Shown here: positions 1-64,000 of the stretch, piece by piece
Position numbering within the stretch: the first letter of the stretch is position 1
Layout of the letters: every line of letters begins with the position of its first letter
Assembly (NCBI GenBank): GCA_965113315.1
Contig: OZ220368.1
Length of the DNA stretch: 64,000 nucleotides
From: Podarcis vaucheri
Taxonomy: Eukaryota
Strand: one strand, 5' to 3'
The notes under the pieces: generated by a model
The model's input: only the letters and a program-made list of their open reading frames with translations
What the model was told of the DNA's origin: nothing
Database searches by the model: none
Program-made: the position numbers and the translations under genes

Positions 1-1132
1 ACTATAGACATCCTTACTTGTTGGGTTCACATGGTGGAAAAAATGAGAGAACAAAGAGCTTGGTAACCTTTCCTCCCAAGGTGAGAGGGTATGACCTAGC
101 TAAGTCTGGCAGGACAGTTTACTCTATGGTCTTAACTCCATCATACATTTGCTAGAGTTAAGCATGTTGGTTATATGAGGCTGGAAATATCCCACAAATA
201 CTGGGAGATGGACACTTGGTCTAAGTTCTGCTCCTCACCTACCCATTAGAGTTAGTGTCTTGAATTATGAGCTATAGGCTATTCTAATTTATGAAACCAC
301 AGAATAAGATGAAACTTGTGTCCTGGACTTTAGGAAAATATTATCTCTGGTCAGATTGGCACCCTGCACATTTTGATTCAAAACTTGCCATCTAGCAGGG
401 CTAAATTCCTTTTTAAAAAAGAAAAGAAAGAAAGAAAGCTCAGGTTCCAGGACCCCTTGTAGACACGGGTTCATGTGAAATTGCTCCAGTTACACCATGG
501 ATAATCTGGCCTTGCCCATCACTCCTGACCATTGGCCATGTTGGCTGAGGCTCATGGCACTTTGAGTCCAACATCCTTGCTTGTAAAAATGGTTTGCTAA
601 AGTTATTGGAATTCCATTTTGGTAACAAGGAAATGCGTACTATACTCTGCTTGTTTGCTGTAGTATTTTTCTTATGCATCTATTTGTGCATCTTCCACAT
701 CCTTCCTATAAGAGTGTATCCATTCTGAGTAGATTTCCCCCCTACTTCACTGAATTTCTTGATTTATCCAGCTGAATTGTCCAAATTATAATATATTTCT
801 TTTTGAACTCATATGCAAATGGAAAATGAAACAAGAGCATATTGCAGATGCCTTATACAGAGTAGAAAGAAAAATAGCCTTCATTTATTTTTGTCAGGTA
901 ATAGCATTTTGCTGCTTGAAAGAACAATCATGCTTCCCTTTTTATCATGTTTTGTGTTTTTGTCTATCGTACCTTTTCTGCATAAGAATACTTGGCTATC
1001 TTCTCTTACCACATGATATTTTGCTCTTGCACTGAATATTCCATTGTGCAATTAGCATTTGCTAATTAAACAATACAATTTTCCAGTATTAATAGCTCCT
1101 ATATCTTTTTTCCTCAGTACAGATACCCTAAC

Positions 1133-1222
1133 AGTACAATCCTATGCATGGTTGCTTGGGAGTGAGTCCAACTGAGTTCAATTGGATTTACTCCTAGGTA
1201 AGTGTATATAGGACTGCAGCCC
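1133..1222. mobile_element. Short palindromic MITE family (Harbinger-like: GGCTGCAATCCTAT...ATAGGATTGCAGCC). Related copies near 3855, 4370, 13024, 14548 and 61975.
   Basis: tacaatcctat...ataggactgcagcc inverted termini, with a recurring internal gagtaagt/acttactc motif. Confidence 0.55.
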
Positions 1223-1434
1223 TAATTTCTCATTAACAATTTCACTTTACACCAATACAGAGTCCATAGCCTCTCCATCAATTAGATGTGGGAATTCTGA
1301 TTATTCTGGTTTTAGTTTATGGAACAAAACCAACAATCCAGCTGTAATCTCTGACTGTGGCAATTATAAAAGTGTGCAATTTCATTCATCCAAATAGCAG
1401 TGCTTCTAGGGACATGTATTTGTGGATACATGGG

Positions 1435-1627
1435 GAATCATAGAATTATAGAGTTGGAAGGGACCCCAAGGGCCATCTAGTTCAATCCCCTGCAATGCAG
1501 GAATCTCAGCTAAAGCATCCATGACAGATGGCCACCCAACCTCTGTTAAAAACCTCCAAGGAAGGAGAGTCTACCACCTCTCGTGAGAGTCTGTTCCACT
1601 GCTGAACAGCTCTTACTATCAGAATGT
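1435..1627 (-). mobile_element. CR1 LINE 3' end
   Basis: Reverse (ATTCTATG)n tail: aatcatagaattatagagttggaagggacc. Homologous to 42335-42605. Confidence 0.85.
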
Positions 1628-4600
1628 ATAGAGATTCAATCCAGTTTTAGCTACATACAACAAAGACCCCTTAAAGGAAATTCACATTCCCTATGTAGAT
1701 AAGCATTATGATGCAGATTGACACCTGTTGTTGCCAGGTAAGCGTGCCTAGGATTGCAGCCTAAATCACCCAAGATGGTTCTGAATTTGTTTCCTCATTC
1801 TACCTTATGCTTTTATGGATTTGTAGATTTGCAGCATTTGGTGTGTGGTGTAGATATTAATTTTCTTAGTAAGCGCAAGCTACATCTGTTTTTGAAACGA
1901 GATAAGCATAGTTATAACCAGCATAATTTAAGTGGCTGAAACAATGAGTGAATCATTGTGAATACTGCCACAGGAGAAAAGAAATAAGCAAAGCGGATTC
2001 AAATGCACAATTCATGGCAAATTGGTACTATGTAGACTCTCCACTGCATAGTAGTTTTGATGTTCTCTCTAGTAACCTCTGATAGATTGATATTCCAGCT
2101 TGATATGATAGTCAGACTTTTTACATAGTTCGATAAGCTCAGCTCTTGACCCCCCTTTTTTAGGGTTCATCTCTGTATGAACTTATGTCTCCTTCCATCT
2201 TATGCTCCCCAACTGACTTTCCCCTCCTCCAGCTAAGGCACCCCCGTAATCAAAACCATAATGGCAGTAGCTGAAAAAGCCTGCTATGTTCTAACCATAA
2301 CACATGTATAGGGAAAGCAATTGTAACAAACATATTCAAATATCACATAGTATTTTGGCATCAAGGGGCTATTCCATGTTCTCATACCAATATAGCAAAG
2401 GAAGGATAAGCCTTCATGCACGTGCCTATATGCACTTATCAAAACCACCACCAAATACCAAGTGCTGAAAGAAGTGCCAATAGAAAAGGTAAGGGCCAAA
2501 AACACAGAGCAAGGTGCCACAAACCCATCTAAAGACAGATGGTCTAGCCAAAACTGGCAAGATGAAGAAACAACAACACAGGGAAGGCAGAATCTTAGGT
2601 GTGGTAATCATGCAAGCAACCATAGTTGCAGAAGACATAATAAGGCACAGTAGAAGCACTGGGTGGCTGAGGGACTCATGTAGCCAAAGCCCTCTTAATG
2701 AGTTTGCAAGGTTTATACTTATTACAAGCCAATCATATCAAAAGGGTATGATGCAAGTTTAATAAACCAACTCAAATCAAAAGTATTGCGGTTCCTATCT
2801 GCCACAAGGCCACCTTTGTTAATTCACGGTTGAATGGTACAGGGTGCAGCAGCCTGCAGAGCGAGGGTCCATGCTCAAGATGTGTAGTGCTGACAAGAAA
2901 CAACTCCACTTCATAATAACGAGCAATCCTGGCTGGGTAGTCAGAGATTGTTGCAGTCAATAGTGTTCATAAGAGGCCACGGTTACAGGGCCTGAATCGA
3001 TGAAGGAGACTTGCTCAGCACAAAATAGTGTATGGGAATCAAACTCCTAAAGATTCTTACTGGCAGGAATAGAAAATTTGTAATCTAGACAGAAAATGTA
3101 AGTACCAGGTGAGCTGATGCTAAAGCAGCTTTTTTTTAAAAAAAGAGGAAAGAGATCCACAAAGGTATTTAAAATTTCCTGTCTAATGTTTCCAGTCCAT
3201 TAGACTGTCTAAATCTGCCCATTTAAAGCACCAAGAATATTCTGTAATAAAACAGCTGCATCCTCCTTCATTCTAGCCACTGCTGTGTCATTTCATTATA
3301 TCATCAGCAAATCTAATATTGTCATGTGTAAACCAAAGCAGGGGATGGAACGATGCAACTGACGCTGAAATTTCAGATGCTGTTGGTACACATACTTCTT
3401 GGAAAAATGATCTTAACCTTTAATAACAAGTTGCTATCTGATTAGTTCCAAAGAAAATCCTATTAAAGAGACATATGTACAAACCCCCTTTCTTGTTACA
3501 AACTAAAACGATTCTCCCCTTCTAATCAAATTCATGGGCATTTAAGCTTTCAAGGGCTTAATGGGGTCTCATGGCTAGATGGCACATTAGAGAGAGTAGA
3601 AGATATGCCATAAATGTATTATGGAAGCTTTTACTGGGAACCTCTCCCACGTCACAAATTAGTGCAGTTTTAATCTTCTCCTAATGCAGATAATAGAATC
3701 AAATGCTTTACCAGAAGAACATACAATGCATGTGTAGTATTGAATGACGTTTCACCCATTTCCTATTTTATTGCATTTCCAAAAATAGGAAGTGACTTCT
3801 ATAATTCTACAATGCAGAGAGAAATATAATAGATGTATATGTCTGCAAGATAGCAGTTCTGCACACACTTGCTTGTAAGTCCCAGTGAACCCGATGGGAC
3901 TTGCTTCTGAGTAGACCTGCAGTTACCAGAGTTGCCTGTGAAGATTGAATGGTTATAAAGGCTTTGGTCCCAAAAACTCTTGGAGTTGGTTTGCATGGCA
4001 TGGTGAGCGAAACGATGGCTTAATAAGATTATGTGAACCTGAAGCCTTTGCTCCTCCCTGCTTCTTTTTACTGCCACGCTGTCCTGAGCTAAGGCAAAAG
4101 TTGGCTTAGCGTGTCTTCTGAACTGGGACTTGTGGTTAAGCTCTCTTCTCACTAGCTGCAAGCTGAAGCCAAGAACGAACCTTGGCTACAGCTCACAGCA
4201 CATGAGAAGAGACCTCAGTCACAAGCCTGGGTTCAGTCAACACTGAGTTCAGTGTGGCGCAGGAGTGAAAAAGACCAGAGAGGAACAAAGCAGCAATAAG
4301 CTCCTCTCAGGGTATCCACCTACCAGTAAACCATAGCTTGCATTACTGTATCATGCAAACCAGCTCTTATTAGGGAGTAAATTCCACTGAACACAGTGGA
4401 ATTGATTGGCATGTAAACCTGGACAGGATTGTTCTGCACATCAGTTTAACTTTGTGGTATAGCAGAGTATATCCCCTAAGTGATATAAGATTATTTTATT
4501 CACTTTATGGACACAATGAGAAGGGAATTGTGCTAGTAGTTGGGGTTTTTTAAGCAGCATTTTAAGATTTTTGTTCTGAATGCATGAGTCATGAGCACAT

Positions 4601-4655
4601 TTGAGACTTAATTTTTTTATTGTAAGGGGGGAAATTCAGGTTTTTGTTTTAAATT

Positions 4656-4860
4656 AGAACATAAGAACACAAGAGCAGCTTTGCTGGATCAGACCAAAGG
4701 GCCATCCAATTCAGCATCTTTTCCCCACAGTGGCCAGCCAGATACCCATGGGGAGCCCACAAGCAGACTGCAGTCTACCTCATCTGTTTACCAGAAACCG
4801 AGTGACTGTTTCTATAGCCTTGTTGCTATAACTCCATTTTCTGGCATCCAACGAAGTAGA
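4656..4860 (-). mobile_element. CR1 3' end (taagaaca-tail family)
   Basis: agaacataagaacacaagagcagctttgctggatcagaccaaagggccatcc. Confidence 0.65.
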
Positions 4861-5599
4861 CTCAACGTGTATGAAATCTTACTGCCTTATAATATGACAT
4901 TTGTCTCTAAGGAGCTACACAAGCTATACATTTTTTAAATATATACAACCACTGCCGCAGCTTACTACTAGCATTTTGATTGTGTTCTTAATGTTATATG
5001 TCCCGAGACTTCAGGGATAAGGCTGAATAAGATTCCATAAATAAATACTGCAATTTTATCCTCTTAGAATTCAATGAATGTTGTACTTTTTAGAGGGCAG
5101 GGGGAAAGAGGTGTAAAAATCAAGTCTAGTCCCACTGTATCCCAACAACTGTCATTGAATATGACATTTTAAATTTCAGCAACATTTTTGAATGATTGTA
5201 ATTATTTTTACCCTACTGATTTTTTGGGGGGAGTGGGGATGGGATTCCTTCTGGGATATTCTAGAATGGTGAAGTGCTCTCCTTCTACCTTAAAGTGCCC
5301 TAGGACTAAAACTGGGCCTGGTGTCTGGCATAACTGGATTGAATCTTAGCCTGACATACCATTGCTCCCCCTCCCACAGAAGAGGGATAGTGGTGGTTAG
5401 GCCTTGCTAGAGTGAACTGAGGCTTAGCACGTAAGCATAGCAAGCCTGGATAATTGCTGATGACCCATCAAGTTGAAGAGCATACCCTCCTTTCCATGGA
5501 GACAGTGGTAATGGATTGGGCATGGTGCTAACAAGATGTAGCAGGTAAGAAATACTCTAAAACACCAGAGAACATTCAGCAAAACAAAATAATACCCTT

Positions 5600-6990
5600 G
5601 GTGCTACAGAGTGAAGTCTAATTTGTATGACCTTTGATGCCTTCTGTTTGTGGGGACACACTGAATAACTGTTTGCAACATGACAGAGTGTGTTTTGATA
5701 ACTGCATTGCCAATGGGCACTTCAGCCAGCCCAGAAAGGAAGTAAACAATGCTGCCAGAGGTCATGTGACTCAGATGTGTATGGTACCTAACCCCCATTG
5801 GTAGGTATTCAGTCTTCTGGTGTGTAAACAAACACTGAGGAGAAGCTATGTTGTCCCTCTCCGGGTTAGAGCTCTCCACAAGGCCAAATTCTGAAGTGGG
5901 GAGCCACCCTGAGTGATTTAAAACCTTGAACAATCAGCAAAGTTGGGGACTGTCCAAGATGGGAATTGGGGACACTGTGCTCTAGTCATCACACTATTAT
6001 CTGAACAGTCATTTCCATAAGGACTACTAGCTCAGTGATTTGATCCCATGACTCTTATGCTGTGTCGTGCCATCAAACTGTTTTGTCTTATAAGCTGTTT
6101 TACTGTCTACATGAAATGGCTCCATGAGGTCATCTGGGGAATTTTAGGTGAAGCAGTGTTAAACTGAGAGCCAGTGTGATGTAGTGGTTAAGAGCGGTAG
6201 TCTTGTAATCTGGGGAACCGGGTTCGAGTCTCCGCTCCTCCACATGCAGCTGCTGGGTGAGCTTGGGCCAGTCACACTTCTTTGAAGTCTCTCAGCCCCA
6301 CTCACCTCACAGAGTGTTTGTTGTGGGGGAGGAAGGGAAAGGAGAATGTTAGCCGCTTTGAGACTCCTTAAAGGGAGTGAAAGGCGGGATATCAAATCCA
6401 AACTCCTCCTCCTCCTCCTCCTCCTCCTCCCTGATGTTACTTTGTTCCATGTCTCCTTTTTGTCTTCTTCAAGTGAGATGCTAAGTTTGTGTTTGGAAAC
6501 AGTAATGGGCTGGAACAGGGCCAAAGAACTGAAGCTTGAACTATAAAAGATTGAGCTATTATTAGTGAGTGGTTTGTCTGATTTGAAAACTGGTGTTCAG
6601 CCTATCCTAGGCAGGACTCAAAGATGAAGCTCATGGATTGCGGGTCCTTTTTGATTTAGCCTTATCTGGGGAGTCAAGTGGTTTCAGTGGCATTATATAC
6701 CTTCACTAGCATCAGTCACCTGAGACAGTTTCTGAATAGAGAATGCACATGCTCTGGCAATATAGTTAATTTTAATTTAATTTAGATTACTGTAATGCAT
6801 TGTATGTGGGCTATCTTTGAAGACCCCTTGAATGAGACAAAGTACAGAGGCAAGATCACGCACTGGGACCAGTTGAAGGAAACATATATCATCATTCCTG
6901 AAACCAAAATACTGGCTACCACTGCATTTTTGAACACAAATGTTGGTTAAAGCCCTAAATAGCCCATTAAATCTGTAAATATCTTGAGAC
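5600..6990 (+). mobile_element. Old L2 LINE RT fragment interrupted by a SINE
   Basis: Degenerate LFxVYMKxL.EVI motif (~6095-6140) and LDYCNALYVG motif (~6781-6810). Boundaries approximate. Confidence 0.6.
6166..6431 (+). mobile_element. tRNA-derived SINE (Squam3-like) with (CTC)n tail
   Basis: A box gtagtggttaag and B box gggttcgagtc. Nearly identical to 10503-10770. Confidence 0.85.
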
Positions 6991-6994
6991 CTGG

Positions 6995-7945
6995 GAGGCT
7001 GCCTGCTCTTGATGGGGTATTTCTGGATCCTTTGTTGTTGTTTGAGGCTCAGGTAGCCTTAGTGGCGCAGAGTGCCTTTCAGCAGCTTGGGCTGGTGGCC
7101 CAGCTGTGCCCGATCTGGATAAGGATGGCCTAACTTCTTTTGTCTATGCTCTGGTAACCTCTAAATTTAAAAAGGTAAAAGGTAAAGGACCCAAGGTGTT
7201 TGTCTGCAGACAATTTTTCCAGGTCATGTGGCCAGCATGACTAAGCCACTTCTGGCGCAACGGAACACCGAAACCAGAGCAGCGCACGGAAATGCCATTT
7301 ACATTCCCGCTGGAGTGGTACCTACTTATCTACTTGCACTTTGACGTGCTTTCGAACTGCTAGGTTGGCAGGAGCTGGGACCGAGCAATGGGAGCTCACC
7401 CCATCTCGGGGATTCGAACCGCCAACCTTCTGATTGGCAAGCCCAAGTGGCTCAGTGGTTTAGACCACAGCGCCACCCGTGTCCCTTAACCTCTAAATTA
7501 GATTACTGCAATGCATTATATGTAGAGATTCCTCTGAAGATGGTTCAGAAACTTCAGATGGTGCAGAATTTGGCAGCCAGGTTGCTCATCTGGGCAAGTT
7601 GGTTTGAGCATATTACACCAATCCTGCCCTGGCTGCCAAATGGTTTCTGGACCCAATTCAAAGTGCTGTTTTTGACCTATAGAGCCTTAAATGGCTCAGG
7701 ACCACGATACCTCAATGACGCCTCTTCCCATATAAACTGATCCAGACCCTATAATCACAATCTGAGGTCCTTCTTTGCATGCATCCTCCATGAGAGGTCC
7801 AGAGGGTGGCAACATGAGAGTGGGCCTTTTCTGCAGTGGCTCCCCATTTGTGGAATTCCCTCCCCAGGGAGGTTTGTCTGGCACCTTCAATATATATCTT
7901 TAGGCACCAGGGAAAAAACTGTTACTCTTCAACCAGGCCTTGGGC
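6995..7945 (+). mobile_element. L2 LINE 3' fragment interrupted by a Sauria SINE
   Basis: Translation SKLDYCNALYVEIPLKMVQKLQMVQNLAARLL...HITPILPWLP...FKVLFLTYRALNGSGPRYL is typical of the L2 ORF2 C-terminus. Confidence 0.85.
7168..7486 (-). mobile_element. Sauria SINE (Squam1) inserted in an L2 fragment
   Basis: tRNA-like head (GGGACACGGGTGGCGCTGTGG...GGTTCGAATCCCC) and (ACCTTT)n tail. TSD taacctctaaatt at 7155-7167 and 7487-7499. Confidence 0.9.
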
Positions 7946-7999
7946 TAATTAATAGTCTGTGTCCTTATAAATATATTTGTGGGAGGTGTGATAATAATA

Positions 8000-8197
8000 T
8001 TAATGATTATTTTCTATTAGTGCCCCAGCCACTCCAGGTGGCTTCCAACAGAATATAAAAACATAACGAACCACCAGACATAAAAAACTTCGTGATACAG
8101 GGCTACCTTCAGATGTCTTCTGAAAGTTGTATAGTGGTTTATCTCTTTGACATCTGATGGGAGGGCATGCCACAGGCTGCGCTCCACTACTGAGAAG
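8000..8197 (-). mobile_element. L2-type 3' end fragment
   Basis: ccagccactc...gcttccaaca...cagggctaccttcagatgtc is shared with 13630-13785 and 60210-60312. Confidence 0.6.
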
Positions 8198-9435
8198 TAG
8201 TTTGTTCTATTTCTGTCCTTGTTTTTATTATATACTTTGTGGTTTTATTCTGTATTTTAATGCCAGGAACCACTCTGAGATCTTTGGGTGCATTACAAAT
8301 ATTAATAATATTAATAATGAATAAAGTGTTAAAATCATCACCATAGGCCCTTTTGTCCGAGAAAAAGCTGCAGTAAATAAGGGAGGAGAAAGAAAGCAGT
8401 CTATTGATTACGTTGTCATTTGCTGAGATAGCTTCAGCATTCGTCCAGCTTTCATTTGACACTCAATAAAAGAAGTTTAAAAATGCGTGTTTGCAAGTTT
8501 AATTAACTTGTTCATTGAACAGAAATCCTGCAAACACTTTGCTATCAAGCCACCCGCCACACACCTTCACTCAATACTCCCAACAGCTATTCTGGAATTT
8601 GAGCCAAATGTCCTCAAATTTTGGATTTTAAATTGTTTTTCTACACTGCATTGAGCACCCGCTCAATTGGAAAGATGACTAAGAAGTGGTCTCAATAAAT
8701 AAAAGAAAATATATAAAAAACAAGGTCTAGAAGACAATATTAGTGGATGCAGTGTTTTGTGGCTGCTTAGGGGAAATGTTAATAAGGCAGCATGCTTTTT
8801 CATTCGTTCCTTGTTTATACTTCCTGCATCTCTAGCTTTAAAAAAGCATAGGCAATTGATCAGGAATATTTTTACATACAGACATTTACTACCATTATTC
8901 GTATTTATTTTATACTACATGATTATTATTTTAACCTGCAGAGTATACCCTTTGTGGTCAAATAATAGCATGTATTTGCAATAAAACCCAGGCAGACAAA
9001 GACTCTCAGTGCACATGTGATGAGCAAGGGCAATGAAGTGAGCCAACTGAAATTTAGGACATTGCTTACTAATATGAAAAGTCTCTAGAAAAATGAGCTG
9101 AGAGATAAATAGCAGGAATGAAGCGTGTCTGTGTGTTCATGGATATATGTGCAAAGCTTGAAATAGTTTCTGTACCTGATAATAGCCATTATCCTGAGCC
9201 GTGGCTGGCTGGCTTGATGGCTTCTTGGGGTAGCAATATGCATGCCCCCAAATGGTGGTAAGTAGAACTGGTGCTACAGTAGAAACTATGTGTTGTGGAG
9301 AGAGGGTTGAGTTGCACTGGCATTGAGTTTTGGGCTTTCAAGAGGATAAGTGGTGAGTTGCCGAAAAGCAGAGGAAACTGGGCAGCTCTGCTCCAGCCAC
9401 TGTCCTTTGACTTCTCACACATGACAAAATATATA

Positions 9436-9660
9436 CAGTGGTACCTCTAGTTATGAACTTAATTTGTTCTGGAGGTCTGTTCTTAACCTGAAACTGTTCT
9501 TCACTAGAGGCGTGCTTTTGCTAATGGGGCCTCTTGCTGCCGCTGCGCCCCTGGCACATGATTTCCATTCTCGTCCTGGGGCAAAGTTGTCAACTCGAGG
9601 TAACTCTTCCAAGTTAGCGGAGTTTATAACCTGAGGTGTTTGTAACTCGAGGTACCACAG
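9436..9660. mobile_element. Tc1/mariner-pogo (Tigger-like) MITE
   Basis: ta|CAGTGGTACCTC ... GAGGTACCACAG termini. Confidence 0.75.
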
Positions 9661-10502
9661 AGTAAATGTGTGTGGCATATGTCTGTCTGTGTAGAAGGGT
9701 GCATTCAGACACCACACTAAACGGTAAATTAACATGGCATGAACAAGCTGCAACAGGTCTCAAACTCTTTTCTGCTTCTAACAATACCACAAGACATTCA
9801 GAAGTTTTTACTTCCATTTTTGCTTAACCACTACCTGTCATGTTGTCCAAACTGACAAACCGTGGTTAATGGGACACAACCGTGAGCAAGTGTGAAGTGG
9901 GACTTGTGTGTTTGCATGTAATGTGTGTGAGAGAAAGAGGGAATGAATAGAGGAATACGATATTTGCATGGGCTTTGACTTCTCTCCATGAATTGCTTGA
10001 CCTGAAGCCTGCAACTTGGTTCAGTTCCCTGGGAGATCTTCTTTACATAGGTTTTGAGTTCCTCAGTACTGACCGATTGTCCTTCAGACTTGAAATTCTC
10101 AGCTCCAGTGTTTCCTCTCTGTGAAATGAGTACATAGATTTCCAGAATTTCTTTTGAATGCTTAATTCCTTGATAACATGCTGCAAATCTTTGTGTTATA
10201 CATGTGGCTATGTAAGCTATGTATGCTTACTGGAGCAATGCAGTTTTTGTTCTTGATTTGTTTGTGTGACATTGCTGCAAATGATGAGTGTTACAAACAG
10301 TATTTTGGCCAGTCCACAAAGCCTGTTTGCAACAATTAAGATCTTTCTAACTTATTTCTGGCTAATAACTGTGTCTTGGAATCATGTGACCTGATTGAAC
10401 AGCTGTATAGGTCAACTAGATTTTGCATTTCCGTGGGTATGCTTCAGCCATTTTGTTTGGTTTATTCAGTGGTCAGTCATGAGGACCTGATAACTTCATT
10501 GA

Positions 10503-10770
10503 GGAGAGCCAGTGTGGTGTGGTGGTTAAGAGCGGTAGTCTCGTAATCTGGGGAACCGGGTTCGCGTCTCCGCTCCTCCACATGCAGCTGGGTGACCTTG
10601 GGCCAGTCACACTTCTCTGAAGTCTCTGAGCCCCACTCACCTCACAGAGTGTTTGTTGTGGGGGAGGAAGGGAAAGGAGAATGTTAGCCGCTTTGAGACT
10701 CCTTAAAGGGAGTGAAAGGCGGGATATCAAATCCAAACTCCTCCTCCTCCTCCTCCTCCTCCTCTTCTTC
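10503..10770 (+). mobile_element. tRNA-derived SINE (Squam3-like)
   Basis: Second copy of the same element. Short TSD cttcattg at 10494-10501 and 10767-10774. Confidence 0.85.
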
Positions 10771-12463
10771 ATTGGCTGGGTAAGTCTGCTATGTTTGATG
10801 GCGTTTCTATCAATTCAGATATTTAGTGAAATATTGTGATGGTAGTAGGATAAATGCCTGCTAATAAACAGTGACCAAGAATGGAGCTGCCCAGGGAATA
10901 AAAGCTTAGCCGATGTCACTGTAGCAGAAACGCATTCTTGAAGCGTTAACAAAGGATTTTTGGGACCAGTTGCCAGGTTCTTTCAGCTTACACCAAAAAT
11001 GCATTTTGTTGTAACACTTTATATTTGGAAGTCAAACTCACAGCATGAGCTCAGCTATTGCTCTGAGAGATATATGTGATTATCCAGTGTAAGATTAGAA
11101 AAGCTGATTTGGAGATTCATAGAAAGGAAGCATGTACCTTCTCTAAAGGTTAACTTTGAGTTATACAAAATGCATTAAAGATGAATGCTCTCTGGCAGTA
11201 TTAAGACTCTTCAGAATTTCACAATGAATGAGCTACATGTCATCAATTATTTACGGAGGGCTTCATAGTGTAGCCGTTCCAAAGTAATATCGAGATCCAT
11301 GTATCCTGAAGGTTGCTGGAATGGAAAGAATGTTGCCAGTGATATTTGGTGAAATAAGTACAGTAGAAAGGTCATCATGAGGAGGTGTAAAATTACAGGA
11401 TATCTTGGTCATGAAATTCAGCTGAAACAAGATAAGAAATTATTAATCTGTCCTCGGAGTGAAACCATGCATTGGCAATTCTATAGTGAACTGAATTTCA
11501 CTTTGGTTTTTGTTTTAAGGGGAAACCTGAAAGGGGAGGAGGATGGACTAAGATTTCAGAATTCCCCCACAGTATAAATGTTGTTTTGACAAGGTTTTAA
11601 GTTTGATCTGGCAGCAGCTCCTCAAAGAGTCCCCCCTTTTACTTATACAAATACAGAGTTTAGTTTTCTTCCTTGCTCCTTTTCTCTCTGTGTGTGTTTG
11701 CCTGGAGCAATCAGAAGTAGTACGTTTTCCTAATAGCTATTCACATTTAGTTTTCATATTATTGCTCTTCAAGGTTTGCAATGGTATTTTAGTTTTAATT
11801 TGACAGAAATTAATAAGTAGATGGGGAAAGAAATTGTACATCATGCCTGCATGGCAGTAACTGTCACACTTCCTAATTTGTTAGACAATAGGAATAATCT
11901 ACCACTTCCAATTTAGGCTCAGCAAAATAAACACATGTATATTAATGATCTTCAAATATTTCTGTGCAGCCAAGCATGTTGCCTTTATATAGAACAGCAT
12001 CAGATCAATAATTAGTGGCCGTACATTTTAATAATTCAAAGTTTTCATTAATATTGTTTTTGTTTTGTGCATTTTGCATTTTAATGTTTCACAAATTCAG
12101 GAAACTTATTGGATTTGAAGGGAAAACTATTAATAAATAAAAATCACTTCATTTTGTGTTAATGCCGCTTACCCAATGTACTATGCAAATACCCGGTAGA
12201 ATCTCTTTTTCTAGTAATAGGAAGAGGCTCCCCAAAAGCTTGCAGAAGAAGTCCCATTTAGCACCACTTTGTTCAGCATATTAGTATTCTCTGTGGTACT
12301 TAATTATTCACTGTTTTAGATTTTAAATTAAAAATAAATACTATGCATGAATGATAATTTATGTTGAACAATGGGGATGCTCTCTTCAGTCCAACATAGA
12401 GTACATTTCCTTAAGGTGTGAATTCTGGTCAATGATATATTCTCTTGACATATATTCTGATTG

Positions 12464-12503
12464 CTAGGGATTAAAATGTATTTCTAGGGATTAAAATGTA
12501 TTT
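12464..12503. repeat. Perfect 20-bp tandem duplication
   Basis: ctagggattaaaatgtattt x2. Confidence 0.95.
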
Positions 12504-13354
12504 CTTAAAGCATTAAAACAGGAAAGATGGGGTAGGACAAGCTGCAATGGCTAGACTATTAAAGTTGGCACAGACATTTTAATTCTAATTACATGTGGGA
12601 AAGACTTGTTTCCTTCATTAGGTGGGCATTAGGTGGGCAGACAACAGTTTCTGTGCTGTGTTGTTGGGTTTCTGTCCTGATAGAACATAATGCAAGCAAA
12701 ATGTTTCACTACATTCTTGAAAGCATCACCTGAATCAGCACACAAAGTGTCTCTGTAACAATGAGAGCCATTCATATAACCACTTTTGAGCCGTGTTTTC
12801 CATTTGGCAATTAAAGTGACTCTGTATGTCAACTCAGAATTTAAAGGTGAGGTAGTAATGCAATTGTCTGAATGTTTCATCATGAGTCCAACCCTTAATA
12901 GTGCACCGCAACAAACACTTCAAAAGTATTGTGTCTAGCACTGCAATAAATCAGTGTTGCATGACCATGCTGGGATATTCAAACCATTGCTTCCACATTG
13001 GATCCAGGATGACAAAAGAAATAAGACTGCAATCCTATAAACATCCAGGAGTAAGCTCAAACAGAACTCAGTGGGGCTTACTTCTGAGCAGACATCTCTA
13101 TACACTGTAAGTCTTAGAATTAAATATGTGAGTTAGTCCTTATTTTCTGTTTAGTAGAGAATTTTAACACTACCAGATTTCTCCAATAAAGGGCTGTGAT
13201 TTAGTAAATTTAACATTTGTTTACAAAGAATAATAAAATATTTCACAAAATGGGAAATAAACTTTCTAAGAAGTGTAACTGTCTACAGCACAGTTTGTTA
13301 CATGTACCATAGGAGGCCACACAGATTACCAAGGATGCAATATAAAAAGTTACA

Positions 13355-13535
13355 GATAAGTAGCCGTGTTGGTCTGCCATAGTCAAAATAAAAAAATTCC
13401 TTCCAGTAGCACCTTAAAGACCAACTAAGTTAGTTCTTGGTATGAGCTTAAGTGTGCATGCACACGAAAGCTCATACCAAGAACTAACTTAGTTGGTCTT
13501 TAAGGTGCTACTGGAAGGATTTTTTTTTTAATTTT
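13355..13535. mobile_element. Penelope-like element termini in inverted arrangement
   Basis: 52-bp perfect inverted repeat. ccagtagcaccttaaagacc and cacacgaaagctcatacc motifs are typical of reptile Penelope-like ends (from recall). Confidence 0.75.
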
Positions 13536-16500
13536 GGCAATATAAAAAGCAAGTAATGTTCTGCAGCACTCGCCTATACCCACCCAACATTTTCCGGATG
13601 AAAATGGAGACATTCTATTCAACAACAACAACACCCCGCCCTTCCAACTGGGTTGCTCCAGCCACTCTGGGCAGCTTCCAGCATATATAAAAACATAATA
13701 AAACATTAAGGACTAAAAGCTTCCCTGTACAGGGCTGCCTTCAGATGTCTACTAAAGGTTGTATAGTTATTTATCTCCTTGGCTCAAGGGTCGCATAACT
13801 CCATACCCTCCAATATTTCTCGATAAAATTAGGGACATCCTAAGGAAAAGCAGGACATTCCATGATCAAATCAGAAATCAGGATGGCTTCTGGAAAATAG
13901 GGACACATGGAAGGTCTGCACATCTACACACACACACACGTATACCTATCTCTCTACCCGATTTCTATTCAGGTTACTTGGGAGCAATGTTTACTGGACT
14001 GGACTGCCGATGACTATTTATTACAATGGCAACAAGGGACAGATTTGACAGAAAACTATGTGCAGGAGTTGTTATGTGATGGTTTCATTCTCTCCATAAG
14101 GACAGCATGGTTGGGTTTATCCCCATTGCTTCACATTCAGAGAGTTTAAATAAAAAGGGGGGGAGGGAAAGGGAGGATAAAAATAATTCACTATTATCTC
14201 AGTAACATGGTCCTGTTAACTGGGGCACCAAATCTAGCGATCTGGTCTTAAATTAATAGCAGGGAACCAAAAATGTGGGACATTAATAATCCTCTTTATA
14301 TATTAGGGTCATGGATAGCCTTTTCTCAGTGTCTCCAAAGTTTTATGCAAAGCAGCGAAAAACTTCAGTTGTATATTTAAGCTTCCTCCACTTTGAATTT
14401 TAAATAGTTTGTAAGCTGGTGATTTGCTAATATGAAAAAGAAATGAACTATAACACTAATAGATTGAAAACAGGGGCTTCTGAGTGAACTCCACACGTGA
14501 ATATGCTTTTCCAGCCTGTTGGCTATTGCTATAACACTTAGAATCTTGGGCTGCAATCCTATACCTGTTTACCTGGTTGTAAGCCCGGTTCTTGAACATG
14601 TGTGAGAAATGGTTTTACACTGTATTTCTACATACTTTGGCACCTCCTTGAGTTCTTTTCCTGCTGTTTACAAGGGAAAACATCTGAACAAGGCTTAAGG
14701 CACCTAGTTATTTGAAAACGTGCCATTCTTTGGAAAAGGAAGCAAAATATTTCCCCAGGAGCTGTATGATTTCGGCCTTGGGTTGGGTGGTGGACCTAAA
14801 CCCTGAACAGATGTGCTTGGAAGGGAGTGGCCACCAAGTGGCACTTACTACTTCTTGGGAATTTTGCTTGGGATCACTGCACAAGTAACTAGGCCTGGGA
14901 ATGACAATTGTTCCATCAGGGTTAATATGAAGTATCCCACTTCTCCAAAGCTCTTCTGCTATTAACAGTGGTGTGACAGGTAGAAGTGCACCAAGTGCAG
15001 GTTTCCCATTCACAATAAACAAAAAAGTATTGCATGTCTTTTTGTTCCCTTGTTAAAGTTGAAATAACCTCTGCGAGAGACAAAACAGGAATCATTGTGA
15101 CATTTACCATGCAGAATCCTGAGGAGAATGCAGCTCTTGGTACAAAGGAACTATTGTGCAGTAAGCACTATTAATTGGGAGAACAGAATTGTCACTTTCC
15201 AATACAATACTCATTTGCAGAACTTAATTAAGTTACGTACAAATTGTAAATAGCGCTAAGGCTGATTTTTTAAGAAACTACCAATGTAAACAAAAAAATC
15301 CCAGTTCAGGTTGGTTTAGAACTGGCTAGGTGGCTCCTAATAACATCTTAATTTCATGCAATCTGTTCCAGTGCCAAATGGTCCAATGTTATATTTATAG
15401 CATCAAACACCACACTCAGAAAAGTCCTCATCGTTCTCAAAGCTGAAGTATACTGTGTGTAAAGAATATGAGCAGTAAAATGGGATATTTTTTCCCTTAT
15501 GGGAAAGTGTTCTCTTGTAATCTTTGCCGATCTGAGAAATGTAACAAGTACATGAAAATTACAAGCTGCTATCAAAATTACTGAGACTAAAACTGCCATT
15601 TTATCCTGCATTAGACCCATTTTACCATTGTTAGAGGAATACATCTCAGCAATTTTAAAATTATTTGAGTCATGACAGAAAGACTCATAACTGCAATATT
15701 TATCTTTCAATTTCAGATTAGGATGTTCCTTAAGGCTTGGAAAGATGACACATGATGGTGTTTTTTTGTAGGTACTGCAGAAAAGTTTCACTAGTAAGTA
15801 ATGTATCGAGATTGGAGCTACTGATGATGTAGGATTTAATTTTATCTGTTTTGCATTCATAGTATAATAAATAAAAAAAGACTTTAGCTGTTGCTGAAGA
15901 GCTGTGCCAGCTACTAACAGAAATTCAATTTATAGTTGCATATTTTTTAACAGTGAGCTTTAGAATGCATTTGATTAAATTCTGCTTTCCCGTGGACTTA
16001 ATGAGAATTTTAATTCTCCAGAGGTTTTCAGCAGACCCAATGGTAAAATGAGACTATCGAGTCTCAGCGAGTGCAAGTAACTGACTTCTTTGAACATAAA
16101 TAAAATCCATAAGTGTGCCTGCATATATTACAATATTGCTGTGATACATATTGGCAGAACAATAAATAGCACAAAGATTTACAATCCATTCACTCTTCCC
16201 CTTTCTCAATATAGGAAAAAACCTCTATTGTGTATACTCTCCAGAGAGCCAACATGGCTCCTCCCCCCAGGAATCCATTATTAACAGAGTGGATTAGGGG
16301 AATTAGTTGGTTAAAAATATGCAAAAATCATAGAAGTTACTACCAATGGCCTATCAAATGAGCTATCTTGGGTGCATGTTGTCAAGACTGCTTATCTTGG
16401 ATTAGTATACCCTTGAATGTGATTTAATCATCATTAGCCATCTTTTGTTCACACAATCTGAGCAATTAAAGTGTGCAAGGAGGCTGATCCTTTCTTTCAA

Positions 16501-17203
16501 ATTCTTTTCATGTATGTCAATTAAAGGATTTTCATATTCCGAGGTTAATCATGGTATTTTGCCAGTGTTGTAGCATTGATTGATGATATTTTGGCATTCT
16601 ACCAATTTAGGATTCAAATATCTACCTGAGTTCAGTGATTAACTCCGTTTGGTGCACCTGGCCTCAATTGCATCTCAAGTAATTGCCCCCTGCCCCCTCA
16701 GCTGTATGCAGCTCCAATTTCTCCTCACCAATAAGACACAACAGACATGTTGGTTAACAATTGCCGTGCGAGTGCATGCTGCAATTAGGGTTTCCACCTT
16801 TCCCCCCTTATATGAGGAAAGCTTATCCCCACCTCCTTATTCTGCAGTTGTCAAAGGCAGAGAGACACACACAAGAAGAGCGTAGCAATCATGTACTGTT
16901 TATGATTGCCAGAAATAAAAAAGGAGAGCATGATTGTGACAGGATGATCTTTGTTGTTGACTGACATGTGATTTGAACTCTCATTTAGTGGTGGCATGGT
17001 GGACCACCACAAAACAGAAAACATGATAAAACCCAGGAGTGCCTGTCTTCTAGCCCTTTGCTAATTTCCCATAATAAGATAAATCCTTTAGACCAGTCTG
17101 CCTCAACTGTTGGTCCTCAGATGTTGGACCGCACACACCATCATCCCTGGCCACTGGCCATGTTAGCTAGATGGGAGTTGGAGACAAACAGCACCTGGCC
17201 ACC

Positions 17204-17918
17204 TGCCAGGAGTGAACTAGCAATAAATCATAGGGAGTAAGTGAAGTTAACTCTTTATTAAAAGAAACAAGATCTTACCCCTGTGAAGCAAGTTGTGGAG
17301 ACTGCCTTCCTACAGCTGCCTAAATCTCCTCCTCTAATGGGTTTTTCCCAACGCAATCTGAGGCTACACCATCGTGTCTGCCTTTGCTCTTCCCACTTCA
17401 TACCTTTCCTGGTCCTGGGAGACCAGAGGGGTGGGGAGCTTGTTGCAGCAGGAAGGGGAGACACCCTTGCTTCTTCACTAGCTTCATGGCCTCCATTCTC
17501 TTCTGCTTCCACTTCTGATTCTGGAGTTCTCTGCCACAGATTCTCCCTGCTCACTAAACCCTGTTGCCTCTGGAAAGATTCACCTTCTGTTGTGTGGGCA
17601 GGGTGGTCCCTCCCCTTACCTGGCCGATCCCCTGGCAACGCCTCCGCAGGCAGGATTGGGCGATTAGCTGAGGTAGGCAGAGACCTCCAGATATCCAGCC
17701 TGGGGAGGGTGAAGCCAACCCAAACTACTGGGAGCCGCACTGGGATCCGGGAGGCTGTGCGCGACCATGCAAAAGGCGCCCCCATTTGATGTGGGGAGTG
17801 GTCATTCCCTCTAAAACTCATTGTCATCCTACCACAAGTCCCTAGGCTCTTGAGTCTTCTTCTCTTCAGCATTCCCCAGCTGGTGCCTCCCACCATTCTG
17901 TCCGGCCAGTCCATGACA
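17204..17918 (-). mobile_element. Solo LTR (Gypsy-like), 715 bp
   Basis: TG...CA termini (TGTCA/TGGCA). 5-bp TSD ccacc at 17199-17203 and 17919-17923. AATAAA near the minus-strand 3' end (~17254-17259). Confidence 0.8.
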
Positions 17919-20477
17919 CCACCTAATGTAACCATGTCAGCAAGTTGCCTCAAGCAAGCTCACTTAGTGTGGATCTACACATCATATCCGCCATCCGTGG
18001 CATATTTCTCACCCCCCAGCCATGCCATCTATTAAAACTAATTGTGTGATCTAATATCGTCATGCATAGAGTTTCAGCTGCAGCAGAAAATTACTGTATA
18101 ATTTTGTTCCAATAAACAGTGCTTCAGGATCCATCTTCACATGGCTTTAATCAGAAATGTATCAAGCCAGTTCCAAATGGGAGGGCTTTTCCTAAGTGTG
18201 CATTTTTAGTTCCTGCAAGAGATTAAAACTAACTTTCCCAAGCAATAAATTGAGCAAGACAGTAACAGGACTACAATCATAGTGAATTCTAGGCAATGAA
18301 ATATTAATGCTACAATGCTAAGCTGGGGGAAAATCATACAAAATCATTTTGCAGAGCTCTGTAGATCAGATTAACTAACATTTTAACTACATTTTAATGG
18401 TCAGTGTTTTCACCCACTGTCCTGCTCATGTCTATGTGTACGTTTCTTATTAGGAGCATGGGCTGACAGATTTTCCACCTAAATACATAACAGCTTCCAG
18501 AAGCAGAGAAAATGAGAGTATATACAGCCATAACTGACTAAAACAAGGAGTCATGTGGAGAACAACGCAAGAGAGCTGCTCTGCTCACATTGGAGTTTTT
18601 TGCAGAAATAGAGAGGGGAACTTTTATTTCTAAGGTGACAGCATTTCCCAGTGGAAGTGAAATGAAATAAAAACAGGTGGGAGGGAAGGGATCTTGGCAT
18701 TGCAGTTAGTGCTTGATCTTTGCATACCACAAGGACCTACTCCAAGCGTGGGAAATCTTTGGTTCTCCAATGTACTATAGTTCCCATCACCTTTGGCCAT
18801 TAGTCATGCTGACTGGGGCTGATAGGAGTTGTAGTTTCTCAACCTGGCCAAAACTATCTGGTGGAAGGCTTTACTTCAGGCAAGGAAATACACCAAAGTC
18901 AGACCCAGTTTAAAATTTCTGTATGCTGTGGCTTAATACAGGCTGTATGAAAGCTTGCTTGGTAAACAGGGAATGCATTTATAGATTTGTTATATTTTTA
19001 TCTCTTCCTTTCCTCAAAGCATCCATGGTAGCATAGACTGTTTTCCCCCATTTATCTTTACAACAGACTTGTTAGGCTGAGATATGGAGATCGCTTCAGA
19101 GAGCGTTATGGCCTAGCAGGAATTTGAACACAGGTCTCCCCAGTTAAACTCCCAAATGTCTGCACAGCTCATTTTTGTAGAGCTGGTCAAATCAAATGTT
19201 AACAGGGCAAAACATAGTTGTAACTGAAATAAAAATTACGAACCTTAACATTGACACTGCTCAATGTGCACTTTGGAACTTTAACTTTGCCTACTAATCA
19301 ATCCGGATAGGGTATCTAGAGTATAAACTGTGTCTGTGAATGATCTTGTCTTTTTACATATGTGATTACATGTGTGGTTTTATGATTGCAAGCCACTTGG
19401 TGGTCATGTTTTTGTTAGGAAGCAGATGTACATATGGTGTATTTAAGAAATGTTACGTTTATTGAAGGCCTGACCTAATTGGGTGCTGCTTCATAATTAT
19501 AAAGGAGCAGTAGTGACATCTCAAAGAAACCACACGGGGTTAGTTGTTGCTGTTGTTTCTGCACAACATCCAATGATATAACTACAATATTGGCTCAACA
19601 CCTGCATTGTCTGACTTACACATCCCCTTTATACTGACAGACAACCAGCGCTGTTATTTAAGCCCTGGGTTCAAATGCTTCATGCTCCTGGTCTCAGTTT
19701 GTAACCTCACAGCTGTATTCTGATCTAAGGGACATTTCTGGGCAGTCTTAAGTTTTTGCTCAATGTGTGAAGCATGCATGTGTTTATAACATATGTAAAT
19801 ATATTTATGATTGGGCTCATAGTTGGCAGGAATTGCCAACATGTGAGCTCCTCATCTCTCTAATGGATTCCTAAACTTTGCAAGGAGAACTCTTAGCATT
19901 TGTAGATGTTAGATTATCTACAAATAGTTATTCTGCTTGATTGGTGGTGGAGGGTTGCTCTAAGCAAGTCTAGTCTGTCTTTTGGTCCCTTCCAAATCTA
20001 TAATTCCTTGAAAACAATTCTTTATTCAGTATCTGTCTAGTGCTGCCTCCAAAAGGACTTGTGCAGATTTTGATGGAGCAATTTTAGCATAATCAATCTT
20101 AATGGGCACAAGCTACATCCAGAAATATATTATAATAGGAAAGTGTCATCTCACTCTCAAAGTTATAAAACTTCCTCGTGCAGTTTCAATTACCCAAGAT
20201 CCTGCTCTGCTCATACTTAGTTAAAAGTGACACTAATAGCAGCACCGTAAATTAATCCAGTTGGGAAATCTGAGTTTGAATTACAGAAAAGCTGTGTCGT
20301 ACATAAATCTTTGCCATTGTCTTCAATGTTCTATATAACTGGGTGAATTTTGGGGTTTGTGGAAATGGAAGGTAGAGTGTATCTCAGCTGCAAGTGTCAC
20401 CTTTCGGGAAACTATATTAGCTGGCAGTGCTTTCGATGTAATTTAAATATAAAACAATTTTATGAATAAGTGGACAA

Positions 20478-21091
20478 TTTTTTAATATAATATTTTATTA
20501 AGTTTTATCAATAGAAAAGTTCAGAAAAATACAAAAACAGAAAAATACAAAATTACAAAATACAAAAATACAAACATTAAACACAAAAAAGAAAAAGAAA
20601 AAACACATATAAAAGAAAACAAAACTCCCTCTTTTTTAATTTCTCATCTTTAGTTAACTTATTTTCCTGACTTCCTCACGCCTCCCTTTTGTGTATCCCT
20701 TTTAAGAATTGGTTCAGCAAATTCATATCCAATTTAGCTTATCTATTATCAATTCCATCTTACATTTTACCTTGTTGCTAGAACCCCTTCAGTTCATTTC
20801 AACGTCATCAGCATTCAAAAATTTTACAATGTTTCTGTAAATAAATTTTAAATTTCCTCCAATCTTCTTCCACAAGCTCTTCTCCCTGGTCTTGAATTCT
20901 GCCAGTCATTTCCGCCATTTCCATGTAGTCTATTAGTTGCATTTGCCATTCTTCCAGGGTGGGTAACTCTTTTGTCTTCCAGTGCTTTGCAATAAGAATT
21001 CTTGCTGCTGCTGTAGCATACATAAAGAAAGTTCTATCCTTCTTTAACACCGATTGGCCAACTATGCCCAGGAGAAAAGCCTCTGGTTTCT
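20478..21091 (-). mobile_element. L1-clade LINE, 5'-truncated
   Basis: ORF2 C-terminus FMYATAAARILIAKHWK...EEDWRKFKIYL, 3'UTR with AATAAA and an A tail. TSD ataagtggacaa at 20466-20477 and 21092-21103. Confidence 0.88.
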
Positions 21092-21846
21092 ATAAGTGGA
21101 CAAATTATGACCTTGTCCTCCGGAATGCCTTCCCTGGGCCAATCCTGTGGTCCTGAGCCAGTGCCCCAGAGGCAGTGATGCTTGTTGCTGGACTTGGCTT
21201 GTGGTCTGCCTTACCATGTTGCCTTCTCCCAGTGTGCTAAATTCTTTGAAAGGCTCCTAAATCCTGACCGAGTGAGCAGGCAGAGCCTGCCAGTTCTGGC
21301 CACACGACTTGTGTGTGCATGTTCCACTCTGCTCACACAACGTGTTTGAGGAGGCAGCAAGCAGGTGCCAGGTGAAGCAGTGAGCAAAGCAAGTGTTGGG
21401 AGGATAGAGAGCTGTGTGTGCCGTGGGGCACCACTGAAGCTGCAGCTATCTTGCTGCCTTCAGGTGTTGGGGAGGGCACTGTCCTGCTGCACATGTTGAA
21501 ATATGATCCAGCTGCCCATCCGGTTGCCTTCTATATGTAGAATGTGGCGGTGGCAGCAGGTACTGACTCTGTCCTTCACTTCAGGCAGCAAAAAGCCTGC
21601 AGCAGTGGGGCAGAAAAGTGCCCCCCCTCCAAATCTGGTTAGATTGGCCTGACGGAATACATATTTCTGAAAGGCTGAGAAACAGGTGGGTAGATCTCGA
21701 TGCATAGCACCTTATACTAAGAGATGAGAGCCTGAATCCCATGTGAGGGCACTTTGGATTTGAGTATCTTGAACCATGAAGCCTCATGCTGCAAGTTAGT
21801 TTGCTGTTGAAACTTAGGAGAATTTTACAAGTAATTTACACACGGG

Positions 21847-21859
21847 GTTTGTTTGTTTG

Positions 21860-21930
<71 letters not shown>
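21847..21930. repeat. Compound microsatellite (GTTT)n-(TG)n-(AG)n
   Basis: Directly visible. Confidence 0.97.
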
Positions 21931-21934
<4 letters not shown>

Positions 21935-23553
21935 AGAAACACAAGCTTTTTGGGGGGCCTAAAATAAGCTCTTTGCATCTCGCCGTAGATATTGTGTAAA
22001 TCTGAAATGCCTATAAGAAAAAAGCAGTTGCACAAAACTTGGTGGGGAAAGGCCTGTTAAAAAAGCTCTTCTCCGGATGCATTTCAAGAGCAAACAGTTC
22101 CCTCAAATTGTGTGTAATAAATAAACCAAACATCCGAAGGACACACAGTGTGCTTGCTTGTTCCTGCTCTAGAGTGCTTGGCACTTTCAGAAAATGCTTG
22201 CTCAGTGTTTGCCTTTGAATAATGAAACAAAAACCTGATGGTCAGCAAAGTGAAGTCATTAAGAATAAATCAGCTCTGTTTCCATCCAGAAACAGCTTAA
22301 CGTTACACTTTGCAGTACACCATTGCACCCATTCTCAGCTCTCATATTGATTCCCCCCCACCCCTCCACAGCAGTGAACATACAGAATCAGCAGGCTCTC
22401 TCCTGCACTCACCCACATTAAAAAACACAACAAAGAAGCCCTCCACAACTCCCCCATCTCCTGGCTTCCGGTATGTGTACGTGCAGCTATGACACCTGGT
22501 CCTGACCAATGCATAAAACATGCACAAGGAAGGCAGGAGCTTGCTGATTCTGCATGTTCATTGTGGGGAAGATAAAATCAGCAGGGAGCAATGACCCGCA
22601 TCCTTTCTGCAATGCACAGTTGTACAGAATCCCAGTAGAGATTTAAAAAAAAAATCTTGATTTTTTTTTTTTTGCCAAGTACACATTGAAACTGGAAGGT
22701 CTGAATCCATCTCTGAAATTAAAAACAACCTCTCCATATTTTAAAATTAGCTGAAGTCGGAGAAAAGCATCTGTTTCCCAGAAAAATGCTGCTTTGGCTT
22801 TTTAGATTGATATATTTTGTGGCATTTCTGAGAAAATTCCTATGTAGATTCTGCAGTGCCTAATTTCCATTGAGTCTAATTTTGTTTGCCATGACTGAAG
22901 ACTAGTGGTAATTCCATTTGCATTTGAGATTTCTGATAGACATAATCCATTAGGGTTTCAAATGTTTGAAAAGAGTCTTTACTTTCACACCTCTCAGCCA
23001 GCAGTGTTTTAACAGCAAATGACAATTCCTCTATCACTCCTTTAATTAGACACTCCAAAAAGTGAGGAATAGCAGTAATGAATGTGAAAGTCCCACTATT
23101 AATAACTCAGCAACTAGCTGTATATTTAGACACTTTTAAATCTTACTAAGTTAAAGATCAGTAACAAGTGCTTTTCACAGCCAATGGTTTCTTCAGATTC
23201 CCAAGTAAGCTGGCAGCCTGGTATCTATATGTGTTATGCTGACACAAATGCCTTTTAGAACTTTGCTAGTTCATAAACTCCAGATTAATATGCATTCTAG
23301 GGACTCAGCTACATTGGTAAAGAAAAAGTGTTTTATATGCCTTGTTTATGCATTCTAACACTGTGACACCAGATGGTGCTGTGGAGCTCTGTTTTTGCTA
23401 ACCCGATTTCTCATACAAAGTTTGCAACACGTTTAACTGGAATGCTTCTTTGATGTGTCTAGATCCAGTCTAGGTTACAGATGGAGCTCAAAAATTTAGA
23501 GCTCTTTCCTTCAATACTCTGAAAATTTTGCCCTTTAAAAAGTAAATCACCAT

Positions 23554-23823
23554 TGTTGTTTTTTAGTCGTTTAGTCGTGTCCGACTCTTTGTGACCCCAT
23601 GGACCAGAGCACGCCAGGCACTCCTGTCTTCCACTGCCTTCCGCAGTTTGGTCAAACTCATGCTGGTAGCTTTGAGAACGCTGTCCAACCATCTCGTCCT
23701 CTGTCGTCCCCTTCTCCTTGTGCCCTCAATCTTTCCCAACATCAGGGTCTTTTCCAAGGAGTCTTCTCATGAGGTGGCCAAAGTATTGAAGCCTCAGCTT
23801 CACGATCTGTCCTTCCAGTGAGC
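23554..23823 (-). mobile_element. BovB 3' end, heavily 5'-truncated
   Basis: Near-identical to 47203-47470. TSD aaatcaccat at 23544-23553 and 23824-23833. Confidence 0.93.
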
Positions 23824-26424
23824 AAATCACCATACATATACGTACTCAAATCTGCAACCAGATTATTTGACTAGTCATTTCAAATCAAGGAACCAAATTC
23901 ATCCTTCCTTTGGTCTCTTTTCTCCCCAGTGTTCCAGACCTATAAATCTGTGTGATTTATCTGCTCTGCTTCAGTCAAAAAGCACATCTATCCCTGTTTC
24001 TAAGCACTGTGTGGAATTGTTCCTCCTACACAACATTTTCAACAACTCATCCTTCCTACAATTCCCTGCCTCCTCCTCACTATTTCTTCCTTCCTTCTCC
24101 CTTGATTCTCCCATTTGGTTCCTGCTTCAAAATTCAAATGTCTATGTTTGTCCCATTTCATTGACCTATCATGTAATCTGGGCCCTTGCTCCTCGGGTAC
24201 CTTCCTCCAAGCTTTCCAGGTATGTGTTTCCACACCTTTCTGCATCCTGCCTGTGTCCCCACATTTTTCCCTACAATTGCCAGTCTTCTGCGCCCAGTTT
24301 TGCCAGCCAAACTGATATACATTGTTTGCTTCATAATTTCCAAAGGAACTGGAAATTCCTTCCTTCATAGAATCTGTTCTGCTTGCTGATGTTCCATGAT
24401 GGAAACTTTCCCCTTAGCAGTTAAAATGTATGTGAACATTTCGGGACACCAGAAATTCAGAGACTGGCTGGATGGGTTTTACATGGGACAACCAGCTTTG
24501 AGCCAATTATGCAGAAGATTAATTGTGTATCATAAAGAATTATGATGCAGCTGTGGATAAGAGGCAGGATCCTCCTGCTGCCATCAGTAGCTCAACATTA
24601 TAGTGTGCTCCTGGCAACATATACTATGCTGGAGGACAAAGGATTACTGTGAACAATTAATTAAGGAAAAAAAGACTGGATGGGTTAAGCAAATGAACTG
24701 TTCCATAATATTAATTCACAGAGTCAGGGAAGCATAGTGCCCACCCAATAGAATGCATTTCCAATATATTTCAAGATTCAAGGTCCATGCATCAGACAAT
24801 ATGGTTCAGTATGAATCTTCTAGGTTTAAGGTGGAAAACATTTGTCATATAAAAAGGAAGCTCACAGTGCTGTAAACACGCTGTGAGATCTCTCTTTAGC
24901 ATTAATATCCATCTCTAGCAACCCAGAGAATCAAACAAACTTGCCATTGGCACTCCTCACTCACTCTTTTACCCAGTTGCTGCTACTGGTATCACCCTCC
25001 ATCTGGGTAGCAGGGCACCCGTCAGCTGAATGCCTCTGACTGCAGAAGGCTGCACTGCTCCCATCTTTGTCACCTATTTGCTTTATTTCCCAGTTGGATG
25101 AGGAGGTGGACAGCAGTAGGAGATGGGTGTGCATGAGAGAAAGTGGGGCAAAAATGACATAGTATTTGATTGGCTGATACTCTAGGCAGGTTTGGGGGAG
25201 TCCTTTGTCAAAATGTCCTCAGTAGGTCCCTTTCTTGTTTGTCACAGTGACAACTGCTCATTTGCTTGTCCTCTCCCAAAGGGCCCAATTTGCACCAGCA
25301 TTCAAAGGGCACGGCAAGTAGAAGCTGCTTCTCCTTGATGTCACTGTTGCTCCCTCCCTCAGAGAAAGGCTGACGAACTGGCAGCAGCATCAGGGGCAGC
25401 AGTCCAGGAGTTAGAAGTAGGCTGCCCTGCTGTGGACTGGGCCTTGGTAGGTGCCCAGTGATTCTGACCTCTGATAGCAGCACAGATGCTAGAGGCAAAG
25501 CTGGCAGTGTGTTCACAGCACAACAAGCTCTTCTTTTTTTGTATTTCAATTGTCTTCTGATACTTCTTTAAGCATAAAAGTATTTAAGCACCAGCAGCTT
25601 GCTGGATGAGGTGGAACCACTATGCTAACTTCCTGGCAGGTGAGTTGCTTACCAGGAGAGCAGGGAGACATGAGGCAACGCAGAGAGGCCACCGTGGTGC
25701 AAATGTGGCAGCAGAGGCAATCAGACACTCCTTGCACTGAGACAACCTCCCCACCACCTCTCCCTTTCAGCAGGCAACAAGGACCCACCTGCTTGGAGGT
25801 TAGCATACTGGCCCTACATCACCGCTCCACCCTCAGGAAGCTACGTCTGGCATCAGGTAACAACTTGAAGGAGCCAATGCTTCACCAGTTTGAAGACAAC
25901 TTTTGTTATCTCCATCAGTTTGAGGACAATGAACTTCATTGTCAATGCACAATATCAGGTTCTTATTGACTTGTGTATCCTATTTTGATTTCACTTGATT
26001 GTAATAAGACCTTGGGGTGGCTTACAAAAAAAAAAGGGGGGGGGAATTTCAGTAACAGCAATTCCTTACAAAATTTGAAGCATAACAGTGTATGTCCTAG
26101 TACCCCACACTAGCAGCTGTTGCTTTGACCATACCTTTAGGATCAGTCATTTGGTTGTTTTATCATGTCCACTTGAATATATACTGGAACTCTCTAACCT
26201 TTGAACTAACCACACTCTTCCGACATGCTTGATACTTGAATGGCAATGTTCATGCCACACCATTGTGATTAAACCAACTGAAGAGTGTCATAAGGTTTTG
26301 ATGCTAAGAATAGGCTCTAGCTGCTCTCAGTAAATTTCACTGTCTTTTTTGTTTTTTTTTAACAACTTCAGAATAGTTTGACTGAAGCTATACGGACCAC
26401 CCAAGTAAGGAATTCACTCATCCT

Positions 26425-26568
26425 GGGGATGCTCTCATTCGGTAGAGCACGATACTCTTCAGGGTCTTTGGTTCAAGTCCCACACTGGATGAAAGATACT
26501 TGTATTGCAGGGGTTGGACTATAATCCTTGTGGCCCCTTCCAACTCTACAAATTCTATGTTTCTATGA
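26425..26568 (+). mobile_element. tRNA(Lys)-like head plus CR1-tail SINE (Squam2-like)
   Basis: cggtagagca...ggttcaagtcccac head joined to a ccttccaactctac...ttctatg CR1-type tail. Confidence 0.7.
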
Positions 26569-26617
26569 ATGCCCATAAGATTATGTTCTCCCATATAGGC
26601 TTAGCTTTCATGTCTCA

Positions 26618-26742
26618 CAGTGCTTCTTGAACTTGGGTCCCCAGCTGCCATTGCACTACAACTCCCACCATCCCTAGCTAGCAGGACCAGTGGCAGGGAT
26701 GATGTCCAACAACAGCTGGGGAGCCAAGTGTGAGAAACACTG
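26618..26742. mobile_element. hAT MITE
   Basis: cagtgcttcttgaacttgg...ccaagtgtgagaaacactg termini; actacaactccca core. Confidence 0.75.
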
Positions 26743-28572
26743 CCAGCCTTCCCCCAGAAATAATCCTGCAAAAGCTCTTCACATTTTATACTTTGGTTCT
26801 ATCACTTGTGCTAGGCATGTATCCTGTAAAGTGTGACCTAGTAAACGTATTTTTCTTTTTCCAATTGTATATCGTGTCTACCTGCATGAGTCCCACTGCA
26901 GTCCTGTGCAGCGTGTACACATTGCGTAAACATGGAGGAAGAGCAGCAAGAAATCTTCTCATGTGTTACAAGATAGTTCACATAGTGAACCTGCTAATGT
27001 TTGAATATGTGAAGAGGCTCTGCGATTATTCTAGGGCAATGGACTTGTTGACGTCCATCTTCATTTGCTTAAGTGGCTTAGTTTGAGATGGATACCATTC
27101 TTCTTCATAATGGTGCTGGAGAGCTAGTACTATTTCAACAGCCCCAATCTCTCAGCACTAGCTAAATCAGCACAATGGCCCTGCATAGAGGCCAACTTAG
27201 AGTAAGAACTCATCAATACTTGTCCCATTCCTAGAACTTGTCCCATGCCTGCTCCTTTGCCATGGAGAACCCACTCTTTAGTGCTAAACTGGAGCAAATG
27301 TGAATCTGGAAAAAAACTGTATTGCTGTTTGCTCCTACTGAGTGTTAAAGAGCAGTTTTCCCTGGGCGGAAGCAGTGGAACAAGAGGAAGTGTGGATGAG
27401 CCCTTAGCAGACATTTTTGACCAGAGTGGAAGGACAGAAGGCTGTTGAGTTGAAAACTAGGTCTAAGACTTTCTTTAAGAACCTAGTGAGAAAACACAGT
27501 ACACATTTATTGAGTTTTTTAAATTGCACTTCCTATTTCCACTCAAGGCAGTTTACAATATGCAATTTAAATCCCATATATAAGCCAGAGAACACAGATG
27601 TTGTTAAGAGTATAGGAGGAATAGAGAAGCATTAGTTAATCCTACATGGAAAAAGGTTTATGCATTTGCTTACTATTTCTGTGAGGTGTTCTGTTTATTG
27701 CTGCTTTGCATTTATTTTGAAGCTGTCTTAAATAGTCACCCACACCATTCATTTTTGAAACCAAAACAGGTGAGATCATGAAGTGTTTAGAATTATGTCT
27801 GTCTTGGGATACTTAATAAATTAAACCATATTTTCATACATACTTTCAAACTGGCTCCAACTTGTATTAGTTAAAAGCATCTAAAATTTTTGAAACACAT
27901 AATTTCATTTTATTTTATGATGTCCTTTTGCTAAGCTCATAAAAACACACACACACATGCATAACCCCCATAATCTTACTTATAATAATGTTAGAGAAGT
28001 AATCTTTTGCTGGAATTCTGTTTATGCCTCAAAAATTTCCCCTTTAATATTTTTCCACCCCCTCTTCTGTCCGCATTCCTAATCAAACAGTTGCTTGACT
28101 ATATTTATTTCCTGTGCAGTCAGAGCAAATATAAGTCCAGGATGATTTGGCATTGTGCAAGAAACTGAACTGTCTGATTCTGATTAATGATGCTATCCAT
28201 CTCAGAAGATAGTAATTCTCTCCTTCAGAGCTTAAGGGGGTGGGGGCTGGGGAATGAGAAAACCACAGAATTCATACTTCACTGTTTTTCTGGGGCATTT
28301 TTAGCATTTCATAAGCTGCCGGACTGTCACTGTGACTGTGCCTTTTGTACTAGAATACTTGGTGGCCATTCCCCAATGTTACTCCGGTCACCAAGAGCAA
28401 TGAAGAAGAAACGATTCCAGACAACCGTAATCAAGCCTCAAAATGTCTATGAAACTCTTAGAACAGTAAGAGGCCATCTAACTGCATGCCACATAAACAC
28501 CTATTATTGTTCCATCTTGCCTGTTCTATTATTGTTCCATATTGTCTGCTTGGATTGGCAGAAGCTCTCCAA

Positions 28573-28623
28573 GGTCTCAACAGGGGTCTTTCCCAGCCTT
28601 GGGTCTCAACAGGGGTCTTTCCC
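28573..28623. repeat. 22-bp direct repeat, period 29
   Basis: ggtctcaacaggggtctttccc x2. Confidence 0.92.
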
Positions 28624-29063
28624 TTTATACAGTGGAAACTGTATAAAGTCTTAGGATATTGAAACTGGAACTTAGGGCAGGGGGAAAGAAACCATGTACT
28701 CTACCATTCGGCTTCAACCCTTCCTGCATCTGATTGCAATTTTCCCCCTAAAGAAAAGATGGCTGATGTGTCCAAGCCAAACCACATGACACACAGGCAC
28801 AGATTCAGTCTGTTTGGGCTATCTGCCTCTCCTCCTGATAGGAGCAGGAATGCATCGTCATATCCACACAATTTGAAAACAGTGACCCTGGCCACCTCTG
28901 TTGCCAATTCTGGTTATTTATAGTATTATAGAGTTAGGAGAGATACTGGGAGACCATCTCTTGCTTGAATATCTTCATCTGAGTGTTTCCCACCTCACAA
29001 AGCTGTTTGTCACACTGCTTTAACAGTAGTCACTGCCGAAAGTTTCTCTTAAACAGCTTTAAA

Positions 29064-29195
29064 CAAGGTGTTGGACACTTGGGCCCTCCAAACACTGCTG
29101 AACTACAACTCCCATCAGTCTCAGCAAGCATGGCCAACATCAGGGGAGAGCTGTACTTCAGTGACATCTGGTGGGCCAAAGGTTCCCCATGTCAA
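29064..29195. mobile_element. hAT MITE (degenerate)
   Basis: aactacaactcccatca core flanked by ctttaaa on both sides. Confidence 0.65.
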
Positions 29196-32100
29196 CTTTA
29201 AACAATCTGAGTCTCATGTACCCTAGGGATTGCCCTTTTCCATCTGGCCATTCCTCAATGTTACTTCGGTCACCTAACCTTTAAAATCTGGGAAGAGGGC
29301 AGCAAATAAAAAGGGGCAGGTTGGCAGGGACTTGAGATATGGACTTTGCTATTGTTCCACCACCATGCAAAACAGATTACCTGCTGAGATCTGTGAAAGT
29401 TATTGCCTGTTATTTGTAAAGCATTTCAGTTTAGGCATGCTGTTAAACTCAGTTTTAATTAACATGTTTGATTTGGGGTAGCTTCAGATTTATTATTTTT
29501 TTGGTATGTTGGGAGTTAAGGGTTTTTTTTTCTCCTTTTAAAGAAATTAGTTGAGTTAAAAATTCTACAGACTCTGCCCATGTTGTCAGCTCTGGGCTGC
29601 TCACCACTGGCGTAGGCACACTGTTGTTGTTTAGGCTCTGTCCCCCATCCATGCTTCAGTTTGTGGTGTATGTGGACATGTATTTGGAGGTACTAGTCAC
29701 ACTTCCCATCATTTATCTCAAATGCAGAAAAGCAAAAGTAGAAGTTCCCCCATAAACACATGGGAAAGTCTAGGAATATTCGAGACGGAATCCTATGTTC
29801 TTTAACCAGTCTAAAAGGCATGTTCAGGGATGATAACAGAATCAAAATAACTACATCAGTTCTAATAGAAGTGTCTTCGCAGAAGACAAATGTTTCTAAA
29901 GCAGGTGTTTTTACAGCAACCTTCTTAAAAGTGTGGAGAATAGAATTCTTAGGCTCCACAAGAAATTTTAATTGTTCCAAGCTTGTAGCCTTGCCTATTG
30001 CACTGCGGAAGCTACTAGTCTGGCTGGATGTTTTCATGTTTGTGTCTGGGGAGCATAGCGGTTGCTTCTGTGTCGCTCTAAGAATTTTATGATAGTGGTT
30101 ATTTTAATTCATTTGGTTTCCTACACTGTAGCTGAAAATGAGGTGTGGCATGCATAGGAAACTAAAACGAAGGTGGATTGCTGGAAATATTCAGCTTTTC
30201 TTGCAGCCAGGGGACAAGAAGTTCAAAACAGAAAGGGTGGAGAAAAGCAGTCCCAAAACTGTCATCTTTGGGACTGCTGGCTACCACTATTGGCAAGCAG
30301 TGATTGAGGTTTAGTTTTGAAATGCATTGACTTACAGACAGTTCCACTCTGTTTTCTGGTCCAAAGAGGCAGAGTAGGGAGTTGCTTTTCTTCGAGGAAG
30401 CCTGTCTCACTTGGGAAACAATTGCCCTTGAGAAAAATAAAAGCTCAACTTAAAAGCTTCACCCCCAGTGCTTGTGTAACCATAGAGCCCTGAAGCCAGT
30501 GTAGTTTTGCACTGTTTTATATTTAACTTCCCTAAGCGCCTAAAACTAAATGGAGCAAGTTCATGGCTGGCACATCACATTGAATTACCTGTTTGGTTTA
30601 TCTGGTCAAAAGAGCAGCAGAAATCCCTCTGCACCATTTGAAGGAATCTGTCAGCATTTCCGTTATGAAAAGTCCGGCCTCTCCTGTGCTTTTAATTACG
30701 TTGAAAGAATTTGCATCTGCATATAAATGCAGTTTAATATATAGCACAAGCACATTTTATTTCTAATAATGAAAAGGAACAGTTTTGCAAGCTCAAACTT
30801 ATGTTTGTTGCAACCACATTCATTTAAATGCCCAGGGGGTGAGGGATGGAAACCCAAAACACTTGGATAATCTATGGTTCTTCTCTCTCTCAGGAGGACC
30901 ACTGAAAATGAGAATTCATTAAAATGTTGGCAAATATTTAAAAATCCCATCGACTAGCTCTGAGGGAGAACTGTAGTAAAGACTGTCTAGGGGAACAAAA
31001 CAATCTTTCAGACTAGTTTAAAATCAGCAGAGTAGTAACCATACAACTGTAAGATGTTGCAACACATCCAGCATTATTTACATCAATGCTTACATTACTG
31101 AAACAGAATGTGAACTCAGCAGAGGTTAGTGTATCTTTATTAACATTTATGAGCAGTCCATGGTGCAGTGCCACGGGCTGGTGTGGTTGGGCACAGGTTG
31201 AAACCCAATTTCCTGACTGAGGGCCAGCACAAGAACCCTGCCCAGGGTGCTGATCCTTTACAGCATGGCTGCCTGCGTTCTGGGCCAGAGGAGGCAAATG
31301 AGTGACCAACAGAGCAAGCAAGGCATGTGTTGCTAGGGACGATGGGAATTGTAGTCCAAAACATCAGCAGGGCACCAGATTGGCAAAGGCTGAACTACAC
31401 CATGATTTATCTTGGCCTAGGAAGACAATGACGACACATTTTTGATACCTGTGCAAATGTTCCTAGACCAAGGTCATCTCCAATGATCAGCCAACTGTTG
31501 CTGAGCAGGAGGCATTTCAGGTACAACCAAACAGCTGATCGGTGGTGCCTGCAAACCCAGCCAAGTGGCACTTTTATGCTGCCCCATACGGGCAATTAAG
31601 TGTGGCTGGGCCAAAATGGTCTGGCAGGAGCAATTAAGCCCGTGGGTCAGAGATTCCCCACTACTGCTTTAAAATAAACATCCACAATTAAAAAGTACAA
31701 CAAACAATTCCATTAAAACAGTATAATAATCAAAACAGTTAATTAAAGCAGTTTCAAGTCATGAGATCAGCAGAATGGAGTTACAAGAGCCCCCGCTTAA
31801 GGGTGTGTTGGATTTTTTAACTTTTCAAATTCCAAAAATGAGGATTGCTAAAAAGTTGTAACATGATTTGGGAATCCGAAACATATATTGGTTAAATTGA
31901 TATAATTTACTTTTGCTTGTAAGCAAAATGTGTGTAAAATTGCATAGAAATCATTAAAAATGATTTCCAAGTAATTGCTGTTATATATATTAATATTTGT
32001 TGTTATTATTCAACATTACCTGAGGTTTTCATAAGGTAAAATTAAACTTCCTTGCTTGTCTCAAAGCAGTTTATGTGCTTTTTTATCCAATGTAGACTTA

Positions 32101-32895
32101 CCAAGATAAATGTCCAATCACAAAAACAGCAAATGTGACTTTATCACACCCAGAAACGTATTTTGAAGACCGCCTCACTGAAGTTCCACCCTTTAAAACA
32201 ACATGGTCTACCTACAAGAACTAAATCTCCCTCCCCCACTATTGCATTGCATCCTGTCATGCTGTTAATCTGACCTTGGGGGGGGGAGGGGGAGGAAAGT
32301 AGTGGAGGCAGGTTGAGGGCAATTTCCCCTTGCAAACTGAGCCCATCCAAGGGCAGTCTCAGCAGCAATACCCGTATTTCTCCTACTGTATTACCTGTTT
32401 TTATGCAGCCAAAATGGTACTCTCTGTGCAAAATAGGAAATAAGCAGGCCTGGGGAGACCACAATGTTTGCAGAGCTGCAGATCTAGGAGGACTTCCACC
32501 AAATAGTGCAAAATGGACTGATCATACTAAATGGGCAGAGAATGCAGACTTATTGGAAGGAACAGAAAATGAGTCTGTGGAAATATTCAGAAGCACCCTG
32601 CCTTCTACTGTGGAATCAGGGTTAGTAGCCATTGGTAGCCCTATGCTCCATCCATTTGTCTAATCCTCTTGTAAAGCCATCTAAGTTGGTGACCATCATG
32701 TCCCTAGTTTAACTATGCATTGCGTGGAAGTACTTTCTTTTGCCTGTACAGTCTCCCAACATTCAGCTTCATTGGTGGTCCATGAATTCTAGTGCTATAA
32801 CGATTGGAGACAAGCATACTCTCCATCTACTTTCCCTATACCATACATTACCATCTCTCTTACTTGCTTTTTCTCTGAACTTAAAAGCTCTAAAA

Positions 32896-33033
32896 CAGCG
32901 GTTCTCAACCTGTGGGTCCCCAGATGTTGTTGGACTACAACTCCCATCATCCCTGAGCTCTGGCCTTGTTAGCTAGGGGTGATGGGAGTTGTAGTTCAAC
33001 AACATCTGAGGACCCACAGGTTGAGAAAGACTG
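32896..33033. mobile_element. hAT (Charlie-type) MITE
   Basis: TIR cagcggttctcaacctgtgggtcc / ggacccacaggttgagaaagactg; ggactacaactcccatcat core. Confidence 0.88.
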
Positions 33034-33059
33034 TGCTAAAGGCTGTTAACAGTCCCATT

Positions 33060-33463
33060 TAGTGGCGTAGTGTGGGAAGGGCCCTGGGGGCACAATCGGG
33101 GGGGGGCACGAACCAGGCACAACCCGAGACCCCCCTCGCATCCTGCTGGCAGCGGGGGCTGGAGATCACGGAGGGTGAAGATCACCCTCTGCATGTCCTC
33201 CCATGCCTGGCATGCCCAGCTGCTGCTTCCTTCCCAGGGTCAATCCTGATTTGGGGCACAAAGCAGCTGCAGTGACTGGCTGCAACTCCAGAGATCGGCT
33301 GTGGCGCGCCCGGCTGTGGCGCCTCCTTCCCTGGGGGCGGAGAGTGGCTGCCACCCACTCTCCTAAACTGGGGCGCCCGAGTACACCCCTGCCCAGGTGC
33401 CACAGCAAGCTCCCTCCATGCCCCCCCCCAACCCAGGCACTATTTAGATATGCTCTGCCACTG
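33060..33463. mobile_element. hAT (Ac-type) non-autonomous element, GC-rich
   Basis: TIR tagtggcgtagtgt / atgctctgccactg; 8-bp TSD gtcccatt / gtcccaat. Confidence 0.75.
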
Positions 33464-36400
33464 GTCCCAATGAGAATTCTGGCAGCCCTTTTCTGATCCC
33501 ATTCCAACCCTACAATATCCTTTTTGAGGTGAGGTGATGAGAACTGTTCATATAGTATTCCAAATGCAGTCACGCCATAGATTTGCACGATAGCATTATA
33601 TTGGCGGTCTTATTTTCAACTCTTTTCCTAATGGCCCCTAGCACAGAATTTTCCTTTTCCACAGCTGCCACACATGGGGCAACATCTTCATCAAGCTATC
33701 CACTACAACTCCCAAATTATTGTTCCTAGTCAGTCACCACCAGTTCAGACCCCATGAATGTAGATATGAAATTAAGATTACATTTAATTGCACTTGCCAT
33801 TTTACTGCCCAGTTTGGAGAAGCCCCTTTGGAGCTCTTCACAATCTCGTTTAAGCCACCCTGAACACTTTATGAACAAATTAAAAATCACAGGTCTTAAT
33901 ACTTACCCTGGAAGAAGCCTCTTTCTACATCCCTGTTGGAAGAATTGTCCATTCATTCCTATTCTCTGCTTCCTGTTTACTTAACCGGTTCCTGATCCAC
34001 AAGATGACCTCTCTTATTCCTTAACTTACTTGGGAGTCTTTGGGGAGGTACCTTGTTGAAAGCTTTTTGAAAGTCCTAGTATATCAGCTGGATCACATCT
34101 GCTTGCTGACACTATTGAAGAACTCTGAACAGATTTGTGAGACAGGATTTACAATTTCCACATCTGCCAAATTTTCAAATAGACAATCTCAACTTTAAAA
34201 CTTGACAATATGTTTCATTGATAATGTCTAATCCATCTTAAATTGGCCTAATAGGCACAGGTACGGAAATTAAATAATACCCAGGTATCACTCAGAAGAA
34301 TGGTTTAAAAATGACAACTTGGTTTTATGGTAAATAACTTTATTACTTTCTTAACTCTTGCTTACATTGCTGGGCTAATCATAGACTTAATATGTTTGAA
34401 AGCTTTGGCAAAAGCAAGGCAGTACAATCAGAAGCTGAAGCAAGAATTTTGCATATGGAAAATTAGCATCAAGTGCAAATGTTCTTGCAACAGAACCAGT
34501 ATATGAAAAACCACTGTGAGAATGACTCACTGATGGACACATTTGTTGTTGTTTTCATGATCTTTTGCAATGTGTTTGCTGGTTTCCACAGCCTTGTTTA
34601 AATTCAAGCAAAGACCTCTTTGCACCAGCTCTGTAGGATTTCATTTGCGAGTTGTACATTTAATTCTCCACAGCAGATGGTGTTGAGTGGGTGAAGTGCT
34701 GTATATTTGCGACAGATTCCTTATCCTACAAAATTAATTAAGTGCTTCATACTGAGACTTAAAATCAGAATTGTATTATTTGTTAAAAGCTAATTCATGC
34801 TTGTGGTTTTTAAGGATGTACACAACACAAGATTTGGTGTTTCGAGTATTTCCTTTAATTAGTCAGTAAATGCAGCCATGTCTTCTAGACTGAAATGCTA
34901 CTGCTGTTGTAAATTTGAAATTCACTTGTAAATAAGTGTCATATTTTTGGCTGGAGTATTAGTTTTTCCAGATGTTGCTATGCAGAAGGTTGCTAAGGAA
35001 ATCAATCAGTGTTCAATTATACGCAGTACAATGGAGCTCTCAGAATGCTTGTTTTCCACAAGCTTCCATATCCTACAGAGTTCTTTGAAATAAGAAATGA
35101 AAATGTAAAAAGATAACTTCTTGCTTTTTACAGAGAACTTAAGTGTGCTTGAAAATGTTTGGAAACGGTCAATACCAAATACATGGTTAAAGCACCACCA
35201 TACTATTAGGCAAACGGGCAACTCATCTAGCCAAATGTATTGCCTACAATAGTGACAAATACCGAATCTCAGAAAAAGTTTAGGAACATGAAAAAGTAAC
35301 AGGATTTAGTTTTCATCACCCATTCTCATCTCTCCTCGTCCTTAAACATTAGCAAGATATCCTTATGCTCAAGATGTGACTATAGTAATCTTGGCTAACC
35401 ATTCTTGGGGAAAACACACACACAGACACTATCTGGGTGCAGAGCTTCATATTAAATATACATTTTGGACAATCCTGCTCTAATAACTGAAGTAAATTAT
35501 AGGCACTCACATTACTGCAAATATTTATTATAAATGTAGCAATTTATGTCAGAAATAGAGCACCAAAAACTGACATCAGGGCCATTAGATGAAACGGGTA
35601 GGCAGAAAGCACTGAATGAAGACAGGGAAGAGCTGATTGCAGAAAAACCGGTGGATGTGAAGTACTCTTATATTCACTGCAGAAGTTGTTGGAAGGATGC
35701 CCATATCCAAACTATTTTTTTCCTGGTAGTGCAACTGAAGTTGTGTATCAAATACAAGTGACAGGATGAAATATCTGACAAGTTAACAGTATCCATTTTC
35801 TAGAGCTCTGTGGTCATGCAGATGTTGTTATTGAACTATGAACATACCTATGCATCATCACGATTAAAATCAGTCTCCTTACCTAAGGAAAGTGTCAGCT
35901 CCAGGCTGTGACAAGAACAGGTGTCAACAGAAATCCAGCAGAGGTGAAGTCTAGAATAGGCTAGTTATCACAAAGGAGTCAGCCGACATGAATTCTTGAC
36001 AGCTCAGTCATAGTAGTCATCAGAGAGCAATACCTAGATCTGTTCCGATGCAATGGAAACTGGGCCGAGGTTGGGACTGGAAGCAAGCGAGGTTGGGAAG
36101 TAAAAGAATAGCGAAGGGTACCTGTTCTCTGTCACATTTCTGTATCTAATGCTGGAAACTTCTAAACACTGAGGGTCAAAAGGAAACAGTGAGTTTTCAT
36201 GAGACTAGCCAGATTTGATGTCCCCTCAGGAGGTTGTCTTCAGTGAAAGGTATCTATGCCTCTTGAGCAACTATTGTAGCAATTCTTTTTTTAAAAAGAT
36301 CTGAGAATGAGAGAAAGCTGTCTAGAATCGGGGATTCCAGTAGTCATAACTGTGTGCCCTCTGGGCTATGTCTTCTTCGTAAGGAAAAAAGATCAACATT

Positions 36401-36958
36401 TGGGGACAATATTGCAGTTCCCAACCTCTGGTGGACTTGTTTCCACTAATTAGCACCCATAAAATACATGGATAAAGTTTCTATATTCCACTCTCCCTGG
36501 AATACAAGCAACCTCCTTCCACACATAATCCACAATCATCATGTGATCAGTGATCTACAATGCACACATAAAGATACTTGATGATCTTGCAATGTTATAA
36601 TGAATACTCAAATTTATTTAAGACGGCCGTAATCTGCAAAAATTCATCCCACAGCATGAAACTACTGTTAATCTCTTGCAAAAAAAGGAGAGAAATATTT
36701 GTTATTAGTAAAAGTCCTGTATAACTGCACACCATCAAGCAGGTAGCTGATATATTATTCCAAAGCTTGGACATGAAGAGCAGTGCTGCAGTTTTATGTA
36801 TTTCCAATTAGCAACAGAACCTGAAGATAAATGTGGAGCAAATTTTTGTATTTATGATATTCATATAAACCTCTAGGAGGCTGTCCGGGCTATAAACAAA
36901 GTGGAGAAACCTGTTTAAACTCCAAATGAAGGTCAAAATATTTTGCTACTCTTTAAAG

Positions 36959-37088
36959 CAGAGCAAGGGAACCTGTGATACTCCATGTTGCTAGACTCCA
37001 GCTTCAGTAACCCCCCCCCAACAGTTGGTCAGCTGATAGAAGTTGGGAGTCCAAGCATACATTTAGGGCCACAGGTCCCTCATCTCTG
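36959..37088. mobile_element. hAT MITE
   Basis: Perfect 8-bp TSD ctttaaag (36951-36958, 37089-37096); imperfect TIR cagag...gggaacctgtg / cacaggtccc...ctctg. Confidence 0.8.
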
Positions 37089-37681
37089 CTTTAAAGGTAT
37101 CCATGGGAAAGTGCTGAAATCTAGGACAACCTAGAGGATCATAATTCAGCAAACACTACTGCTATGCAAGTTCCCGTAGGGTTTAGAAGTATGAGGGAAG
37201 TGAACTGATTTCATGCAGCCACAGCGTCCAATTATTTATGCGCATTAGAAGCAAACAAAGGTTGCTCAAGACAGTACTGTAGCAGAGGTGCTGAACAGAG
37301 CGATGTCTCTCTGGACTCCAGATACTTACAAAATATACAAACACTCGGGGATTCAAAATGGATGGCCAACTGGCAAATGGTCATTTAAACTATTTCATGC
37401 TATTTTAAGTGATTCATTGCTTCTTTACACAGGTTAGAGATTATCATTGGACGGTTAAGATAACTACATCATTTGAAACAGGAGTTCCAGGTGTTCCGGT
37501 GTTCCAGATTCAACTTGCTTTGGCTTGTTAGTTTTCTAGATCCCTCTACTAGTTTCGGTATACTACAGCCAATGCGTCTTGTGTGTATGGCCACTTAACC
37601 AAGGATACAAGGCAGGTGAGTCAAAAGTCTAAATGTTACCAAGTGCTCTTGATTCTTTCTGAAGAATTCTTTCTTGATTCT

Positions 37682-37775
37682 ATCTGAAGAAGTGTGCATA
37701 GACACAAAAGCTCATACCAATAACAAACTTGGTCTCTTAGGTGCTACTGGAAGGAATTTTTTTATTTTGTTTTGA
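37682..37775 (+). mobile_element. Penelope-like terminal fragment with decayed hammerhead core
   Basis: ctgaagaagtgtgcatagacacaaaagctcatacc...ggtgctactggaagga, homologous to 13450-13519. Confidence 0.7.
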
Positions 37776-39107
37776 TTCTTTCAGTAAGCTTAGAGACTGA
37801 TTCACTCTTGAAATTCTAATTCCAGGGGCTATGGCCATTTAAGGTGCTGTGATTATAGGTTGGTTGATCACTTAAGTGAGTTCTCTGATGCCATTCAAAT
37901 CACCAGGTTTACTAAATCCTGTGAAATTGTTATCAGCAACATCTTCATTGAGCTATCCACTACCACTCCCAAGTTGTTGTTCCTAGTTAGTTAGATAGTT
38001 AGTCAGTCAGTTATCAGATTTATGTTGTGGATTCTCATTGTCAGGATATATACAAAGGAGGTAATAATCATCAGGGGCTCAGCCTGTATTCCGTTCAGCT
38101 TTAACTAAAAGAGAGAACTGCAGGAAAACCAGTGAGGTGGGGAAGAAGCCATTTAAGAGGCCCAAGTGGATCGTGGATACTCTCTGATCCCTACAAACAC
38201 TTAAGGTTAGGAACAAGATTTGGCTGCTATGATTCCATTTTCACTGTTGTCCCTCCCACATTTTATTTTCCAGCTGCCACACAGTATATTTGTTTCTTCT
38301 GACTGGATTATTCAGCAGCACTCTCTCCAAAACTGTGATCACTAAGTAGGAAGTACTATTTTTCTATTCTGCACTAGCAATATAGTTAATCATTAACAAA
38401 AGCCATGAGAAATGCCTTTCACTGCTAGGGCTTCTATGGTTATGACCCGCCCTTTGCAGACAAGCATCACTCAGACAATAAAGACCTACAGCTACATCAT
38501 CACAGCTCCTGAGGAACAGACACTGTTCCACCTTATCCCAAAGAGAATCTGGTTTTGGTTGGCAGCTTATAATTATGAGGAAAAAAATGTATACATACTA
38601 GATGAGAAAGAGAGACTTGGGCATTATGTAGGAAACCGGCTCTCTTTTCATTCCTCTAAAAACATCCCTGGAACTATTTGTCTGCAATTTGGGAGGCTAA
38701 GGCCACTCTTGAGAGACTTCCCTGTACCTGTAAATTTCATTTACTTTAAAAAAAAAAATGGTAAATTTGTTTAGATGTTTTTAGATTTTTGCATTACAGT
38801 TAATGGGAAAACACACAACTTTGTTTTATACAGAATGCTTTGGAACTCAAAACACAGATTGAAGCAGAGCAAGTACATAAACAGACAGATTCAAGGCAAA
38901 TCTTAGTGCCTGCATACGCCCCTAATAAGTGCATTGTTAACTGCATGCATGGAAAAGTTATAAGGGCTGGAAAGATGAAACCAGAATTTTAAAAATGGGA
39001 TCTACAGGATTAAAAACTATTAAGATATATGGATGAAGCTGTGGTTATGAAAACAGCTGAACACTTTTAAAAATATGGCAAGTCCATAGCCATTCTACAC
39101 ACTTTCA

Positions 39108-39113
39108 TTTATT
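39108..39113 (-). terminator. Candidate distal poly(A) signal AATAAA
   Basis: Plus strand reads tttatt. It sits at the end of the U-rich UTR-like block. Confidence 0.6.
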
Positions 39114-40166
39114 GTCTGGACAATTTAAATACAAATAATTCAAACACAACAAGGTTATGAAAAAAAACATTTACAATACTTTCCCTCAGAAATGATCTAA
39201 ACTAGCAAGTTAAACATGAAGTAATACATTATAACTAAAATATACAACTGCCTGGTCCTAAGAAAGATTTTTTTTATTTTAAATTTCAGATAGTAAAACA
39301 CATTGTAGAGAAAAGATTCTGACATGCCTTCCCCACTAATGCTTAGAAATTGCATCAAAACTTTCCCAGCAAACTCCGCTCATTCACAGCAGATGGTGTA
39401 GAAAGGTTTTCCCCAAACATTGAATGAGGGCATTTTCGGTTGTTGTTTTTTTGTTTTGTTTCGTTTGAAATTTAAAATCATTTCAAAATGTAAATGAACT
39501 GATGACATTTAGGATGCACAGCCTTTGCTGTTAAATTATTCTTGTACTACAAAATGTTTGCTGCTTCAGTGTGGAAAATAAATAAATGAAATAAAACCAG
39601 TATGTAGTTTACATGCAGTTAGTGGGTATAAGCATGGGGCGGGGGCGGGGGGGGGGGATGCACAAAATAAGCACAAGTTATAAAGAACCATAACGTTTTA
39701 TTACCATTAAGACTAAACTGGTATTGAAAAAATTGTATATAACAAGACAAGAAAAGCAATAGCAAATTTAACTATCAACTAGATTATGCATAGCGAGTAA
39801 CTGTTTCTAGTACTCAGGGAAGAGCATGACCTTTTTTTTGTTTTAAATATATAACCATACAAAGCACAAACATACGAAAAGGATCAGTGCACTGAACATG
39901 GGAGAGGACTCCCTCAGTCATTTTGTTCCCTTAGCTCTGTTTTCCCCAATCTGAATTACATTAAAATAAAGACCCAGTTGTTGTTGTTGTTTTCTACTGT
40001 GCAGTAAGAAAAAAAAAATCACGACAAACATGACAATATATCAAACAATATTTCTACACAGGTTACCTTGATACCTCTTGCCACTTTAAGTATCATTAAG
40101 AAAACATTTTAAGACATATACAAACGAAACTAGCAAAATGTTACAACTTAGAATAAGTTAACCAAA

Positions 40167-40302
40167 NNNNNNNNNNNNNNNNNNNNNNNNNNNNNNNNNN
40201 NNNNNNNNNNNNNNNNNNNNNNNNNNNNNNNNNNNNNNNNNNNNNNNNNNNNNNNNNNNNNNNNNNNNNNNNNNNNNNNNNNNNNNNNNNNNNNNNNNNN
40301 NN
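40167..40302. other. Assembly gap in 3'UTR
   Basis: N run. Confidence 0.99.
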
Positions 40303-40774
40303 GCAATATTTGATTTTGGCATATGCGTCACATCAGCAATTAAATAAATAAGTGTTTCAAGCAACGTAAAGAGTGTTTCAAATGTGCCAACACAGCCCAA
40401 TTTATATCAGTATGGGCTAGAAAGTGAATCTGAAAATTCTTAACAAATTTAAAGCAAATGTACTTTTTCCCCCTCTAAACACGTTACATTTAACTATGAT
40501 ACTAAGATATGTAAATAATTTTTGTAGCACCTACTGCTCAAAGAAAGGAACTTTTTGATTAAAATTAATTTTTTTCCAAAACTTTTGTTCTGCTGATATC
40601 CCATACTGATGACTTAAAGAAAAACCACCCTGCAACTCATCTCCTTGCTTTTGGGTTTTGACTGTGGGTAACTGTGTGCCTGGGAAGAACACTCTCCCGT
40701 TCTGTATTTAATATTTTTATTACATGCTATGAAAAGATACGAAGATCATCTGTTTGTAGCCCATCCTTCAAAAA

Positions 40775-41002
40775 NNNNNNNNNNNNNNNNNNNNNNNNNN
40801 NNNNNNNNNNNNNNNNNNNNNNNNNNNNNNNNNNNNNNNNNNNNNNNNNNNNNNNNNNNNNNNNNNNNNNNNNNNNNNNNNNNNNNNNNNNNNNNNNNNN
40901 NNNNNNNNNNNNNNNNNNNNNNNNNNNNNNNNNNNNNNNNNNNNNNNNNNNNNNNNNNNNNNNNNNNNNNNNNNNNNNNNNNNNNNNNNNNNNNNNNNNN
41001 NN
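40775..41002. other. Assembly gap in 3'UTR
   Basis: N run. Confidence 0.99.
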
Positions 41003-41564
41003 TTAAACTGTTATGTCATCAGGTATCCCCCCCTTTTACCCTATCCCTAACAGAAGACTGTTTAGTTCACATGATATAAAATAAAAAAGGAAAAATAAAA
41101 AAGTTGCAAAATCATGTTTCTTTTTCTCTCTCTTCATTTTGCAATTTTTATTGTTCCTCTTTAATTTATGTTGGGGGTTTACCAATCTGATTGGATCAAA
41201 CATTTTGGAAAAAAAAGAGAGCAAAATCTGCTAATCCCATTAGTCTGTAAAAATGGTTTTAGATTTTTTTCATTTATTTATTTATTTTTCAAATGAGTGA
41301 ATGGTCATCTTAAAAAGACCCACCTTCAAGGAAGGTAGTAAAACTAGCTGGCCGGGTAAAAATCCCTGCACATTGTTATCTATGTATATTATATTCAACA
41401 ACGACAGCTATGAAAGAACATTCAATGCATCAAAGGTTTTTTGTTTTTTTTCTAAGCATTATAAAATCCTTTCCTGTTCACAGGATATCAACGTTTTAAT
41501 ACTTAGGCAACACTGGCTTATAAAAGTCCATGGTTGAGTATAAGCCTTGAAAGTTTTTTGTTTG

Positions 41565-41572
41565 TTTGTTCG
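41565..41572 (-). promoter_or_regulatory. miR-375 8mer seed site (CGAACAAA) in the ELAVL4 3'UTR
   Basis: Plus strand tttgttcg(t) equals the 5' end of miR-375 (UUUGUUCGU). miR-375 repression of HuD is established in mammals. Confidence 0.7.
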
Positions 41573-41624
41573 TATATATATTTATATATATATATATTTA
41601 TAATAATTATTAAGGATATGAAAT

Positions 41625-41960
<336 letters not shown>

Positions 41961-42334
41961 TTAACAAAGACAAAAAAGAGAGGAGGGCTAATCTACAGAT
42001 CAGTTTTCAAGCATACGTTACATAAAACCAAGACCAAGAAAAGAAAAAGAGCCTGTTAAATTCTCTGCAGTGAAGAACGCACATTCAGCACACGGCGTAA
42101 TGTTCGGTTTGAAAAGCACTACTAAATGCCTCTGAAACAACAGCTGCTGAACTCAATTATAAGGAACTGAAATTGAGTGTGTATTAGTGGTTCCCTTGGA
42201 GAACTTGGCTGCACCCTGCAATCAAATGAAGTCTCCTTTATGTTGTGATCTAGTACATGGTTTTATCGGAGGAGGTTGTAGCTACTACCTTTATTGCCTG
42301 ATGAAAGCTTAATGGGTTCGATCATGGAGCAAGC

Positions 42335-42605
42335 TTGCTCCAGAGGCTGGGACCCAAAGCAATGGCTTCAAGTTACAAGAAAGATGATTCTGACTAAACA
42401 TCAGGAAAAACTTTCTGACAGTAAGAGCTGTTCAACGGTGGGACGAACTCCTTCGGAAGGCGGTGGGCTCTCCTTCCTTGGAGATTTTTAAGCCAAAGTT
42501 GGATGGCCATCTGTTATGGATACTTTAGATGAGATTCCTGCATTGCAGACTTCTAGACAAAATGCCCCTTGGGGTCCCTTCCAACTCTACAATTCTATTG
42601 TATTC
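42335..42605 (+). mobile_element. CR1 LINE 3' end in the last ELAVL4 intron (antisense to the gene)
   Basis: aactttctgacagtaagagctgttc...ggtcccttccaactctacaattcta. Confidence 0.85.
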
Positions 42606-44853
42606 ACACAGGCATCAGTGAATTACCAAGTACCTTTATTTGTAACTACTGAGACCCTAGAAAAAAGCATTGCTGTCCTGTCTAAGATGTTGTGTGCAAT
42701 ATGAATGTGTATTACATGTGTGAGTTCTGTCTCTTTACACAGATATATTTAAAGCTGTGTGGGGCTAGCTTAGCTGAACCACAACTGTTGACCCCCACAG
42801 AGGGCAGCAAGCACTTTTGTTTTCTGTAATTTACTAGACTTATTACTTGCTATACCATTAACACGACAAGTTATGAAAACTAAAGACTGCTTCATGCAAA
42901 TCTTTGCCCTACATGGATATAATATCTAGGTCCTGGTAGTCAGCAGGACACCCTCTAGTTGTTGTGGACTCTAGTATTTGGGAGGCCCAGCCATGGTGGT
43001 GAATGGTCAGGGATGATGGGAGTTTTAGTTCACATTAGCACCCTGATCTGGATGGATTCCAGTGTCCAGAAACTATATGGTAGCTGCTTGAAAACTTACC
43101 ACATGGTCACCTGAAATCACATGGGGAGGTAGTATTCGGTAGCATGCAATTTAAGCCGATTGTAACTGGTGCACCACAACCACCCCAGAAATCAAGGGAA
43201 GCGGGGAGGTAAAAAGGAACGAAGTTTAACGCTGAGATAATTCAAGCAAAACTGCTTAACTGCCCTAGTTTAAGTTCATATTTTCAAGCACCAGGTGGTA
43301 AGTTCTGAAGTGACCACTCTCACCTGAATCTGTGCAGGGAAAAATAGGTACTCTGTTACTTCTAAAGTGCAGTAGGGATATTTTTTACCCTGCCAGGAGT
43401 ACAATGATCAGAAAGACTTGGGGAATGCATAAAACAGATGAAAATCTCTAAATGTTGGGGAGCATGGCTGCCCCACCCTGTGTGATTTCATAAGGCAGAC
43501 CAAGTGCTGGTTCAAAGCTACAATCCAGAAATATTGTGTGTGTGCGGCTGCACCTACACAGTATTGACATGCAGCATGAAATATACCTGCAGTCTGTGGG
43601 TGACATTCTTTATTTCTGATACCTACACCCTGTAATAAAAAGCTAGCCCCCAACCCACCTCATGCTGTCCCTTTAAGAAAATATCTGCACCCCGAAATTT
43701 TCATTTCATTAACTAGAAGAGATCAATTCACATCCAAAGGAAGTCAAAATTTTATGTTATTTATGTGCCCCCCCCAGTTTTATTGTTGTTCTGATGTATC
43801 AATAAAATCTATTTTTTAAAAAAGCAAAAGCACATCCAAATCATCTCCCTCATTGGGCATGTCCCCTACTGTGTCTGCCATCTGGAGGAGAATGGCCCCA
43901 TTCACACCTCGCAGGAATGTTGGCAAATGCTAATGATCAAATTCTGTTCTGCGGATGTGACAAATGTGGTGTCAAGGAGAGGGGGCTTCCCGACTGGTGA
44001 ATTTCTGTCCGACTTGGAAATCCACAGAGTGCCTTGCAGCCCACCCCATCTCAAAGACTGGAGTGGGTGGGCCTGTTTTGTCACACCCTACTTTTTCAAC
44101 ATGGATGGATCACAATTGGACATGTGTGCACACAGCTGTGTATGTACCATGTACCTCTCATACGGTGAGAGGCTATACATACAGCATTTTTGGATTATAA
44201 ATGTGAGAAACAGTCCTTTAACCTCTGTGCTGATGTATGTGGATTATTAACAGAGAAGTCATACTAATGTAACAGTTTCATGCCATCAGGACAGTATTTT
44301 CAAATTTCCAGTAGTGACACTATGAAATAAAAATCAGAACAAGCAATTTAACTTAAAAGAAGGCAAACCACAAGCTCCAAATTACTGGAAACACTTGTCA
44401 AACCTGCAACAAAGAAAATAAGAGGCCTGATTAAGGTGCACACAGTTACAGCATTTTATGAAACTTGGGTAGCTCCCTTACCTTTCTAAACAATATTGGG
44501 TTTGAGTCACATTTTCAGTGACAATTTCACACTATAAGCCCAGTGACACCAAATCTTTGTTATAATAAACTCTGATTGAGTGAGACTTTTAAAGAGTCAT
44601 TTAACAATACACTTAGGAAATCAGAATGCTTGTAGCTGTTGCACCTAAACCATCTTAGAAGACCTGTAACAAAAGAAAAAGTAGAACATGCACACAAAAA
44701 TCACACACTATTTTTTGTGTGTGTGTGTTTGTGCATGGTGTTAAAGAAAATGAACTGAAGTCCAAACGAAAAGACAGAAAACATTTGGCATGCTGGTGGG
44801 GGGAAAAAAGGAAAGAATTAAAAACAAAATAAAGTTAGTGATTAAAAAAAAAA

Positions 44854-44993
44854 NNNNNNNNNNNNNNNNNNNNNNNNNNNNNNNNNNNNNNNNNNNNNNN
44901 NNNNNNNNNNNNNNNNNNNNNNNNNNNNNNNNNNNNNNNNNNNNNNNNNNNNNNNNNNNNNNNNNNNNNNNNNNNNNNNNNNNNNNNNNNNNN
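44854..44993. other. Assembly gap (140 N), likely hiding ELAVL4 exon 6
   Basis: N run. No LDNLLNMAYGVK-coding sequence is visible between 41953 and 46854. Confidence 0.8.
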
Positions 44994-46853
44994 CAAGATT
45001 GCTCAATGGAACTTTTATTAATAATGCTCCATTTTCAAAGAAGAAATTCGTAACATCAACTCCTGTACATCTAGCGGGTCTAATGAATCAGCAGCTATAG
45101 AGCTGCTTTTACTTCCACAATAAACAAATGACATTTAAAAATGTGCTGGTAATGTAGAAAGGTAACATTCCACCATCTTACAATTTGATTCATCACAGAA
45201 GAATTCCCTTGCGGTTTTGCTTCTGCACACTATATCAGCCTGAAATTGTAACTATTGCTATGATTTCCACTATTTACCTTTCCATTGCCATTAAACCTGT
45301 AAATAGAAATAATAATAAAAAATACACTGGTGGCAGCCGTTTAGGATTGTACTAGTATTGTGAATTGTAGACATTTTTCTTTTGTTGGGAGAAATTATTT
45401 TTGATGCCTAAAAGCCAGAGCAGATTATCCTAACATTTTTCAGATCAGATCATTAAACAAAGTTGACAATGTTTAGTATGATGGGCAGTCACAATGCAGC
45501 ATGTATAAAGGCCTCCCCAACTTAAAAATTTATGGAGCTTTCCATATTAATGTATTAGGCAAATGGGTTTTTGTTTCCCAAGGGGTCAAGGTTGTAGGCA
45601 ATAAATAACGAACTGAAATTAGCTACATTGTTCAGAACAATTAACTTTAAAATAAAAATGTAACATCCATCACACTTCATCAGAAAAACCAAGAAGTGTT
45701 CTGTAAATGCTTTAAATGTGAAACAATTTGTGAATATTCTGTTCAGAAATCTGTATCTGCACAGAATGCTAAACTCTGGTTTTGTTTTAACCTTGGTTAG
45801 TTTAAGCAGATATCAATTTGTCTCAACTGACAAGTAAACAAGGCATGGCTTGTTTCCCCAGAACTTGGGTTTACATTCCAGCTCCTCTTGCCTCCACAGT
45901 TCGGCAAGCATGTAGGAAAGGTGGCCAAACAAACCATCATTAGGCAAGACTGTTGAGAGAGAGGACATAACATTGAACCACAGTTAAAACAACCTAGGAT
46001 TTGTGTAGTCAACAACAAACCATGGCTTCACATTGTGATGGTACCAGAAAAAAACCATGGGCTGACACTCAAACACATCCCACTTTGGTTAAACTAACCA
46101 TGGTTTAGTATTATGTGTGAGGGAGGCCACTTTATATTTATTTCTATCTATATATGTATTAAACTCAATGAACACATACTGAAATAAAGCTGTGTGTTAT
46201 TTGCACTTTATCTGAGCACTTCAAAAGCAGGCATTTAATGCCAATAGGTACTAATGCTTTCTCTATGGAAACCAATCCAAATGTAGAAACAAGTTTACGC
46301 AAAAGGCTGCCATGAATAGGGAAAGTCCCCACAACAGTAGTGCATAAGCAGGGCAACTATACTGTGTTAGAGACATCTAACAGGTGATCAGTATTGTCAA
46401 CTTTGATTGCCAGAGAAAAAGATCTAGTATATAACCTGCTTCCTGCACCTTTTGCTTAACAAGGGATTGCTGCAAGCTAATCATATCCTGGGGCACATGA
46501 CAACAAGTACATAGTTGTTGTTTTTTTTACTGTATCTCTAGTTCCCTTGACTGGGGCTTTTATTTTTAATTACCCTAATGCTATGTTAATGTTTTGTATC
46601 TTTTTGTATCAATGCACCATGTATAAATGAAAAATGAATTCTTTTTCTCATTTTTATGTGGGGTAATAATTCACACATATTCCTTTTCTTGTTTACGTGA
46701 TTGTCCTATCATTCCTTTGCCCAACAAAATCTGGTCAAACCACAGTTCTGTCAACTCAGGAACCTGCAAAAAGATGGCCCACCGAACTCCCAGTCATAAG
46801 ATACTGAAAAGTAACCTATAACAACAATAAAATAAATTATTTGGAGAATGTTA

Positions 46854-47141
<288 letters not shown>

Positions 47142-47202
47142 CTACTACACAAGGCCACAGGAAGTTACGTAACACCACAGGAAATAAAGTGTTGCATGCA
47201 TT

Positions 47203-48882
47203 GTTGTTGTTTAGTCGTGTCCGACTCTTCGTGACCCCATGGACCAGAGCACGCCAGGCACTCCTGTCTTCCATTGCCTCCCGCAGTTTGGTCAAACTCA
47301 TGTTTGTAGCTTCGAGAACACTGTCCAACCACCTCGTCCTCTGTCATCCCCTTCTCCTTGTGCCCTCAATCTTTCCCAGCACCAGGGTCTTTTCCAGGGA
47401 GTCTGCTCTTCTCATGAGGTGGCCAAAGTATTGGAGCCTCAGCTTCACGATCTGTCCTTCCAGTGAGCACTCAGGGCTGATTTCCTTCAGAATGGATAGG
47501 TTTGATCTTCTTGCAGTCCATGGGACTCTCAAGAGTCTCCTCCAGCACCATAATTCAAAAGCATCAATTCTATGGTCCAGCTCTCACTTCCATACATCAC
47601 TACTGGGAAAACTATACAAACCTTTGTTGGCAAGGTGATGTCTCTGCTTTTAAATATGCTGTCTAGGTTTGTCATTGCTTTTCTCCCAAGAAGCAGGCAT
47701 CTTTTAATTTCGTGACTGCTGTTACCATCTGCAGTGATCATGGAACCCAAGAAAGTAAAATCTCTCACTGCCTCCATGTCTTCCCCTTCTATTTACCAGG
47801 AAGTGATGGGACCAGTGGCCATGATCTTTGTTTTGTTGATGTTGAGTTTCAGACCATATTTTGCACTCTCCTCTTTCACCCTCATTAAAAGGTTCTTTAA
47901 TTCCTCATCACTTTCTGCCATCAAGGTTGTGTCATCTGCATATCTGAGGTTGTTGATATTTCTTCCGGCAATCTTAATTCCGGTTTGGGATTCATCCAGC
48001 CCAGCCTTTTGCATGATGAATTCTGCATATAAGTTAAATAAGCAGGGAGACAATATACAGCCTTGTCGTACTCCTTTCCTAATTTTGAACAAATCAGTTG
48101 TTCCATATCCAGTTCTAACTGTAGCTTCTTGTCCCACATAGAGATTTCTCAGGAGACAGATGAGGTGATCAGGCACTCCCATTTCTTTGAGAACTTGCCA
48201 TGGTTTGCTGTGGTCAACACAGTCAAATGCTTTTGCGTAGTCAATGAAGCAGAAGTAGATGTTTTTCTGGAACTGTCTAGCTTTCTCCATAATCTAGCAC
48301 ATGTTTGCAATTTGGTCTCTGGTTCTTCTGCCCCTTCGAAATCCAGCTTGCACTTCTGAGAGTTCTTGGTCCACATACTGCTTAAGCCTGCCTTGTAGAA
48401 TTTTAAGCATAACATTTTTAGCATGTGAAGTGAGTTGGAACATACTTTGGCACTGGCCTTCTTTGGGTTTGGGATGTAGACTGATCTTCTCCAATCCTCT
48501 GGCCACTGCCGAGTTTTCCAAACTTGCTGGCATACTGAGTGTAGCACCTTAACAGCATAATCTTTTAAAATTTTAAATAGTTCAGCTGGAATATCATCAC
48601 TTCCACTAGCCATGTTATTAGCAGTGCTTTCTAAGGCCCATTTGACTTCTGGCTCAAGGTCAGCAACTACACTACCTGGGGTGTACGAGACATTCATTTC
48701 TTTCTGGTATAATTCCTCTGTGTATTCTTGCCACCTCTTCTTGATGTCTTCTGTTTCTGTTAGGTCCTTACCACTTTTGTCTTTTATTATGGTAATCTTT
48801 GTACGAAGTGTTCCTTTCAATATCTCCAATTTTCTTGAACAGATCTCTGTTTTTCCCCATTCTGTTGTTTACCTCTATTTCT
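47203..48882 (-). mobile_element. BovB (RTE-clade LINE), 5'-truncated, frameshifted RT
   Basis: ORF fragments FIDYAKAFDCVDH, GVRQGCILSPCLFNLYAE, NLRYADDTTLMAES and ALVHGVTKSRTRL; (CAA)n tail. 11-bp TSD ttgcatgcatt at 47192-47202 and 48883-48893. Confidence 0.95.
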
Positions 48883-49450
48883 TTGCATGCATTAAGTTGG
48901 CCTTTAAAGAAACCTATTGCAATTGCAACCCTTTTATTTTATTTAAATAATTCATACACTATTTAATTATGTAATCTCTGTGCTGTTTACAAAGATACAG
49001 CCTTAATAACTCTACCTATACACAAACATTTATGGTCCTATACACAGTTACGTAAAAAAAAAGTTTAAAAATTGATATAGAGTTGTAAACACATGGCTGT
49101 TTTTCCTCTTATAAATGTGGAATATCATATTTGTCCAAATGTTTTTTCTGATGAAACCATGTTTATTTCAGCCTGAACCAGAATTCCCTGCCCCCATTCC
49201 AACTGATCACACATTTACAAGACTTCCCCAAATTACTGATTTGTCCCCAACCCACCATTTGGAAATTACAGCTGATTATCAACCTCCCCTCCCTTTGTCA
49301 GCAAATCTAAATATGCAATTTCCTTTATATATATTCCTGTGTAGAAAAAGTAGAGGGAAAGCACTTGAGAGCTTTAATTAAAACAGCAAATGAAGGCTCT
49401 TCCAAACAAATTCAAGTTTAGAAATGTGCTTATAAATAAAATGTTTTTCA

Positions 49451-49606
<156 letters not shown>

Positions 49607-49649
49607 CTAGGAGTTAAACAACATGTGGTTAAATAGTGTATTGTGTTTT

Positions 49650-50520
49650 AAACATAATAAGAGCCTGCTGATCAGACCAGTGGCCTATCTAGTCCAGCAT
49701 CCTGTTCTAACAGTGGCCAAAAACAGATGCCTGAAAGCAGACAAAAACACAACAGCACTCTGGCCATTCTCAGCAAGTGGTATTCAGAAGCACTGCCTCC
49801 AACAGTGAGGGAGGAACATAACCATAGTCCTCCATGAATATGTCTAATCCCGATTTAAAGCCATCCAAGTTGGCCATTAAATGTGGGAGCAAGTTCAATA
49901 GCTTATGTGCTTCATGAAGAAGTACTTTCTTTTGTCTGTCCTGGGCTTTCCAACATTCAACTTCACTGGATGTCCAAAGTTCTGGTACTATGAAAGAGGG
50001 AGAAAAAAAACTCCTCTCGACCCACCTTTTCCATGCCATAATTTTATAAACACCAGCCATGTCACCTCTTAAATGCCATTCCTCTAAACTAAAGGCTATA
50101 ACCTTTCCTCATAGAGGAGTTACTCGATCCCCTGAATAATTCTGGCTGCCCTTTTCTGAACTTTTTCCAACTCTACAATATCCTTTTTGAGGTGAGGAAC
50201 CAGAACCGTTCACAGTCTTCCAAACGCAGTTGCACCAGGGATTAGGGCTTTTTCAAAGCTGCCACACACAGTTCGACTATCCACCATGACCCCAAGGTCA
50301 GTCACTGAGTTTCTCATGAGTTTTAAGAGAAATTAAGACCTTTTTGTCCCAACATGCATCACTTCAGACTTGCTTACACTGAACTGCATTTGTTATTTTG
50401 CCACCCATCTTTTTTGTTTTAATGACCTTGAACAATTTACTGTTATCGGCAAACGTGGCTGCCTCACTCCTCACCCCAATCCTAGATCATATGTGGACAA
50501 GCTTAAAAGCACAAATCCCA
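49650..50520 (-). mobile_element. CR1 LINE 3' fragment starting about 45 nt upstream of the exon 4 acceptor
   Basis: aacataataagagcctgctgatcagaccagtggcc tail; ctacaatatcctttttgaggtgagg shared with the 33500 region. Confidence 0.8.
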
Positions 50521-53168
50521 CAAAGACCTTTACATCACACACTTGGTTAACAGACTGTTTTCAACCTTTTGAGTTCCGACAGCTTGTTTAAAATAACCTT
50601 CTCACTTGATTCTACCTGCTCTTACTATAGAAACTGAGAAGTAGAAAAAATGTTGAGAACAAAAGGAAAGCTGGAAATAATTTTAAAACACATGCAAGGA
50701 TAAGGTCCTTAAATGCAGGAATAAAAACAGTGACTGAAGATAGGCAGATTAATGTGCAGCCTCCCACACATCAGCTTTGTAAATTTGCCCCTTTGGGCTG
50801 TGGGTGTATAAAATGATTTACTGTATCCAGCACAATCCAAAAGAACCTAGTACGTACAGGTTCAGTGTTGTTTTGCTTTAATGGTTAGAAACAGATGAGG
50901 CTTTCTACAGAGAGATATTTTCTCTTTATGTATTCATACTAAATGGCAGGATCTGCCCTGATTGCATTACAGAATAACTAACGAAACATCTGCTTAGTGA
51001 ACCCATTCTCAGCATCATGCTATTTTCAACTCAGTTCTAACTGCCCCTCAAACTGGAAAAACATCCAGCTGATGCCAGTCAATACATATTAAAATATTAT
51101 GCAGCATTCTAATAATGCTTTAGCAAAATACAACACATTTCAGTGAAAGAATGATTTAATATTCATTTTAATAACTGCAGTCAACATACAATGTATGATT
51201 TATATATAGAGGTCTGTTTAATTTGCCAATATGGTTTCCTATTTCCACCAGCTCCAGTTTGAAAATATGTATTTTCCATCTTACAAAAAGCCATTTTGCC
51301 AACCCATTCCTTGTACTGCTAGCAATTCCACACAGAGTATAAAGAGATTAAGCTTTTCGGCACACTCTAATACTCGAATATACAAACCCAACCACTTTGT
51401 GAAGCTTTTCACTTTTGTTTAAAACCAAGTATTTAAAGTCTAGCTTATCCACAAATTGCTGTATTACATTCACGCAACAGCATGTGTGGAGGGGGTCGAA
51501 GCCAGTAACACGACAAGCAACACCTATCTCTCAAAAAGGCAACTGATAGATGTTATGTATTTTCTCCACTTCTAAAAACAGATGAGTCAACAAAGAAAAT
51601 ATCAGAGAAAGTCTAATATTTGCCTCCACAATCTTCATTAGAAGAAGATCAACACGTTACACTGCAAAGAATTTAAAACCACATTTCAATATTTAGGAGT
51701 CAGACATAACTTATTTTCTAAAGTATCCCAGTGCATATAAATATAAATGTTAAAAAGAATTGTGATAAAAAGGGAACAAACAATTAGAGGGACTGGTTAT
51801 AGCGTATGACAGTGGTTTTCAAATTTTAGGTTCAGGGAACATTGAGTCTTTCACAAAACTCTACAGAGGCATAGGATACTGAGACACAGGGTCTTCAAGC
51901 CCCATCAGCTATCATTCGTCATCAGCAAAGCCTGTGATGTGGCAAATGTACACTTGTCCACAATGGGTTTGTGAAGATAACAATTTCCTTACTTACACCT
52001 CATCCCAAATTGTTTTGGGAAAAGATCTACTGCTCTCTTCTTTTATTTCCCTATGCAAGGTTGTAGGTGGATGTCAAAGATATAGTGGCTATTCCTCTTG
52101 TAATACTTGCACAATATTATTACCCCAGTAAACAAATCCTCATATGCTGGAAATGGGCATATCTGCATGTGAAACAGATTATAAGTGTTGGGTTGAGGGG
52201 CCATTAGGTAGCAAAGGTTTGGAAGTCAGCCCAACTTCAGGATTTTAAAAACACCTGTGTATGCCTAAAACTAGCTACAATAAAAATAAACATAGCTTGT
52301 CAAAAACATGTTTATATTTATCAAGTTAATTCCTATTTTGTTTCTCCAGTGATTACAATTTTTAAAAAAAGGCTTACATACAAAATACAGGCATCAGTTC
52401 TATTCCTTTGTGGGATGTAATCAAAAAATCCCAATATTTAGTCAGGCATCAGACATATGAAAGACTGCCTGCAGTGATCCTGTAACTGCCTACTCACTGG
52501 ATTTTCTTCCTCTAATCTCACACGGTCTTGCAGATAAGCACAAAAATGTACTAGGCCATGTATTGTGAGGAAAGATTGGGGAGCAAAAGGAGAATTAAAA
52601 ACATACTGGTAAGGTGTATTAGCAGCAAAGTACTCACTATATTTCTTCTGACAAAAAACAAATGAGCCTGGCTACTCACCACCACCACCAATGTAGGAAT
52701 ATTGCCAGGGTACTCTGATTTGCAACCTAGAGGCAATGGAGTGTCCAGGTAGAGTTTGATTTTATCTTGAAAAAAATTAGATTCTTCATAGCAATTTAGC
52801 AAACACCTACTGTTATCCCCTAACTGTAATGACTTTCTGGCTCTACTATATACAGACTTTTTCATTTCTTCTAAGCACTTGTGTGAATGTAGGGTAACAT
52901 GGCATGCATCTGATAAAGTGTGTTGTAATTCACAAAAACGGATGTCACAATAACATTGTCTAAGGAGGCAAAGGTTCTTTTTTATTTTAACTATACCATA
53001 CCAACACAGGTGCCACTCAAAATTTCATAGCCTAAATAATACATACTATTTTTTAAAGTCCTAGTGTTTCTATATAAACTGTGTTTGCTAACATAATTTC
53101 ATGCATTCATCTGTATATACTAATACTACTCGTTGCCATTGCAATGTCTTAAAAATATGTGGATCATA

Positions 53169-53528
53169 AAGGTAATGATACTCCTGAACGTTAGGTCCTG
53201 TCGCGGACGACTCTGGGGTTGCGGCGCTCATCTCGTTCTATAGGCTGAGGGAGCCGGCGTTTGTCCGCAGACACCTTCTGGGTCATGTGGCCAGAATGAC
53301 AAAGATGCTTCTGGCGAACAAGAGCAGCGCACAAAAACGCCATTTACCTTCCCGCTGGAGCGGTACCTATTTATCTACTTGCACTTTGACATGCTTTCAA
53401 ACGCTAGGTGGTCAGGAGCAGGGACTGAACAACAGGAGCTCACCCCGTTGCGGGGATTCGAACCGCCGACCTTCTGATCGGCAAGCCCTAGGCTCTGTGG
53501 TTTAGACTACAGTGCCACCTGAATCCCT
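53169..53528 (-). mobile_element. Sauria SINE, full length
   Basis: Same family as 7168-7486. TSD atatgtggatcata at 53155-53168 and 53529-53542. Confidence 0.9.
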
Positions 53529-53674
53529 ATATGTGGATCATAGCTTTGTCCTAATTCTGACTCCTAAGATACATATAAGACCGCAAGGAGTGGAGGGGGG
53601 GGGAATGGAAAGTACTCATTCAGGTGACATGCACAAATACATCAGATGTAAGACTTGGAGAATGAAAACTGCTT

Positions 53675-53747
53675 GGCAGGGGGTTGGACTTGATGGCCCT
53701 TGTGGTCTCTTCCAACTCTATGATTCTATGATTCTCTGATTCTATGA
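53675..53747 (+). mobile_element. CR1-type 3' tail fragment
   Basis: ggggttggacttgatggcc...ttccaactctatgattctatgattct. Confidence 0.75.
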
Positions 53748-54129
53748 AAACTACATGTATTCAAACTTCAATACCCAAGCAACCTGAGCTTTAACTTTCA
53801 TGGAAGCTGTCCTCTAAGTCAAATATTCTAATAATTATATGAAGGAGCTAATGCCTCTTTTACATTCAATGTTCATAGCCTCATGGTACTCTTCCTTTTC
53901 TGGTTTACCAAGACAAGTTGAACACTGGAAAAATGGGAAACTGGGAGAAAGCAAAATGGACAAATCCAACTTAAATAATACAACCTATGCTTTATATGAA
54001 TGACAATAAAACATTCCAAGATTTTGGAATGTAAACGACACATTCCTAACGCTGGAATTTTTAAGTTTTGTTTATGGTGGGTAAGCACCTTCCTATACAT
54101 ATAACACAGATAATTGTAATAGCTTAAGT

Positions 54130-54265
54130 CAGGCATAGGCAAACTCCGGTCCTCTAGATGTTTCGGACTACTATTCCCATCATTCCTTACCACTAGTCCT
54201 GTTAGCTAGGGATGATGGGAACTGTAGTCCCAAACATCTGGAGGGCCTGAGTTTGCCTATGCCTG
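54130..54265. mobile_element. hAT (Charlie-type) MITE
   Basis: 17-bp perfect TIR CAGGCATAGGCAAACTC and perfect 8-bp TSD gcttaagt (54122-54129, 54266-54273). Almost fully palindromic. Confidence 0.92.
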
Positions 54266-55278
54266 GCTTAAGTGTTATGTTACTACAGGAAAAGGGAAGG
54301 AGGCAGTAGCTCTGTCTCTTTTGGCCATACCGGTCACCATCCAACTTGTGGAGGATGAATGTCTCAATTGCATAGCTTCCTATACTCATTGAGGCTCCCT
54401 GTCTGTTTCAGTACCCTGGCAAGTCAGGGTTCTAGAATGTGCAGGGCGTTCTAGAAGGTGCATATATTAGACAGTGTCTGATAAAGTGGTGGAAGCAGCA
54501 GCAGCACGCAGAGCTGCGTGAATGTTTCTTGCTGCTCCCTTCACTTACTTGAAATGGGGGGTGGGGGTGGACAGAACTGTGGAATTTAAACACAGTGGTA
54601 ACTGGGTAGTTGTGTAGATCATATTAAAGGATGAAGATTAAGAAACAGGGCTTCAAATAAGAGTGGGGTAGGTCAGAAGACCGCACTGTAGTTTAGCTGC
54701 AGAGACAGCAAAGAGAAAGGACTCAGGAGACAGCTGCAAATAAAATGTTTCACTCCAAAGAGAGGTGGGAATTATTTTCTAAGCCTTGTAGCCATGCAGC
54801 GTCTGTGTGTTTTGCGGCACCAGAAGACAGGGATAAACCTCCTCTCCCCAAATGCTGCAATCCCAATAACAGAGCCCCCTGAGCATGCGGTTAAGGACAA
54901 ACAAGCAATGTAGCTGCACACTATGTATTAAGCGCTAACATGCAGTTTGACCAATACATCACAACTGGAAAGAAGAGCCTAGAGTAGTAGTTTGACAAAT
55001 CCTAAAATGAAGGCCAAAACACACATTTATTTACTAAGTGTGGTTAGCAACTGCATTTTTTTTTTTTAAAAAATAGATACCAGGTGTGACGGTCATTTCC
55101 AAAAGGAGGGAAGATTTAGCCCTCCCTTCCCGAACCATGATTCCCAATGATAATCAGCCCCCCTTGCCCACAGAGTTACAAGGCATAGAAAAGTACAGTG
55201 GGAGCTGTTTTTCAGACAGAGCAATCCAAATACCTTTATGCTGGCATAGAGCGCTCACTACTGCCCACAAATTCATAC

Positions 55279-55356
55279 TGAATTTGTGTGTGTTAACATC
55301 ATGCTGGAAGAATCCAGTGAATTTGTGTGTGTTAACGTCCTGCTGGAAGGATCCAA
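55279..55356. repeat. 39-bp tandem duplication
   Basis: tgaatttgtgtgtgttaacRtcMtgctggaagRatcca x2. Confidence 0.92.
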
Positions 55357-55370
55357 AATGAAGTGTTGCA

Positions 55371-55516
55371 GGGAGGGGCTCAGTAGGTAGTGCATTAAAC
55401 TTTTAATCTTAGGATTGTGGGTTCAAGCCCCATGTTGGGCAAAAAGATTCCCACATTGCAGGGGGTTGGACTAGATGACCCTCGCGATCCTTTCCAACTC
55501 TACAATTCTGTGATTC
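55371..55516 (+). mobile_element. tRNA(Lys)-like head plus CR1-tail SINE (Squam2-like)
   Basis: ggctcagtaggtag...gggttcaagccccatgttgggc plus CR1 tail; same family as 26425-26568. Confidence 0.75.
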
Positions 55517-57127
55517 CCTCCCGCATATATTGAAGCTTCTATATTTATAAAGCCACTTTTTAAGGCCTCATTTTCAGTGGTCACTCTAGATGGCACAATT
55601 ACTTCTGATTGTCATTCAATTTTCTGCCATTTTCTTATAACATCTATGCTCTATTCCAGATGTAGGAGTGATATATAGATACGTGGATGTACTATTTAGT
55701 TAGAATCATGGGTCTGGAAAGTTTCTTGAAATGTCTTTTGAAAAACAAGAGGGATCTGCCCTAAACCCCTCTACAATCAGATCCAGCAAGAACACAAAGT
55801 ATATAAGCTGTCTGCAAAGTAGGGATCGGAACAAATTTGGTTCAGGTCACATTTAAAGGCGAATCTATCAAACCTGCGCTTTCCAGAACAATATGAGAAC
55901 CAAAACACAACCATCCCTTGAAATTCACACTTAACCAAATTTTGTGATATAGTTACCCAATCAAACAATGGGTAGAAATCAATATAGTGCTAAAGGGACT
56001 ATTCAGCTCAACTATTTTGCTTTCTTGACAAAACTAACTCCCCTCTCCTCTCCCTATATGCTGTTCTGGGGCTGCCTCTCTCTTCCCCTTCCCAAGCAAC
56101 GACTATCAGTTACACCCTTTGTATATTTATTCTGTATCTGTTAACTCTGAACTTCCACAGAGCGTAAGTGTCTTGCTGTGGTACCCATGGAGGCAGCACA
56201 GAAAACCCCCGAATTCATGTGCAGACAGTACTTTCCAGAATGCTTTGTTTACCTTTCATAACAAGCTGCACAGGGGGATTATGTAATTCAAGGGAAATAG
56301 GAGCATCAATAACTATTAAGTCAAGATGTTCTAGGGGATACAGATAATGCTTCAGGATATACCTAAACCAGGCAGTTCAATGAAAAGGAAAAGAAATAGA
56401 TCACTCCATTTGTCACCATTCACTCTTGGGTTTCATCAACTGCTTGAGGTGAAATACGCTGCAGGAGTTGGGCCATTTTGATCATGTCACCTTTATCCTA
56501 ATGTAATGTTTATTACCATGTTCATTATTAATATTTAAGTTGTGCCAGTCAGTAGCACAAATGGGTTATTTAATATGGAGGTGACTCAGTGGCTTCTGAG
56601 GGTGCACATTAAGGAGTGCAGGTAAGATGCAAGTGAGAAAGATTAGACTTGATGAAAAAGCAACAAGGAAGGAAGAAGGGAATGTGAAGCATTATGTGCC
56701 TAAATGAATGGATGTACAACAGTTCAGGAAGGGTTCTATAGGGGAACACAGAGGAACATAAAGTAATCTGCTCGTGTTATGCATATTTTCGGGATTAAAG
56801 AACCCTAAAATCCAGGTGCTTGTTTTCATGCTTGAAACACAAAACTGGATGTAGCATTTATATAATACACCATGAATATTCCTTCTTGTACAGCATCTTT
56901 TTGGTACCACTGCTAACTCTTCCAAATGGGAAAATGTTATTGTTGGGGAAGCAAAGCATTCCCCACTTACCAGAGAGCTACTTTTGAGAAAAGTGAAGAA
57001 AAATGTGCTCTTAGTAATTAAAAAAAATGTGTGAATCCAAATATACGTGAGAAGCAAGATAATAATCAACTCACTCCTTTCCTACGGAGAAAAAAGACCA
57101 AACTGGATCCTATTAGGAACATCATTA

Positions 57128-57625
57128 CAGTGGTGCCCCGCAAGACGAACACCTCGCGAGACGAAAAACTCGCAAGACGAAAGGTTTTTTCGTTTTCGAG
57201 TTGCTTCGCAAGACGAATTTCCCTATGGGCTTGCTTCGCAAAACGAAGCTTGCCCCCGCACCTCTTTTGAAGCAAGGGGCAGCGGGGAGAAGATCGCTTC
57301 TCCCCGTTGCCAGCCCCGCAATCTCCGGGGACAGAGGGGAAGGCGCGCGCGCGCCTTCCCCTCTGTCCCCGGACCCCTTTTGAACCAAGGGGCGGCAACG
57401 GGGAGAAGCGATTCTTCCCGCTGCCCCTTCCCTTGCTTTAAAACAGGTCCGGGGACAGAGGGGAAGGCCCGCGGTGCTTCCCCCCTGTCCCCGGACGGTC
57501 TCCATAGGAACGCATTGATTGATTTTCAATGCATTCCTATGGGAAACCGTGCTTCGCAAGACGAAAAACTCGCAAGAAGAAAAAACTTGTGGAACGAATT
57601 AATTTCGTCTTGCGAGGCACCACTG
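57128..57625. mobile_element. Tc1/mariner-pogo (Tigger-like) non-autonomous element, CpG-rich
   Basis: TA TSD; 22-bp TIR CAGTGGTGCCCCGCAAGACGAA / TTCGTCTTGCGAGGCACCACTG; repeated subterminal CGCAAGACGAA motifs. Confidence 0.9.
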
Positions 57626-57649
57626 TATCAGTATTATTTATTGCTAGGG

Positions 57650-58640
57650 GCTGTGTCCCTGCTTGCTTCGTTCGTCAACCCCCCCTCCCCTTTTAAGACC
57701 TCACCAACCCCCTCTACTAACCCCTTTAGGTCCACAAAGAAGGGCCTCAGATGATGAACACAGGGCCCCTAAGGTATTGGAATCTTGAGCAGCATAAGGC
57801 TTTATAGGTCAAAACCAGCACTTTGAACTGATACTGGAAATTAATTAGCAGCCAACTGGGCCAGGATTAGTGTGGTATCACCAGATCACCTATTCCCAGT
57901 CTGCCCTCTGAATTCTGCACTACCTGCAGTTTCTGAATTGTATTAAAATGCAGCCCGAAGTATAACACATTGCAGTAATCCAAAGCAAGAACTTAGTACA
58001 GTGTTTATAATAGAAGTTAGGCTACCCCTGTCAGAACAGTGCCATAACTGTGCCACCAGTGAAAGCTGATGGAAGGTACTCTGTGGCACTGAGGTCACTT
58101 GTGCCTCCACGGACACCTGCTGTGTCCCTAAGCATCCTCAAACTGTATTCTTGCTCCTTTAGGAGAAGTTCAACTCTATCAAGAACAGGTAATGAAGAAC
58201 AGATTTGTGTCTCATCTGAATATTGATGGCAACACAGTCCAAATCCCTGGATGAGCCCAGTCAGTGGTTTCATGTAGATGCTAAACAGCCTGGGGGGACA
58301 AATCTGGTCCGTGTGGCATCCCACACTGGAGGATCCATGGGGCCAAGCAGCATCTCCCAACACCACTCTCTGGAAATGGGCATCTAAGTAGGGTAGGAAC
58401 TATTTTAAAGTGGAACCACCCACTCCCTAATTGGAGAGCCACTCTAAAAGAATACCATGGTCAATCAACACTCTCCCTGTTTCTCATCCACCCCTAACCC
58501 AACAAATACAGAGCTACCAAGGCAGTTTCTGTGTCAAAACAAGGCCTAAACCCCAGTTGAAATGGATCTAGAAAACCAGACTGGATCCAAGAGTACCTGA
58601 TTCTGGTTAGCAACCACCCGCTTAAGGACTTTGCTCAGTA
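57650..58640 (-). mobile_element. Old L2 LINE RT fragment
   Basis: LFSIYMKPLTGLIQGFGLCCHQYSDETQI corresponds to the degenerate YADD region. Confidence 0.8.
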
Positions 58641-58977
58641 ACATAAGATGAATAGCCTCATATTGTTATTTTCAAATTAATCTGCTATTCTACTTCAACA
58701 TCAAATGGATTAGAATAACCACTTGGCTGAAGTTATTCAGTTGGTCTGCCATCTGGTAATTCAGTCCTAGGGCTTAGAACATGGTAAGGAGGAGGCAAGA
58801 ATTACATGAAGCCCTAAAGCAGGTGTGTCTGAGCTGAATTTATTGTAAGCTAGATATAAAAATATGATCCAGGATACTAGCATTATAATTATTCAGACAT
58901 CGCAACTGTTTCTAGGTTAAGAGATCACACTATTTTGGGGAGGGGCAGTTAACACTAATTCACATGGACCTCACACT

Positions 58978-59125
58978 GAGCCAGTGTAGTGTAGTGTATT
59001 AAATGCTGGTTTTGGCCCAGATCACTCTCAGGCTAACCTACTTCACAGTATTGGTGTGAAGATGAAATGGGGAAATCCCATGTATGCTGCACTGAGATCC
59101 TCAAAGGAAGGATAGCACAATAGTA
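58978..59125 (+). mobile_element. Old degenerate Squam3/CORE-like SINE
   Basis: gagccagtgtagtgtagtg head and ctaacctacttcacag core resemble the 6166 family. Confidence 0.55.
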
Positions 59126-59197
59126 CTAGGATTTTTTTCATGTAAGAATCACTTACCACGAAACATGCCAAAGCAATTAACAATAAAAACAAACATA

Positions 59198-59442
59198 GGT
59201 AAAGGTAAAGAGACCTCTGACCATTAGGCCCAGTCGTGGCCGACTCTGGGGTTGTGGCGCTCATCTCGCTTTATTGGCCGAGGGAGCCGGCGTACAGCTT
59301 CCGGGTCATGTGGCCAGCATGACTAAGCCGCTTCTGGCGAACCAGAGCAGCGCACGGAAATGCCATTTACCTTCCCGCCGGAGTGGTACCTGTTTATTTA
59401 CTTGCACTTTGACATGCTTTCAAACTGCTAGGTTGGCAGGAG
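59198..59442 (-). mobile_element. Sauria SINE, 5'-truncated (no tRNA head)
   Basis: Matches the body and tail of the other copies. TSD aaaaacaaacata at 59185-59197 and 59443-59455. Confidence 0.9.
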
Positions 59443-60314
59443 AAAAACAAACATACATCAACTATAAAAAGATATATAAAACAATTTCCAGTTCAATGCG
59501 GATAAAGACTAGGTAAAAACCTTCACTTGAAAGGCTTGTGATAAGAGGAATGTCTTTATCAGACACCCAAACCACTCTAAAGGTATGATTCCTATATCAT
59601 ACCTCCTGATGAGAAGACACGTGCAGGGTATAGTGTGGGTGGGTTACTCTTTTAGATACCCTAGCCTTAAAATCTCCCAGTGTTCGAAACTCCTACTGTT
59701 CTAGGACAGGAAATTTCATTAGTGTGAGCAGTTTCTGAGCTCTGGGCTGCACCTAAGATTTCAGATTAAAACTGCCAAGTGGAAGGAAAGGAGGACCTTT
59801 TGCAGCCTCCCCACTTCTAGCTACTCTCTGAAGACTGGAAAAGAGACCTTCTTAAGAATTTAAGGGGGTGGGCAGGAGAAGGACTAGACCATGTGAAAAA
59901 TGAACACAATATTTTAGCTGCAGTTCATTCATTTTCAGCTTTGCATTCTTGTTATTAAAAAAGTGCGCCTAGATATTCTGTTGTTGCACCATAACCTAGG
60001 TTTAAGGTGCCATTTAGCTCCTAGCTTTCATATCTCAGTTTCTAACACTGAAATCTCCTAATGACAGCTCCCAATGGCTTCATACACGCTAAATGACACC
60101 GGGGGGCAGGATGGTACCTTGCAGCACCCCACTGCCAGGGGGCTGAAAAACCACCAGTCTATTTTCTGAAACTGACCTCAAAGAAAGGATCAGAACCACT
60201 GTCAAATATTAATAATTTATTATTTATATGCCGCCTATCTGACTGGGTTTTCCCAGCCACTCTGGGCAGCTTCCAACAAATTAAAACACAATACAACATC
60301 AAACATTAAAAACA

Positions 60315-61440
60315 CGGCACATCTCATCAGTTCCGGACCACATCATGTTCAATGGTATCACTCAAGAATTACAGGGTCACACACCTCTTGTACTCCTGAT
60401 AAAAGTCATACGTTCGGGTGCTCACTGTTGATTCAGTCCACAAACCAAGCCTGATTCTTGACTGGAATATGTCAATAACTCATATCACTCAATAATACTT
60501 GTTACTGTCCTGTCATAGCCCCCTCAATCACCTTTCCTCAAGAATTGGTATTTGTGACCGGGCAGTGATTGTCACAAACGAGGGGGTCCAATGTAAGCTT
60601 TTCCAGGAGGGGTTGAATCAAAGCATCTTTCAAAACTGACAGGACCATTCCATCCTGCAATGATGTGTTGACCACACCCAGAGCCCACCCAGTCAACCTC
60701 GATGGCATGCTTTAATAAGCCAAGAGGGAACAAGGGCTGAGGAAGCAAATGGTTGGGTGCATTGTTCGAAGCATCTTGCACACATCTTCAGGTGACATCA
60801 GTTGAAACCTATCCATGTCACAGCAGCCACTGCACTGTATGCCTCACTGGAGGCTGAAATAAATGTGGTGTGAAGAATGTGACAGAAGTGACAAATGTGA
60901 TAGTTATATAGATCTCTGAGTACAAGGTGGATGGCAACTTTGGGCATGCTGTTATCTTTCTGTGCATGGTTGGCACCTGACAGTTAAACTGTGAGACCTG
61001 ACTTTGCAATCAGCTCCTCGTGTGCACAATGGACATCTATCACGGCAGCAAAACAGACAGGTGCCCGCGGTGTCTCACATTGTGGACTCAGCCCTCCCAC
61101 TCCAAAAGCTACAGCTTCCTCTCTGACAAAACTGTGTTTAAGAAAATTTCAATTCGTGCATTTATTCTCTGGCCTGACCTCCCCGAGTCACTGCTTTTAT
61201 ACTGGTCAAAAATTCTGTCTGTGTTCAAACAAAAGGTTTATAACTTCTCCACTTGTTACGCCTCCAAAGATGAAGACCAAAAATTTAAATGTTGCCCAAT
61301 GGCCAAGACGTTTGAAATTTGATGGGCATAACAGGGTGACCGACACCATGACACACACTCTAAGATGTCAAAATAATTTCTGTAACAAGGGTATTTGAAA
61401 TTTGTGTTGTCTCATGGGCATGTTCTCATATATGGTGATC
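60315..61440 (-). mobile_element. Old L2 LINE ORF2 fragment
   Basis: Manual translation VVNTSLQDGMVLSVLKDALIQPLLEKLTLDPLVCDNHCPVTN...GKVIE resembles L2 'PLLKKPSLDP...NYRPVSN...GKVIE'. Upper boundary approximate. Confidence 0.7.
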
Positions 61441-62499
61441 ACTATTCCATTAAAAGTGTGATTATTTGCTAGTATCTTCCTTTTTCTTAAATGCTTGTCA
61501 TTGGAAGAGCTAGGGCTGCAGATAGATGCTCTGGTCATCTACAGTGGTCTCTGACATGTCAAAGATGACACATGAGAGAGTTTAAAAACCTAATTATACC
61601 GGACACTAGCAATGTATTTCCTTTTAATGACAACCATTTATGTGACAAAATTTAACTACTTGCCCTCATGCAATTACTTGGCCTGTTGTTGAAGTGGAAG
61701 GAACAAAATCACTCACTTAGGTCACCCAAAAGCAGTCACTTAAAAAAAAAAAGCAACAATACTGTTGACAGGCCAATGACATTAACTAATGCTAAAAATG
61801 TCAGGAATATTTATATAACTAAGCATCATAGCAACTATTACTGATTGTAAAAGCAACTGTGGGCCTGACAAGCAAAACTTACACAGTAACTTATTTTGGC
61901 AATACCATGGGAATAAAATTCGCAAGTGGGTTAAAGCACCACAGCCAACAGAATGGTTCCCATTGGTTACTGTAAGGCTGCAATCCACAGCCCTTATCAT
62001 CAACTAAACTTTGCCACTAATTTCAGTGGGATGTGAATCACACCCCTATATCTGCAATTTTCTACTTCCACATCCTGAGGCAACTATGGTAGAAGTTTCA
62101 AGGAACAAACAGCAAAATAATAAAACTTATTTCCCTGCCCTCTCCCTTTAATAATAGGAAATGTTTGAGAAAGGGGATTCCCCCCTCCCCCGACACTTTC
62201 TACCAATTGCTTTTCCCTACAAAAGTTTCTAGGGCTACAGTATGTCGCAAGAATTTTGTTTCCCCCCTGTTCCCAAGCCTAGTACTTCCCGTGTATTTTC
62301 TCATTTGACTATTCGTGAACATTATTTCATCATTTCAAGTTTGATCTCTCTGCTCTGAGATCCCAATGAATTCCTGCTTGTGGCCTTTGCTCTTCAAGCT
62401 CCACCCATGTCAAGTGTGCAAACATCTTCTGCTCCCTCAAATGCTGCACCCCTTTATCCACTGCTGCCCCTGAAGCCTGGAATGGTGCTAAATCCACTC

Positions 62500-63250
62500 T
62501 ATTTCCCAGTGGGGAAGAGTTGCAGTGGACCACGTGGCCACCCACTCCCCTCCGGGGGCGGGGAACGAAGTCCCATGTCACCCAGAGGTTCCCGGCCACG
62601 TCATTGTCCAGCCAGCCAATCCGTTGGCTGGGGGGGGGCGTGTGGCCGGGCCTCATTTAAACTGAAGCACGAGCCGGAGAGCTTCCGCTTGGCTCACTTC
62701 CTTGATCTTCTGCCTGCCCTCCCTAGGTTCAGGTTTCGGCATTGGCCTTGCTATGGACCTCAGTTGGTCATTGTTGAGGGGCCTGGTAGGAATTTTTCCA
62801 CTTGGCAAATTGGCATGGGCCATTTGGTTTTCACCTATCTCGTAGCAATTGTCACAACTTTGTAAGGTTTGGCGGTTAGGCTTTGGTTGGTCTTATGATG
62901 GGGGAGGGGAAGTGTGGCCATCAACTGCCCCTCAAGCTTAAGGGTATTCCGTTAAAGGAATCCAGGGGTGTGGATCTTGTCCAAAGCCCGGGGCAGGGCT
63001 AGGGCCATGCCACAACCCCGTCAGGAACCTAGGGGGAGCTTCAGTTGGTTTGCATCGACAGGGCTCCCCCTACCAGTGGTTGACCCTTACAGGACTCCCT
63101 GTGTGACGGGCAGGAGTCAGATATAGTCGGGTCAATTCCAATGCCTAAGCCAATACCGCTCACATTCTGTAACCAATAAAGCTGTGGCCTAAATTTGCCC
63201 AATAACCATTAACCGAATATCCATGTTCTTGTGTCTTATGCCATTTGCGT
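62500..63250 (+). mobile_element. LTR-like terminal repeat (possibly a DIRS/Ngaro-type retroelement)
   Basis: GC-rich block with CCAAT, a GC box and TTTAAA, and AATAAA at 63175-63180 followed by gctgtggcc. Family assignment is from recall; boundaries approximate. Confidence 0.55.
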
Positions 63251-63519
63251 TGTTTCATCTTCTAGCCAATCAACTTTGTAATTCAGTACCAGAAGTATGA
63301 GGAAATGTAAACTTTATTAAAACTAAATAAACTGTCAGAAAATAGTGACAGTTGTGTAATTACACTTTTTATCATGGTCATGGATGGACAGAAGGAGCCA
63401 TCTTAAAAATGGACAATTGTTGTTCAACGGCTGTATTTCTTCAGGAAGTATTTTCACTGTTTCATTCATTCATTCATTATTTTACATGAAGTTTAAAATT
63501 ATGAGGACACTGTAAACTT

Positions 63520-63690
63520 GCAGCACTGAAATGCCTCTGAATACCAGTTGCTAGGTACCAGAGGTGGGCTGAGGGCTTTTGTGCTCAGATGCCGTTTGTG
63601 GGCTTCCCACAGGCATCTGGTTGGCTGCTGCGAGAACAGGATGCTGGTTTACAAAGGCCACTGGCCTGATCCAGCAATCTGTTCTTATGT
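63520..63690 (+). mobile_element. CR1 3' end (same family as 4656 and 49650)
   Basis: aacaggatgctgg...ccactggcctgatccagca...gttcttatgt. Confidence 0.7.
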
Positions 63691-64000
63691 ACTATGATTA
63701 TAACAAGATGACTAACTGTTATCTCATTATCTAGCACAATTTACATACAGATGTTTTATCTCGGTTCTGTAATTCTACATGCAGATCACTAACTACCCTT
63801 GTTTTGAGAGCAACTTTAGTTAATCAAAACCCCACTATAGTTTAATCAAGCATTCAACCAATCAGAAGGAATTAAGCAAGCTCTATGTCCTTATTTCACA
63901 CATCTATGGTGTTTTAAGTACTGGTAATTGTGGTGGCTTTACCCCGTTTTTTTAGTTACAAGGTAACAAATATAATTCATTAACATGATCTATATAAAAC

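Follow-up and report, generated by a model that had tools for sequence, protein, structure and literature searches.

Does the intron that follows exon 6 of the HuD gene carry a poison exon through which the gene regulates itself, or does the candidate exon found there belong to an element of another kind? The question is raised by the window, a 64,000-nucleotide stretch of contig OZ220368.1 from Podarcis vaucheri (GCA_965113315.1), for which an earlier note proposed a 182-nt exon subject to nonsense-mediated decay (NMD) that, together with a 19-nt microexon, would form an autoregulatory cassette bracketing exon 6. The host gene on the minus strand is ELAVL4/HuD, and its exon 5 matches annotated avian, reptilian and amphibian ELAVL4 proteins at 100% identity; three paralogs are located at other places of the 1.6-Gb genome. 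The 39-nt exon 6 is masked by N in the window, and its position (Table 1; ~44950-44912 as a point estimate) was inferred from the primer spacing of Wang et al. 2010 (PMC2887941) and from an avian ortholog, L016, rather than read from letters. The candidate acceptor at 44663 lies ~250 nt past this position, within the 3-kb intron 6.

Some further features of the gene layout were recorded. Read-through of the exon 5 donor (46852-46855, minus strand) leads to a stop at once, after QRFR, and the elephant and tailed-frog models (P0102, P0154) terminate exactly there. An upstream AG before exon 7 (41953-41995, minus strand) lies 40 nt from the main acceptor. In mammalian proteins the extension has 14 residues (42 nt), a HuD variant that looks out of frame here. 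A 19-nt block at 45028-45046 (minus strand), ~80-95 nt 5' of exon 6, is identical in L016 and probably belongs to the AU-rich element already known upstream of exon 6.

Table 1 Features of ELAVL4 around intron 6, in window coordinates. L016 is the avian ortholog.
Feature	Position	Strand	Remarks
Exon 5 (end of RRM2 and hinge)	46855..47080	-	phase 2 at its end
19-nt microexon candidate	45278..45296	-	region homologous in L016
Exon 6, 39 nt, inferred place	44911..44952 (+/-3 nt)	-	from primer spacing (PMC2887941) and L016
U-rich Hu-responsive element with CACUAAC (branch-point-like)	44826..44853	-	homolog of the +44..+94 element of Wang et al. 2010
Acceptor A1	44789..44812	-	pyrimidine tract and CCACCAG/CAUG; first exon base 44792; overlaps GCAUG
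Acceptor A3	44662..44683	-	poly-U tract and UUACAG/GU; kept in L016
182-nt candidate exon	44482..44663	-	phase-2 reading RSSKMV and stop; splicing candidate only
Predicted duplex, 5' arm	44624..44657	-	30 nt identical in L016 (44653-44624)
Early TAG	44645..44647	-	in frame in L016; CAG in human primer; first base is the sole unpaired position of the consensus helix
Diverged loop	44456..44623	-	168 nt here; 182 nt in L016
Donor AAG/GUAAGG, within the duplex loop	44476..44484	-	not kept in L016
Predicted duplex, 3' arm	44419..44455	-	19 nt identical in L016 (44445-44427); covers branch-point-like CCUUAAU
Acceptor A4	44403..44423	-	pyrimidine tract and CAG/GUUU; kept in L016; no conserved donor behind
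Last exon (exon 7), coding part (RRM3)	41625..41952	-	begins at 41952

The description of the candidate exon in the earlier note holds at the level of its letters. On the minus strand, a strong acceptor (ttttcttttgttacag/G at 44663) and a strong donor (AAG/gtaagg at 44482) enclose 182 nt that in phase 2 read RSSKMV followed by a stop, and this stop lies 163 nt before the exon 7 junction, more than the 50 nt that define NMD geometry. Splice-site scores are crude counts throughout, not MaxEnt values. Under a similarly crude chance rule (at least 17/20 pyrimidines plus YAG, a donor with at least 6/7 consensus positions, and a spacing of 50-250 nt), two acceptor/donor pairs pass on the sense strand of the 64 kb, the candidate included, and one on the antisense strand; the occurrence of so strong a pair is uncommon yet within reach of chance. 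The early stop carries no information, because 4103 of 4347 stretches of 182 nt drawn at random from introns 5-6 would qualify too, having a phase-2 stop more than 50 nt from their end; in 30% of such stretches a phase-2 stop falls within 6 codons.

Restoration of the reading frame by joint inclusion of the microexon and the candidate exon was ruled out, as a stop follows 9 codons in. A recursive splice site was also ruled out, the regenerated donors being weak both here (AG/GTCTTC and AG/GTTTGA) and in L016 (AG/GTGGGC and AG/GTTTAA), and so was a repeat origin, the 434-nt element being single-copy in its own genome.

L016 was the only one of 24 metagenome hits to be an ELAVL4 ortholog; it contains exon 6 flanked by 1.5 kb on either side, and the other 23 were unrelated chance matches. 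Peptide matches to two bird gene models identify it as avian. It keeps the acceptors at 44792, 44663 (with the poly-U tract) and 44403, and at 44663 (UUACAGGU) and 44403 (CAGGUUU) the AG and the bases following it are preserved amid diverged flanks. This sequence comparison supports selection on acceptor 44663. The early TAG is also in frame in L016, across a 3-nt indel. The donor at 44482 is lost: the homologous place reads CAT/GTGGCT (4/7), and no donor of at least 5/7 occurs for ~640 nt. The loop around it is weakly alignable to L016 (5/300 shuffles reach the score), and the TGCATG that precedes the 44663 acceptor here (at 44692) is absent from L016. The earlier note took absence of the splice sites from orthologous introns as a refutation and also asked whether the early stop is conserved. 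In L016, the one species compared, the donor is absent, whereas both the acceptor and the TAG in its frame are retained; as donor conservation failed in the one ortholog, the exon should not be classed as a conserved poison exon. For the 19-nt microexon, too, the picture is divided. The surrounding region is homologous in L016 (0/300 shuffles reach the alignment score) and the donor AAG/GT is kept, but the length and the acceptor are not (17 nt behind AAG).

Human sequence enters the comparison through the HuD primers around exon 6 listed in Table 1 of Wang et al. 2010 (PMC2887941). Of the 8 primers compared, six can be placed in order between 45012 and 44641 and 2 do not align; when scored against 2123 tiles, 4 of the aligned primers are outscored by at most one tile and the others by 8 and 46. 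One primer keeps CCACCAG/CATG at 44792. The last aligned primer spans the initial 23 nt of the candidate, with CAG at the place of TAG. According to the available text of the same paper, Hu proteins act via AU-rich elements at +44..+94 after HuD exon 6, and the most conserved mammalian stretch lies within 271 nt of the exon. HuD feeds back on its own exon 6. In support of the earlier note, the candidate acceptor is situated at the distal edge of the conserved block through which Hu regulation is known to act. The 94-nt reporter described there responds to Hu without any of the three AGs, which shows that the known feedback does not depend on the acceptors. The terms 'NMD' and 'cryptic' do not occur in the available main text (PMC2887941), and the passages on variants in a HuD review (PMC3708524) give only exon 6 and exon 7 variants.

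Exact matches between the two introns reach at most 30 nt, and one of 19 nt ranks joint second in length; each of these two corresponds to one arm of a predicted RNA duplex. The arms, ~170 nt apart, are mutually complementary and conserved above their surroundings. Among 914 intron windows, the 5' arm pairs most stably with the 3' arm, at -29.5 kcal/mol (mean -12.0, sd 3.6); among the 12,644 windows of the whole strand the 3' arm ranks second, one window elsewhere reaching -30.4, and in L016 it is the best partner of 580 windows. Dinucleotide shuffles reach the complementarity of the arms in 1/200 and 3/200 cases, the two species not being independent of each other. The consensus helix has 16 invariant pairs, interrupted by a single U.U mismatch and a single bulge, with predicted core pair probabilities of 0.97-1.0 in 3/3 contexts per species, longer contexts included. 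The sole difference of the human primer within the 5' arm, a C, falls on the unpaired U.U position. The predicted duplex links the exon body to intron sequence 27 nt past donor 44482. The 44663 junction is mostly paired in the predictions (unpaired 0.12-0.28 and 0.15-0.17), and the helix extension that reaches it uses different flanking pairs and bases in each species. Core covariation is absent, the 16 pairs being invariant across 2 sequences, and the flanking helices differ between the species. Folding of the whole region is unremarkable against shuffles (z of -1.34, 18/200, and -0.68, 49/200). Rfam returned nothing in the window region and one chance hit in L016, and a 21-nt arm motif gave 0 matches in the genome_contigs and viral_contigs collections. 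Splice sites that are cryptic or inactive are reported to be overlain more often than expected by conserved complementary regions (PMC8052449). As modelled here, the conserved element would be an RNA duplex, whose likely role is to keep stray acceptors after exon 6 quiet.

Two short sequences resembling the arms were seen in other places. A 12-nt copy of the 3' arm core lies 300 nt farther along, at 44126-44137 (minus strand), and would be able to pair with the 5' arm at -20.4 kcal/mol; its place is not conserved. In the ELAVL2- and ELAVL3-like genes, the sequence that follows exon 6 has no alignable block, save one 17-mer. It lies ~195 nt past exon 6 in the ELAVL2-like intron (G000:C39, ~17961600-17961700; L008), agrees with the latter half of the 5' arm at 15/17 positions (1/100 shuffles) and is possibly a motif common to the paralogs.

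The acceptor with the best appearance is that at 44792 rather than the candidate's own, with CACTAAC and 19/20 pyrimidines ~120 nt past exon 6 (44789-44840; L016 1504-1546). It is common to L016 and a human primer, and here it would read SMPNVFCLFVWTSVHFL followed by a stop. The GCAUG that overlaps it is presumably an RBFOX motif, and the AG may be kept for the sake of this overlap. A scrub-jay ELAVL4 isoform (X7, XP_068879478.1; P0229), an RRM3-less RefSeq model, carries the tail GVK-SMSNSF, and the L016 homolog of 44792 reads SMSDSF and a stop, matching the scrub-jay tail at 6/7 positions when the next best of 104 AGs reaches 3/7. This model is one of 265 retrieved proteins of the ELAV family, 238 of which include the end of exon 5, and its RNA support is not visible; a search aimed at protein tails, covering 72 representatives, turned up no other tail of the SMS type. 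None of the 265 proteins ends in a tail predicted for 44663 or 44403 (SSKMV, WASQMV, FDKCFQ), a weak result because NMD targets would not appear as proteins. RRM3-less annotated isoforms as such are recurrent, being present in scrub-jay, ruminants (GVKR-HW and a stop), elephant and tailed frog (both ending at exon 5) and gecko. Variants at the hinge (P0129, P0133, P0029-P0031, P0040, P0043, P0233) comprise this ruminant ending, a tail that follows exon 5 in a gecko and, in pelobatoid frogs, an extra exon of 26 residues; the ruminant HW and frog extra-exon sequences have no match in intron 6 here or in L016.

The explanation that we prefer, at roughly even chances, is that three conserved acceptors without a conserved donor are held mostly unused by the predicted duplex, and that the 182-nt exon is a lineage-specific leak. 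Acceptor 44663 would be one of these three, and the first 30 bases of the candidate would double as one arm. By pairing over a 170-180-nt loop, the arms would mask the branch-point-like motif of 44403 and the 44663 junction. Once the duplex has formed, exon 6 would join exon 7 and the acceptors would remain mostly silent, serving as decoys or as minor alternative 3' sites that give RRM3-less transcripts, of which one, from 44792, is annotated in scrub-jay. With a donor specific to this lineage present in the loop, any leak here would yield a cassette sensitive to NMD, 182 nt long or, if entered at 44792, 311 nt long, and this cassette would be a by-product, not the conserved switch. Several observations weigh against this explanation. 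Both arms are seen in one ortholog only, and their core is invariant, hence without covariation. In the available text of Wang et al. 2010, the conserved mammalian stretch (271 nt) falls short of the 3' arm, which the human primers do not reach either. Furthermore, the 3' arm masks a branch-point-like motif, whereas conserved complementary duplexes tend to avoid branch points (PMC8052449). The reporter of Wang et al., which ends at +293, would by our inference include the 5' arm and exclude the 3' arm; because it probably ends before the second arm, the duplex and the acceptor cluster would have escaped testing.

A wider form of this explanation, which we regard as rather unlikely, is an old amniote structural switch. 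Hu proteins on the U-rich tracts and a co-transcriptional duplex would choose between capture of exon 6 by the acceptors, yielding RRM3-less or retained-intron RNA, and joining to exon 7, and this lineage would have been rewired to NMD through one donor in the loop.

A regulated poison exon, possibly confined to this lineage, is doubtful. Hu or RBFOX levels would set its inclusion, the duplex would act as a silencer as in BRD2/BRD3, whose poison exons are controlled by RNA structure (PMC10789245), and inclusion would lead to NMD. The strength of both splice sites here, with only two such pairs on the sense strand, the acceptor and in-frame TAG kept in L016, the stop 163 nt before the junction, and a duplex that reaches from the exon body past the donor all fit this scheme. 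However, the donor and the TGCATG are missing in L016, the human primer has CAG for TAG, and the stop is expected by chance. RNA data do not bear on the matter. Four of the 24 listed RNA runs were compared with 41881-44760; two raw-read runs cover repeats only, and one contig set tiles 42649 to 44419 at depth 3-7 and is blank over the candidate, a blank that proves nothing. No run covers any of the 72 exon 7 bases taken as positive control. The catalogues of human poison exons speak against the scheme as well. The conserved list of Felker/Yan has no ELAVL4 row, with the controls SRSF7 and FAF1 found (PMC9882217 supplements), and a GENCODE-based list of 5322 events, as far as available, contains one ELAVL4 poison exon, which is 229 nt long and starts 982 nt after its donor (PMC10123112). 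Its length and its start show that it is not the candidate. By genome coordinates it presumably follows exon 3, in line with human RRM1-only isoforms. ELAVL4 rows are also absent, with no positive control, from PMC11188260 (12/13 supplement files), PMC7347940 and PMC8052449 (5 supplement files), and the mouse retention supplement PMC8168582 has no Elavl rows at all. A literature search found no paper on a poison exon or duplex in ELAVL4 intron 6; subscription papers or supplements may contain one. Of the autoregulatory poison cassette of the earlier note, the acceptor thus survives as a conserved feature, but the donor and the TGCATG are not conserved and the searchable human lists hold no match.

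We are similarly sceptical of the possibility that the acceptors are incidental, that is, U-rich Hu/TIA sites and RBFOX/QKI-type motifs that happen to be followed by AG. The duplex would then be an RNA bridge bringing distal U-rich elements near exon 6, or an ADAR substrate, and the 182-nt exon would be a silent pseudo-exon. Hu does work through U-rich elements here (PMC2887941), RNA bridges are a known use of conserved intronic duplexes (PMC8052449), pseudo-exon pairs this strong arise about once per 64-kb strand, and the UAG lies within an imperfect helix. Chance motifs, however, do not readily account for the AG and next bases kept at 44663 and 44403 amid diverged flanks, nor for the use of 44792 by one annotated isoform, and the HuD editing sites reported in the available text of PMC2831006 lie in RRM2 and the 3' UTR, at below 1%, which argues against the ADAR role. 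Least probable is a functional alternative last exon, with acceptors that yield stable RRM3-less HuD and a duplex that picks among them: annotated RRM3-less isoforms recur, the scrub-jay one at the 44792 homolog, but no poly(A) signal is conserved (AATAAA at 43784 and beyond here, none past the last acceptor in the remaining 1.1 kb of L016), the predicted tails behind the acceptors differ between here and L016, and no fetched protein ends in those of 44663 or 44403.

A conserved intronic duplex with clustered acceptors is therefore put forward as a candidate new element of HuD intron 6. If the preferred explanation is true, the duplex would add a concrete and mutable layer to the control of HuD dose and isoforms and would offer a target for antisense oligonucleotides; the locus would also illustrate how a poison exon can originate, with a conserved acceptor gaining a donor in one lineage. 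If the duplex is idle, the candidate is just one more pseudo-exon, located in a regulatory element already known.

The element of Wang et al. 2010 (PMC2887941) is at the same locus, as 6/8 human primers align in order here. With the conserved complementary pairs of Kalmykova 2021 (PMC8052449) and with BRD2/BRD3 (PMC10789245), as far as these sources are available, HuD intron 6 shares a pair of conserved complementary intronic blocks, of about -27 to -30 kcal/mol, beside cryptic acceptors. HuD differs from them in that one arm is inside the would-be exon, the other lies over a branch-point-like motif, and there is no conserved donor. The decoy exons of SF3B1, OGT and ARGLU1 (Parra 2018, PMC6097662) and the caspase-2 decoy acceptor cited in that paper likewise represent conserved, clustered and poorly used acceptors; as in HuD, the decoys are found in introns of more than 1 kb beside a regulated exon and introduce stop codons if spliced. 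The SF3B1 decoys have conserved 3' and 5' sites, whereas HuD has conserved acceptors only. Decoy acceptors are marked by multiple conserved competing sites in an intron longer than 1 kb, and HuD presents, for acceptors alone, three conserved sites in a 3-kb intron.

Follow-up and report, generated by a model that had tools for sequence, protein, structure and literature searches.

The 64,000-nucleotide stretch of Podarcis vaucheri DNA analysed here (the window) carries ELAVL4, the gene for HuD, on its minus strand. The gene assignment made in an earlier note was confirmed: 49606-49451, 47080-46855 and the exon starting at 41952 match chicken HuD (P0011) with 100% identity, and the ELAVL paralogues, at 92%, 85% and 77%, are located elsewhere in the genome (G000). 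Exon 5 (46855..47080, minus strand, on which all splice-related features given below also lie) ends at 46855 in phase 2, as had been claimed, and exon 7 starts at 41952. The coding part of exon 7 (41628..41952) comprises the hinge end and RRM3. A longer exon 7 acceptor is seen in mammals, birds and turtles (LMSGPV..., PLFLLG...); the segment 42010-41953 keeps no frame open for it, and because a stop lies just before FSPIT, the longer-exon-7 hinge variant may be absent in the window species. No readable part of the window encodes the canonical exon 6 peptide (best score 14/61 between exons 5 and 7). Synteny with L007, the bird-like orthologue described below, places exon 6 in an N stretch further along the intron that contains the candidate, about 330 nt downstream of the candidate donor; the corresponding spans measure 141 and 143 nt.

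Intron 5 is longer than 1.8 kb. The minus strand within it reads a U-rich tract, TACAG|, 19 nt (45296-45278) and AAG|GTAAAT, which matches the earlier quotation exactly; the AG|19 nt|GT pair claimed for this intron is thus present, letter for letter. The U-rich tract and CAG acceptor occupy 45297..45326, the candidate cryptic microexon, which would add RFNGNGK and shift the frame, 45278..45296, and the donor GTAAAT 45272..45277. The 200 nt around the candidate gave a single match genome-wide in a search that skips simple repeats. Elsewhere, 46012-46128 is a repeat-like segment on which foreign reads and contigs land with loose ends.

Splice sites were scored with a rounded, approximate matrix, not with MaxEntScan. 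On this scale the candidate acceptor reached 11.2 bits, against 8.2 bits for exon 5 and 8.4 bits for exon 7, and the donor 8.3 bits, against 7.7 bits for exon 5. The candidate is the sole AG-(3-27 nt)-GT pair at its summed score within 21 kb of ELAVL4 introns. Markov nulls trained on the ELAVL4 introns, with score thresholds set by the candidate itself, predicted 0.26-0.40 pairs this good per 22 kb. For introns 5-6 the expectation was 0.06-0.09, and for a 64-kb window with both strands counted it was 1.5-2.3. Real sequence amounting to 228 kb contained 6 pairs that reached the summed score, and these used 4 distinct acceptors, that of the candidate included. Because chance gives about 2 such pairs per 64 kb, the candidate looks good and yet is of a kind that a whole-window scan is expected to meet somewhere. 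Other high-scoring short AG-GT pairs on the minus strand lie at 29287, 17414, 43329 and 43110. Two variants of the candidate were rejected, namely a longer exon that combines a CAG further upstream with the unchanged donor (49 nt; 48 nt in L007) and has a weak acceptor and an unshared frame, and recursive splicing at the AG|GT acceptor, where CAG|GTTTAA falls below the 2.5-bit donor cut-off.

The earlier note had taken a UGC upstream of the pyrimidine tract as a mark of SRRM4-dependent neural microexons, a reading that did not survive closer inspection. The sole UGC within 45 nt upstream (45333..45335) lies at -39 to -37, is separated from the tract by an AG at -32/-31, and is absent in L007; its occurrence is at chance frequency, as TGC is present in 685 of 1266 (54%) 43-nt windows on the same strand. 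A study of SRRM3/4-dependent microexons reports that 74-79% of them have a UGC somewhere between branch point and AG and that its position matters; the positional walk covered the stretch from the end of the tract to the AG, and a UGC is not strictly needed for the SRRM4 response (10.1101/2024.09.17.613571). In the TAF1 microexon (34'), UGCs are reported at -18 and -29, within the tract (PMC6948980). Neural microexons are also described as having a long branch point-to-AG distance, with a median of 45-47 nt (10.64898/2026.01.16.699960); a putative branch point near -46 would enclose the UGC of the candidate, but also the intervening AG. Judged by its letters, the 9-nt pair at 29287, with UGC at -14 and -17 and a zone of 41 nt free of AG, comes closer to the SRRM4 pattern than the 45296-45278 candidate.

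A scan of metagenome contigs, from which 80 loci were kept, yielded one ELAVL4 orthologue with whole introns 5 and 6, L007. This orthologue is bird-like: the residues RPLFLLGR in the frame preceding exon 7 are those of quail P0272, and the SMSDSF* read from intron 6 resembles scrub-jay P0293. Deep intron 5 gave no alignment between the window and L007. In contrast, a 44-nt island (45265..45308, minus strand) aligned collinearly with L007 4539-4581, with 32 of 44 columns identical (73%). The probability of such an island was P=0.008 against both introns (5.8 kb; 1000 dinucleotide shuffles) and P=0.0025 against the collinear 350 nt, and of 170 deep-intron probes none reached its score, although two came within one point. 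Of the island, L007 retains part of the tract together with the donor, which reads AAG|GTGAAC and scores 7.1 bits. However, L007 has CAA where the candidate has its acceptor CAG, and the AAG that follows one base later scores -0.3. The homologous segment of L007 is 18 nt long and has no UGC, and the exon defined there by the AAG is 17 nt and reads S followed by a stop. The expectation of a conserved AG-19nt-GT arrangement was therefore not borne out: L007 has no matching acceptor, length and frame differ, and the donor is kept. So the site carries some old element, but not a conserved AG-19nt-GT exon. As two taxa give no direction to this change, the AG may have been gained in the window lineage or lost in that of L007. 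No sequence homologous to the candidate was found in the ELAVL2, ELAVL3 and ELAVL1 introns of the same genome, and in the ELAVL2 pair with L008 the sequence ahead of exon 6 had no conserved island outside the 60 nt next to the exon.

Joining exon 5, the 19 nt and exon 7 gives a translation of ...RFNGNGKVFSDHH*. The predicted RFNGNGK and VFSDHH were reproduced as claimed, but VFSDHH* arises only when exon 6 is skipped, in which case the stop lies in exon 7, the last exon. When exon 6 is included the frame stays shifted; in L007 this frame meets a stop at the sixth of the 13 codons of exon 6, which leaves 21 nt to the last junction. NMD acts on stops that precede the last junction by more than 50-55 nt. 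Since the stop is either in exon 7 or, as read in L007, 21 nt from the last junction in exon 6, it should escape NMD by both routes, which agrees with the earlier expectation, and the candidate does not have the stop of an NMD-coupled poison exon. The product would lack RRM3. In HuC, RNA is bound by RRM1-2, self-interaction requires the hinge as well as RRM3, and splicing regulation requires RRM3 (PMC3643579); by analogy with these domain roles, an RRM3-less HuD could act as a competitor. Annotated ELAVL4 models without RRM3 do exist, namely P0126 (XP_023405387), which ends at exon 5, P0248 and P0252, which end after exon 6, and P0293 and P0297, which have other tails. The tail of gecko P0297 gave a weak match at 43205 (score 30/70). 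The exon 5 donor is AG|GTAA (46855-46849), so that read-through into intron 5 yields R and then a stop and intron 5 retention leads to an immediate stop; the elephant isoform P0126 ends exactly at this read-through point.

Evidence for use of the candidate was sought in proteins, reads and the literature. The protein set comprised 383 sequences, assembled from the best 120 of 1102, 331 and 292 matches and one cluster look-up; 343 of them contained the exon-5 end and 185 were of the ELAVL4 type, snake and lizard RefSeq isoforms included. Neither RFNGNGK nor VFSDHH occurred in any of the 343 Hu proteins with the exon-5 end among the matches listed. The clusters were represented by their representatives and at most 15 members each (15 of 1002 for the main amniote cluster), and because clusters hide members and annotation pipelines miss microexons, the survey is a weak one. 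Reads from 4 of the 24 listed runs (X1, X3, X21 and X23) were compared with intron 5 and the exon-5 end and showed no joints; because depth on the exon-5 end was zero, they are silent on inclusion or skipping. A 160-nt X3 contig of a close relative (depth 2.7; its RNA origin is a guess) passes through both sites unspliced and in collinear order, as pre-mRNA or DNA would also look. In this contig the 19-mer and the AG/GT are unchanged. It differs from the window at 5 positions in 160 nt, three of them at -23 to -30, and these may include errors at a depth of 2.7; a 173-nt contig from deeper in the intron, by comparison, showed 0 differences.

The candidate exon was not described in the titles and beginnings of abstracts retrieved on ELAVL4 microexons, poison or alternative last exons, HuD exon 6 variants and RRM3-less HuD. 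The accessible part of one study mentions ELAVL4 isoform switching, there without a microexon in ELAVL4 (10.1101/2023.03.25.534016). The MicroExonator supplements (PMC7821500) gave 0 matches for Elavl4, searched also with a mouse gene id and coordinate prefix, and the control Apbb1 likewise gave 0, which makes this search uninformative; the zebrafish microexon supplements (PMC12626424) gave 0 matches for elavl4 in a search run without a control term.

Downstream of exon 6, three acceptors in intron 6 proved to be shared with L007. The first is a module of branch point CACTAAC, pyrimidine tract and CAG acceptor at 44792..44840 (exon start 44792; L007 5010-5053), about 116 nt after the exon 6 donor when the distance is taken in L007; it scores 15.5 bits in the window and 12.4 in L007, and its branch point is identical in the two. 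The reading from its L007 homologue, SMSDSF*, matches the tail of scrub-jay HuD isoform X7 (P0293, SMSNSF). The second acceptor (14.8 and 13.5 bits) lies at 44624..44682 (exon start 44663; L007 5156-5177) together with a TAG|GTGCAA donor at 44645. This donor is weak (3.0 bits) and sits inside a 30-nt block identical in L007 (44653-44624); the exon it would close measures 19 nt in the window against 22 nt in L007, and the two versions share a frame and each end in an in-frame TAG. The third branch point-tract-CAG module (44403..44445; exon start 44403; L007 about 5390-5432) scores 13.8 and 11.4 bits and includes an 18-nt block identical in L007, and comparison with L007 revealed no conserved donor downstream of its acceptor. 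Probes over the three acceptors scored 30-36, against 11-16 for the nulls. On this alignment, 44792, 44663 and 44403 are much better conserved than the candidate and are the better lead, and 44663-44645 appears to be a better conserved microexon or last-exon candidate than 45296-45278. Among the three acceptors, RNA-level support is confined to the first, through the scrub-jay annotation P0293, and the intron-6 tails RSSKMV and RWASQMV were absent from the 343 Hu proteins among the matches listed.

The earlier note had also named U/AU-rich tracts as Hu binding sites. In human HuD, the Hu-responsive elements map downstream of exon 6, in a region 44-94 nt from it, rather than at the candidate, and AU-rich blocks upstream of exon 6 play a minor role (PMC2887941). 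By analogy of position in L007, the human Hu-responsive region would overlap the branch point and tract of 44792.

Taken together, the candidate is, on balance, likely a cryptic (pseudo-) microexon that is mostly skipped, and not a regulated neural microexon. The missing acceptor in L007, the misplaced UGC, the 0/343 proteins, the number of pairs expected by chance, the unspliced contig and the lack of a homologue in the paralogues speak for this interpretation. Against it stand the facts that the candidate is the top-scoring pair in the introns and sits exactly on the conserved island, that the donor is kept and the AG/GT is unchanged in a close relative, and that the 17-nt AAG exon of L007 would give the same truncating outcome. 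Under the cryptic-exon interpretation, a short old intronic element of HuD would already carry the U-rich tract and a donor-like motif, and because these are in place a single base (CAG here, CAA in L007) may suffice to make it exon-like. From the exon-definition problem of very short exons we infer that, without a UGC well placed for SRRM3/4, an exon of 19 nt would not be recognised efficiently. Because the candidate has none of the SRRM4 architecture on which exons this short depend, it would be skipped, and exon 5 would join exon 6 or exon 7 directly. Leaky inclusion would produce HuD without RRM3, from a transcript not subject to junction-dependent NMD, presumably at noise level.

Some of the same observations could be accommodated by a real, truncating sauropsid microexon of low inclusion, which would have kept strong sites in the window lineage but shifted or decayed in that of birds; we consider this unlikely. 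Selection would act there only on the donor and on ending before RRM3, leaving length and peptide free to drift, and the product would be an RRM1-RRM2 HuD that, by analogy, binds RNA but is unable to multimerise. The best pair in the introns of the gene, an L007 island centred on it with the donor kept, and 19-nt and 17-nt versions that both truncate before RRM3 suit such a role, as do the HuC data, in which RRM1-2 bind RNA and the hinge and RRM3 serve self-interaction (PMC3643579). It is weakened by the very weak L007 acceptor (-0.3), by the absence of the candidate from the annotated isoforms (343 proteins among the matches listed) and by the one unspliced contig, and the same truncation is available by intron 5 read-through (R*; P0126). 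That donor and tract are conserved and the exon is not would rather suit a decoy element, in which the donor-like motif and tract bind U1, U2AF or Hu without productive splicing and, together with the intron-6 acceptors, tune exon 6 inclusion or intron 5 retention. The length of intron 5, above 1 kb, is in keeping with this, as are annotated isoforms that end at exon 5 or just past exon 6 (P0126, P0248, P0252 and P0293) and decoy exons described as conserved, inefficiently spliced and often accompanied by competing sites (PMC6097662). We nevertheless regard a decoy as quite improbable, as the island is weakly conserved (73% over 44 nt; score 18 versus 30-38 for the exon-6-proximal blocks) and Hu regulation is reported to persist in human HuD reporters that retain no more than 119 nt ahead of exon 6 (PMC2887941). 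The reading of the earlier note, a neural microexon that depends on SRRM4 and keeps its AG-19nt-GT layout throughout amniotes, has in its favour a length within 3-27 nt, a strong donor and a neural gene, but is hardly credible in view of a UGC that is misplaced and absent in L007, an unconserved acceptor, length and frame, and no protein record among the 343 proteins in the matches listed; for birds it is contradicted by L007.

A mostly skipped cryptic exon would matter little. If the candidate or the intron-6 acceptors were used in neurons, they would provide a route to a stable, RNA-binding HuD without RRM3, the part that in HuC is needed for multimerisation and splicing regulation (PMC3643579), and would add a negative arm to the known positive autoregulation of exon 6. 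Attention shifts to 44792, 44663 and 44403, the acceptors conserved with the bird-like L007. In a broader scheme, which is decidedly speculative and which we think improbable, hidden splice sites conserved in sauropsids would form a ring round exon 6, with the candidate upstream and the three acceptors downstream, 44663-44645 among them as a frame-conserved, stop-ending microexon of 19/22 nt. Hu proteins would use this ring to switch their own pre-mRNA to an NMD-resistant, RRM3-less HuD, giving a dominant-negative feedback loop. No such loop was described in the literature searched.

Among known systems, HuD exon 6, a 39-nt alternative hinge exon (PMC2887941), shares with the candidate the gene, the neighbourhood and U-rich intronic surroundings. 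Unlike the candidate, exon 6 preserves the frame, is Hu-regulated and occurs in annotated proteins of animals ranging from sharks to mammals, and the candidate falls outside the 140 nt upstream of exon 6 reported there as most conserved in mammals (PMC2887941). With SRRM3/4 neural microexons the candidate has in common a size within 3-27 nt (19 nt, between AG and GT sites), a U-rich 3' region, a good 5' splice site and a neural gene. It differs from that class in having its UGC at -39, beyond the tract and an AG and so outside the usual placement, in an acceptor and length unconserved in the one orthologue, L007, where members of the class have splice sites and length conserved across vertebrates, and in shifting the frame, 19 not being a multiple of 3, whereas frame preservation is typical of the class (PMC6948980); its inclusion is putative. 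The decoy exons of retained introns in SF3B1 and OGT (PMC6097662) likewise have cryptic sites in an intron of more than 1 kb of a splicing-regulator gene and would truncate if included, but are much better conserved than the candidate. The RRM3-less ELAVL4 models share its predicted domain content (RRM1-RRM2, no RRM3), but none of them uses its peptide. Pseudo-exons have a good splice-site consensus within introns but no regular inclusion. The candidate resembles them in its intronic position, in site scores on par with those of real exons and, probably, in being rarely included, and differs from a purely neutral pseudo-exon in sitting on a weakly conserved island.
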